A stretch of 64,000 nt of DNA from Selaginella moellendorffii (lineage: Eukaryota; Plantae; Lycopodiophyta): assembly GCF_000143415.4 (NCBI RefSeq), contig NW_003314308.1, positions 186,001 through 250,000 of the forward strand, in the 5' to 3' direction. The translations under genes were made by a program, and so were the position numbers. The notes beneath the pieces are model-generated. The model was not told where the DNA came from. It did no database searches and was given only the letters and a program-made list of their open reading frames with translations. Numbering within the stretch: position 1 is the stretch's first letter; the number at the start of each line of letters is the position of its first letter. This document shows positions 1 through 64,000 of the stretch, piece by piece.

Positions 1-11
1 TAACTTTCCAG

Positions 12-141
12 ATCCAACGTTGTGGAGGCTTACTCTCAGGTGCTTAACATCGTCGAGGCAGAGTATAGTCAAGACGATATCAAAACTTTCCCTATCATCA
101 GCATTACAGAACTGCAAGCTCACCTCGACTCCCTCGGCTAA
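12..141 (+). CDS. Probable last coding exon of a gene starting upstream of the window (unknown product)
   Basis: Acceptor-like TTTCCAG ends at 11. An open frame SNVVEAYSQVLNIVEAEYSQDDIKTFPIISITELQAHLDSLG* ends TAA 139-141. A GTAAGT...TGCAG intron-like segment follows at 151-201. Confidence 0.45.
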
Positions 142-443
142 TTTCTGTGCGTAAGTTCTTCACAAAAATTATCGCTTCTAACTCAAGCCCTTGATGTGCA
201 GGATCAGCTCTATGATTTTCACACGAAGTTTAATGAAAGTGAAAAGCTTTTATGTCATGCTCATGTCAGGAGAACCCGTCTTTACAAGCAAAGCGTGAGC
301 TCTTGGGTGCTGAGAAGGATCTAGAATAGGTGAGCGAGTTTATAAAGGCGGCGGTGATATTCTAAGCTTGACCACTGGAGCGACTGGCCCTCGTCCAACA
401 AGTAAGGCGCTCTCTTTCTTTTCCTACTATTTCAATCGAGAGA

Positions 444-1246
444 ATGAGCCAAGTGGTGAGATTTGCCACGGCAGGAGCTAGGATCCCCAGCAGCAGCAAG
501 AGATTTGCATCGACAACCACTGCTGCGGCGGCCATGGGAGGCGGAAATCTCAAGATGATCGCCGTTTCCGGGTCTCTGAGGAAGGGCTCTTTCAACAGTG
601 GTCTCGTACGCGCAGGTAAGATCTTTGTTTTAGCTATGTTGGTAATTGTGTTGCTGCTTGTAGCACGCGAGATTGTCAAGGAGAGCTTCGAAGATGTGGA
701 GCTAGAGCATGTGGACATTTCCCAGCTCCCTTTCCTCAACACGGACTTGGAGCAAGACGGGCAATTTCCGGGGGTCGTGGAGGATTTTCGAGCTAAAGTC
801 CTTGGGGCGGACGCTGTGCTGTTTGCAAGCCCGGAGTACAATTACTCCATCACAGGTGGAACTTTTCTTTGCGCTCTCACAGTTTTTCTTTGTCCTCTTT
901 CTTGATTTCTTTCCGCATTTTATGTTCTTGTTTGTTGCTTGCAGCTCCACTCAAGAACGCATTGGATTGGGCGTCGAGGAATCCAAATGCGTGGGCCGGG
1001 AAGCCAGCCGCAATCGTGAGCGCTGGGGGCGGGTTTGGAGGCGGCAGAGCCCAATATCATCTGCGACAGGTGGGAGTTTTCCTCGACCTCCATTTCATCA
1101 ACAAGCCCGAGCTGTTTGTTGCGGCGTTTCAAGCGCCGCCAAAGTTCGACTCGGACGGGAATCTCGTGGATCCGGACACTAGAACCCGTCTCAAAGCCCT
1201 TCTTCTCGCCTTGCGCCAGTGGACCCTCAAACTAAAAGAATGCTAA
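444..1246 (+). CDS. NQR: NAD(P)H:quinone oxidoreductase / NADPH-dependent FMN reductase (3 exons: 444-615, 664-855, 945-1246)
   Basis: Motifs IAVSGSLRKGSFN, ADAVLFASPEYNYS, APLKNALDWASR, WAGKPAAIVSAGGGFGGGRAQYHLRQ. GT-AG introns at 616-663 and 856-944. A second in-frame ATG lies at 534. Confidence 0.93.
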
Positions 1247-1305
1247 CAGCCATTAAGATAAAACTCCCGAACTGAAGATTTCTGTTTAGAGTTTAAGAAA
1301 TATAC

Positions 1306-1329
1306 CTAGAATATTCATGAATATTCTAG
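1306..1329. promoter_or_regulatory. Perfect 24-bp palindrome matching a four-unit heat shock element
   Basis: CTAGAATATTCATGAATATTCTAG is self-complementary and contains aGAAt-aTTCa-tGAAt-aTTCt. It lies downstream of the NQR stop, so function is uncertain. Confidence 0.4.
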
Positions 1330-2161
1330 TATTCAATGGCTTTTAGCATTTCTTTAAAACACATACAAATAACTTCAAAATCAAGGTTTAATTCGCTTAT
1401 TACTAACTAGTATTGCAGGAGATATGTAGTGGAATTAGTTAATAAAAAATGATTATTATTTTAGATATTTTTATTATCTTGATATGTTAAGCCATACTAA
1501 AAGGGTACACTACTAAACCAAATATTATATATAGTACACATTAAACAACACCAAGAATAATAATTATAAAATATATTTTGCAGGAAAATGTAGGTCACTA
1601 CCCAGACCTATACAAAAGTAATAAATAATTACTAAGAAAAGTCGTTTATCAATATAAATATCTACCAAATCCTTGAATCAGCATTGATTGAATATTTAGG
1701 AAAATAAAAATTATGTGATACAAACATTTTATAGTATTGAAAGTACTCTTTTCATGAGTAGCATGAAAAGATCTAAAACATTACTACTTAATTCAAAAGT
1801 ATATTCTACCCAGACTCAGAATAATAACATTAGAAGTTCTTGTGTTAAAATAGTTTATATACTATCCATACAGAAAAAAATGTATATAGTTAAATTCACT
1901 TTAAACTAAAGCAATATTTAATTAGGCAGCCAAAACTTGCTTTGTCACAAAAGAATGAATTTGGTTTATGACCAATGCAACCAAGACAACATTTTCCATC
2001 TCAGGACATGGCAACACAATGCTGGTGTTTACTTAGATACTTTGTTGTTTACAGATAATTCTATCAAAACTTGGATTTAGTAAAATATTGTACTTTTGAT
2101 ACATATGTTATTTTTCTGGGTTCATAACTCACTATATCCAGTTAAACAGTACTGTTGTAAT

Positions 2162-2385
2162 AGACATGCACACACACACATAGATATATATGTATATATA
2201 CATATATACATATACATGTATATATGTATACATATGTATATATATGTATGTATGTATATCTGTATATATATGTATATATATGTATATATATATCTATATA
2301 TATGTATATATATATATATGTGTGTATATGTATATGTGTATATATATGTATATATGTATTTATATTTATATTTATATATACATCA
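2162..2385. repeat. Compound (TA)/(TATG)/(CA) microsatellite
   Basis: Directly visible. It explains the spurious Y/I/M-rich ORFs at 2096-2427. Confidence 0.95.
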
Positions 2386-4023
2386 GATAAAATTAATTAT
2401 AATTTATATTTTATAAAATATATTTAAAATAATAAAATTTAAAGAACACCAATGTATTATTACTTAGAACCAGACTAAAGTAAAACAAATATTAATAAAA
2501 ATAATAATTATTAAAATATATTTTAGATAAAAATATTAGTCTTTACTTGGATATATGAATATATTTAGATATTTCCCCTACAAACATTACTAAACAATAA
2601 TATTATTGATATTACATTCAAAGTATTACTTATTTGGAAATATCAAAAATAAATTTTTTTTACTAATATACATACTAGAACTGTGTTATTTTAATTGTAA
2701 TATTAAATTTATTCTTAATAATTACTTGTGAAAAGATATATTAGTAATATTAATAATTATTCATAGTTAGTAATATATTAATTACTATTTCTATATAGTT
2801 AATAGAGTGGCCACTTGCCTCCTCTTTTCCTGATTTCCTCCATGTCCTTAAAGATCATCTACGTTGAAAACTTTGGCGTTAGTTCCAACATTTCAAGGAA
2901 CTGATACATTGACAAAGTAGCAAATTCCAGATTGCTCATGATCTCCTTGACGAAGAAAGCAAGCCAGAAGCCATGCAAGGAAAAATCCCGTACTTTCCTT
3001 CTCCCTTGACATTATTCTGACCCTTCTTATATGATTTCCTCTGGATGAGGATCAGATTTATGCTGAAATGGATCCACCTTTTTAACTTGAAAACTTGTTT
3101 AACTGAGGTGTTTGTAACTGTGTGTTTCTAAAACCCTCTCCCCGGCTTATTTCTGATGTGAACCTTCAGGAAAATAAAGTACATCCTTCAGATGGATAGA
3201 AACTCTTGTGTAGCTCTCCCAAAGGGATTTAAAGTTCTGCAAAGATGGTGACGTGCTCATTGCACCATTCTCTTCTGGTTAATCCATTTCCTTTGCGTGA
3301 AATTATCTCTTGAAAGCGGGAAGCTTCATCATTCAACCTCCTACATGAAATGCCCAAGACTGGAGCTACTCCTCGAGGCACCTGATCACGGACAAGCATC
3401 TAAAGCACAGATCTCTTTGCCGCATGATGGTATTGCTACACTTCAAAACCCTGAAGGGTGAGGTTCTTCATACCTTCGTCAACAGGATCTGAAAGGTAAG
3501 AGAATGCTGGTAATGCTAGGTGCGCGGTGACACAGGAAGCATGATATCCGGAGGGGGACCTAGGAATGATCTATGCCACAATTTGCCCACCCTGTTCTTC
3601 GTTATGTTCGATGCCCTCACTGCGTCTCGCGGGCTTTTTCAAAAGGAATTTACTAGTCTCTATTTTCTTTTCAGCAATGCATGACTAAGATGCCAATGAA
3701 TAGCTTTGATTCTTTGCCTGTGATGAAACTATTAATTTTTCTTGCCGTCACATACATGATCATCTTCAAACGGACAAGATCGATCGATTTAAAGGCCTTC
3801 TCTCATCTCTCGTACACATAAGCAGGACCTACAGACGCGAGATCTTCAAGTATAACGCAATATTCTTAGCTCTTTCATGTGTAGCAGTGCTTTTAAAACT
3901 TTGTTAATCGATAAATAAAGTTTGATTAGTGTGAGATGACAAGGACTTCACAGCATTTATAAAGATTATAAGCAAGGATCCAAGCTTAGAGTTGGAAAAA
4001 GAAGTCTATAGAGGAGAGAAAGA

Positions 4024-5015
4024 ATGACGAGTTTCGTCACGTTTATTCTTGTTGCTGTGATCTCCAGCGTTTGCAATGCGCAAGACTTGAGTTTCACAGC
4101 TACGACTCCCGGCCTCACCAAAGGCAAGCCGAACACCTTCATTGGAACCACTGGCGATGAGATCGCGTCGTCTCTTCTCGCATCAAAGACTCCCGCAATG
4201 CTTTGGGGCTCGGTTCCCGCGAGTGCAATCACCAACGTCTGCCAGAAGATTTCCCAGACTGGAAGGCAGGAATACACTGCCAAGATAGATGGCGACTGGG
4301 GAGGATCCGAGGACCTCAAGCTAAAGGTGACAAGTACCTTGGTTTTTTCTCATGCTGACGACTGGAAAGATGGTCGCAACCGGTGGCTCCAGATTCATCC
4401 GGGACACAGTTCGTGTTCACAGACAACTATGGCCGCAAGAGTGCTGTAAGTTTAGCGAGCTCCATGTGATTATCTTGCAGTAACAAAATTCACTGCTGCT
4501 TACCAGATTGTTTGCCCAAGTAACGCTGGAGGAAGTGGCTGTGGCGTGTACATGACTGGCAGTGACGTGGACAGTATCTACAACAAGCGCTTGGAACTCG
4601 TCTGTTCCTCGCAAACGCTTCCAGCGATCAGGCAGATCAGGCAGCTCGAAGATTCTTGCTTGGTGAGTGCTGGGCTTGGCGCGGCTGCTGTGCGTGAGGG
4701 CGTGCTTCCCACGCGATGCAACGGTGCAAACTTCCACGGGCGAGACGAAGACGATGAGCCAGCTCCAAATCGGTGACAAGGTATCCATACTGATCACCGC
4801 TTCCACCAAACTTTTTTCTCTGGTCCTGTCGTGAAGGTTGGGACGCTCAAGAACGGGAGGCTCGACTTCAGTGAAATCTACGCTTTCGGGCACCGAGACA
4901 GAAGAGTGACTTCGTCAACCTGGAACTATCCCACTCAAAGACCCTTGAGCTCTCGCGCCTGCATTTCCTGCCAACGCTGCTCAAAGCTGGCCACATTACA
5001 AAGGTGTCGTTGTAA
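4024..5015 (+). pseudogene. Secreted protein with C-terminal Hedgehog/intein (Hint, Hog-type) domain; frame-disrupted in this copy
   Basis: Signal peptide MTSFVTFILVAVISSVCNA|QD. ACFPRDATVQTSTGETKTMSQLQIGDK at 4700-4780, then intron 4781-4836, then VGTLKNGRLDFSEIYAFGHRD (4837-4899). After a frame change comes DFVNLELSHSKTLELSRLHFLP (4908 on), with stop at 5013-5015. The pieces do not join in one frame with canonical splice sites. Confidence 0.78.
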
Positions 5016-6604
5016 TGTGCTGCCGGGCCCCCATCAAGTGAGAGAGAAATGAGAGAACTTGTTAGCTCGCAAAGGATGTTGTAGCCACCAGCAGCAGAGA
5101 AGATATGTGGTGATTGAGGCCATTCTCAAAAAACTTAAATATTCCTGATCTCATCACCACTCTTGTCAGGTCACATTTTTTTCTATGGCCCACTCTAGTG
5201 CTGACTGATTCTTGGAGAACTGATTAAGGAATGAGCATCCCGATGCTGCTGCTAGATCAAGATCTAAGTGCCTTGTCTGGATCACACTAGCCCCGTTTTG
5301 TCTAAAGCTGAACATGTGACTGGCTTTCTAACATTGCAAATAGGAGTTTATATTGCTTATTTTTTTCCCTAAGAACAGAGACATGGCCTCCATCTCCACA
5401 AGAGAGGCTCAAGGAATTCTATCAGCTCACTGTCTTAACTGAGGAATAATATAAATAAAATAGTATAAATAATTTTAAAATAAATATGATAATATTATTA
5501 TAAAATTATATAAATAATAGATTACTTATGAAGTTAATTTTATAAAGACTGAAACTACAAAATCCCAAAGAAATTGCAGCTTAGGGCAGTAAATTATCTT
5601 ATAATAATGTCCACAATCTACTTTTTAATATTATTATTATTAATTTTTTTTAAGGTCTTGCAATGTCAACCTAGTGACATTATTATTATAACATGTTTAA
5701 AGATCACTAGCACTCAACTAGACACAATCACCTCAAAGGACAAGAGCCTATTTGTATGACTTTGTAGGATTTCAGTTCTAAGGGTTCATTAGAATTGGTA
5801 AGAAATACACAATTTATTATTTTCAGTAAAACTATTAAAACCAATAATTTTTATTTATGTTTTTTAAATTTATTTTACATCCCTAGATTACGAATTAATG
5901 TATTCTGATGGAATTAGAGACTGACAATCCAATACATGCTTTTGAAGCCTTCTGCTTATTTATATTTCTCCACCTTGCTTTAATTTATAACATTAAAATA
6001 TAATTGAACTGATTATTAAATTCTATGCTTGAATATTTATTATTTACGTACTATAGACTGTAATAATATTTTTAATTGGAATTATATAACACCAAGCGGG
6101 CTAAAGGTGGATACACCTAAAATATGCTTGTATATTCTGGGATATTCTACCATTTATTGTTATCAAGAATAATCTTGTACTTATAATTTATAATTATTAA
6201 GCATTTTATTGTATATTCTAGTTTATTATACTATTTACAGGTTATTATATAGTAAGAAAAAGTTTTTTCTTAAAACTTATAAATGTGTTTATAATTATAG
6301 ATTTCAATTGGATTAATAAATAATAAGAACTACTATTAAGCAAGAAAAGCATTGCTAGTAGCAATTATTATTTCTTACTTTAAAGTAATATTACACAATG
6401 CTTTAAAGTTTGCATATATGTCAATTATCCTTAATAAAACCATACCAATAGTTTTACATTTTACAACTCATGAGTTATAATATAAGATGTTATAACTAGC
6501 TTATAAAATAAATATTTAAGAAAGACTTGTGTTTGATAATTACTCTAATAGTTTAATAATTAGATAAAATATACTAAACTTGGATTTTAATTAAATTTAG
6601 GCAC

Positions 6605-9600
6605 TGTGAGTGCATGAAATATGGAAATGGAATACAGAAATTTACATATCAATTAGCCCAAAAACCTAATATAGGAGCGAGTGGTCTAAATTAAAACTAA
6701 TCCAATAACTACTAAATTCCCACTATACTAATGTTAGTATATAGCATTATAGCTGTAAATTTAGACTTCACACCATCCCCTATTCTTAGAATGATGGAAA
6801 GTTAGAATTCTCTAGTCGATGGGCCGAGGTCTAGAAGAACATTAGGAGGAGGCATCAATAAATTTATAAATGGTGTTATTTGTTCTAGATCCTTTTGTAT
6901 GAAGTGTTTTAGCTGTTGCATATACACAAGTTTTGAAGGATCAACTTATTGAATGTCATACTGAACCTTATAAACTTACGGTCTAATTTGCTACAACACT
7001 TGATATGGTCCCTTCCCTTGAGCAAAGAGCCCCTTAGAAAAATTACATATCATAAGATTAGGAAAATGGGCTAACACAAAATCATCTATTTTATACTTAA
7101 AATGGACGATAATGAGAATTATAGCACCATTGTCATCCCACTTATATGAGTTCTTAGTGTTTGGCAGACTTTACTTAAATTAGTGGAAGAATGCTCATTA
7201 AATACTGGCAGCTTGTGGCAATTGCGAAAGCAAACTCAACTCCGTTGGTAGTATCGGATCATGATCATATAAGAATTTATATGGTGAAGCATCAACAAAA
7301 CTTTGCACATCTATGATATATGCATATCAAAGAGACGGTAAATAATTATCTGAATTCGAATGTTAAAAGTTCATGTACTTCGCAATTATCCCTTTGAAGG
7401 TCTAAACTACTTGTTCCACTAAACCCTTTGACTATGAATGATAAACACCTGTGAAAGTATGGTGTATCTTTAATTTAGATGTTAAAATGCAAAATGCCTT
7501 AGCTATAAATGCAAGATCATTATTCAAAAGAATTCACACCAGATAGAAATGCTGAAATACTACTTGATTGAGAAGTATTCAATAGTAGTTGCAGATGCAC
7601 TAGCAAAAGCATTAACTTCCACCCAATGAGTCAAGTAGTTAAAAATAATAATGACATATTTATTGCTAGTAGTCGACTGTGGAAAAGATCCTATCAAATT
7701 AAATGCCACTAACTTAAATGGATGGGATATTACAATTGACTTTAACTGTCTTTCCACAACATAAGGGGGAGTATTATAAATTTGGCACCAAACACAACTA
7801 CACATATACTAAATAATATTATGTTGCATCTTTGGCCAATAGAAAAACTTGTATAGCTTCTTAATCATATGATAATTTCTATATGTTTACATAGAATAGG
7901 AAAATCATAGTAGACATAGAAAAAGTGTGGAATAAAGATTAAAGGTACCATTAGCTGTAAATGATAATTAGAATTATCTCCACAAAATAAAGAAAATTAT
8001 CTTTAAAGGGATATTAAAACTGTAAATGTCTAAATAGCAAGTCATCAACAAGTGATGTAACAAATGATATAAAATTTTCAAACCCATCATAAAGCCTTTG
8101 GATCCATTATTTAAAATTTTGAGCCTCACAAACTTTATCAATAGAAGGTAAATCTTGCTTTGCACCTTGTATATACTGAACATCAAGTACAACAACTGCC
8201 AACAACATGGAATCCTTGTCCAAAAAATCCATAAATTCTAAAATAACAAGTTTGTCAGAAACATGAGAAGAGAGTGAAGAAGGAAGAGGAACTTGAGAAA
8301 GGGCATCAATATCAACCATAGAACTCCCCTAGTGATGAATAACATCAAAATTATATATCTGAAATTTTAAAACCCACCAAGCAATATATTCAACCAAGTT
8401 TTACTTCAATAGTGAAATAACTATAGTATGATCGCCTTTTAAATATTTAAGAACTATGTAGATATGCATGAAATTTCTCAAAACCCCAAACTACTACTAA
8501 ACCCTCATTCTATATGATGGAGTAGTTCACTTTCGTTGGTTGTAATGTACAATTGATATATGCAATGGGATAGCACTGACTAAACATACTTGAGCTCTCT
8601 TGCATCGACACACCTCCAAGATTAATATAATAAGCATCCACGTGCGAAATAAAAGGTTGAGTGTAATTAAGATATGTTAAAACTAGAGGAATCGTCAATA
8701 GCTCTTTGAGATCCATAAATGTTTGCTCACAATCTATACACTAGATGAAAGATGATATTGACAACTTCAATATTACTTACAACAGTGTAATATGATATAA
8801 AAGATGATCTATATTTGATTGCAAAAAATTAGTTTAAAGCTAAAGCAATCAAAGTCTGTGTTTATGTCCAAGGACACCACTTATCTTAGGTACTATGCAA
8901 CACTTTTTAGGCAAGGTTGTGAGATATAAATTTCTAAGCCTCAAAGTGGAGCTAGAAGTGAAGCTAAAGGTTTACCAAAGTGTTGGTGATGGAATCCTCC
9001 TCACATGGGAAGCTTTGTTTCCAACCCTCCATTATTGACCTTGAAGAAGCTCACAAGAAGAATCACCTCCTTAAGAAGTCATCAAAACTGATAAACTTGA
9101 AGCAAGGTCATGCACAACACCATTATTTCAAACTCCCAATCCTTGGCAAGAATCACCTTACAAGTCTTGGGGATGAGGAGAGTCTCCATCACCTTGCTAA
9201 AGCTCACCACTGTTTATGGAGCATGCCTCCAAACCTCTGAAAAGAGAACTGTGGAGTAATGAAGGATAAGTCTAAGCAACAAGCCAAGGACTCAAATACT
9301 TAGATCTCCTTCCTCCACCATTTGATCTTCCTAAAATTCTGAATCTCTATAATCAGATTCAACTTCTCACTGACGTGATCTTGAAATAAATGCATCAACT
9401 AGGAGAATCAGTTGCTTGAACTTATATTAGACTTCACTTGCTTAAACCATGAAACTTGAGTAGATAGATCTCGTAGCCCAACTGTTATATCTTTGTGAAA
9501 TCTTGTAAGCGCAATCTCCCTAGTGTCTTCTAGCTTTTCACTATAGTGATTTTCAATCAAATGGCACATAAAGTAGCTGCAATTGACAAATTCTTGCCCC

Positions 9601-12600
9601 AAACCTTAGTTTGCCCCATCAGAAAAGATGTGTCACCCAGAACCATTCATTTGGTGGTGTTTACATCCATTCCCAAGCACCTGCTTCCACAAGAAAAACT
9701 AGATCTATGCTTCTTTCTTAACTTTTTTTAGACCATTTTGCCCTCCTCTTTTTTCCAATTGTAGAACACAAGCTGCTACAGTAGTAATCATTCTAGTCCA
9801 CACTTGTGATGCCACCACCTTTGGTCCTTCATGTTTATCTTTGAAGATTCTATTGTACCTAGCTTTCCAAACCTCCCACAATGTAATACCTTGTAGCAAG
9901 TTTACTAACTCCAAGGATACTCCTTTTGTGTCTGTTCTAGTTGTGTTGAGTTAGTCAAACCATAGTACCCTTTTTGTGTTGAGGACTATTTCTAAGAGTC
10001 TATTTTATTTCACATTCCCAACAATTTCACCCCATACTAGCACTTCATATGTGAGGCACATTTGTCTTTGGGAATGCTGTTGTAGCAACTAACATGTGTT
10101 TCTTCACGCATCTTATGCACTCTCACATTCCCAAAGTATGTGCCTTTGTGTTTCCTTTGCCCCACATTTATCACATGATTGGTCTTGGAAATGTATATTT
10201 TGTTTGGATGGCATAACCAACCACATTGTCTTCGTTGGCCATATTCCTTTCCACAACCCTTTTAATGTAGTCTATTGTATCATATCTTGTATATTGGCAT
10301 GTTTCATTCTTGTTATAAGTAATGAATCATTACTCGGCTGAATAAGTCATCTTCCCAATTTTGTCTCATATGCAAATAATTCTTCCTTCTTTTTCCTTTG
10401 TTAATTCCATTCCACTAGATCCTAAACCAACTTGCATAATTTTTGTTGTCTAAACCTACAGCTTAGTTATGAAACCTTCTATTATTGTTAGATCCATCAT
10501 TGCCATTTTCTTATCCATCCTTATTACCCAGATCAGTTTTGCTTTTGACATGTTTGGTCTTATACTTTCTTCAAGAACCTTGAATGGTAGCCATTGGCTA
10601 GTTCAGCCAACATTGAAACTAACATATTTAGCCTGATCTTGAGTTGCCATATATATATATATATCACTTTTATCTATCATATTGGTGTCATTTGTTTGAC
10701 TTCCTTAATGCTTTGGTTGCAATACTTTTGTGTTGCATTGGCTTTTGCAAAGGTTCTCATTTTAACACTATACATATCTTAACATGCTTTGTCTATTCCT
10801 CTATCTTTTGTTTCTCCCAAGCATTTCCCTTTATATTGGAATAGTTTATTGAGAAAGATTGGTTGTTTGTCTAGCTCATAATTGTTTGTAGGTTTTCTCT
10901 TTTTCGTCATCCCCTTGAATTCTTTCCATAATCTTAAAAGTTTTTTTGAGAAAGTATTCGATTTTGGCATCTTTAAAGTGCAGTTAGTGAAGAGTCAGCT
11001 TTCATTTTTTCCCCAATTCTACTTTATGTGCTTTAGTCTATTAGGGATAACTTTTAATAGTTGGTGGCACAATAGTAATTTCCATAGCTGATTTCTAGGC
11101 ATGTTCATGTGATGAAAGATTTTAAATAACAAAGCCTTGCATTGCTCTTCTATATCAATTATATTTATCCCTCCATCCTGCTTTGCTCTTATGACCAAGC
11201 TTCACCCAATATTTGCACCTCCTCTTGAGACTATTGTTTGCCCCTTCCATATATATGTTTTGATTAGCTTATTTATATCCTTCAAAGTTTTTTTTTTCTA
11301 AATTCTATGATGTTGCCAAAAATCATATTGCCCCTAGTACAATGTTATTTGCCACTACACATTTTGTCAAGGACAACTTTTGTGATGCATAGACTATTAA
11401 TTGATCTCTAAGTTTGTCAACTACTTTTTAATTTTGTGGGAGGGTTTTTGTAATTTTAGCCAATTTCAAACCCAAATACCTTATTGTCTCACCTTGTTTT
11501 AACCACTTGACATCCCACTCCTCTCCCCAACTTGGTAGCTCCGAATTTGGCAACCATATTCCCACCAATGTTCCCTAGTTTATTTTAGAGCATGCCGCTA
11601 AATTATAAAAATCCAAATCCTCCTTAACCTTGCTAATATTTCTCCACCCAAGAAATGGAAGTTATCAATCCAGAAAACGCCAATAAATGTGACCAACTTT
11701 ATTATATGCTCAATAGTGGATATCACAACCATAATTATATCTTCACCTTTGTCCTTGAACTTGAGCAACAACAACACCAATCTCCATTGGAATAGAACTA
11801 TCTCCCATAGGAAGTGAAGTTGAAGGGCTTGCAACAAGAAGTGAAAGAGATGATGTTTCATAATGTTATGCCACATAAAGATCATCATCAAGGGTGGCTG
11901 GAGCAAGTGCATGCACAAGTGTTATAAAATCTTGACAAAGTGCTAACCACAATATTCCCAACTTAATTTACTTTAACATATTTGGCTCCTTATGAAGCAA
12001 GAAACTTTAGAAACAAATGTTAAATTATATCACTGACCTAAATGGCTATTGACAAAGACAATGCAATCATTGGAAGGCATTATTATAATCATTGGCATAT
12101 CCAAATATATTTTTGAAGATGTCTGAGAGAATGCTCCAATCTGCATGAGTGGTTATGCTCAAACCATTGTACCACTACAGTGCCATCTTTCAAAACATGT
12201 TAAAAACTCATGCAAATGCCGAATATCATCCTAAGAATGATATATGGCAATCATCATAAAGTGATTGAAGTAGTAGTATATATCCTCCTTAAGATTCCCA
12301 CAGAAGAACTTTAGTAGGATGTGAGGATTGACAACAAAAGTAGAAGGAGCTATACCACACACCGTGAATATCACTATCAACTAGGTTTGAATGTTCCACT
12401 ACAATTGCATAACATCAAGCAATTGCACTAAGAGTCAAAGGAAGAGGAGGCTATTACTTTACCATTAAGATGAACAAAAAGGATAAAGCAAAAGAGAAGA
12501 AATTTAAAATGCTATAAGAAAAAAGGAGATTTAGATGACACAAAAGCTAGATCTATACCAAAATCTTAAATTAAAACACTCCTTAAAGACAATTAAAGTT

Positions 12601-12775
12601 GCCTTTCAACTCTATTAATGTGAATGTATAGAATATAGAAATATATTAGCCCAAAAACCCTAGTTTATATACAAGAGTTAATGGTTCAGATTAAAACTAA
12701 TTTAATAACTATCAAAATCCCACTATGCTAATGTTAGTATATGGCATTGTAGTTGTACTCTTGGACCTCTTAGCA
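6605..12775 (-). mobile_element. Old, heavily decayed Ty3/gypsy LTR retrotransposon with a nested LINE fragment
   Basis: Diverged LTR-like direct repeats ~6605-6775 and ~12619-12775 share ATTAGCCCAAAAACC..TTAAAACTAAT..AATAACTA..CCCACTAT.CTAATGTTAGTATAT.GCATT, and both end in CA. A purine tract (minus strand) abuts 6775. Integrase remnant PFKLVAFNLIGSFPQSTTSNKYVIIIFNYLTHWVEV at 7560-7805. RNase H remnant PFISHVDAYYINLGGV..YPIAY at 8510-8716. Gag-like remnant (PMEIG) at ~11600-12500. Confidence 0.75.
8800..11600 (-). mobile_element. 5'-truncated L1-like LINE remnant inserted in the gypsy element
   Basis: LWEVWKARYNRIF (9705-9914) matches the plant L1 ORF2 C-terminal WxIWKxRNxxIF motif. An RYLG-type RT-end motif lies near 11470-11485. 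Many stops; boundaries approximate. Confidence 0.7.
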
Positions 12776-13339
12776 TTTATAAAAACTTGATAAAAAATTT
12801 AAGTATAATTATTATATTTTACTAAATTATAATTTAATATAATATCATTTTAACTATATTAAAAGTTAGAAAAATATTTATTCTGAATTTTCTATCAATT
12901 GTACAACCATAGTATCCAATTTTTTATTTCATTTTTTCAAACTCAAGAATTTGTTAAATATAGATCTTTGAAAATTGTATAACCAAAACATATTTTAAAT
13001 GGTTGTAAGACTTGACCTAATATATTCTATATCTTTTTTTATATATATCCAATAAATGCAAGTATTATAATTTTGTAAGTAATTATGTAGCACAAAATTG
13101 TAATTTGAAAAAATTATATAAGAAAGCTAAATCTGGATAAATTGTGATGGTGATTTTTTTAAGGATCATCAACTCAATATTTTATTTAGAAAAATAAAGA
13201 ATTTCTAAATGAAGCATAAAAAATTTATAAAATCCATAAATATAAGTATTATAATTAATGTGTCAAAAGTATTTATAAAGAAAAGATATTTTTAAAATAT
13301 CAAATTTTGATAGTACTTATTACAAAAACACAATATAAA

Positions 13340-16300
13340 CAATCAAAGAAAATGACTTATGAGACAATCTGTACGAGTTCAAATCCCAACACTCTACCAA
13401 GGTGAGATGAGGTATGGGGTATAAAAACACTTATATCTCATTGTCATATGCTCTTAGTTGAGGAAACTAACTTAGGCACACTAGTAAATGGGGGAATGCC
13501 CTTGGGGTTATATTTAATAAGTTGTATGATTGAATAGATACATTTGATATGAGTATTAAACTTCTTTTATAGGTGGTGGAGTTGTAAGGAACCAACTCTT
13601 TGAGATGTCGTAAGTTAAAAGATCTTTAAAATCATGATTGGAACCATAAAGAATTCATTAGATGAGATCGAGTTCAAGATCGAATCCAAGACTAAATCTA
13701 AGATCAAATCCAATACTAAATCTAAGATTTGAGATCGAGTACGAGGTTGAGTCCAAAATTGAGTCTAAGATAAAGTTTGAGAATAGATTCAATTACTAAT
13801 ATAAATCATGAGATGAAATCCAAAAGTGATTATCTCCTAGAGGGGGGGCAGGGGGTTCCAAAAGTATAGTAGGGATAGTGAGGTTTAGTTTTGAAAGAAC
13901 TCTTTAATGATACTTTTAAATTGAGTTAAGGTTGGGACTAAGGCTTAATGGCTTTGGGTGGTGAACTTGGCGGATGTTAAAGAAACCTCCCAAGGAAGTG
14001 CTTAAGAGTAATTCCCATTCCCAAAAGGGAAATTAATTGTAATGCTTCTAATGTAAGTGACTAAATTTTCCATTCTACTTTAATCACTTAACCACATTTT
14101 TATCTATTTAGAAATGTCTTTCTCACAACCTCAATAAATTTTATTCTCGACTTAGTCCCATGAATGACATCTATGCCATTTAGCCTTTGCACTTGGTCTA
14201 AATGCTCCACATGTCCAATCCCACAATAAGCACCTAAGGATACCATTGGCATATCAACTCGTTACATTAAGGTTATGTTCATTCACATTTGTTTTGTAGG
14301 TAGTCCAAAACCACTTATACCACAGTCTCATCTCCCAAATATTGGGCCATCCATTCATGAATGATCATCCCATGACCACACCTTAGTATCCTTAAGATGC
14401 TTAGAGACATAAGAGACACCTTTCCCTAATATTCCTTCTTCAATCCTTATTAACTCCCTTTTGTCCACGGTTGTGCTTGCCAACACTACTATTGGATCAA
14501 GGCCCAAAGGCTTAACCACTAAGTCCCATTAACTGCTGGGACTTCTTTGCCACAAAACTATATCGTTAGTCACTACACAAAAAGATTACTCCTCTTCTTT
14601 TCCACAGTTTAAGACTTTTGGATGACATTTCAAAATATTGTAGACTAACATGAGTCTCATGGGTACTTTCCCCATCTTCCACCTATGGGTGCCCTAACCA
14701 TGTAGCTAGAGTGAGGCTCTACTAAGCCACACCAAGTATCCAAGTAGATAGTGCGACCCACACTTAGATTGGGAACATCAACCATTGAATTTCTTGGGAA
14801 AACTAAAGCCAACTCTTGAACATTTCACCAAGTTACCCCACTTGTCCGTTCGTGTTCATTTTAGCCTTAAACTCCTCAATAATTATATCATCACCTACCA
14901 TAGGTATAACTTTCATTGGTTACACTAGTTTTCCTTAGCCAAACTAGTTCCACTAGAGTCCTCCCTCTACTATCCTTTTGGAGCTCACCAACCCCCTAGG
15001 GTTTGGGAGATGATCACTTTGGGCTTTCACTTTTGGACTCAGACTCGAACTTAAACTTGGACTCGGACTCGGACTCGGACTCGGTCTTAGTTTTGGTCTT
15101 GGTCTTAGTCGCGGTCATAGTCTTGGTCCCAGTCTAGGTCCTAGTCTCAGTCTCAGTCCAGGTCTCAGTTCCGGTCTCAGTTTTAGTCTCAATCTCAGCC
15201 TCAATCTCGGTCCTGGCCTCGGTCCTAATCCCTATCTCGGACTCCATTTTGGACTCCATCTTAGACTCTATATTGGACTCTATCGCAGACTCCTTCTTAG
15301 ACACCATCTTGAATTCTATCTCGAACTCCTTTTTGAACTCGATCCCGACACTTTCATGTGTCACAACACTTGCTATGTGTCAGTGCTTCTTGTGTCCTTT
15401 TCTAAAGACTCATTCAACAATTGCTTCGTGCTCTTTCCTACGAGCACTTTATTTGGAGTTTTGCTTCTGCTCTTGCCTTTTTGAGTTAGAGCTTTTGGTC
15501 CTAACGTGTTATGCTTGTTAAACTTTTGTTTCAACTACTGCCATATAACACACTTTCAGCTTCATTTTGGGGCTTAGGGATTTGTATCTCACACTTAGCT
15601 CATGTGGAGTGGTGCCCCACTTTAATACTATATGGCTTATTGGTTCTCACTCTTTCCTAGGGGCTTGCATACTTAGCTGTTAGGCTACAATATTTATCTC
15701 AAACTAAGAGATGTATTTAAGGCTTGGGATTTAGAGGGTCTTATGATCAAATTTTCTTATACCAAAGGATGTTAAAAACCTAGACACTTGGTATATTTAG
15801 TTGCTTATGCCTACAGAAAGTGTAGTTAAACTTTAAATCTAATGTAACTCAGGGAGGGGGATTAGGAAGAATTTAGGAATCTATAGATGGATGGTTAGCA
15901 CCTCATTACTTATATAGTGAGTAGTTAAATCCAAGTAGGTCCAAATATGAGATAGTACAATAAGTGTGAACCTTAGCAAAGAAGCTTAATTGAGGCCAAG
16001 GCAAAAGTGATTAGATAGATGAGGTAAGTTGGCAAATTAGAAATAAAAAATTTGTGGTTGTTTAATTAAAAAAAAACATTGCAATGGCCCTTGTAGATAT
16101 TAGTGCAATGTGATTTCTACCTAGTGCTCTAAATGTTAAAGTGAAGAAATTAAGCAAACATAGATAAATGGCAAGAGTAATTATGACTCTCTTAGGTAGC
16201 CAAATGCGTCATCATCTAATTAGTGACATGCATGAATGGATTAATGAGATTCCCATTGTCCCTCTATTATCTAGCTAAACCATGGCTAAGGGAACGAGCT

Positions 16301-18060
16301 TAGAAGAATTAGTAAAGAAAAATACCTTATTAAGATTAATTCTAGTTTGACTTTGTGAAATGATTTAAAAGATGATTTATAAAGGTTCAAATATAAAGGG
16401 AAAAGGCCCATAAATAAAAGTGCAGTTTTTTTTTAATTGATTAAAAAATTTAGGATACTTAGGGTTAAGTGTCTTTGAAGGCTAGATGACCTCTAAAAAT
16501 TTAAATCAAGGAATTTATATTTGGTATTATAGAGGTCTAACAAATCCACCACACTCACCTAGTCCAATACTACTCAGACTTAATACATGATTTGTAAGGG
16601 TTAAAATATAAAAGGAAAGGGCCTAATACTACTAAATTTTTATTTAGCTAAAAATAAAACTTTGATAAAAAATCTAGAAAACAAATTTAATACTGGGTTG
16701 GGTGAGCATGGTGGATTATAAATAATAACTCGAAAGACAATCTATAAGAGTTCAAATATAAAAGGAAAAAACCTCTAAGAAAAAGTCCAAATCTAAAAGT
16801 ATTATTAATATCTAAAAGGGGTTCCTTATAGAGAATTCCAAAAGTATAATAGAAATAGTGAGGCTAAGGATATAATTTTGAAGGAATTTTCTAATAGTGC
16901 TTCAAAACTAACTTAAGGTTGAAACTAGGGGTTAATGGCCTTAAGTGGGACTAAGCATAAGTGCTAAAGAGACCTTCTGAGAAAGTGCTCAAAGGTAATT
17001 CCCACTCCTAAAAGGGAAATCAACTACAATGCACCTAACTTATATGAAATCATGCCCTACTTCAATACTATATAATTTCTTAGTTCTCACTCTTTCTTAA
17101 GAGTTTTGGCCTTCTCTTTGGGATGGAGGTGGGAAAGTAAAGTTATTTACACTAAGCTATTAGGCCATAGTATTTTCCTTTAGGGTCCTAAATTGAGAGA
17201 TGCACCTAAGACTTTAAAGGGTTTCATAATCAAATTTTATTATACCAAAGAATGTTAAAAATTTGGACGTTTAATGTGTTTGGCTATTTGTCCCTACAAG
17301 GAACATAAGTAAACCTTAAATCTAATGTAACCTGGGGAAGGGGATTGGGAAAAAATTTAGGAATTTATGGATGGATAGCTAACACCCTATTATTTATATA
17401 GTGAATAGCTAAATCCAAGTAGGTTTAAATAAGAGATAATACAATAGGTATACAAGATTTCTAGTATCCTTATCTACTATCTAGCAAAACAATGGGGAAA
17501 GAAGACCTTGACTCTAGCATGACTTTGTAAAATGACTCAAAAAGTGATCTATATGGGTGGCCTATAAACAAGAGTACACCTCCTTTTTAAATTAGTTAAA
17601 GATTTTGGGATATTTCAAGTTAAATGTATTTAGGTTTGATAATATTGGGCCCAATACTACTCAAATTTAATACATGATCCATAAAGTTCATAACATTCAA
17701 ATTTAAAAGGAAAGGGCCATGAACAAAAGTCTAATCTAAAAATTTTGTCAGTATTTGAAAACGTTAGTCAATGTGATACTACTAAAGTTTTATTTAGCTA
17801 AAAATAAAACTTAGATAAAAAAAATCAAGAAAAAAATTTTTAGTACTAGATTGGGTGAGTGGTGGATTGTAAGCAACCAAAGAGAATAACTTACAAAACA
17901 ATTTATAAGAGATCAAATATATAAAGAAAAAACCCATAAATAAAATTCTAAATTTATATGTCTTAATAGTATTTGAAAAAGTTGTTCAACATGATACTAC
18001 TAAAGTTTTAATTAGCTAAAATAATTGATAAAAAAATCAAAAAAAAAATTTAGCTTAAAA
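13340..18060. repeat. Degenerate TE-derived repeat mosaic (inverted and direct copies, 6-bp tandem tract)
   Basis: 13660-13900 is an inverted copy of 14940-15360, which contains (GGACTC/GTCTCA)n. 13860-14060 resembles 16840-17040, and 15660-15970 resembles 17150-17450. Modules at 16380-16800 and 17570-17960 are reverse complements of modules at 51500-52620. Confidence 0.7.
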
Positions 18061-18851
18061 CTTATGTACTTCATGTATTATGTAAAATAATTCATTTAAA
18101 ATTATAGATTGATGTAGGTAATAAGTTAATTATAACTTTATTAATTTCTCCAAATTTTTATACTCATAAATATATCTAAGATTTTTATTTATATTAATTT
18201 TTTTCTTTATTGGCTTAACTCAATGAGTCAAAAAGTTTCAGTATTAATATTGTTATTAACTTCAATCCATCTTTAAATTATATAGATAAAATTATTTGAG
18301 GTTGTAAAAATGCAATATCTGCAATACAAATATACTTTCTAATCTGACTTTCAATAATTGTTCAACCAAAAAGAATTTTAAAAACTATTCAATCATAGTA
18401 ACTTTAAGCTTATTCTAAATTAAAGTCCCAAATCAAACCAACTATTGGAAATTAAAATCCCAAATAAATCCTTTAGCAATATAATATTAAAATCCTAAAT
18501 AAAACCTTGAGAAAATACAATATTAATAATCTCAAATGAAATCTCTTTATATCTTTAAAAGTTTTAACAGCAGACTTCCAGATTGCTCTTACAATACAAT
18601 ATACCTTTAAAATCCTAGAGTTTATAAATTATTACTATAAAGCTGATTGATGCATAAGCTATCTTAAAGTGGAAATTTTATATTATTTTATATTTTTCCC
18701 TTGAGTTAACGATCAGTGTAGGAGATGAGAAACAAACCAGAAAATAGTAGGAAATTTAGAATTAAACTTGACTACAAATTAGAGAAAGTTCGTGAAGATA
18801 TTCTAGAATACACTTAGAGACTCTAGGTATATTCCTAATCTTTAATTAAGT

Positions 18852-20072
18852 TTATGTTGCTGTGACGAGCCTGGCAAGGTTCTGCGTATTCTCCATCAAC
18901 ACCTGGAACAGAGAGCTCGTTAGATGAGAGGAGGAAAGAAAATCGTGTTACCTCACGCATGTACCGCGCTGCAGCTTTCGCTCCCTCCGCCGCAAGTTGG
19001 AAGACGTTCTCAAAGTGTTCCAGAGGCATCTTAGAATCCATTTGCAGTAACGAGACTTTGTCCACCTTGGGGAACAATGCCACAGTCACGTCCGGGCCAC
19101 CACCACTGTCCTCGACGTAATTCAGATCTAAACCAAGAGTAACTAGCAAAGCCACAAAGAAGAGAGAAGCTTGTTACCCAGTAAAGGCGTTCCATTGAGG
19201 TAACCGGCAGCGCAGGATGCAACGAGATCCCGCATTGGAATGCCTGCTTCCGCTAAAGCCAGTGCTGCTGCATTGATACATGCTGATCGTGTGCCTTCAA
19301 AACAAGAAAAGCAAATTATTTGGAAACGATCTCCAGAGATTTAGACATCCTTACCTCCATCGGCCTGGAGAACTTGAACATAGATATCGATCTAGTAGAA
19401 CAGTGGTGAGAAAACTTAAACATCAGTGCAGCCACGTACCTGTGATTTGGGCATTAGATTCGTAAGAATTGCCGCTTCTAGAGTCTGCCGGATGACAAGT
19501 GATATCTCTGTGGAGCGCCTATCCAAGAAAAAAGAAAAACGAGTCTTGCGGGATTTATCTCGAGTGGAAAACATACCTGTTTCCTTTGCCTTTCCTTCGG
19601 CGATCGCCAGTGCTGAATGCGGCCATGCTATATTCGCATCGTACCTATAGTTTTCCTTTCTCGTTTAGAAAAAGAAGAAACGAACAACAAAACGAAGAGC
19701 AAAAGATCTTACAAGAGCCCGATCCCAAAGCTGCTGTGAGCGATTATGGACCTAATAGAAAATCCATTCGCTTGCATCGATTCCGCAGAGAAGGAGAGAA
19801 AGATTACCTCGTGAGGACCATAAACAGCGGCAATCACCTTCGTGTTCCCCATCTCAAACATTGCCGATCTGCGTGTAATCGCCAGAGTCAAGAACACCAG
19901 AAACTCCAGCTCACCCATTCGCATTCTCCACAACGCCGAGCTCCGCGTGGAGCTGCCGCATCTGCGATCCATCACATCAATCAACGCTTGCAGCGAATGG
20001 CGCCGCCGCCGTCCCTACCTCCAGCGGCCGCCGCCCATCGAGGCGCAAGCCTTCCGGCCCCACGAACTCCAT
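18852..20072 (-). CDS. RRP41: Exosome complex component RRP41 (RNase PH family), multi-exon
   Basis: [18 protein letters not shown]|[16 protein letters not shown]|[20 protein letters not shown] ... [16 protein letters not shown] ... LLQMDSKMP ... [16 protein letters not shown], with short GT-AG introns. Confidence 0.93.
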
Positions 20073-20591
20073 GGCGAATTTTAGGGCATACGCTTAAAAC
20101 ACGTCACACGTAAGCCCTAATATGAAATTAATGGTATCAACACGTGGCGCCCGCCCAAGAGTGGGCCCGTAGCACGCCTCGTGGACCAATGAGAAGAGCC
20201 CACATTGTATAGGAGAGTACACACAGGTGTCCGCTTGTGGGGCATGGAGGGGCTGCCCGCCTGCCCGAGAGGGCTGCCCAGCCCTGCCCGGGGGTGAGAG
20301 AAGAGAGCGAGGGCGTCGAGGCGCGAAAGAAAAAGGGCAGAGGACTCATGAGTGACGCGCGTTCCTGGTGCCAATGGCGGACGAGGAAGGCAAGCAGCGC
20401 CTAAATCTCTTGTGCTGCGGCCTCTGGTGTGGATTCATGTGGTGGGAGGAGCGGCGCGTGACCTGATCGTCATAGGGATCGCCTCTATCCTCGCTACGGT
20501 ACGTTCACTCCTAGATTCACGGTCCTAGGGGAGGAATTCTCGCATTCATCGGCCAGATCGGGCAGGGCAGGGGCTTGCGTTGCTCTAGATT
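20073..20591. promoter_or_regulatory. Divergent RRP41/PP2C promoter region with ABRE
   Basis: Canonical ABRE ACACGTGGC at 20140-20148. Further ACGT cores at ~20099-20113, site-II-like TGGGCCC at 20162-20168, and CGCG(T) coupling-element-like motifs at ~20354 and ~20454. Confidence 0.6.
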
Positions 20592-22343
20592 ATGGATTCT
20601 TTGGACACGGCGGGGACGACGACGACGACGCCTCCCCGCTCGCTCAAGATCCGTGGCTCTCCAGGGGCTGTAGCACGCCGTAGACGCGCCGAGATCAGGA
20701 GGTTCCGGGTGGTCGCCACCAAGACGAACTTGGTGTTCCCAGAGCCTGTGCACAAGAGGCCTCGATCATCCTCTCCGAACGGCCGCTCCTCTTTGCCATC
20801 CAAGAGGTCTTCTCCGGCGGCGGCCACGACCAACTTTACCATCACGGTGTCTTGCCACCAGGGCATGGACAAGCATGAGCTTTCCAACGGGTGGCAAGGA
20901 AACGGTGGCGATGCTGGTGGTGGCGAGCACAGCTTCTCCGGATCGATCAGCGCTCCTAGCTTTAGTTTTGGTAGTGATAGCAGTAATAGTAGTGGGACGG
21001 GAGTTTCCACGGTCACGACCGCTGGTGCCGGCGGAAGAACTTCAAACTCGACCCCAGAGAATAGCGAGGAAGAGACGGTCGATGGTTCTTCCAAGGATTT
21101 GCCAGCGGCAATGCAGCTCCTGGACGGGATGGCTGTTTCGGGCACTGCTTGCAACAGGAGCACCCGCTGCATCGCCAGCGATACGTGTCCCCCGCATGGA
21201 GCCGTATTCATATGTGGCAGGCGCCGGGAGATGGAGGATGCCGTCGCGGTAGTGCCCTCTTTTATGACGGTGCCGTGCGGTACTGTTGGAGGCTGCGAGT
21301 GTAAAGGTGCCACGCTGCCTTCCGCGGACGTTGGCATGTCCGCGTTACACTTCTTCGGAGTCTATGACGGCCATGGCGGACCTCAGGTAACCAACTATTT
21401 GCTTTGACTATACTGTTCCTCGTTGTTTCCTCGTTGTTTAATACCTTGCTTCTTTCAGGTTGCTGGCTTCTGCAAGGAGCAAATGCATCGCGTCCTCGAG
21501 GAAGAGTTTAGTGGCGTTTTGCCAGGCATGGGTGACAGAGAGCTGGAGGCACATCTTCAGAGAGCAATGGTGGCGAGCTTTCTGAAAGTGGATGCGCAGG
21601 TGGGAGGCTTCCTCGAGGGCAATTTGAGTCCGTCAGCTTCTCCATTCATAGCTCCCGAGACAGTCGGCTCGACTGCTGTGGTAGCCGTACTGGGACCAAA
21701 CCGGATCATCGTCGCCAACTGTGGTGACTCGAGGGCCGTCCTTTCGAGAGGGGGGCGAGCCATTCCTCTCTCCGTGGACCACAAAGTGAGTTCTTCTTCT
21801 TCTTCTTCTTCTTCCTTTGATTTTGTTCTGATTTTGTATGCGCTTGTTTTGTTTTGCAGCCAGATCGAGAGGACGAGCTGGCCCGAGTTGAGGCTGCCGG
21901 AGGGAGGGTGTTTTTTTGGAACGGTTATAGAGTCTTAGGAGTTCTGGCAATGTCGAGAGCAATTGGTACGTTATGCAGCAGCCTTTGTGTGTTTTTTCTC
22001 GTTGTCTCGGAGTTACTTGACACATTATATTAATCTTGTTTTCATCACAGGTGATAGATACCTCAAGCCGTTTATAATCCCAGAGCCGGACGTTACTTGT
22101 ACAGAGAGAAGTTCGGAGGACGAGTGCCTGATATTGGCCAGCGACGGCCTGTGGGACGTGCTCACCAACGAGATGGCGTGTGACATTGCACGGAAGTGTC
22201 TCGTTAGGCATCGAGCTCGGCAGGGCGGCGAGAGTGCCGCAGACATGGCTGCTGGATTACTGACCAAGGTCGCGATTGCCAAAGGCAGCACTGACAACAT
22301 CAGTGTGGTGGTGGTGGATCTAAGCTCATCCATGCGAAGGTGA
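20592..22343 (+). CDS. Clade A protein phosphatase 2C (ABI1/AHG3-like ABA co-receptor); exons 20592-21386, 21459-21785, 21860-21965, 22051-22343
   Basis: [73 protein letters not shown] (includes the ABA-sensing Trp of clade A), [24 protein letters not shown]. The N-terminal [11 protein letters not shown] resembles the AHG3/HAI subgroup. Confidence 0.93.
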
Positions 22344-22595
22344 CGGAGAGAACTTTGGTGTATTGAGAAATTTTTTTCTCTTTTCTTCCCTCGCTCGCTC
22401 GCTCTCTCTACATCTTCCTTTTTCCTTTCTCAAATTTCCTCCTCGCAGCTATCTGTGTTCTTCTTGCCATGCAAAAAGACAAAAAAATTGTTATACACTA
22501 GAGGAAGTCTATTGAAGTTTTTGAGGGATAAGAAAAGGACTGCTCTAGAATCAACATGGCAAGAATCAACATGGCAAAAACTATGAGGGTTCAAC

Positions 22596-22646
22596 ATGGC
22601 ATCGATCGATCGATTCAGCAACTAGACTACGATCGATCGATGCCAT
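22596..22646. other. Perfect 17-bp hairpin downstream of PP2C
   Basis: ATGGCATCGATCGATCG (22596-22612) and CGATCGATCGATGCCAT (22630-22646) enclose a 17-nt loop. Confidence 0.8.
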
Positions 22647-25051
22647 ATCGAAGTTTGAAGCTTTTGTCGGGATTTGAACAAATATCAAAGTGTCGGGATT
22701 TGTGTTTGTTAAACTTTTGTAAATATCACAAGTCTTTTGGATTGCATCATCCTCAAACTATATAAAGTCGAGGGGTGTTGTCGCCTGGATGTGTGGTTCC
22801 ATTCAAGAGCTTACACATAGCGCGCACAAAGAAGAAGAAAAGAAAAAAAGAGGGAAGCTTAGCATCTTTCACGTGGAGCACTATCTCCAGACAAAATCTT
22901 TGGCTTCATATCACACTACCACGGTCATGGCTGCTCTGTCATTTGCAATATAAAAATCAATAACACTGTGCAGCGATTCATTTTACGGGGATGGCATACA
23001 AATTTAGCCATTGTTCACAGTTCTTTTTCTATAAAAGGTAATAATAATTTAGATTCAACTTCTGGAAGCTGCGGATTGGCATTTACAACTTTTAGTTTTG
23101 TGGAGTGGTCATTGAGAATTTTGTAACCACGAACACACTTTTTCGTTGGCAAAATTTTGTTGGATATATGGAAAGTAAAAGTAACCATTCGAGAATCTTA
23201 TCTCTAAAGCTAATATTTATTCGACCAAATGCAACTTATCTCATTCGCTTTATGGAATGGAATCAAAACCCACACCCCCCTGTCAAGTTGCATAGTTGCT
23301 GCCCTCGAGGTCCAGGTATTCCGACGAGAAAGCTGATGTTACGCAGCAAAGGTGCGAATATAAACCGTAGCGAATGTTTGTGCGTCTCACTCTCTCTCTC
23401 TCTCTCTCCCCCTTTGATTGATCGATCGCATCAAATCGAGCAACAGTTGAAAAACAAAAATAGAAAGGTAAAAAAACGAATAAAACTTTCCATGCTAAAT
23501 CAAGAACACCAAGGTCGTGCCATGGAACATATTTGGTAGGACTAGCCATCACTGCACCAGTGTCTCGCTACCACTTGAACACGATTCCAAAGTTGCCTAT
23601 GGAAGTTTTACTTTTTCATCTCTAGCGCGTGGAGAAAGATTGCAACTAAGAGTACCATGTCCCAGGGTTGCTTGTAGCCCGCCTCTCTTCTCTCGTCTCG
23701 AGGTCTCCTTGCTTGCCTTGACCAACCTGCTAACAGTGTTAGGTCTTTCTCTTCGCCAAGAAAACCACGCTGATTGGACGAGGCAATGTACTAAGGCTTG
23801 CTGTAAAACTTCCAGCGAGACACGCATACTATATACAATATTATAAATTAATTTTTAGTCTAAATTTAATTGTAATTGTAATTTTAATAATTTTAATATT
23901 AGGAAAAGTATTGTGGTGAATCCAATCCAAGCCATTCTCTCGCTATACTATGCAGATTAGCAATACCAATAATTTTGCAAGGTAGAGATCCAGACCATGT
24001 CATCGGATTAGAAGGTAGTCACACCATCGCTGTGTGTGCTTGTCTTGTTGTCTGCGATCTCTAAGTACTTTTTGCGTGATTGCATAGGAATACTTAAGCT
24101 ATTTGATAGAATCGCTACGATCGGATACTCCGGGCTCGACGTACGCCTCCGGGAGGGCGACACTTCCGTACGAGTTGAATGTCACAGATCATGCTCGGAG
24201 CACTCAGCCTTTGGCGAGCTCGATTTGCTCACACCCCAAGTGTGGACCAAGATCCAGCCAAGTGGCATCTGTGGTGCTCAAAGTCGGTGATTAAACAACG
24301 CGTCGCGAGGGGCGCGAGGGGCATTTTTTTAACACGCTTCACTAACCTAAACCGTAAAATATATGAAGATGGGTGATGCTTAAACAAATGCCCAATAGAT
24401 CTTTGGAGAGCGTTCTTGGCTTCTTGTCGAGTTTGTAGCAGGAATCCTGTGCCGAAACTGGTCAACACCCATAGCTTTAAATACCAAAAGAAGGAGAGGG
24501 AAGAAGACAATAGTTGCATTTTCCTCTCTCCCCCGTTTTGGAATTCTCAGTGAGAATTGAAGAAAATTGTAAAAAAGGTCACTCAGATCCACGGAAGGGA
24601 AGTGAGGAGATGGCTTGCTTCTAATCCAGTTCATCTCCATCCAAATTTTCATGGCCTGGAGCACGTTGACTGGCTGCTATGCTGCCACTTTGGGGTATAC
24701 CCATTCAGGGCATATGTCTTAAAAGGGGCCGGCTCTCCTCGGCTAGAAAACACGCCCATGATATTTTGGCAATTTGTCGCGAGCAGGAGAAGCCTCTGGC
24801 GAACTCGAAAGCAACAAAACAAAGATAAAAACACCGGGGGAAATATATAATAAAAGTATATATATTCTTCGTTTTCATTTTAATGTACACAAGCAAAAAA
24901 ACCAAGGAAAAAAAGCTCGAGGGAAAGAGAGAGGGGACCGGGGGCCGATTCAAATGGCTATATGCACAAGAGCGGCTCTCCACTTGTCCCCCCACGAAAA
25001 ACTTCGCAAACCTTTCCTCTCTCGACGATGGACGCTGCATTCTCTCATCCA

Positions 25052-27121
25052 TCAGTCGCTCTGGCTGGCCAGTTCCTCCTCGGACACGAAGGTGCCGTGG
25101 AAACCATACGGCACCCGCGCCGGGAGCTGGACCGAGGCCAGGAGCTCCAGGTTGTCGGTGGCGGCGTCCAGCACCAGGAGCTCCGACACTCCCGTGCTCT
25201 CGTTGTGAACGAACGTGAGGACGTAGCCATCGTCCTCGGCCGCGTCCGGGTCGGACGTCCGGGGCACGAAGAAGGGCTCGCCACCAAAGCAATTCTCGCC
25301 GTGCACGCGACGGCCCACAACACAGTCGGATACCACCTCGGCCTCCGCCACCTCGGTCTCCACCTCGGCCTTCTCCTTCTTTAGCGAGAGGTCCACCTTG
25401 GCTATGCCCGAGATCTTTGGCCACGGGTCCGCCACCGCCAGGTAGAGGTAGCGGCACTGGCGGCCCAGGACGCGGCGGTTCACGGTCCCGGCCTCGAGGT
25501 TGAGCCCGGCGATGGGTGTCCGAGTTGACGTGCCCGTGGTCAAGTTGAGCCGGATCTCGCACAGCACGCTGCTCATCTCCTCGTGTCCATTGGGGGACTC
25601 GTTGAAGACGCAGTCGGGCGGAGTCATGCACGATCCCAGCACCACGACCTCGTCCTCGCTCGCCTCCCATGCATTCCAGACGTGGAAGCAGAAGCAATCC
25701 GGCACCTCCACCCACTTGAGCTCGTCCGAGGTGGTGGCGTACTTCGGGAGCACTCCAAAGCGGGCCTTCTTCTTGGGATCGTAGACCACGGGCGATTTGC
25801 CCAGGAGCATCCGCAGGAGCTGGAACACCACCTGCTGGTCCGGGATCACCACGAACCTGTCGGTGATGGCGAAGTCGTGCATCATGGTCGCCCCGGGGAG
25901 CGGGATCTCCACGTCCGGCCGCTTGGTTCCATCCGCCGCGAAGCTGAAGTACCTGAGATACGGCTTCTTGACCACGTCGTAGCTGAGCGCGAAGAGCTCC
26001 CCGGTGCGCGGGTCCTTCTTGGGGTGCGCGATCATGGAGCTCGCTTTGAGCTGCCCGTGGAAGTCGTAGCGCCCAATAGTGGAGACGTCGCCATCGCCCT
26101 CGATCCGGAGCGCGTAGGGCTGATCGTCCTCGGACATGGCCAGGAGCTTGCCATCGAAGAAGACGACGCCGGCGTTGGCCGGACCCATCCCCTTGCCCGC
26201 GTCCACCAGCCCGGCCAGGGAGCGGAGGTAGTAGAGCGCGAGGCGGGCGGCGCCACCGTGGCCGTGGAGCTCCCCCACCGCCTTGGGGAAGAAGGCGCGG
26301 CCCAGCCGCTCTTCCTGGCACAGCCGGTTTGTCCGCGTGAAGCGCGAGCAGTACGTGGCGGTACCGCCCGAGAGCCGCACGGCATGGAGCATACCGTCGC
26401 CGTCAAAGAGGTGGTGGCCGGCGACGGGCTTAAACCGCGGGTTGGCGCCGTTGCGCACGTACAGCCCGTCAAGCCCGTCGGGGAGACGGCCCGTGACGGG
26501 CAGTCGGGTGCCCGAGGCCGGGCACTCAGGCACCGGCGCGAAATTGCCCTCGAGCTGGACAGCCGGATTGGCGGTGGAGGGGAGGTGATCGCCCTCCAGG
26601 ATGGGGATGACGCGCTGCTCGATCCAGTCTAGTGCTGCCGCCGCCATCTTCTGGGCGGGTTTCCATTGCTCGATCGCGATCCCTGGCGTTTGCCCCGGCT
26701 TTGTGAAGGATTCGCGAAGGTTCCACAGGGGAATGTCGTCCCACGAGAGCGATGACTTGGGGGCGATGGAGATTGCCCGTGTGATGCTCGCCTCGAGCGC
26801 TTGGATGCAATCCTCGATGGATGGAGCTGCCGCCGCCGCTGATAGGAGACTGGCCAGAGGGGAGCTGCTGGATTCCTGGGGCGATGGCGCTGGCGATGGT
26901 GGGCAGTCGATTAAATGCGCCTGGATCCCTCTCCTGGCGCTCCTCTTGATCGTCCCCTTGGGCAATTGGGCTTGGAGCCGCGATGTGGAGCAGAGGCTGT
27001 GGTGAATTTGGCGCCTGGAGGTGAAACAAGACGAAGACGAGGAGCTGGAAGAGGACGAGGCAGAGCTCGCGATCATCAAGCTCGTGATCCCCCTGCTGCT
27101 GCATTCCATGGCTGCCGCCAT
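25052..27121 (-). CDS. NCED: 9-cis-epoxycarotenoid dioxygenase (intronless, plastid transit peptide)
   Basis: [45 protein letters not shown] (NCED rather than CCD1/4), [43 protein letters not shown]. First ATG at 27121 (the ORF-track start 27223 is a TTG), followed by a Ser-rich transit peptide. Confidence 0.95.
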
Positions 27122-27550
27122 GGGACGATCGAAGGAAGGAGAAGAGAAGAAAGGGGGGAGAAGAGGAGGGGGAGGGGAAAAGGAAGAGATTTCTCGGAGT
27201 TGGCGAGAATTCGACAAGAACAAACCAGGGCTCTGCTGCTCTCACAATATATACGTGTTTGCTGCTCCCAAGAGATGAAGACAAATTACCATTCGCTGGC
27301 CAACCAACTGGAGGGATGGTGGAAATTTTTTTACGCAGCAGCCACGAGAAACAAGGGGGAATTTTAAGAAGGAAGCCTCTTGTGCGCGATTAGAAATTCC
27401 TGGAACAAGGAAACACGAAGAAGAGGGCCGTGGAGCTCTCGCTCTCTCTCGCTCTCGCTCACTCTCCTCGCAAGTATATCCCTTTCCAGGAATTCCGGGC
27501 CAAAAATTTAGCGCTGGGCTTCGTGTTGTGGTGGGCTTCCAAGACCGGAG

Positions 27551-27623
27551 GCGTATATATATATACGCGGAGGATTAGGGCAAGAAGAATGCCGAGTTGG
27601 AGCTCTCGCGGCACGACACGTGG
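27551..27623 (-). promoter_or_regulatory. NCED core promoter: TATA-like tract and proximal ABRE/G-box
   Basis: GCGTATATATATATACGC at 27551-27568. GACACGTGG at 27615-27623 reads CCACGTGTC on the minus strand. A distal ACACGTGGC lies at ~29715. Confidence 0.55.
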
Positions 27624-30600
27624 ATGGATGCCCCACACGGCTTAGCTGAAGGTTTTTGGAGACAATGCGGTGGTGTGTTGTGCGCCTGTGTGTGAAATTG
27701 GGATTGATCGATGGAGATTGGGTGGTATAGACAGAGGGTTGACTCAAGGAATAACCTTCTTTATTCCGGGAAAAAAAAAGGTAGATTTATATAATGGGCT
27801 TCTTTGGAGGAGACGCGCTTTTTCAACACCTTGCTTTCATGTCCGAGTTTGAATTCAATCCACTTTGTGTTGTCGTTGTTGTTGCTGCTGGTGGTTCTAT
27901 TTCAGTCGTTGCTGACAATGAAAGATCTTAGACAACTTCTCCTGGACAAGGATCAAGTTCTTGGACAAAAACGTTGAGATCAACTCCATCCCCTGGGGAA
28001 TCCATGTGTGGTAATCTCGTTAAAGGGATTCCGTGCAACGAACCTGGTGGATTAGTTTTGATCTTGCTTTATAGGGTTCTTGGGCCGGGGTCACGTATTT
28101 GTCAAGTGATGTGAGAACAGAGATCGCAAAATCTTTTAGCGCGGCTCCCCTTTTGTGTTTTTGTTTTTTCTTGGGTGTATGAGAAAATTACACATGCTTC
28201 ACGTTGGCTTCTTTCACAAATACAAAGATGTTTCATTCAAGCAATGTTCTTCCGAAAGACTTTGGGTGCTTCCTGGATTGGCGTGTGCAGCAAACCGATT
28301 CACACACGTTGTCCATCCGGCCACCTTCGTCCCAACCCGAGGTCGGTGCAGTGGGATGGTTCTTTCATGGTCAAAATGTTTGAAAGTCTTGCTTGGTACA
28401 GTAAACAGATCTTAATCAGGGCGAATTCAAATTCTTTGGGAAAAGAATAAAACGTGCAGGAAAGCATCACATGGAAGGTATTGGAAATCTAACACAGATT
28501 CATTTGAATTTGTAAACTAGTGGAGGCCGCCATGTTCAAACTGCAACCTCCCCTGGGCTTGACTTGAGTTGGAAGAACATCGGATCACGATGATTGGGGA
28601 GGGAAAACTTTCAACAAAGGCCAAGAACATGGATTAGTACCAATAAAATCTTTCCACCCACATGCCCTCTGGGCAGCTATCACATTGCCATCAACATTGA
28701 TGGGGCAGATTGGCCAGGATCTATAAAACCATGTAAGTTATTTTCTAGTTCTGGATTTCAGAAGATTCACCTTTTTATTGAATTAAGATTCACAACACCG
28801 ACAAGCTACCTCCCGCAAACTCCCTCTTTATAGCAAGCAACAGCAAAACAACAACCAACTTAACGAGTTCAAAGATGCTCATCCACTTAAACTATATCAT
28901 CATCATGCTTGACTAGCAATAAATCTGACCATCCCCACATTCAAATTGCTGCAACTTTTGCCTTCATTCCTGCCGCCACCACCTTTTCTGCTTCGTAGAG
29001 GACTCTTGCTTGGCGGCCACCCGACTAAATGTCTTATATGTGCCACAGCAAGCAAGCCGCAGCATGGAAACAGAAACAGACAACGACATTTTCTGCTGCA
29101 TCTGCATCTACTTTGCCCAGAGCCTGACAAGATATGCATGCATGCGTGATGCTGAAATGTCTAGGGTTCAGAACGGGGTGAGCGGGGATTTTGGTCTCCC
29201 ATGCCGTCACCGCCCCTCCATGTGGGCTATAATCCACGGCCCTTACAGAGAAATTGGAAGAATCTAGAATGGAGATGTTGCACTGATTTAGGCTGGGAGG
29301 GCTCCTGCTCTGACGCTTGGTTGTTGCTTGAATTTAGCAATTTCCACCTCGCCCGCTACAACCACGCAAACGCAAGGCCGCCACCCCCCTCCATGTGAAC
29401 AAAGCATGGAGATGCTTAACTCGTGCATGTGACAAAACACAGCATTTAATGTTTTTTTTTAAACTAGGATGTTATCTAGGGTTTTTGCTTTTTTTAAAAT
29501 GGAGATTCACGTCCATAACTGATATAACTGAAAAGCAAGGGGGACCCAGAGAATATGCTGCTCCCGACATATTTTTGAAATTTTGGTTTGAAGAAAATAT
29601 TTTTGGGCAGCCAATCACAGATGTGCGTGTGGGATGTCGTGGCAACTTGAAAATATAGCATCTGAATGAAACACATGGCAATGGCGGCGGGCCACCACGG
29701 GGAAAGAATCTGCTACACGTGGCGTGATCACGTCAGTTCCAAGTAGCTCTTGTCGGTCAGCATTTTGACCAACACATGGACGCTGTAAAAAAAAGTGCAT
29801 TTTCTTTTCCTCCACTCCCTTTTTTTCTTCATTGCCTTGTTTCCAAAAGGTGGCACGTCCCAAATCATTCCATGTCTTCATTTTCCATAATCTATATATC
29901 AATCTATTTATCTATCAATCTATCTACATACTATTTAGATAAAGAAAATCATGAAAAGAATACCAACAAAGAAGAAAAGAGAAAAAGCTTTCAGAAATTA
30001 GCTTTCTCTCTGAATGGCGCACACAAGAATTTCTAGAGCACACTCTCACACAAAAGTCATCTTTTGTTACTTTCCTGGTCGACCACCACCCAGGCCAGAC
30101 TTACATGTTTCCGTGAGCGTGTGCTAGAATAAATTGCAAGGCTGTCTGTCCCTCAGGAAGAAGGAGAATGACAAGCAATTGACCTGACCTGCGAGCTGCA
30201 GATTTTGAAAGCAAGTTCTGAATCAAAGAAAGAAGGAAAAAAAGGAAAAACCATTATGACTCCATTTCCTGTGAAGTTGGAGCCAGGAGGTCGGGCAGCG
30301 TTGTGGAGCTCGCAGAGACAGTCCTTTTCTTTGTATCCCTTCCATGCCTGTCGGCGCAAATGCCTCCACGGCATCGATCACATACACTAGTCGCACACTC
30401 ATCTAGATCCAACACACTCATGCTTCCAGTACCATCATTTTCTGTGTGACAAACCTCCACCGCTGTGGAGACCTTTCCTGTTGCGAAACCATCCTGATCT
30501 TGGCGAGGAAACCCCCACGAAGAACGAGGAGAGTTGGTTTGACTGTGCAAATCGCTTGGGTCAAAAGATTCTTTCCTCGCACCGCCCTTTGAATCGGAGA

Positions 30601-32042
30601 GTGAAACCTATCAAGGCAGAAGAAAAAGTATAACAAGTTGGAGAACGCCTGCTTTCGCCAGCTTGAGTGTGTTGTCGGTCAGTGCTGTAACGAAAAGTGT
30701 AGTTACAGTGCGGCAGCCAAGTGACCCTCTTTTCATGTTTTTATGAACCAGTGGATGTGATGTGCGACAGATGGAAATGGATATTGATAAGAAATTTAGA
30801 GAGAAAAGTGGCGAGGAAGTCCAAGTGTAGCGTGTTCTCTTTTTTGTGGAACACTTGGGCAGAAGTAGTTTGTTTGGATTGAGTGTTTGACCAGGTGACG
30901 AGTTTTCAAACACCTTAAAGGTGAAATCGGACTCTCAATCGTCTCCCAACCCTCACTTCATGAGATGTTTGGCTGTGCAAGCGACGGGAAGGATGCTTGT
31001 GTGTCAGTGCAAGTTGATCCTCGCTCTGCTGTGTCATATCAGAGCAACAGTGTGATGTCTGATTACTTGCAACATAAAAACGCATGCTCGTGTTTCGCGC
31101 AATAGCTAACGGGGGCATGATTCGGACGAGTAGTTCTAAACCAGGTGGATGATAATATCGTCGGCTCTGTAGCATGACATAACCCTCGATGAACACGATG
31201 CTTTGCTGGCCCGGGTAACAGATATATTCGTTCCACACCAAAGATTTCTCCGTAACAAACCCTGATGCTGTCATGATGTGGGAGCTCTAGAAACGTGGAC
31301 AAAAAGCTAGTGATTCTAAAATCATCTAGAGGGACAAAACTTTGATTTATGTCTATAATAATACATGTTTTTGGGAAATGTTCCTAAGCTCAGTGTAAAA
31401 ACAATTTTCTATAATGTGAATTTTCTGTCTACGTTTTCCCAAAAAAGGTGGTATGGCATGGTTGCACACTTGGTAAGGCGGTTTGACGAGGTGGACCAAG
31501 TGTTCCAAACACCTGAAAACTGGAGATGGCGTGGAGTCTCTCTCAATCCAATCCCAATTCCACATTCCTTGCAATCCTGCTTTTGTGGACGTTTGGTGCG
31601 AGTCACGGGAAGGATGCTTCTGTGTCAGTGCAAGTTGCACCAGTGTGTGCGTGTCTGTGATGAGTGAAAGGAAGCGTCTTCTTTGTGTCAAGCTCTGCCA
31701 TGTCAAATCGAAACAACAGTATTGTTCCTCACTTTTATTTTATTTTTTTCTTTTTGACAAGTAGAAAAAAAACGTGTCAAAATGTAAAGGGCATGGTCGT
31801 GTTAAGGAATGAATTGGACCAGTAGTTAGAAACCAGGTGGATAATCTTCAAGAGGTCTGTAGCATGACACGGACCATCCACAAACTGCTGCCCAGGAAAT
31901 CGTAGATTCTTGTTATGACGTGGTGTGCTGCAAACATGCCTTCTATAACCAATTTTGATTGGAAGGCAGAAGCCGAGACTAGGTGGTGCGGCTTGAAAGC
32001 GATGGATTTCATCAAACGAGATATGCCACAGATATTTGCGAT

Positions 32043-32687
32043 TCATATGAGCCCTATTGATATTTTGACCAAGAGCCCTAAACTAACGTACACGATTGCG
32101 GGAAAACCGGCATTGGCGGCAGCGGATGATTGCAGCGGTTCTGGAATCACAGGGCAGAGAGCAGCAGTTTTGTGATCCCTGCTCTGCCAGATCGAAGCGT
32201 TTGTAGCATCGAGCAGCACTAGATTCGCGGGGGTGCCCTGGAGCGCCGCTCTCACCACGCCTCTCCCGGATGTGTTCGTGCTCCAGCGCACGAATCCGGA
32301 GACTAGAACCTGGAGCTCGCCCTGATCCGTGAAATTGAAGTTAAATCCATAGTTGTAGCCGGAGGAGTAGCCGTCGGAGTAGGTTGATGCGCTACGATTG
32401 CGCTGGATTGTCTCGCAGGGAGAGCTCCATTTCACGAACCCGGATTGCATGACGATCCGGAGCTGCGCCCCAGATCCAAAAAACGCCCAGAAGATGAGGG
32501 AGTAGGATCCGCCGGGTGATGTGAGGATTTCCGGAGCCATTCCAGCGTTGGCATTGGCATCGAGCTGTGAGTCCCTGCTGCTCATGCCGAAGCCATAAAA
32601 CTTCCCTACTACTAACTCGGATTCAGCGGTGGTGGAAGAAACATCGAGCATCACGAGAAGAACGAGCATGGTGATTCGAATCGGCAT
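32043..32687 (-). CDS. Secreted bulb-type (GNA/B-) lectin domain protein, possibly GPI-anchored
   Basis: N-terminal signal peptide. B-lectin signature FTDQGELQVL..VRWSTNTSGRGVVRAALQG..NLVLLDATNASIWQS.DH. C-terminal small residues (SSAAANAG) followed by a hydrophobic tail. Confidence 0.75.
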   Translation of the reverse strand: MPIRITMLVLLVMLDVSSTTAESELVVGKFYGFGMSSRDSQLDANANAGMAPEILTSPGGSYSLIFWAFFGSGAQLRIVMQSGFVKWSSPCETIQRNRSASTYSDGYSSGYNYGFNFNFTDQGELQVLVSGFVRWSTNTSGRGVVRAALQGTPANLVLLDATNASIWQSRDHKTAALCPVIPEPLQSSAAANAGFPAIVYVSLGLLVKISIGLI

Positions 32688-33178
32688 GGAGCGATTGATC
32701 TAGAGAGAGCCAAATCAAGCCCTTGTGGTTTAGATATTGGAAGGATTTGACAACTGTGTAGTCTTGAATTGCAAGTTTGGTGTTTGACATTTGCACTGCC
32801 ATCACGTTCTTGGCTACAGGAGAAGAAATTTATGTTTATTCCTAGCATGTGCTGCATGCTGCTTGAAGTTAAATGGTATTGATTGCTTTATTAGTGATTA
32901 TTAAGTATTGATTGCTTTAAAAAAATGATATTGATTGCAACTTACTAATATATGGAGGAAATATCAACAAATAAAAACTATCTTCTTACAGTCTCAAAGC
33001 ACAACTATGTCTCTTACAATGAAAACGTTATTTGGGCTTTGAATAACTTATTATAAATAAGTTTTTATTTAAACTTCATGTTTAAACATAAAAACTTAAT
33101 ATTTAATTTTATGACTTTGATATGAGATATTTAAAAGAAATCACTATAAGGATTAAGTCATTTTTCAAGAAACATAAA

Positions 33179-33181
<3 letters not shown>

Positions 33182-33245
<64 letters not shown>
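33182..33245. repeat. (TA)n microsatellite, ~32 units
   Basis: Directly visible. Confidence 0.97.
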
Positions 33246-33247
<2 letters not shown>

Positions 33248-34991
33248 TATTAAACCATAACTATTATTTCTCAAGATATATCACAATAACTATTTCATCA
33301 TGCTAATTAAAATGTCTAAATTTCTGATAAATTCATATAAGGAAGTTAAATTTGTGATTATAAAGTAAATCAATAAAAGATATCTAAATATAGCCAAGCT
33401 TATAAATTATATTACTTTGAATATAATTATATTAATAATAATTATCTCCTTGAAATTTGGTGTTGGTTGTTCTTTTTTTTCAATTTTAAGTTTGGAGAGT
33501 TTTAAAGAAAATAACATTGCATTTTGTAATAATAAATATATAACTTTTTAATATGATGTTATAAGGTCCATGTGTACAGTTACATATTATTACTAGTATG
33601 GGATTTTGGTAAGCATCAGATTAGGACCACTTGCTCCTATATATAAGTTAGGGTTTTGAAATAATTGGATATTGTATTCCATTTATATATTCCGTGTATA
33701 ATATAACATAAATAGACTAATATGGTAAAAATGTAATAAATTTTATTGGTAAGCACTAAAATATAATAACATAATATTTATTCTACACTATAAATTTCTT
33801 AAGGTTTCCACTTGAATTGAAAAATATGAAACCCGATTTATAATTCTATGCTTAAATTCTATATATTCAAGCTATAAAAAAAAACAAATGCTAATTTTGA
33901 AAACCTTTACAATATAATGCCTCCTTCCTTAACATTAAAATAAGCATAATAACTGTAAATATGAGCTCTTTATAGTTGAAAAAGAAAGAAAAAGTAATGA
34001 AGAAAACTTAAAAGTAAGAAAAATATGATACTAAAAATTTATGTATTTATGTTGAATACACACACAGACACAAATATATATATATATGTAATTTGTTATA
34101 ATTTTTGGGATATTGAGCATTAGAAGATATATAGGATAAATAGTTCTCAATTACCCATTTTAAAATTGGTTTAAATAACACTAATAAGTGAATATACAGG
34201 ATAATTTACCTTCAAGTATTATACATTTATAATTTTATATTATAATTATACCTATTAAACATTCATGGTATATTCATTGTTGAGATTTAAATATACAATT
34301 ATAGCAGATGTAAAAGTAAACTATAATAATAATGTGTTTATTGAAATTTGATAATGTTTTTAATTTAATTAATTAAATTAGTAGAAAAATATTAAATTTG
34401 ATTAAGAATTTGTTTTTATAAAATTTGTTATAAATTATTTATGATTATATAATGGTAGGTACAAATACTTAGAAAGATAATTTTAATCTACTTTTGAATT
34501 GTTGTAACATGAGGATGAATTTACGTTCTTTGTATCCACTTTCATTATAAAATACTAAAGCTTTTTAAAAAGAAATTCTTTTACATTATATTAATAGTGA
34601 TCATAAGGAAACACTTATTAAATATCACTATAATTTATTTAATTAAATATTAGCTTAAATATTTTTTTATAAGTCTATAATTTAATATTTTAAATTTGAA
34701 GTAAATTAAATCTGCTTGAAGAACATGGTATGATGTCTTTAACACATTATCATTTTTGTGCTATAGTTTGTATTTGTTGTGGAAAATGTTTTTTTTTTTT
34801 ACTTATAAAAAATATTAATTACAATGTGATTTTGAATAGGAAGTTTGAAACTAAGATTTTACATGTTCAATACTGATACATACATATGCTAGAATATGCT
34901 AGTATTTCATTAACGTTATGTTACGTGGAAGAATGGAGGTCGTCTATTTGCTATCGTGCTGTGTGTGTTGGGCGAAGAGGTATAGGTCGCC

Positions 34992-36646
34992 ATGGCGGGA
35001 AGGCTTGTGTCGGATTTCACACATAATGGGCTAATCGGGAATCACCAGGTACATACTACATTGTCACGATTGATCATCCTGCAAGATTTTCTTCCTGTAC
35101 ATGATCAGTGTAGAAATCCATGGCACCGGCGGCCACAGGGTGTTGTCACCACCAAAGCGTCTCTGGGGGCTCCGGAAAGGGCGAAAAAGATTTTGATGAT
35201 GGGAGGGAGTCGATTCATCGGTGTTTACCTGGCTAGAACGCTTGTCAAGGCCGGTCATGAGGTGAATGAAAAAACAAATAGGTACTTTCTCGATGCAGTG
35301 ATTTAAATTTTTCTTGTCTCTCCGCTCCCTCTTTTGTTGGATCTAGGTGAGCCTTTTCACTCGTGGAAAGACGCCAATTACGCAGCAGCTCGCTGGCGAA
35401 TCGAATGAAGCTTATGCCGAGTATCAACTCCGAGTACACGCTTTGGCTATTTTTTTTATACGCTTTTCTCTGCTAAGTTTTGGCTGGCTTTGGTTTTTTA
35501 GGTGAAACACATTCAAGGGGATCGACAAGACTTTGAAGCTCTCAAGAGCAAGATTGGCGAAGCTGGTTTTGAGGTGGTCTACGATATCAATGGTATCGAG
35601 AAAAAAAAATTCGTTTATAAAGCTATATTTCACTATAATCATACAGGAAGAGAGGCCGCGGAAGTGGAACCCATCGTTGACGCGCTTCCGGATCTCCAGC
35701 AGTAAGAATCACAGTTAGTCAATTACTTCTCCAGTGAATTTTTCCACATTTCACAGGTATATCTACTGCTCATCAGCTGGAGTATACTTGAAGTCAGACC
35801 TTCTTCCACATTTTGAGGTGATTTAGTTTGCTCCTTTCGGTTTTGAGATTTTTTTAACTTGTGTGCTAATTCTCAGGTGGATGCTGTGGATCCGAAAAGC
35901 AGGCACAAAGGAAAACTTGACACTGAGTCTTTGCTCCAAGACAAGGGAGTAACTTGGACGTCAATCAGGCCAGTTTACATATACGGACCTCTCAACTACA
36001 ATCCAGTGGAAGAGTGGTTTTTCCATCGCCTCAAAGCAGGGAGACCAATTCCAGTTCCTGGATCTGGTCTTCAAATCACGCAGCTGGGCCATGTCAAGGT
36101 AACCAGTTCTCATCAACCTTTGCTTCTTCTGACGTGAAAATGATGTGATCTAGGACTTGGCTGATGCGTTTGTAAAGGTGATGGACAATCCAAAAGCTTT
36201 CAATCAGGTCTTCAACATCTCTGGATCCAAGTACGTTACATTTGATGGGATTGCTCGAGCATGCGCGAAGGTAAAGTATAGTTTACAATGTTTTTTTTTC
36301 TAGAGAAAAATCTACACAGGCTGGTGGATTCCCGGACCCGGAGATCGTGCACTACAACCCAAAAAACTTCGACTTTGGAAAGAAAAAAGCTTTTCCTCTT
36401 CGCGACCAAGTAAAAGCTCCATTGTTCTTCCTTCTCTTCCATAGAAATGGTTTGTTTTTCCAGCATTTCTTTGCGTCGATCGACAAGGCTAAGCAGGAGC
36501 TAGACTGGACACCGAGATTTAATCTCGTGGATGGTCTCAGAGATTCCTACGAGCTCGATTTTGGACGTGGGAAGTTCCGCAAAGAGGCCGATTTCTCGAC
36601 AGACGAGATGATACTGAGCGCTGGACGAGTACACGCCAGAGTCTAA
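34992..36646 (+). CDS. CSP41B: Chloroplast stem-loop binding protein of 41 kDa b (CSP41B/CRB), multi-exon
   Basis: KILMMGGSRFIGVYL, LFTRGKTPITQQL, GFEVVYDINGREA, YIYCSSAGVYLKSDLLPH, DPKSRHKGKL, RPVYIYGPLNYNPVEEWFFHRL, HYNPKNFDFGKKKAFPLRDQHFFAS, GRGKFRKEADFSTD. Confidence 0.94.
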
Positions 36647-36738
36647 TAGAACGCTTCTATTTCCCATGCACACTACAAACCTCGTTTATTATCACTGTGA
36701 AAACTCTCTAGATCATAATCATTTGCTGGTTTCCTTCT

Positions 36739-39170
36739 TCACGACGTACATCCTCCTGGAAGAAGGCTCTCGCCGGTTCTCCGAGCGGAAGCGGAAGCTT
36801 GCGCGTCCCCGTGTAGCGTGTCCATCACCAGCTCGATAAACAGGCCATCGAGCTCGGATGATTTGTTGGAGATGAGCACCTCCTCCACCAAAAACTGGAC
36901 AACTTCGTCCATTCGCGGCCGCAGCACTGGGAGTAGCTCCGTACACATGGTGGCCAGCTGAGCGATCTTCTTCACTTCCCACACGGGAGACTTTCTCAGC
37001 TCCTCGTCGATAAGCTCTCCACCCTCACACGTTTGCAGCACCTATACATGAAGAAAAAATCGAGTGAAATGGAAGTGGAAGAAGAATTTCCATACCCAGT
37101 CTCTTAGCATAACTCCGGCGGACCTGACAGTTTCCAAGAGAAACCACGGTGGCTGTCCCGTGATCATCTGGATCAGAAAGACTCCAAATCCATAGCTATC
37201 GCCTTTGGAGCTCATTAGAGTTCCAGTGCTTGCCTCTGAGACAAATCCAAATCGCGATTAGAACTCGCGAGCTTTCGTTCTCACCCGGTGGATCGTAGAC
37301 TGCGTTGCGTACATCACGTGCTTGTGACGACGTTTGCTGTAGAAGCCTGTAGAGGCCATGGTCCGTTAGCTTTGGCGTGAAGTCGTCGTCAATCAGAATG
37401 TTGCTTGGTTTTAAGGAGCCGTGAATGATTTCCATGCCTGACGAGTGCAGATACGCCAGGCCTTTTGCAACTCCGAGGATCACTATTTTCCTCTTGTCCC
37501 AATCAAACTCTTTGCGACGCTGCCCTGACAAGACACATGGAGAAAGGCTGGATTCCAGAAATTTAATCTCAAGTTTCTCACCGGAAAGGAAAGCGGTCAA
37601 GTTGGGACCTGGAACATATTCAGACACCAAGAATTTGTCGTCTCTCGAATTGCAAAACCCCAAAAGGCCCGCCACATTTTTATGCCTCGCTCGAGAGAGA
37701 ATCTCTATTTCCTTCGCGAAACCAGCCTGATGAACGAGATACTCCAGTTAAAAAGATGGCGACAAATCAAAGAATGTTTTTATCACCTTGAACTCAACGT
37801 TTATCAGCTGTTTTACAGCCACGTTGTATCCCCCACTGGATCTTCCTCGATAGACAACCCCACTTGCGCCTTGGCCCAGGATGTTTGTCTCGTCAAACTC
37901 AGCTGTCGCTAGCTTGAGCTCGTCTAAAGAGTAGTCCGTGGGACACTCATAAGCACCATTATGACTAACTGCAAAAAAGGAGCGCTGTAGGCAAGTTATA
38001 GAGTGCATCATGCGGGAAAGAAGGTCGAATAAATACGTTTTCTTGATGCAAGCTCGGTGAACGATCTTGTCGTTCGTCTTCGCCACCTTATGACGCCTAC
38101 AATGGCTAGAAAGCAAAGCAGAGCCAGCACCGAGCCCATAACCGCCAGCATGGCTGTGCTGAAAGACTGTGCTTCAACGCCTAGAAAAAGAGAAAACACA
38201 GCGAGCCATACGAGAATAAATGACAATTCATATGGCAAAGATTGGTAGAGTACCTGAACAAGATTCTGAGGTACAAAGGTCGGGATTACCCTTGAACCTG
38301 CACGTTTAGCATGTTTCTCATCAAAACGTAATTTTGTAACCAGAAACTTACGAATCAGCTGAGAGCCCCTGGGGAACATTGCCACTAAGTCGATTGTATG
38401 ATAAATCACTGTGACATCAAAGCAAAATGGTACCATGCAAAAACTAATAAAACCTTGAAACAACACCTACAGTTTTCTTAGCTTCTTCAGTTTCGTGATT
38501 GCTTCGGGAATGTGTCCATCGAATCTATTGCCGTGGAGATCCCTGCGAAAAGAAAAAGTGGTCAATATCATGCTCAGCGAAGACCACTGTAACCATACAG
38601 GACTTTCAAGTTGACAAGGTTTCCTATCTCCGCGGGAATTGCTCCCACTAACGCGTTTCTGGAAAGATTCCTGTAGAACAACACACAGGAAGATCCACTG
38701 CTCTAAATCCTCGTACACGAGAAATACCAAATGAAAGAATGACAAGACTCACAGATGCAAGAGAGACGAAAGCTCCCCAACGTCAGCACACAGTGTCCCG
38801 GACAAATAGTGCCCCGACAACTCCCTGTAGGATGGAAAAGGATAGAACAGAGGTTTCACCGCGTCACAACAACAAACAAACTTACAAGCTCATCACTCTT
38901 TGGTTGCTGCTACACTTGACTCCTTGCCAAGAGCACGGGCTACTGGACGCCTCCCAGCTCAAGAGCGACCTCGACGCATTCCCAAAGCAGTATTTCAGCC
39001 GCAGCAATGCAGCGACTGCGAAGGGAACGATTGAGAGAAGCAAATCAGCGAAAAATTTGAAGATAAAACGCACCGTCCGGATCGGCGCCAATGCGCGCCA
39101 CCGCCGACGCCGCAACAGCGATCCAATGTAGCAGCAGCGGCAGCAGGAGATTGGAGCTTGCTCGTGTCAT
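36739..39170 (-). CDS. LRR receptor-like kinase with few LRRs and an atypical (pseudo)kinase domain, multi-exon
   Basis: Signal peptide MTRASSNLLLPLLLHWIAVAASA (ATG 39170). LRRNT LSWEASSSPCSWQGVKC, short one-LRR exons, TM AMLAVMGSVLALLCFLAIVGVIRWRRR. Kinase motifs LGQGASGVVY, VAVKQL, IIHGSLKPSNILID, PKLTDHG, RPRMDEVV. Confidence 0.85.
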
Positions 39171-39340
39171 CACTTCCCTAGCGAGCTCCAGCTCCTACAT
39201 TGTCCTCCCGCATCCTCGTAAACCCTAGCTCTTGCTGTCAGCTCCACAAAATCCCGGCCGTCGCTAATTAGCCACGTGGCGCATTACATTCCCGCCACGA
39301 CAGGCGGGCATATTCGCTTTAGCCCCGGTAAATGCTGTAG
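39171..39340. promoter_or_regulatory. 170-bp bidirectional promoter (RLK/PPR) with perfect G-box and telo-box
   Basis: GCCACGTGGC palindrome at 39271-39280. AAACCCTA at ~39220. Confidence 0.55.
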
Positions 39341-41281
39341 ATGAGCCAGAGGTTTTCTCCACAGGTGGATGCGTTTGCCCGCGCTCTCAAGAGCTGTGCT
39401 TTGGCCAGGGATCTCTCCAAGGGCAAGAAGCTCCACTCGCAAATCCTCGCAAGCCCACACAGCTATGACAGATACCTCGGGAATCTCCTCGTGGACATGT
39501 ACGGCAAATGCGGCTGCCTGGAGAACGCGCGATCCACATTCGATGCCATCGTCGATCCCAATGTATATTCCTGGAACCTCATCCTAGGCGCGTACATCCA
39601 ATGTGGCGGGTTCGCAGACGTGGCGGGGTGCTTCGATTCCATGCCCAAGAGGGACGTGGTATCGTGGAACGCGATTCTCGCGGCATATACCGCGAATGGG
39701 CATCTGCAAGATGCTATAAGAGTCTTTGAGGGAATGCCGCAGAGAGACGTGGTGTCGTGGAACTCGCTGCTAAACCTGTACGGGCAGAATGGCGATGCTG
39801 TCCTGGCCAAATCTATGTACGACAGCATGCCCGAGAGGGACATAATCTCCATGAACGCCATGGGCCAAGCATATGCCCAGGCTGGGCATTACAACAGTGC
39901 TAAAGATGCCTTTGATCGAATGCCACACCACAGCGTTGTGTCCTGGAACGCTATGATTAAAGTCTACACAATGGCCGGCGACACTACGATGGCGCTCCAG
40001 GCTTTCAATGATATGAAGCAAAGGGACGTGCTTTCGTGGACGGCTTTGCTCTCAGCATATGCCCTGGCCGGGCATCTGGAGGAATCTCGCTCCTTGTTTG
40101 AGAAGATGCCACAGCGGGATCTGGTGTCGTGGAACGCTATCGCGCAGGCTCATGCCCTCGGCGGCCAAGTCGAACGGGCGACGCGAATATTCTCGGACAT
40201 GCCCGATCGAGATGCCATTTCGTGGACCGCGATCATCCAGGCGTACGGACGGACTGGGAGCCCGGATAGATCCAAGCATTACTTTGATTCCATGCCTAGA
40301 AAGGACATACTGTCCTGGGTGGCCTTGCTCCAAGCATATTCCCAGGCGGGAGTCCTTGACACTGCCAGTAGATTGTTTGAGTTGATGCCGGTGAAGGATG
40401 GAGCAGCACACAATGCGATGCTCCAGGCATATGCCAACACTGGGAATCTGGAAGATACTAGGAGGATCTTCCACGCAATGCCCCAGCGAGACATCGTTGC
40501 CTGGAATCTGGTGATCCAGGCATATTCTCAGTCGGGTAGCGCACCGGGTGCCCAAATGGTACACGAGAAGATGCCCGCGTGGGACGTGGTGTCGTGGACG
40601 TGTACGATGGCCACCCACGCGCAGTACGGCAGATTCCAGGACGCCAAGGGAATGTTCGAGGAGATGCCCGAGCGGAATATCGTGTCGTGGACGGCTATGA
40701 TTCACGCGTACGTCCAAGCCGGAAATGTCCACCAGGCCCGGGCCATGTTTGACGACTTGCAAGGGAAAGATTCCATCTCGTGGAACACTATGATCCAATC
40801 GTGTGCCGCGAATGGCCAATGGGAGAGTGTGCTGGAGCTCTCCCATTTGATGGTCTTGGACGGCCATAGACCCAACGAGTTGACCTTTGTGGGGATTTTG
40901 ACCGGGTGTAGCCACGTCGGCATGCTCGAGGAGAGCCGGTCCCACTTCCTGGCCATGCAAGACGCGTACGGACTGGCCCCCATTGTTGACCATTACTGCT
41001 GCATGGTGGACATTTTGGGCCGCGCAAAGCAGCTGAAGGAGGCCGAGGAGCTTATCGACACAATGCCGTGCATTCCGTACCCCGTGGTGTGGACGATCTT
41101 GTTAGGAGCGTGTAGGATCCATGGTGACGTGGTGAGGGCCGCGAGGGCTGCTGACATGGCGGTGGCGATGGATGCCAGCCAGGAGGAGTCCGCGCCCTAC
41201 ATTCTCATGTCCAGTGTGTATGCCGAGGCCGGGAGGAAGGCCATGTCATTGGCACGTAGCAGGGAGAAAGAAGCCAGCTAG
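39341..41281 (+). CDS. PLS-class pentatricopeptide repeat protein with tandem ~31-aa S motifs and E domain, no DYW
   Basis: Intronless 646-aa ORF with repeated MPxRDxVSWN motifs. P2-L2-S2 (PNELTFVGILTGCSH, HYCCMVDILGR) and E motifs (PVVWTILLGACRIHGD, APYILMSSVYA) are followed by a stop. Confidence 0.93.
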   Translation: MSQRFSPQVDAFARALKSCALARDLSKGKKLHSQILASPHSYDRYLGNLLVDMYGKCGCLENARSTFDAIVDPNVYSWNLILGAYIQCGGFADVAGCFDSMPKRDVVSWNAILAAYTANGHLQDAIRVFEGMPQRDVVSWNSLLNLYGQNGDAVLAKSMYDSMPERDIISMNAMGQAYAQAGHYNSAKDAFDRMPHHSVVSWNAMIKVYTMAGDTTMALQAFNDMKQRDVLSWTALLSAYALAGHLEESRSLFEKMPQRDLVSWNAIAQAHALGGQVERATRIFSDMPDRDAISWTAIIQAYGRTGSPDRSKHYFDSMPRKDILSWVALLQAYSQAGVLDTASRLFELMPVKDGAAHNAMLQAYANTGNLEDTRRIFHAMPQRDIVAWNLVIQAYSQSGSAPGAQMVHEKMPAWDVVSWTCTMATHAQYGRFQDAKGMFEEMPERNIVSWTAMIHAYVQAGNVHQARAMFDDLQGKDSISWNTMIQSCAANGQWESVLELSHLMVLDGHRPNELTFVGILTGCSHVGMLEESRSHFLAMQDAYGLAPIVDHYCCMVDILGRAKQLKEAEELIDTMPCIPYPVVWTILLGACRIHGDVVRAARAADMAVAMDASQEESAPYILMSSVYAEAGRKAMSLARSREKEAS

Positions 41282-41372
41282 GAAGGAAGCGCCAGCTCAG
41301 CTTTCTTTACACTCTTTTAGGGTTCTAGCCGCTATTTGAAAATGTGTGGCAGTTGCGTTCTAGGGCTCTCAA

Positions 41373-42236
41373 ATGTGGAGGAAGGCGTCATGGCGCGCGC
41401 TGTGGAGGAGGGATTTCTCGCAGTTTGCGCCAGGCTACACTCTCATCACTCCAAAATCTCTGAATTCCATTCTCAAGGTGGAGAGTGTCAAGAACAAATC
41501 GGCGGATGAGGTCACTTTCATCTGGAATCAGGTACGCATTTTAGCTCTTTCGTGGCGAGCTAGCGGAGCTAGCTCGATTCGTTTGTTCTTCTTTGTTTTT
41601 GCAGTATCACATTGGCCGAGGGCATGTAAGTGCCGTGATGAGCACCGATTTTTTCAAGAGATTCCAGGAGCGCGCCAGAGAATGGTGAGAGCTTATCTTT
41701 GTGTGGATGCTTTGGCTCTGATCTTCGCTCGCATTTAGTCCCAACTTTGTGCTGCCGCTAAGAAAGCCCAAAGGCTACATCAGCTTCTTCCTCCAAGGTA
41801 AAAATCTTCCAATCTTCTTTTCTCTTGATGGTGTTCTTGGTGGAGAAGTTCTCAGTGGATTTCTTTTTCAGCTCAGATGCCATTCCTCCTCCTCACTTCG
41901 CTCGAAGACTACAAGCTTAAAGGCTCCAACGCTGCTCCATATCTCACCATAGCTCACTACACCGACTTTGCGGACTCCAAAGGCATCGTTCTAGTTCGCG
42001 GCGACATTGTCTTCCCCAGCCAGCTTAGCGACGACGAGGTTCGTGATTTCGCCCTCTCGAGAATCATCAAAGTTTTCATTGTTTCTGTGTTCTTCCAGGG
42101 AAATTCACTGCTGAAATACGCCCATTCTTTCTACATTCGTGACGATCGATACCTCCTCGTCAAGGCATTCACGCACAACAGCGAAGATTTCAATTTCAAG
42201 GACGTGGTGAGAGAGCTGGATTACGACTACGTGTAG
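41373..42236 (+). CDS. ATP11: Mitochondrial F1-ATPase assembly factor ATP11 (ATPAF1), 5 exons
   Basis: Arg-rich presequence; PKSLNSILKVE..IWNQ|YHIGRGHVSAV..|PNFVLPL..|LLTSLEDYK..APYLTIAHYTDFADSKGIVLVRGDI..HSFY..FNFKDVV. Confidence 0.88.
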
Positions 42237-42553
42237 CGCGTCGTCCTAACTTGGACCTTTAAAAATTTAACCGACACCCCTTTTATTGCTAGATGCCAGG
42301 GGAATATCCGCAGTGGGGGATGGAGTCTCGTCTTCCCCTACGACGATGGCGGGCGCTGGCGAGCGGCTCCTCTAGCGCCTTGTGAGGTTCGTTTGTAGCA
42401 TCCATCCTAGACGCCCGTGGCGAGGATGAAGGGTTTTGCGCGCGAGCTAGGGGTTTCGCGACGCGCCTAGGGTTTGATCGTCGCGGGGGAAGGATTCTCG
42501 CCACGGATTCCTGCCTCAATGCCGGTGGAATAGGGTTCCAGGAATCGAGCGGC

Positions 42554-45500
42554 ATGGCCACGGAGCTTGATTCGCAGGGCGCCACTTCGAATTCCTGCAA
42601 TGGGGTTTGCGACGAGCTCACGCTGTCTCCCAGTTTTCTGGAGCACAGCTACACGCCAATGCGCATCACAAGGAGCAAGGCGTCTCTCCGGATGGCGTTC
42701 GCTGTCATCTCTGGAGGGGAGACTACTACCAATGCTCCTACTGCAGCTCCAGTGAAGAATGGGGCTAGCGTTTCCGGGAAGAATGGCTCGAATGGTTCCG
42801 TGAAGAATGGTTCCTCCAATGGTTCTTCTACCAGCGTTGTTATCAGGAGAACCGGCAAAAGGAGTGTAAGCAGAGGCTTGCGCTCGGGATGGAGTAGCAA
42901 GCCGGGGAAAGTGGTCGATGCTCCAAAAGCCAGCCAGAAGAAGTCTGGATCTACAGGAAGTAGAAGCCGCGGGTTAAGTCAGCTAAAGATCTCAGCGGGA
43001 GATGGTAGTGTCAAGCTAAAGCTCACAGCCGCGAATGATGCGGACAGTGGTCATGGTGGCGAGGATGTCTCAAGTGGAGTCACCGAAGGAGAGACGACGA
43101 GAACGAGTAACAAGGCCGATGCTCCTGTTTTGACGAAAGTGAAGCCCTCTGCTGTTGGCTGGGTTATGTGCGACGATTGCCGGAAATGGCGATGCATTTC
43201 TGCCGAGCTTGCTGATTCTATCGAATCATCTGATATTCGCTGGTAAGTTTTCCTCGTTTATCTTTCTCTTCCCTTATTGTCTATGTTGTTGTTTTTCCAG
43301 GACTTGCCGAGAAAATCCGAACAGGAAGTTTTCCGACTGTTCTGTACCTCAAGAGAAAAGCAATGCTGAGATCAACGCGGAACTAAACATCTCGGAAATA
43401 TCTTCTTCCGAGTGCGACGATAATGAACCCGCTGTTAACTCTAAATGTGGAGGTATGACATGCATGATTTGGCTCCACTGAGAAATGATGTGTGCTCTTT
43501 GCAGTTTCATGGACACAGATTCGTCATAACATCTTTCAGCACCGCCATCAAAAGACTCTTGACGACGATGACGTATGCTCTTGGTTTGATATTCTACTTG
43601 TTTACGAGAGTCTTGTGTTTTTTCAGACGTTAATATGCCTTTGCAAGCCACCAAAAGATGGTAGTCCTGGGTGTGGAGAAGACTGTTTAAACCGAATGGT
43701 GAACGTGGAGTGCTCACCGGATACATGCCCTTGCGGAGAGCGTTGTTCAAACCAGCAGGTGAGTTTTGTTGCTAAAGGTACAAACTGATGCGATAATACT
43801 TCTTCTCTTGTTTAGTTTGGCAAAAGGGAGTATTCCAATGTCGCTCTTGTCAGGTGTGGCAAGAAAGGCTTTGGATTGAAGGCGCTGGAAAACATTGCAA
43901 AGGGCTCTTTCGTGATTGAATACGTTGGAGAGGTTTGCTTTTTTCTTTTCTTGTTTGCGCTTAATTTTCTCACTCGGTGCATCTCCAGGTACTAGACAGT
44001 CGATCATTTGAACTGCGTCAGAAGGAGTACGCTCGTCAGAGACAAAAGCATTTCTATTTCATGACACTTAATAGTAGTGAAGTAAGGGTTTTGATGGTTT
44101 AGACGGCTTCTAAATCTGTTCCAATATTTATTTTTTGCAGGTGATTGACGCATGCAGGAAAGGTAATCTTGGACGATTTATCAATCACAGTTGTGAACCC
44201 AATTGTCAGACTGAAAAGGTAAGGAACTTACAAGCATTCCATTCGACTGCTAAAGGTTTTCTTTTTTCTTTATTCAGTGGTGTGTGAACGGAGAAATATG
44301 CATTGGTCTGTTTGCTATTAGGGACGTTGCGAAGGTATTATTTGCAAAGCCGATTATGTGCTTGAATAACTTTCTTTCGCTTTGTTTTCCGGTGATTTAG
44401 AATGAAGAGATTACATTCAATTACAACTTTGAACGACTTTATGGGGCAGCCGCTAAGAAATGTCACTGTGGATCTGCTCATTGTCGTGGCTATATTGGTG
44501 GAGATCCTTCAAATCCTAGGGACGTTGTACAGACTGACTCTGAGGAAGATCTAGAGCCGATTATGCTGAAAGATGATGAGAGTGAAGACGAGGACATCGT
44601 TGATACTGAGGTTGTACAAGAAACACCAAAGTCTTGTACACCGCCTGAAGCATTGTTTGAGGAGCCGAAGCCCGAACTACTGGTTAAAGAGATTCCGATA
44701 CCCAAGCCGAAGCCTCTGGCTAAAGTGAAGCGACCAAAACCTTCTGGCCGACCGAAGAAGGTGCCATTCAAAGGCTTCTTTTCGTCGAACAAATCTGAGG
44801 GGTACAGACCATCGCGTTACAGCGAAGGTAAGTAATGTCTGTCGGTTTCTTCCGTTTCACAAACTTCGCTTATGCAGTTGAGGATAAACTTGATAAGCTG
44901 CTTAACGATAAAGGGGGGCTCGTAAAGAAAAAGGTAATTTGCCACGTTTGTTTTTGGCCAGTTGTTTGACAAGTGTAACTGGTTCTGTAGGAAACTCCGA
45001 AACAGTACTTGAAGCTTTTGGTCATATCAACCGCGTCCGGGGACGAATCGAAAGAGGGGACATCTTGCAGGTAGAGGGTTTCCTTTTGTTTAAATGACAC
45101 CTTTATACATTCGGGACATGTAGTATGCGGGATCTTTCACTGCTTTTGGATGCGATGCTCAAGACGACATCCCGTAGCATTCTAACGGAAGTTATTCAAA
45201 AGAACGGTAAGCTTAGTGTGATAGTCATCTCTTTCCCACTTTCTTTTTTCTAAACAGGACTTCAGCTGCTTCACAATCTGGTGAAGCAGAGCCGGAAAAG
45301 CTACACAAAGATTCCAATTCTTCGGAAGTTGATGAAGGTGAGCTGGATAATCCCTGTATGATTAAGGAGATATTTATACTTCAATGCCCTTCAAAGGTTC
45401 TCGAGGCACTTGCTGAGAAGACGGTTTTGAAAAGCAAGCACATGACGTCAACACCACCAAGGAACGGCATGGAAAGGTAAAAAAAAATGTTTCTTTACTG

Positions 45501-46648
45501 GACAATGCTTTACTTGATTGCATGCAGTTTTGTAAAATCAATATTCGAGCTGACACGGCACGACGATATAGAGGTACATAGAAGCTACCATACTGTCAAA
45601 GAGTTGATCATGTTAATGTTAATGCAGGTTCAACAAATCTCCCGCCGGTTCCAAAAGAACTGGTTACCTAACATGTTTGACTTACTCGCGAATGAGAAGT
45701 GTTCCGAGAGCCCAAAATTCTGGGGTCCAGAGAGGTAAGTCACCCTGGCATTCGTAGCGCAAAGTCCGACTCCGTGGTTTGTTTTACAGGTTTTCACAGA
45801 AAAGAGAACTTTTCCGTTCGTCGAAGCCGGAAGAAAAGCCCAGGAGACCTCTGCTGTTCAGAAACGACAGCAACGATGCCGAGGGGAAGAACTCAACCTC
45901 GGAACAAGACCGCAAGAGAAGAAGGCGGATGAGCCGGTGGGACGAGCTCCCTTCCACTCAGGATCCCGTGCCTGCTTTGACGTCTTCGACGCCCTCGACG
46001 TCAACTCCGTCAACCCAGCACTCTTCCAGTCCTCTCCAAGAGCAGGCTGTGGCTCCCGCTCTCATCGACGAGACAGTCACCGAGTTTGATCGGGCCGAGC
46101 CGCCTGGGTACTCTTCGACGTCCCCACACAGCAATAGATACGAGCAGCCGAGGAGCTTGTCGCAGCAGCACAGCCAGCAGCACTACGATCACTGCAGCAG
46201 CAGCAGCCATCACCAGCAGTATCAGTCTAGAGGGGATCACTGGAATGCTGCCCCTCCTTTCCGTCCTCCACATCGTCCGGAAGCTGGGAATGGCTACATG
46301 GGAAGACACCAGCACCACTCACAGCAGGGACAGGGATACCATTATCACAGTGAGATGCCACCGAGGGGCTCGCAACACTCTTCTCCCTCGGGTCCATATC
46401 TTCCTGGAATGCCGCCGCAGCACCAGCACCAGCACCAGCACCAAGCTCCAAAGTACCAAAACCATCACCATCATCCACAACCAGTCCGGCCACCGCTCAA
46501 CGGGTGCTACAACAATGGCGCTCATCACTTTGGACCGCCGCCTCACTATCGAGGCACGGGTGGCTACTATCCGGCACAGCAGCAGCAGGAAAACTCTTAC
46601 CACCATCACCAGCAAGCGGATGAAGAGCCACCCGTGCCAGGTCTGTGA
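42554..46648 (+). CDS. ASHH2: H3K36 methyltransferase ASHH2/SDG8/EFS-like (CW + AWS + SET + post-SET), multi-exon
   Basis: CW domain [14 protein letters not shown]|[85 protein letters not shown]. Post-[14 protein letters not shown]. Low-complexity Q/H/P C-terminus. Confidence 0.92.
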
Positions 46649-47016
46649 GTGGAAGCTCTCGATTTGTTAAATTTTTTTTTTGCTGGATTCTACTTACACT
46701 TGATCACCAAGGCTGGCAGTTTGATTACCGTTTGTTTAGTCTTCGGGAAGAAAGGCAAAAATTTCTTCTGGATCGGTCCAGGAATAAGAATTCGCAACTG
46801 TAACACAAACACATTCAAGAAAGAAGCCGAATTTCTGTTTATTAAGGAAGTGGTTACCTTTTTTGTTTGTATATAACTTGTGACCATCGTGGTGAGCTCC
46901 TGGGGATTGCTGTGGCTGTTCTTGAGCGTACAGGAGAAACCACCACACCATGGTGTTGATCATGAGAGACCAATGTGAGACATGACACCATGGTTATGCC
47001 AGGTAAATTAAATATT

Positions 47017-47018
<2 letters not shown>

Positions 47019-47049
<31 letters not shown>
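47019..47049. repeat. (CT)n microsatellite at the gene-island/repeat boundary
   Basis: Directly visible. Confidence 0.9.
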
Positions 47050-47053
<4 letters not shown>

Positions 47054-50000
47054 TTTTTTTCTGTTTTTTATTTTTAAACTGGTTGAGATGACATTTGGAA
47101 GGTTAATTGCATTTGAAATAAATTAAATTTAATCTTTAATTTACTAATCTTCCTATATGCCTCTTACATAAAGTGAAAAATTATACCAACTAGAAATAGA
47201 ATTACGTAGGAAAGAAAGTCCAAGATTACTAAATCCTTCATATAATCAAAGATCATTGCCACATAGTATTTAGTGCAAGAAAACCTTTTATATAATTAAG
47301 GATCCTTACCACATGGTATATAGTGAAAAATCTTTAGAGCCAAAATAAATAATATTTATTACCACTTTAAATATTACCATTTGTGGTTGTTCTGCAACTT
47401 GTGTAGTAGTTGCTATCACCTATGCAATTGCTTTTATTGGTTTTACTGCACGGTAATCATAAATTATAACTACTATGCTTTGTAAATTATTTGTATCATA
47501 AACCCCATTCTTGTAAATTCTACCAACACTACCATTAGTAGCCATTGAATTTTTTTAACAAAGATGATTACCATTTATATTTTACAACCCATATATTAGC
47601 AGTTTCATGATGATTAAAGAACAAGTACAGTTGTAAGTGCTAGTCTAATTATTTCTTTATTCTCTTTTACAATATGTGTTCTTTTTATTTTTATTTTTTC
47701 ATTTTTTTCTTTTTTGTTGAGATAATTTTACAAAGGCCAATTGAACCAGAATCAAATCAAGTGTATAATTTACTAGTGCTTATGTGGGAATACCTCCTAA
47801 ACAAAAGTGAAAAATTTTACCTACTAAAAGCAACATTATGTAAAAAGAAAGTTTAAAAGCATTACATGAAGGGCCAAAATACACATCGATTGTATAATAA
47901 AAAATTCTCACCACATTAATGCTTATTACAAGATGTTTAGTGCTAAAGAAATTATATCAATTGGTTGTGCCACCATTTTATATATCATCATTTGTGCTTA
48001 CCTTATAGCCTATGTAATAATTATTTTTGTTGCTTCTATTGTATAAACTTAAGCATAATCATAAACTATAGTTACTATACTTTGTAAATTGTTTGTTTCC
48101 TAAACCCCATACTTGTTAAATATAGAAATTTGGCCATCACTACCATTAATAGCTATTGAAACTTTTTAACTAATGGTGACCACCACTTATATATCACCAC
48201 ATGTATTTTAGTAGTTTTATGATTTTTAGAGAATAAGTGCAATTGTAAGCGCTAGTCTAATTTTTTCTTGATTTTCTTTTACATGTGTTTTACTTTTTTT
48301 GCAATTTTTACTTTTTAAATTTTTTTTTTGTTTCTTCTAGATTGGTTGAGATAACTTTTGGAAGCGCAATTGAACTAAAAAAAAATTAAGTATATAGTTT
48401 ATTGGTGTTTCTATAAGAATGCTTCCTATACAGGAGTGAAAAATTTTATTTACTAGAAGTAACGTCATATAGAAACGAAGTCCAAGAGCATTATATGGAA
48501 GGCTAAATAACTTAACCCCCCTATATAATTGCAAATCTTCATTATATGGTACATGTTATAAAAATTTTAGTGCCAAAAGAAATGATATCAATTAATTGTG
48601 CTACCATTTTATGTATCACCACTTGTATCTGCCTTACAGCTTATGCAACAACTATTTTTGTTGCTTTTACTACACAAACTTAACCACAATCATAAACTAT
48701 GGCTACCATATTTTATAAATTGTTTGTTTCTCAAACTTCATGCTTATTAAATATATAAATTTGGCGACTATTACCAATAATAGCTGTTAAAGCTTTTTAA
48801 CCAATGGTGACTACCACTTATATTTCACCACATGTATTCTAGTAGTTTTATGATGATTATAGAATAAATGTAGTGGTAAGTGCTAAATTAAGTTTTTCTT
48901 GATTTTCTTTTACACATGTTTTGCTTTTTATTTTTTACTTTTTCACTATTTTTACTTTCTTTTCATTACTTTTTTTTTAATTTCTTCTAGATTGGTTGAG
49001 ATAACTTTTGGAAGGCTAATTGAATTGAAAAGAAATCAAGTATATAATTTGTCAGTGTTTATATAGGAATGTTTCCTACGTGAGAGTGAAAATTTTTATT
49101 TACTATAAGTAGTGTCATAAAGAAAGGAAGTCTAAGAGCATTGCATAGAAGGTTAAATAACTTAACTCCTTATATAATTGTAAATCCTCATTATATGGTA
49201 CATAATATGAGAATTTTAGTGCTAAAAGAAATAATATCAACTAGTTGTGCCATCACTTTAGGTATCACCACTTGTGCATGCTTTACAGCCTATGCAACAA
49301 CTATTTTTGCTACTTCTACTACATAAACTTGACTACAATTATAAACTATGGCTACCATACTTTGTAAATTGTTTTATCTTCAAACCCCATACTTATTAAA
49401 TATAGAAATTTGTTACCACTACCATTAATAGTTGTTGAATTTTTTTAATCAATGATGACCAGCACTTATATTTCACCACATGTATTTTAGTAGTTTTATG
49501 ATAATTATAGAATACATGCAGTGGTAAGTGCTAAACTAATTTTTTCTTGATTTTCTTTTATACATGTTTGTTTTTTGTTTTTTAATTTTTTGCAATTTTT
49601 ACTTTTTAAATTTTATTTTTTTTTAGATTGTTGAGATAACTTTTGGAAGGCTAATTAAACTGAAAATAAATCAAGTATATAATTTGTTAGTGTTTATATA
49701 GGAATGCTTCCTACACGAAAGTGAAAATTTTTATTTACTAAAAGTAGTGTAATGTAAAAAAGAAGTCCAAAAGCATTATATAGAAGGTTAAATAATCTAA
49801 CCTTTCATATAATTTTGGATCCTCACTATATGGTATCTATTGTGAGAATTCTAGTGCCAAAAAAATGATATCAATTAATTGTGCTATAATGTTAGGTATC
49901 ACCATTTATGGCTACCTTGCTGCTTGTGTAATAATTGTTGCAACCTATGTAATTGCTTTTAATGTTTTTGCTATAAGGAGTTTAGCATGATTATATATTG

Positions 50001-53000
50001 TGGATACCATACTTTGTAAATTGTTTGTATCCTAAACTCCATGCTTATTAAATATAGTAAAATTAAATAATATATTGTCAATATTTTAGTACCAATTTAA
50101 GCTGATGTAAATCTTTAAAATTAAGTAGTGTAATCAATCCTAAACCATAAAATATAAATCATGTGATCCCTCAGAAGTTGCAATTTCAAAGATCACCACT
50201 AGAAAATATCCATCATTAAGAAGGTTTTTAGTTGATTGTCTAATGGCATAAACAACAACATATAGTATCAAAATGTCTCATATGTTATGAAACTTCATAT
50301 TTATAACTATTCCAATATAAAGGAAAGCTCTTTATTAGATCATAAATTGGCTATCAATGTACACCATACCATTTCCACAAAAATATTCAAAAATATTTCT
50401 TAAAATAATTTTTTTTCCAATCCACTCCACATTAAAGTTGTTCTTTTCTACCCACCTTACAAAAACAATGTTTAAAGATTTGTTCCTAATTCTCTTTTCA
50501 GCTATTGTCATCCTCTCTTTTAAATAATTGATCATGTTTGCATCTTTCTAGAGCTTGATCAAGAGCTTGGCCACTACTTTCCAATTTATCACCATATATT
50601 CTTGTATCAGCACAGATATGAAAAAATAAGGAAGTAAAAACAAAAAATGATGATGGAAGTTAGGGAAATAGTAAATGTCCTAGAGATGAACTTTAGTTTA
50701 GTGATATTTAGTTGATTAATTTTTTAATCACTACTTAGAAATTTCCAAATAAAAACCAAAAACATAAGAAGAGGATGTGAAATTGTTATATAATATTCAA
50801 ATTGTTTTATTTTTATAGTGATTATTGATCGTTTGATCCAATCACTTTTCCCATGACTATCTTATATATATATACTTTAGCTAAACATCATCAATAGTAT
50901 CATCACTACAAAATTTTATTAGTTAAGATACTTTACCACTAGTACCATCAGTACTTATTTAATCTTTTTAATCAATAGTGACCACCACCCATATTTCACT
51001 ACCACTATTTTAGTAGCTTTATGATTATTAGAAAATAGCAAATAAGTTATGCAAACCAAATTGCTAATTGATCTTTTTTCCTTTCTTTCTTTTATATATT
51101 TTTTTCTTTATTTTCTTTTTTACATTTTTACTTTTTGTACCTTTTTTATAATTTTGCTTCTTTTTTTTTTCTTCTAATTAAGATAACTTTCAAAAGGCCA
51201 ATTGAACCAAAAATAAATTAAGTATATAGTTTGCTAGTGTTTTTATGGGAATGCCTTTAACACAAAAGTGAAAAACTTTTACCCTACAAGTAATATCATG
51301 TTAAAAGAAAATTTAAAAACATTGCATAGAAGGCCAAAAAATCCAACTTCTATGATTGGGGATCTTTGCCACATGGTACTTGGTGTGATTTACATTGCCA
51401 AATAAAATGATATCAAATGGTTATACTAACAATTTAGATATCATCATTTTGGAAGCTTTTGAATTTTGTTATGGTAAAACTTTAAGTATCACCACTTTGG
51501 AATCTTTTGAATTTGGACTTATTAGAAGGTCACCCAACCTAGTACTACTCAAACCCAAAACATTTAACTTCAAAAATCCCAAAATCTTTAATTGATTGGA
51601 AAAGGGGCACACTCTTATTCATGAGTCATTTCCTTTTATATTTAAATCATGATGGAAGGTAACAGTCGCAACTCTCTTGAGAGCCCTACTTTTAATACCC
51701 ATAAGTTTAGCTTAGCTAAAGCATATTGAACTGTTATTTATCAATTTCAATGTATGGTATAGTGTGACTCCCCTAACTAATTAACAGAGTCAAACATGAA
51801 ATTACTCCAATACTAAATATAACTTAGACTTCTTGGGAGGTCACGTAGTGTTAGGCGCCAACTTTAACCATGCTAAAGGGGTAGAATCCTAACACTTAGC
51901 CCAATACTATTCAAACCCAATGATGCTTAACTCCAAATATCCCAAAACTTTTAACTTATTAAAAATGGGGTGCACTCTCATATAAGCTTATGAATTTGAA
52001 TTTCCCAAGAGGTTACCCAGCCCAATACTATTCAGACCCAAGGATGTTTAACCCTAAATATCCTAAGACCCTTAATTAATTAGAAAAAAAGGTGCACTTT
52101 TGTTCATAGCCCTTTCCCTCTATATTTGAACCCCTATGGATCGACTCTCAAATCATTTTCTTTGGTTGTTTATAATCCATCACACTTCTTTGCAAGTTCA
52201 CGCCCTCATGAATAAAAGTTAAGAGCCATAATTCTCCCAAGAGCCTTGCTCTTTTGACACCCTACCCCTCGGGTCGAACCTAGCTGGAGCAAACTAAACT
52301 TGCCAAATGTCAATCAACATGTGGTGTGATTCCCTTAGCCAACCAATAGAGTCGGATCCAAAACCTCTTTAATACCAAATGTAAACTTCTGAATTTAAAC
52401 TTCCCAGGAGGTTATCCAGCTCAATACTATTCAAACCCAAGAACGTTTAACCCCAAATATCTCAAAAATCTTAACTAATTGAAAAAAAGGGTGCACTCTT
52501 GTTCATAAACATTTTCCCTTTATATTTAAACCTCTATGGATCGTCTCTCGAATCATTCCCTTTGGTTGTTTACATTTCATTTATAAGCCTTTTCTTTCTA
52601 TATTTGAACCTTAATAAATTGTCTTTCGAATCGTTCTTTTTAGTTATTAACACACTTGTGGCTGCCTGTCATACTGCCTATGCAATAGTTGTTGCGACTT
52701 GTACAGCTATTCTTGCTACTTTTGCTGCACGCACTTGAGTGTGACTATAAACTGTGACTACTATGCTTTATAAATCATCTGTCTTAAATTCTATAATAGA
52801 ATTAACCAATGTATTATCAGTATTTTAGTACCTATTCAAGCCAACATAAATCTCTTAACTTAGGCAGTGTAATCTAATAAAATAATCATAACCCAAATCA
52901 CTTAACCCCACAGAAGTTGTAATTTCAAATACCACCACTAGAAACTATCCATCATCAAGAAGGGTCTTATTTGAATATTTGATTGTTCAATGGCACGAAC

Positions 53001-54316
53001 AATAATATATGGTATTGAGATGTTTTATGTGTTATAGAACTTAATGTTTATAGCCGTTCCAATGCAAACAAAAGCTCCCTATTACATCATAAGTTGGCTA
53101 TCAGTGTACATTGTGACATTTCCATGAGGATGTTGAGAAAACTCTCTTAAAATGATCTCCCTTTGAGTCCATTCCACATAAAATTTATTCTTTTCTACCC
53201 ACTTTGCAAAATTAATGCTTAAAGATTTTCTCCTAATCCTCTTTTCAGCCATTGTCATCCTTTCCTCTAAATTATTGATTTTATCTATATCTTTTTAGAG
53301 CTTAATCAAGAGTTTAGCCACTACTCTTTAATATATCACCACATTTCCTAATACTAGCATAGGTATGAAAAACCAAGGAAGTAAAATAAAAAGTGAGGAT
53401 GGAAGTTAAAGAAAGAGTAAATGTCCCAAAGATGAACTTTAATCTAGTGATGTCTAGTCGATTAATGTTTTAGTCACTATTTAGAACTTTTTAAGCAAAA
53501 TCCAAAAATACAAAAAGAGGATGTGAAATTGTTATATGATATTCAAATTTTTCGTTTTTGTAGTTATTATTAATCACTTTGCCTAATCACTTTTCCTATG
53601 ACTATTTCATGTATATAAAAATCCAATGAATTATATCTTGATTCATTTATTTTGGTTACTTATACATTTGTGGTTGGCATACTAGTAGCTGTATACAATT
53701 GCTCTTGCTATTTTTGTTATACGCACTTGAGTGCGATTATAAATTGTAACTACCATGCTTTATAAACTATTTATATGTTAACTCCATACCTATTAAATAT
53801 GGTAAAATTAGACAATATATTGTAGTACCTATTCAAATCTATATAAATCTCTAAACTTATATGGTGTAATCCGATAAAATAATCCTAAGCCCTAGAATGC
53901 AAATCATCTAATCTCTCAAAATTTATAGGTTAAAAGACTACCACTACAAACTATCTACTATTGAGAAGGTTCCTATTTGGAATGTTTAACTGTTTAATAG
54001 TACAAATAAAAATATATAATATCGAGATATCTTATATGTTATGGAACTTCATATTTATAGTCATTCTAACAAAAACAAAAGCTCCCTATTACATCATAAG
54101 TTGGTTACTAATATACACCATAGCATCTCCATGAGGATGTTAAGGGAATGTTTTCAAAATGATTTCCCTTTTAATCCACTCCACATTGAAATTATTCTTT
54201 TCTACCTACTTTATAAAAGCAATGTTTAAAGATTTTCTCCCAATCCTCTTTTTACCCATTGTCATCCTCTCCTTTAAATCATTAATATTATCTGCATCTT
54301 TCTAGAGCTTGATCGA
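47050..54316. repeat. AT-rich degenerate macro-satellite-like array
   Basis: ~610-650-bp units: GTAAG(T/C)GCTA anchors at ~47633, 48245, 48876 and 49524. A second module, TCTAGAGCTTGATC-like, recurs at ~50548, 53296 and 54301. Shorter CCCAATACTA..AAACCC modules lie at 51500-52620. Confidence 0.85.
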
Positions 54317-54703
54317 TGTCAAGACCCCTGACAAGATCAAGACTGGAAAATGCAAAAAGACAAAGAGAAAAGCTAGTGGAAACAAAGAAGAGGCCTTAGA
54401 CTGGCGTTGATTCAGATTGTGGAGAAATGGAACAAGGCTAACCTATATATACTATAGGTTGATGAAGCTCCACCACTCTTGGATCGAGGACGGCCTAAAT
54501 ATAGCTGAGGTCGAGGAGGTGCCACATCATCATCAGGAATGTGGCTCGAGACTCAGGAATCGGGAAGTGTCTCGAGAGTCAGGAATAGAGAAGTGTCTCG
54601 AGAGTCAGGAATAGGGAAGTGTCTTGAGAGTCAGGAATGTGGTCTGCAGGTCAGGAATCCGGCGAGAGTTAGGAATGTGGCAAGAATTGGGGGATTCCTG
54701 ACA
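54317..54703 (-). repeat. 3' LTR of chromovirus
   Basis: TGTCAAGACC...TTCCTGACA; contains ~26-bp tandem units (TCAGGAATxGxGAAGTGTCTxGAGAG). Confidence 0.97.
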
Positions 54704-54714
54704 GCACCCCCTCC

Positions 54715-57700
54715 TCAAGAACGAGTGGAACGAGGATGTGAACGAGAACGAAGAGGAGGATGAGATGAGCGGCGAGGGATGGGAGATGGAGAAAAAGAAT
54801 GAGGACTGGGACGAGAAGGATAGCGGCGGTGGAAGTCCTGAACAAGGTCAAGAGAATGAATCAGGTTGTCCGCAGGTTCCCAAGTGCGTTCCTCAGGTCC
54901 GTAACCCTTCCAGTCCACCAAATAGTAGAGTTTAGACCGTGAAATCTTGGAATCAAGGATGTCCTGAACCTCGTACTCAGACCCATCCTCGAGCTGCACT
55001 GGTGGAGGCGGAGGAATGACCCGATTTGGAATAGGACTGGGAATATAAGGCTCAAGGAGAGAGGAGTGAAAAACGGGGTGAATTTGATATGAGGAGGGAA
55101 ATGCAAGGCGATAAGTCATAGGATTAATGATGGCAGTGATAGGGAAAGGACCAAGGTGTTTGAAATCGAGTTTTGGACAGGGCCTGGTGGTGGAGATATT
55201 TCGCCTGAGGAGCCAGACTTTATCCCCGATATTGTAAGGGGGACAATCCTGACGATGGACATTGGCAAATGTTTTATGAGATTCCTGAGCATGATGGAGG
55301 TGGAAGGAGATGGAGTTGTGGATTTCCTGGAGGTTGGAGATAAATGCCTCAGAGCGGGGATTTGAACGAGAGGATTCAGATGGAGAAGGAAGTGAGAGAT
55401 TGAATCGGGGATTTCGGCCAGAGTTCGCAAAGAAGGGGGAAACTCGAAGAGAGGAGTGAACAGAGTTGTTATAGGAGAACTCAGCAAGGGGAAGGATATC
55501 AAACCAGTTATCCTGATGATAGTTGATGAAGCACCTCAAGAATTGTTCCAACGTCTGAATCGTTCGCTCGGACTGCCCATCAATTTGAGGATGATATGCC
55601 GAAGAGAGGTTGGCCTTCACTCCAAGCAGCTGCAAAAACCGTTGCTAGAAATGAGAGATGAACTAAGGCCCCCGATCCGAAACCACATCTGTAGGAATCC
55701 CATGAAGTCGGAAAATTTCCCTGAATACCAGTTTTGCCATGTCCTCGCCCGAAAACTCCTTGGTACATGGCAAGAACTGCGCCATCTTTGTGAAGCGATC
55801 CACCACGACTAAAATGCTGTTGAAGCCTCCAGAACTCGAAAGATCACTCAAGAAATCCATGGAGATGGATTCCCAAGGACCTGAAGGGACCGGAAGGGAA
55901 CGAAGCAAACCTGAAAGAAGGTGGCGAGGTACCTTATTCCGGGCACAAGTGTCACAGGAGGTAACAAAAGCTTTGATGTAGTCGTCCATGTGAGGCCACC
56001 AAAAGTCCCGTGCAACTAGCTCATAGGTTTTCGCAATGCCGAAGTGACCAGCAGTCGGGCTATCGTGGCACGCCATCAGGACCAACCTTCGAGCATCACC
56101 TTCAGGAACGTAAAGCTGCTCCCCACGGTACAATATGCCATCTAAGAACTCGAACTCGTCAAATCGCCGGCAGTCGGGAGTCACTGGGTGTCCAGCCTGA
56201 AGATGGGGGAAGATGTCGCTAGCGAGATCATTAGATTGAAGATCGTTTCTAATTGCATCCATCAAGGAAGAGTCCTGAGGGGCCAGGGAAATTGCCATAA
56301 CTTGAAGCCGATCAGGACCGAGGATAACTTGATCCTGTTGATCGAAGGCAGGATTACCAGGCCTGAGATTGAGATAGGAGCGCCTTGAAAGAGCATCAGG
56401 AAGGCCTTGAAACTTTCCAGGTCTGTACTTGATAACAAAGTCACACCGACTCAGGAATTGTGCCCACCTTGCTTGACGACGGCTTAAAACTCGGGAAGTG
56501 GCAAAGTACTCGAGATTTTTGTGATCCGTCCAGACTGTTGTTTGATGGCTCGCCCCCTCCAAGAAACAGCGCCACTCTCCAAAGGAATCCACGATGGCAA
56601 GGAGCTCCTTGTCGTGGATTTCGTAATTGATCTCCGCAGGCTAGAATTTCCGAGAATGGAAAGCGACCGGATGAAGTTCGTGATCCGCTCCGAGTTGAGA
56701 CAGCACAGCACCAATGGCAAAGTCGGAGGCGTCAGCCTCGATGAAGAAAGGTTATGAGGAATCAGCATGGATCAAGACAGGAGCAGAACTGAAAGCCGCC
56801 TTGAGTGTGTCGAAGGCCTGCTGGGCAGCAGCAGACCAAGAGAAGGGAACATCCTTGCGAGTGAGATGTGTGAGAGGAAGGACAATGTCAAAGTAGTGAT
56901 CAATGAATTTGCGGTAGAAGTTGGCGAAGCCAAGGAAAACCTGAACGTCCGACATTGATTGTGGAGGCTCCCATTCGAGAATAGTCTTGACTTTGGCAGG
57001 ATCCATTGTGATACCCTCAGGAGTGACAAAATACCCAAGGAACTCCACAGACTGCTGATCAAAGGAACATTTCTCAAGCTTCTTATATAGGTCGTGTTCT
57101 CGCAGCTTCACTAGCACCTTGCGTACATGTTCGTCATGCTCCTCCTGAGTTTTTGAGTAGATGAGGATGTCATCGAGGTAGACGATCACCATCTGATCAA
57201 GAAACTCCCGAAAGACGTCGTTCGCCATGTGTTGGAAAACTGCTGGAGCATTTGTCAAGCCAAATGGCATGACAGTGTACTCGAAGTGGCCATAGCGGGT
57301 TCGGAACGCAGTCTTCCATTCATCACCAGGCCGGATCCGGATCAGGTTGTATGCTCCACGGAGGTCGATCTTGGTGAAGAAGCGGGCACCGCCGAGGCGT
57401 TCCAACAGGTTCAAGATCAGGGGCAGCGGATAACGGTTCCGAACAGTCACCTTGTTCAAACCTCGGTAGTCGATGACTAGCCGCAAGCTCCCATCCTTCT
57501 TCTTGACAAAGAAGACAGGTGCTCCAGCTGGGGACTGCGAATGCTGAATGTAGCCCGAGGCAAGGTTCTCATCCATGTACTCTTTGAGGGCCTTAAGCTC
57601 GGACGGGGATAACCCGTAGATAGGCCCCCATGGAGGTGACACTCCTTCCTGTAAATCAATGGGACAATCATAAGGCCGATGAACAGGCAGTACACTAGCT

Positions 57701-58434
57701 TTTTTCTTGTCAAACACATCCCCAAAATCATGATACTTCTCAGGAAGACTGACAAGAGAAACATGCAAAGCTAAAAGAAAAAAAGGTTCTTCATGAAGGA
57801 GTTCTTTCATAGTGATTGTGGAGATAGGAGGAGGCGTACGACTAAATGGAATGATGAGACGAGGATACGGTCCAATGTAAGATGGAAGAGAGGAAAAAGA
57901 AGAGGGTGAAAACTTTATAGAGTCAGGAATAGAACCCCGATTTGAGTTTAGGGAACTTTTCCTGATTCGGACTCGATAAACAGCAGGGGAAGCTGTGGGA
58001 GAGATGAGCTGTAATTCCTTCCAACAGATCTGAGGCTGATGTAGTTGGAACCAAGGAAGACCGAGCACCACAGAGGAGGACTTGCTGTTGATGATGTTGA
58101 AGGCGATATCGGTGACAGTGGACCCGATGTGTACTCGAACGGGCAACATTTCCCTAAGTCCAGAAGATGGAGACACAAAATGCCCGCCGATGCCTTCAAC
58201 CCTCAAATCCCATATGGTAGGAGAAAGAGGAACGTGATGTCGGGCAGCAAAGTCCGTGTCCATGAAGCAGGAAGTTGCACCCGAGTCTAGTAACGCCAGA
58301 GCCTTGAGTCCTGATTGTCCGGTGAAAGAAAGGAGACATGGGACACGGAAGTTGCGGGAATTGGTGGTGGCTTTGATGAAAGGTGGTGAGGAGCTTGATA
58401 AAGAAGAAAAGTGATTTTTATTCGGGGAGTCCAA
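54715..58434 (-). pseudogene. pol: pol (PR-RT-RH-IN-chromodomain) with two in-frame nonsense codons
   Basis: ORFs 56752-58434, 55663-56592 and 54715-55635 are all in one frame. They are separated by TAA ([14 protein letters not shown]) and TAG (SDRGP*F). Chromodomain EYEVQDILDS..YLVDWKGYGPEERTWEP. Confidence 0.93.
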
Positions 58435-58444
58435 ACAGACAGCT

Positions 58445-59417
58445 CCTACTCTGTTTGGACAAGGTCGTTTCCCGACTGCAATAGAGGTGGACTTTGAGGC
58501 AGAGTGAACTCGAGCAGTCGAGGAGGCTTCTTGGGATATACAGCTGCTTTGTGATTAGGATCAGCACAATAGAGGCAAAGATTATGAGATATTCAACGTT
58601 GCTTCTCAGCAGGACTCAACTTCCCTCTAATGAGTCGGGGAGTACCAGAAATATCCATCGGAACCGGAGCAGTAGGTTCAGGAGTATGCCCCGAAGACTC
58701 AAGCTGGGATTCCTGAGTCTGGGATGAAAAAACAGCGGCACGGCGACTTTCCTGACGACGTTTAAAGAGACAATTGTCACATCGAACAGCTTTGTTGATG
58801 GCATCCGACAGGTCCTTGGGATCCTCCATGGTGAGCAACAAATCCTTGACACCGTTGTTGAGGCCGAAACGAAATTGGTCAATCAGGGCCCACTCATCCC
58901 ACTGAGTGTCCAAAGCAAGGAGTTGGAACTCTACAGCGTAGATCGAGGCAGGACGAGACCCCTGAGAAAGACGTCTCATCTTTGTGGTAGCAACCCGAAC
59001 CCGATCTATCTCGCCAAAACATGCTTCGAGCTTCTCTTTGAACAATTGAAGATCCATCAGCTCTGGAACCACGACCCCTTTCATGCTCTTCTCCAGAAGA
59101 GGAGAAAACCATGACAAAGCTGCACCTTCGAGCAACGTCCCAATCGCACCGATTTGAGACTCGGGAGTAGGGTACCGCCGATGTTGAAGTGCGAAGATCA
59201 ACTCCATCTGGTTCTGCAATCCGCGAAGCTCCGAACGCTTGCCTGAAAATTTCGCGGGGAAGCTCACCTTCGGTTCAGGAACTTTGCTGGATCCTTGAGC
59301 CGAAAGTGAAGCAAGCTCCTGCTGCATGCGAAGAAGGGTCGCCTTCAGCTCGGTATTCTCAGACTGGATTTTTGCAAGGACTTCAGCAAAGAAATCAGGA
59401 TGGCTTGGAGACTCCAT
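58445..59417 (-). pseudogene. gag: gag with premature TGA before the zinc knuckle
   Basis: PAKFSGKRSEL, LSQGSRPASIYAVEF, FRFGLNNGVKD, PVPMDI, then EKQR*ISHNLCLYCADPNHKAAVYP. The CX2CX4HX4C knuckle has its last Cys changed to Tyr. Confidence 0.88.
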
Positions 59418-59515
59418 TGGCAAGAAGAAAGAAAAAAAGGGGGAAAAAAAAGGCAAAGGTAATCAAACAATCAAAACGAAAATCAAAAAACGAAAAAACA
59501 CAATCTGAATCAAAC

Positions 59516-59902
59516 TGTCAAGACCCCTGACAAGATCAAGACTGGAAAATGCAAAAAGACAAAGAGAAAAGCTAGTGGAAACAAAGAAGAGGCCTTAGAC
59601 TGGCATTGATTTAGATTGTGGAGAAATGGAACAAGGCTAACCTATATATACTATAGGTTGATGAAGCTCCACCACTCTTGGATCGAGGACGGCCTAAATA
59701 TAGCTGAGGTCGAGGAGGCGCCACATCATCATCAGGAATGTGGCTCGAGACTCAGGAATCGGGAAGTGTCTCGAGAGTCAGGAATAGGGAAGTGTCTCGA
59801 GAGTCAGGAATAGAGAAGTGTCTTGAGAGTCAGGAATGTGGTCTGCAGGTCAGGAATCCGGCGAGAGTTAGGAATGTGGCAAGAATTGGGGGATTCCTGA
59901 CA
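59516..59902 (-). repeat. 5' LTR of chromovirus
   Basis: Near-identical to 54317-54703; followed by TSD ATCGA. Confidence 0.97.
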
Positions 59903-59907
59903 ATCGA

Positions 59908-61400
59908 GGTCTTGGCCACTACTCTCTAATATATCACCATATTTTTTCCTAACAGCATAGGTATGAAAAATTAAAGAAGTGAAAACAAGAAGTGAGAATG
60001 GAAGCTAAGGAAAGAGTAAATGTCCTAGAAATGAAATTAATCTAGAGGTGCCTAGTTGATTAGTGTTTCAATTATTATTTAAAACTTTCTAAATAAAAAC
60101 CAAAAACATAACAAAGAGGATGTGAAATTGTTATCTGATATTTTACATTTTCATTTCCATAGTGATTAACGATTGCTTGGTTTAATCACTTTTCCCATGA
60201 CTATTTATCTATATACACCACCATCATTACAAAACCTCATTAGTCAAGAAACTCAACCACCATTACCATTAATAGCAATTTAATCTTTTTAACCAATAGT
60301 CACCACCACCTGTATTTCAGCACCACTATTTAAGTAGTTTTTATGATTATAAGCAAACAAGTATGTTGTAAGTAAATAAGTTATATAAACCAAATTGTTA
60401 GTTGATCTTTTTCCTTTCTTTTTTTTAAATATTTTTTTCTTTGTTTTCATTTTTACATTTTTGCTTTTGTACCTTTTTTATAATTTTTCTTTTCTTTTTT
60501 TTTATAGACTGGTTGAGACAACTTCCAAAAGGTTAATTGAACCAAAAATAAATCAAATATATAATTTTTTGGTATTTGTGTGGGAATGCTTTTTATACAA
60601 AAGTGGAAAACTTTTATATGCCAAAAGCAAAATTGTAATGAAAGAAAATTTATAAGCATTTCATGGAGGGTAAAAATACCCAACTCTTGATATGATTGGG
60701 AATCCTTGCCATATGGTATTTAGTGTGAAATTTACAATGCCAAAAGAAATGATATTAACTATATTTCAGATATCACCACTTTGGAAGTTTTTGAATTTGA
60801 ACTTCCTAGGAGGTCACCCAGCCCAATACTACTTAAACTCAAAAATATTTAACATCCTAAAATTTTTAACTGATTAAAAAAATAGTGCACTTTTATTCAT
60901 AAGTCATTTCCTTTTTTATTTGAACCCCAATAGAAAGTAAGAGTTACAGCTTTACTAAAAACCCCGCTTTTGACACCTTACCCTTTAGGTATAGCCTAGC
61001 TTAAGCATACTATACTATTATATGTCAATCTCAATATGTGGTGTACTCTAACCAACTAATAGAGTTAAACCAAAAACTATTCAGATACTAAATATAACCT
61101 ATTGAATTTGAACTTTTTGGGAACCCAATATTACTTAAACCTGATCTAAAGCTTGGCCACAACTCTCCAATCAATTACCATATCTCCTCCTAGAAGAATA
61201 GGTATGAAAACCAAGGAAGCAAAAACAAAAAGTAAAAAAGGAGGCTAAAGAATGCAAGTTTGAAGCAAAGGAATCAAAACTTTACTAGTTATGAGTCACA
61301 AGAGTTGCAATTGTCTGAGAGTGAATATCATTGAGCATAGCAAAGAAGTGAGAATTGTGAAAAGAAAATATGAGAAAACTAGGTTGGTCTCTTTGGTTTT
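59908..61400. repeat. Continuation of the macro-repeat array interrupted by the chromovirus
   Basis: The sequence resumes ..TTGGCCACTACT.., homologous to the empty-site copies at ~50568 and ~53316. Confidence 0.85.
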
Positions 61401-63059
61401 AAATGAAGTAGAAGGGAAAGAATTATTTAGTAATTGCCAAGGCTGGACAAGTAAGTAATAAGTAAATCCATGCAAATGTGAAGTAGCTTCTTTTAGTTAC
61501 ACATATTAAGAATTTGAATGAAGAAAAGGTGGCCACCACATGAAATAAGTTAAGCACCCCTATCATTGAGCTCTAGGACATGAGATCCACCAATGTCATT
61601 GTATTGAAGATGTTGTGTGACATGTGAGTGGCAAGGCATGGTGAGCATGAGTTGAGAAGAGAGCATTCCAGAAAACTTTATTCCACTCAGGCATTGGGAA
61701 AAAGATGAATTTGGTCTTGATGAGGAGATGTGATAAGCATGGTAGTCTAATAGGATAACACCACGAAGTGGAACCTAAACCCTTCATGTGCCATGTGTTA
61801 CATACCATGTGTCCAAAGGATAGTGGTGTGGAACCCGAGGTTTAGAGTCTTGGGCCACTGAACGAAGGAATGGTGCCAAACTCCCAAGCATGGAGCTAAG
61901 GAGTGACGGAATCAAACTACAAAGCAACTCCAGAGCATACAGCCCAAGGAGCAAAGGGACAGGAGCCTGAAACAACTTGGAACAGTCTTAGAGCAACCAA
62001 CATCCCAATGCCAGAACCAACACGTAAAATGGAGCCAAACGGAGTTTGGCACTATTTTAGTATATTAGTGGCCTAACGCAAGAACATGGGTACTCCACCA
62101 GCTAGCATGGTGTAGAATTTGGGCTTAGACCCAAACCAGACGCAGAACAAGGATAAACACGCAAGCAGGAGCTAAACTATGCCTCAGGTTGGTCGGCCAT
62201 GCCCAACCTACCCATTATCCCTATTATACATTTGGAACCCCTCATAGCCCCCCCCTCCCCTTAAGGAACACATGCTTTGGGCTTTCACCCCAAGCCTCCC
62301 TTAGTATTAGGAGTTAGTCTTTGGGACAAGCTCGAAACTTATTAAATATGGAATATTTTTAAATTGCGAATTTGAACACGGGACAAACACCATTGTGTTC
62401 AGAACAATCTCTACATTCCGTAGATATGCCAAATGAGTAAATCTGGACACTTTCCATAAATAGCATTTAAGACTAAAATGAGACTAACACAAAGGGCATG
62501 GAAGGGTGTTTGGCAGACATGGTAAGCTATCATCTAGTGAATATTGAGGGACCAATCTCAATATCGCGGGAGTTCCCAACACTAGCAAGTGCAAATTAAC
62601 AACATGAGTTTCTCGTCACCGTGCCAAATATACTTAACTAAATGACAACATAAGATTTTCTTCTTTAGTGCCCTTCCGGTCTAAGTGCACATGTGATGAC
62701 CAATTTCTCAACTAGCTTAGACAGAGATTGATGACGAGTCCAGCAATACCGACCTCCTGCCATCGTGGCAGTAAGGAAAGAATATCCGAAAGGACTAGCT
62801 GACAGGTAACTTTCAATACCCGAAGTCACATTTGCAACACTAATATCCCCTTGTTGAGCATAAACAATGAAAGGCAATGTCCATAAAGCAATGTTTGTAA
62901 TATTTACTTAGCCTCTTTTGAGCAAGAGAATGGAGACACAAGTTCTAGGAGACAATGTCTAACTCTCTCATTGAGCTTGACACCACAATGGCTCTCTCTA
63001 CATCCCTAGCATGGGCCTAGGACACTAAGAAGCATTTGAAGGAGTCTAGACAAGATGAT

Positions 63060-64000
63060 GATGTAAGTTGGTCTCTCTCTCATCAATAAGAACTTTGATA
63101 ACAATAGAAAGAAAAAAGTAAAAAAATGAAGAAAAACAATTTTAAAAGAGAACAAGGAAAAAAAATGACTAGTGATTTAGTTTGTGTAACTTCTTTGCTT
63201 ACAACTCTACTTGTTCTTTGATCATCATGAAGTTGCTCAAATACTGGTGGTAAAATATGAATGGTGGTCACTATTAATTAAAAAACTTCAATAGCTACTA
63301 CTAGTAGTGGTGGTGGAGTTTATTAACTAATGAGATTTTGTAGCGATGGTATTGTTGGTGGTGCTTGGTTGGAGTATATACATGAGATAGGTTAGACTGA
63401 GTGATTGACAATCACTATAGAAATGAAAATTTTAAATATTAGGTAATAATTTCACATCCTCTTCTTGTGTTCTTGGTTTTTTTTTGGAAAGTTCTAAATA
63501 ATGATTGAAATGTTAATTAGCCAGGCATCACTAAACTAAAGCCATCTTTGAGATATTTAAGCTTCCATTTTCACTTCTTATTTTCTCTTCCTTGATTTCT
63601 GTTACCCATACTTCTAGGAGGAGATGTATTGATAGATTGGAGAGTAGTGGCTATACTCCAAATAAAACTCTAGAAAGATGTAGATAAAATTGATGTTTAG
63701 AGGAGAGGATGACAATGGTTGAAAAGAGGATTGGAAAAATATCTTTAAATATTGTGTTTGCAAGATGGGAAGAAAAGAATAAGGTTTACATAAAGTGAAT
63801 TAAAGGGGAGATCATTTTGAGAGAGTTTTCTCAATGTCCTTATAGAAATATCATAGTGTACATTGGTAGCTAATTTATGATGCAATAGAGAGCTTTTTTT
63901 TGCATTGGAATGGCTATAAACATGAAATTCTATGACATATAAGATATTTTAATACTATATATTATTGTTCATACTATTGAACAATCAAACATTCCAAATA
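63060..64000. repeat. Inverted copy of the macro-repeat module
   Basis: CTCTAGAAAGATGTAGATAAAAT..GAGGAGAGGATGACAATGG (63668-63718) is the reverse complement of 54256-54306 and of the 50500/53250 copies. Confidence 0.8.

What the first reader, a model, noticed from the sequence alone, without database searches (positions are those of the whole stretch)
4024..5015. Hedgehog-type Hint (Hog) autoprocessing domain on a secreted plant protein, hidden across reading frames
Seen in the sequence: a signal peptide and an N-terminal region I cannot assign, which has several Cys (IVCPSNAGGSGCGVY). These are followed by A-CFPRDATVQTSTGETKTMSQLQIGDK|VGTLKNGRLDFSEIYAFGHRD..DFVNLELSHSKTLELSRLHFLP. Established: this matches the Hedgehog C-terminal Hint pattern, namely CF(P)xxAxV...K.MxxLxxGDxV, then (Y/F)SxV/IxxFxHRD, then block-B LxL(T/S)xxH. 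There, the first Cys self-cleaves the precursor and, in Hedgehog, attaches a sterol to the released N-terminal fragment. Flowering plants have no Hedgehog pathway, and their Vint proteins have a vWA N-terminus, which is not seen here. Hog-type Hints are known from scattered non-animal eukaryotes, so the family may not be new, but the N-terminal cargo looks uncharacterised. Inference: this is a family of secreted, self-cleaving, possibly sterol-modified proteins in a non-seed plant. The ORF track misses it because the CF start lies in a different frame.
Basis: partly seen in the sequence, partly recalled or inferred. Interest (0 to 1): 0.9.

Follow-up and report, generated by a model that had tools for sequence, protein, structure and literature searches.

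The report
Decayed Selaginella Hog gene copy
The stretch is a broken, truncated copy (pseudogene) of a spikemoss gene for a secreted protein with a Hedgehog-type self-cleaving domain; this gene family, including its unassigned front part, was published in 2008 and has intact, expressed sister genes elsewhere in the genome.

Summary
Window 4024-4990 (+) carries a signal peptide, a Cys-containing N-terminal region and recognisable Hedgehog-type Hint motifs (Pfam PF01079, E 2.5e-7 on the first Hint piece).

The reason it is "hidden across reading frames" is decay, not an overlooked gene. The genome is Selaginella moellendorffii. I aligned the window with two intact paralogues, LOC9636441 and LOC9658011 (466 and 468 aa, both PF01079). 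Against them the window copy has:
- deletions of 11, 7, 2 and 7 nt and a 6-nt insertion in coding exons;
- a ~175-nt deletion that removes the hydrophobic linker exon;
- loss of everything after 4990, which is the C-terminal half of Hint plus the adduct/sterol-recognition region.

The small indels are shared with the other haplotype (SELMODRAFT_421866), so they are not assembly errors. All RNA contigs that cover the sites carry the paralogues' letters.

The family is already known. It combines a signal peptide, a conserved upstream domain and a Hog domain, and occurs in mosses, Selaginella and ferns. Bürglin described it in 2008 (pPp Hog, pSl Hog), and UniProt annotates the members as Hint-domain proteins. 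The scan has also flagged other Hog genes elsewhere in this genome.

The cargo fold remains unassigned, and no plant Hog has been tested for cleavage or sterol attachment.

Verdict: an ordinary, unprocessed pseudogene of a known family, of low interest.

The parts
4024..4326 (+). Exon 1, still an open frame. It encodes the signal peptide (4024-4080, cleavage probably after CNA) and the first part of the conserved N-terminal cargo domain.
   Evidence: ORF. It is 92.7% identical in DNA to exon 1 of LOC9636441 (L003) and 99.3% to the other haplotype L001. phmmer hits to full-length plant Hog proteins.
4327..4369 (+). Intron 1 (43 nt, GT..AG), retained.
   Evidence: Position matches intron 1 of L002 and L003 in the DNA alignment.
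4370..4445 (+). Exon 2 remnant. An 11-nt deletion near 4385-4394 shifts the frame and removes the invariant Cys of the GGC motif.
   Evidence: both L002 and L003 have GCTGTGGTGC[C/T] there. The RNA contig carries the extra letters (table 5c). The deletion is shared with L001.
4446..4506 (+). Intron 2 (61 nt, GT..AG), retained.
   Evidence: Joint 4445->4507 in the paralogue's RNA contigs. Alignment.
4507..4662 (+). Exon 3 remnant (IVCPSNAGGSGCGVY...). It has a 7-nt deletion after 4600 and a 6-nt insertion at 4630-4635, a net change of -1.
   Evidence: Shared with L001.
4662..4663 (+). Junction of a window-specific ~175-nt deletion. It removed the end of exon 3, an intron, and most of the exon for the hydrophobic Gly/Cys-rich linker that precedes the cleavage site.
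   Evidence: L001 8640-8814 and L002 6945-7123 have no counterpart in the window. RNA contig X1 has about 114 extra letters here (table 8).
4663..4780 (+). End of the linker and start of Hint (block A). A 2-nt deletion lies after 4690. The catalytic Cys codon is at 4703-4705 (A|CFPRDATV...IGDK).
   Evidence: Pfam Hint E 2.5e-7. The 'GC' is put in behind 4690 in every RNA contig (table 4)..
4781..4836 (+). Intron (56 nt, GT..AG), retained.
   Evidence: Joint 4777->4834 (cut +3) in RNA contigs of the paralogue..
4837..4990 (+). Middle Hint exon with a 7-nt deletion after 4898 that shifts the frame. The His codon at 4888-4890 sits at the general-base position (D46/D303 of fly Hedgehog). The SxxH block B has its Ser codon at 4953-4955 and its His codon at 4962-4964.
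   Evidence: CTTGGAG is put in behind 4898 in all RNA contigs. Residue mapping comes from the alignment of P0022 to 1AT0/6TYY.
4991..5135 (+). 145 nt of unrelated filler. It stands where the other haplotype has 553 nt, namely the last intron and the last exon (Hint blocks F/G, the adduct/sterol-recognition region and the hydrophobic tail).
   Evidence: tblastn of P0003, P0005 and P0011 finds no C-terminal Hog sequence anywhere in the 64-kb window. The filler matches nothing in the window or the loci. RNA contigs run on unlike the window after 4990 (table 7).

Best explanation
Window 4024-4990 is an unprocessed (DNA-duplicated, intron-retaining) pseudogene of the Selaginella moellendorffii Hog family. 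Its closest intact relatives are the paralogues LOC9636441 and LOC9658011.

The ancestral gene had six exons. Its product had a signal peptide, a ~150-aa Cys-containing domain of unassigned fold, and a ~45-aa hydrophobic Gly/Cys-rich linker. These were followed by a Hedgehog-type Hint domain starting at Cys-Phe-Pro, a helical adduct-recognition region and a hydrophobic tail.

In this copy, small deletions (11, 7, 2 and 7 nt) and a 6-nt insertion broke the frame before the two haplotypes diverged. The window's haplotype then also lost the linker exon (~175 nt) and the whole last exon. It cannot make a self-cleaving protein.

By inference from Hedgehog chemistry, the intact paralogues most likely enter the ER and form a thioester at the Cys. 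They would then release the N-terminal fragment by attack of a nucleophile positioned by the His that occupies the general-base position. Whether that nucleophile is a phytosterol, another lipid or water is unknown.
For: - Species and gene models: the window's own model P0002 is SELMODRAFT_420557, the allelic model P0003 is SELMODRAFT_421866, and the intact cluster is P0022/P0025/P0027/P0030.
- L001 is syntenic with the window over at least 11 kb, so it is the other haplotype.
- Three- and four-way DNA alignments show every lesion against both intact paralogues, and show which lesions L001 shares.
- P0002 has no Pfam hit and P0003 is below the Hint cut-off, whereas P0022 scores 5e-31.
- No C-terminal Hog sequence exists in the window.
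- At 4690 and 4898, all RNA contig depth in the three of the four runs that cover these sites carries the paralogues' extra letters. The contigs continue after 4990 with the last-exon sequence of L002.
- Introns are retained at the paralogues' positions.
- Family architecture and invariant residues come from the 11-protein alignment, hydropathy, AF2 models and the alignment to fly Hh-C 1AT0/6TYY.
Against: - Exon 1 is still a clean 101-codon ORF with a good signal peptide.
- dN/dS against the intact paralogues is about 0.5. This is the same as between the two intact paralogues (0.58), so it gives no sign of relaxed constraint.
- Logan contigs drop rare variants, so weak transcription of this copy is not excluded.
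- The two window-specific deletions rest on one assembly only.
Confidence: 0.88

Rival explanations
1. The locus is a live gene that now makes only a truncated secreted N-domain protein without a Hint domain, as in the annotated 244-aa model SELMODRAFT_420557. It might act, for example, as a decoy or a new small secreted protein.
For: Exon 1 is intact with a signal peptide. A gene model exists in GenBank. dN/dS is not elevated relative to the intact pair.
Against: The 11-nt deletion in exon 2 breaks the homologous frame after residue ~106 and removes an invariant Cys of the domain. In the other haplotype, exon 1 itself carries a 1-nt deletion. No contig specific to this copy appears in four RNA runs. 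The model has no Pfam domain.
Confidence: 0.06
2. The gene is intact and the frame breaks are assembly or sequencing errors.
For: The two largest lesions (the ~175-nt deletion and the 3' replacement) are seen only in this haplotype's assembly.
Against: The 11-nt, 7-nt/+6-nt, 2-nt and 7-nt indels are identical in the independently assembled second haplotype L001 (98.8% identity, no gaps, over 4663-4990). L001 has further lesions of its own.
Confidence: 0.03
3. It is a functional Hog gene that is read across frames by unusual splicing or programmed frameshifting, which is the reader's 'hidden gene'.
For: Selaginella introns are short (43-61 nt here). A 36-nt GT..AG interval exists between 4664 and 4699.
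Against: The intact paralogues have continuous exon sequence at all three frame changes. Even if the frames were joined, the Hint blocks F/G and the adduct-recognition region are absent from the window, so no active Hog domain could result.
Confidence: 0.02

Closest known systems
Selaginella moellendorffii LOC9636441 (XP_002974348.1, SELMODRAFT_442486, 466 aa) and LOC9658011 (XP_024534947.1, 468 aa), both 'Hint domain-containing protein'
   Same: Same gene family and exon-intron layout. DNA identity to the window is 92.7% and 87.3% in exon 1 and 96.8% in the middle Hint exon. They share the signal peptide, the N-domain and the CFP(G/R)DATVQTSTGETK start of Hint.
   Different: They are intact, score Pfam Hint at 5e-31 (P0022) and are represented in RNA contigs. 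The window copy has five frameshifting indels, lacks the linker exon and lacks the last exon.
pPp Hog (Physcomitrella patens, JGI 232119) and pSl Hog (Selaginella lepidophylla EST EH093067) of Bürglin 2008, BMC Genomics 9:127
   Same: They have the same 'conserved upstream region' (…TTP…PNTFIGT…ASSLL…TPA(M/L)LWG…GGC…VCP.NAG..GCG…) behind a signal peptide and in front of a Hog domain. The sequences are printed in that paper's additional file. P0032 is the current Physcomitrium entry.
   Different: Those are expressed or intact genes of other species. The paper gave no function for the upstream region and did not list this locus.
Drosophila Hedgehog C-terminal autoprocessing domain (PDB 1AT0; D303H variant 6TYY)
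   Same: The Hint fold and motifs align over 143 residues (E 7e-13 and 3.5e-14). This covers the Cys-Phe start, the T/SxxH block and the …GTIVVN.VAAS… block.
   Different: The plant family has His where fly Hh has the general base Asp303 (D46), as in the engineered D303H enzyme. It has Val where Hh has Cys143. It also adds a hydrophobic pre-cleavage linker and a C-terminal hydrophobic tail. The cargo is unrelated to the Hedge domain.
Short-cargo Selaginella Hog genes (pSm Hog of Bürglin 2008; 'warthog protein 4', SELMODRAFT_412024)
   Same: The Hog domain is about 50% identical to P0022 over half its length.
   Different: They are 279-281 aa, and their match to P0022 covers only about half of it, the Hog part. 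pSm Hog, as printed in Bürglin's file, has only a short hydrophobic stretch before the CFPGD start, not the ~150-aa N-domain. They form a different subfamily.

Membership tests
Hog domain (Hedgehog-type Hint + adduct/sterol-recognition region; Pfam PF01079) | Hint block A beginning with the nucleophilic Cys (Cys-Phe-Pro...) | tested here: met
   Window 4667-4834 scores E 2.5e-7, 30.9 bits (cut-off 29.7), profile positions 11-53. The Cys codon is at 4703-4705.
Hog domain (Hedgehog-type Hint + adduct/sterol-recognition region; Pfam PF01079) | Block B T-x-x-H and a general base at the D46 position | tested here: met
   S-R-L-H lies at 4953-4964 and His at 4888-4890. The mapping comes from P0022 aligned to 1AT0/6TYY and from the family alignment. 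These are present only as remnants in two different frames.
Hog domain (Hedgehog-type Hint + adduct/sterol-recognition region; Pfam PF01079) | C-terminal Hint blocks (GLYNP.TL.GTIVV.GV.AS) that complete the fold | tested here: not met
   tblastn of P0003, P0005 and P0011 finds none in the 64-kb window. The alignment shows the last exon replaced by filler after 4990.
Hog domain (Hedgehog-type Hint + adduct/sterol-recognition region; Pfam PF01079) | Helical adduct/sterol-recognition region after Hint | tested here: not met
   Absent from the window. It is present and helical in the intact paralogue model (residues 382-467, low confidence).
Hog domain (Hedgehog-type Hint + adduct/sterol-recognition region; Pfam PF01079) | One open reading frame joining cargo to Hint | tested here: not met
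   Frameshifting indels of -11, -7/+6, -2 and -7 nt and a ~175-nt deletion, relative to two intact paralogues.
Hog domain (Hedgehog-type Hint + adduct/sterol-recognition region; Pfam PF01079) | Autocleavage at the Cys, with or without adduct transfer | not testable with these tools
   This is a biochemical assay. No paper in the searched library reports it for any plant Hog.
Plant long Hog subfamily (pPp Hog / pSl Hog type, Bürglin 2008) | Signal peptide plus the conserved upstream domain with four invariant Cys | tested here: inconclusive
   Exon 1 and the IVCP..GCG part are present. The invariant Cys corresponding to C73, C133 and C142 of P0022 are kept, but C108 was removed by the 11-nt deletion. 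The locus is a member by descent and is no longer intact.
Processed (retro-copied) pseudogene | Loss of introns, poly(A) tail | tested here: not met
   Three introns are retained at the parental positions. This is therefore a duplicated, unprocessed pseudogene.

The most novel reading that the evidence does not exclude
This reading concerns the intact paralogues, not this dead copy. The land-plant long Hog proteins may use the His at the general-base position to esterify a phytosterol (or other membrane lipid) onto the end of the hydrophobic Gly/Cys-rich linker. That would release a lipid-anchored extracellular domain of a new fold, and would be protein sterylation outside animals. The engineered fly D303H enzyme keeps activity and accepts more sterols (PMC9163320). 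My evidence neither shows nor excludes this reading. The idea that Hog domains outside animals attach an adduct was already raised by Bürglin in 2008.
Probability: 0.2. Interest if true: 0.7.

Novelty: already known. Interest (0 to 1): 0.12.

Why it matters
For this locus, very little. It adds one decayed duplicate to a gene family that is already published and annotated.

It does show that the Selaginella long-Hog family has gained and lost copies: two intact paralogues about 11 kb apart in convergent orientation, this dispersed pseudogene, and further remnants.

The family itself remains an open biochemical question. No plant Hog has been tested for autocleavage or for its adduct, and its ~150-aa cargo matches no solved structure. 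That question is better pursued with the intact genes LOC9636441 and LOC9658011, or with the Physcomitrium gene, which was the only one of this type found in the moss by Bürglin (2008) and.

Tried and rejected
- Other copies in the window: tblastn of the five peptide pieces found only the locus itself.
- Pfam on the short middle pieces (21 to 73 aa) gave nothing because they are too short or out of frame. Only the first Hint piece scores.
- dN/dS as a test of relaxed constraint was uninformative: about 0.5 for all pairs, including the intact pair. One 16-codon block was in the wrong frame but is nearly invariant.
- Cargo fold:
  - The AF2 model has a core pLDDT of 75-87.
  - Foldseek against PDB gave nothing better than E 0.04 and TM 0.3.
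  - AFDB clusters gave one lead only, A0A150FYW7, an 'EF-hand domain-containing protein', at E 1.3e-5 and TM 0.41. I did not follow it.
  - ESM Atlas scores were at most 0.45, so no lead.
- Origin of the 145-nt filler at 4991-5135: no match in the window or the fetched loci.
- The look-up of encoding contigs had no record for the RefSeq protein P0022. The older GenBank models P0029 and P0025 gave the loci instead.
- Literature searches found no experimental work on plant Hog proteins. One moss paper matched only by unrelated words.
- I considered and rejected a 36-nt intron between 4664 and 4699. The paralogues have continuous exon sequence there.

Full report
**1. What is in the sequence**

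Window 4024-5015 lies in a G+C-richer island between AT-rich stretches.
- a 101-codon open exon from the ATG at 4024, with a hydrophobic leader ending CNA|QD;
- IVCPSNAGGSGCGVY from 4507;
- A-CFPRDATVQTSTGETKTMSQLQIGDK at 4700-4780, in the next frame;
- VGTLKNGRLDFSEIYAFGHRD at 4837-4899;
- SDFVNLELSHSKTLELSRLHFLP from 4905, in a third frame.

The 55-aa ORF at 4667-4834 matches Pfam Hint PF01079 at E 2.5e-7, which is above the curated cut-off. The other pieces are too short to score alone. No second copy is present in the 64-kb window.

**2. Whose gene it is**

A phmmer search of exon 1 against 1.84 billion representatives found three models of this locus (P0001-P0003) and full-length relatives of 477-579 aa. 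Word-indexed searches and cluster look-ups named them.
- The window's own model is SELMODRAFT_420557 of Selaginella moellendorffii (P0002, 244 aa).
- P0003 is SELMODRAFT_421866.
- An intact cluster holds LOC9658011 (P0022, 468 aa), LOC9636441 (P0025, 466 aa), LOC9658546 and LOC9658545. All carry PF01079, and UniProt calls them 'Hint domain-containing protein'.

Relatives occur in the ferns Adiantum capillus-veneris and A. nelumboides and in the mosses Ceratodon purpureus and Physcomitrium patens.

**3. Why the frames change**

I fetched three loci:
- the P0003 locus (L001, scaffold GL377619.1);
- the LOC9658011 locus (L002);
- the LOC9636441 locus (L003).

L002 and L003 lie on scaffold GL377589.1, about 11 kb apart and convergent. 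L001 is collinear with the window over at least 11 kb at 80-99% identity, so it is the other haplotype of the same locus.

The DNA alignments show the following lesions in the window copy relative to both intact paralogues:
- an 11-nt deletion in exon 2, which removes the invariant Cys of the GGC motif;
- a 7-nt deletion after 4600 and a 6-nt insertion at 4630-4635;
- a ~175-nt deletion at 4662/4663, which removes the end of exon 3, an intron and most of the linker exon;
- a 2-nt deletion after 4690, just before the catalytic Cys codon (4703-4705);
- a 7-nt deletion after 4898, which removes the codons for LEQ after HRD;
- from 4991, 145 nt of unrelated filler. The other haplotype has 553 nt there, containing the last intron and the last exon.

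The small indels are identical in L001. They therefore predate haplotype divergence and are not assembly errors. The ~175-nt deletion and the 3' loss are specific to the window's haplotype. L001 has lesions of its own: 6-nt and 1-nt deletions in exon 1, and 38-nt and 15-nt deletions in the last exon.

The three remaining introns (4327-4369, 4446-4506, 4781-4836) sit at the parental positions, so the copy arose by DNA duplication, not retroposition.

**4. Expression**

The RNA runs that share words with the stretch hold only 10-13% of them. When laid on the window, their long contigs are 90-95% alike. They carry GC behind 4690 and CTTGGAG behind 4898 at full depth. They hold about 114 extra letters at 4662/4663, and they continue after 4990 with the start of the last exon as in L002. 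They therefore come from the intact paralogues. No contig specific to this copy was seen. Contigs can hide rare transcripts, so weak transcription is not excluded.

**5. A test that did not discriminate**

dN/dS of the in-frame remnants against L003 and L002 is 0.50 and 0.42. It is 0.58 between the two intact genes, so the test says nothing either way.

**6. The family and its likely mechanism**

The architecture below is shown by the tools; the chemistry at the end of this section is inferred. An alignment of 11 full-length proteins shows this layout:
- a signal peptide;
- a ~150-aa domain with four invariant Cys;
- a basic stretch;
- a ~45-aa hydrophobic Gly/Ala/Cys-rich segment (Kyte-Doolittle up to about 2.0) that ends directly at the invariant Cys-Phe-Pro;
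- a Hint domain with invariant His282 (in YAFGH), L304 and H308 (the T/SxxH block), and GLYNP.T..G...V.GV.AS.HS.WFLD;
- a helical tail region and, in most members, a terminal hydrophobic stretch.

P0022 scores 5e-31 on PF01079. It aligns over 143 residues to fly Hedgehog-C, with the D303H variant 6TYY as the best hit (E 3.5e-14) and wild-type 1AT0 next (7e-13). In that alignment:
- the plant His282 falls on the general-base Asp303 (D46);
- Ser305/His308 fall on the TxxH block;
- Val falls on Cys143.

The review PMC9163320 reports that D303H keeps structure and activity and widens sterol tolerance.

AF2 models give a confident Hint core (pLDDT 76-88) and a helical, low-confidence C-terminal region. 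They also give a moderately confident alpha/beta cargo core (pLDDT 75-87).

By analogy with Hedgehog, the intact proteins probably undergo an N-to-S acyl shift at the Cys in the secretory pathway and release the cargo. The nucleophile (phytosterol, other lipid or water) is unknown.

**7. The cargo domain**

It has no Pfam family. Foldseek against PDB gave no match better than E 0.04 and the ESM Atlas gave no lead. There is one AFDB-cluster hit, to an 'EF-hand domain-containing protein', at E 1.3e-5 and TM 0.41. The fold is unassigned.

**8. What is already known**

Bürglin 2008 (PMC2362128) reported Hog genes in P. patens and Selaginella. [quoted passage not shown] 14). Its additional file prints pPp Hog with this architecture, and the S. 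lepidophylla EST pSl Hog, which is an orthologue of exactly this N-domain and linker.

The scan's own notes list several other Hog genes in this genome, and follow-ups reached the same view of the family. Full-text searches found no experimental study of a plant Hog.

**9. Verdict**

The motifs are real and correctly recognised as Hedgehog-type Hint. The locus, however, is a decayed, truncated, unprocessed pseudogene in both haplotypes. The family, including its cargo, has been in the literature since 2008 and is annotated. Interest in this locus is low. The open question, what plant Hog domains attach to their cargo, should be addressed with the intact paralogues.

Noticed in passing
L002:5577-5822 (scaffold GL377589.1, upstream of LOC9658011): Two short tblastn matches to Hog residues ~272-316 (53-56% identity) and ~417-439 (83%) lie about 450 nt upstream of the intact gene. 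They look like remnants of yet another decayed Hog copy.
   Followed up: no
L001:8001-9583 (other haplotype, SELMODRAFT_421866): The allelic copy shares the four small frameshifts but keeps the linker exon and the last exon. It has lesions of its own: 6-nt and 1-nt deletions in exon 1, and 38-nt and 15-nt deletions in the last exon. Its 349-aa gene model skips the Hint start and reads part of Hint out of frame.
   Followed up: partly
P0022 residues 192-239 and equivalents in P0023, P0011, P0032: Every full-length family member has a ~45-aa hydrophobic Gly/Ala-rich segment with three conserved Cys that ends exactly at the scissile bond. Most also have a hydrophobic C-terminal tail. Hedgehog has neither. 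The released cargo would end in a membrane-like segment even without a lipid adduct.
   Followed up: partly
P0022 His282 (window codon 4888-4890): The plant family has an invariant His at the position of Hedgehog's general base Asp303/D46. The best PDB sequence match is the engineered D303H fly enzyme (6TYY). Cys143 of Hedgehog is Val in plants.
   Followed up: partly
AF2 model m81be0793a285 (P0022:20-237): The cargo domain's only structural lead is an AFDB cluster representative named 'EF-hand domain-containing protein' (A0A150FYW7, residues 101-235, E 1.3e-5, TM 0.41, 20% identity). This hints that the fold also occurs outside Hog proteins.
   Followed up: no
window 1-11514 versus L001:3832-16350: The two haplotypes are 94-99% identical in and near genes but only 80-84% identical in the AT-rich intergenic stretches (for example window 6013-11514). 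This is much more divergent than the genic parts.
   Followed up: no
window about 440-1250 (+): ORFs here are collinear with an L001 gene whose product carries FMN_red/Flavodoxin_2 domains (L001 4385-5097). This is an ordinary upstream neighbour, conserved in both haplotypes.
   Followed up: partly
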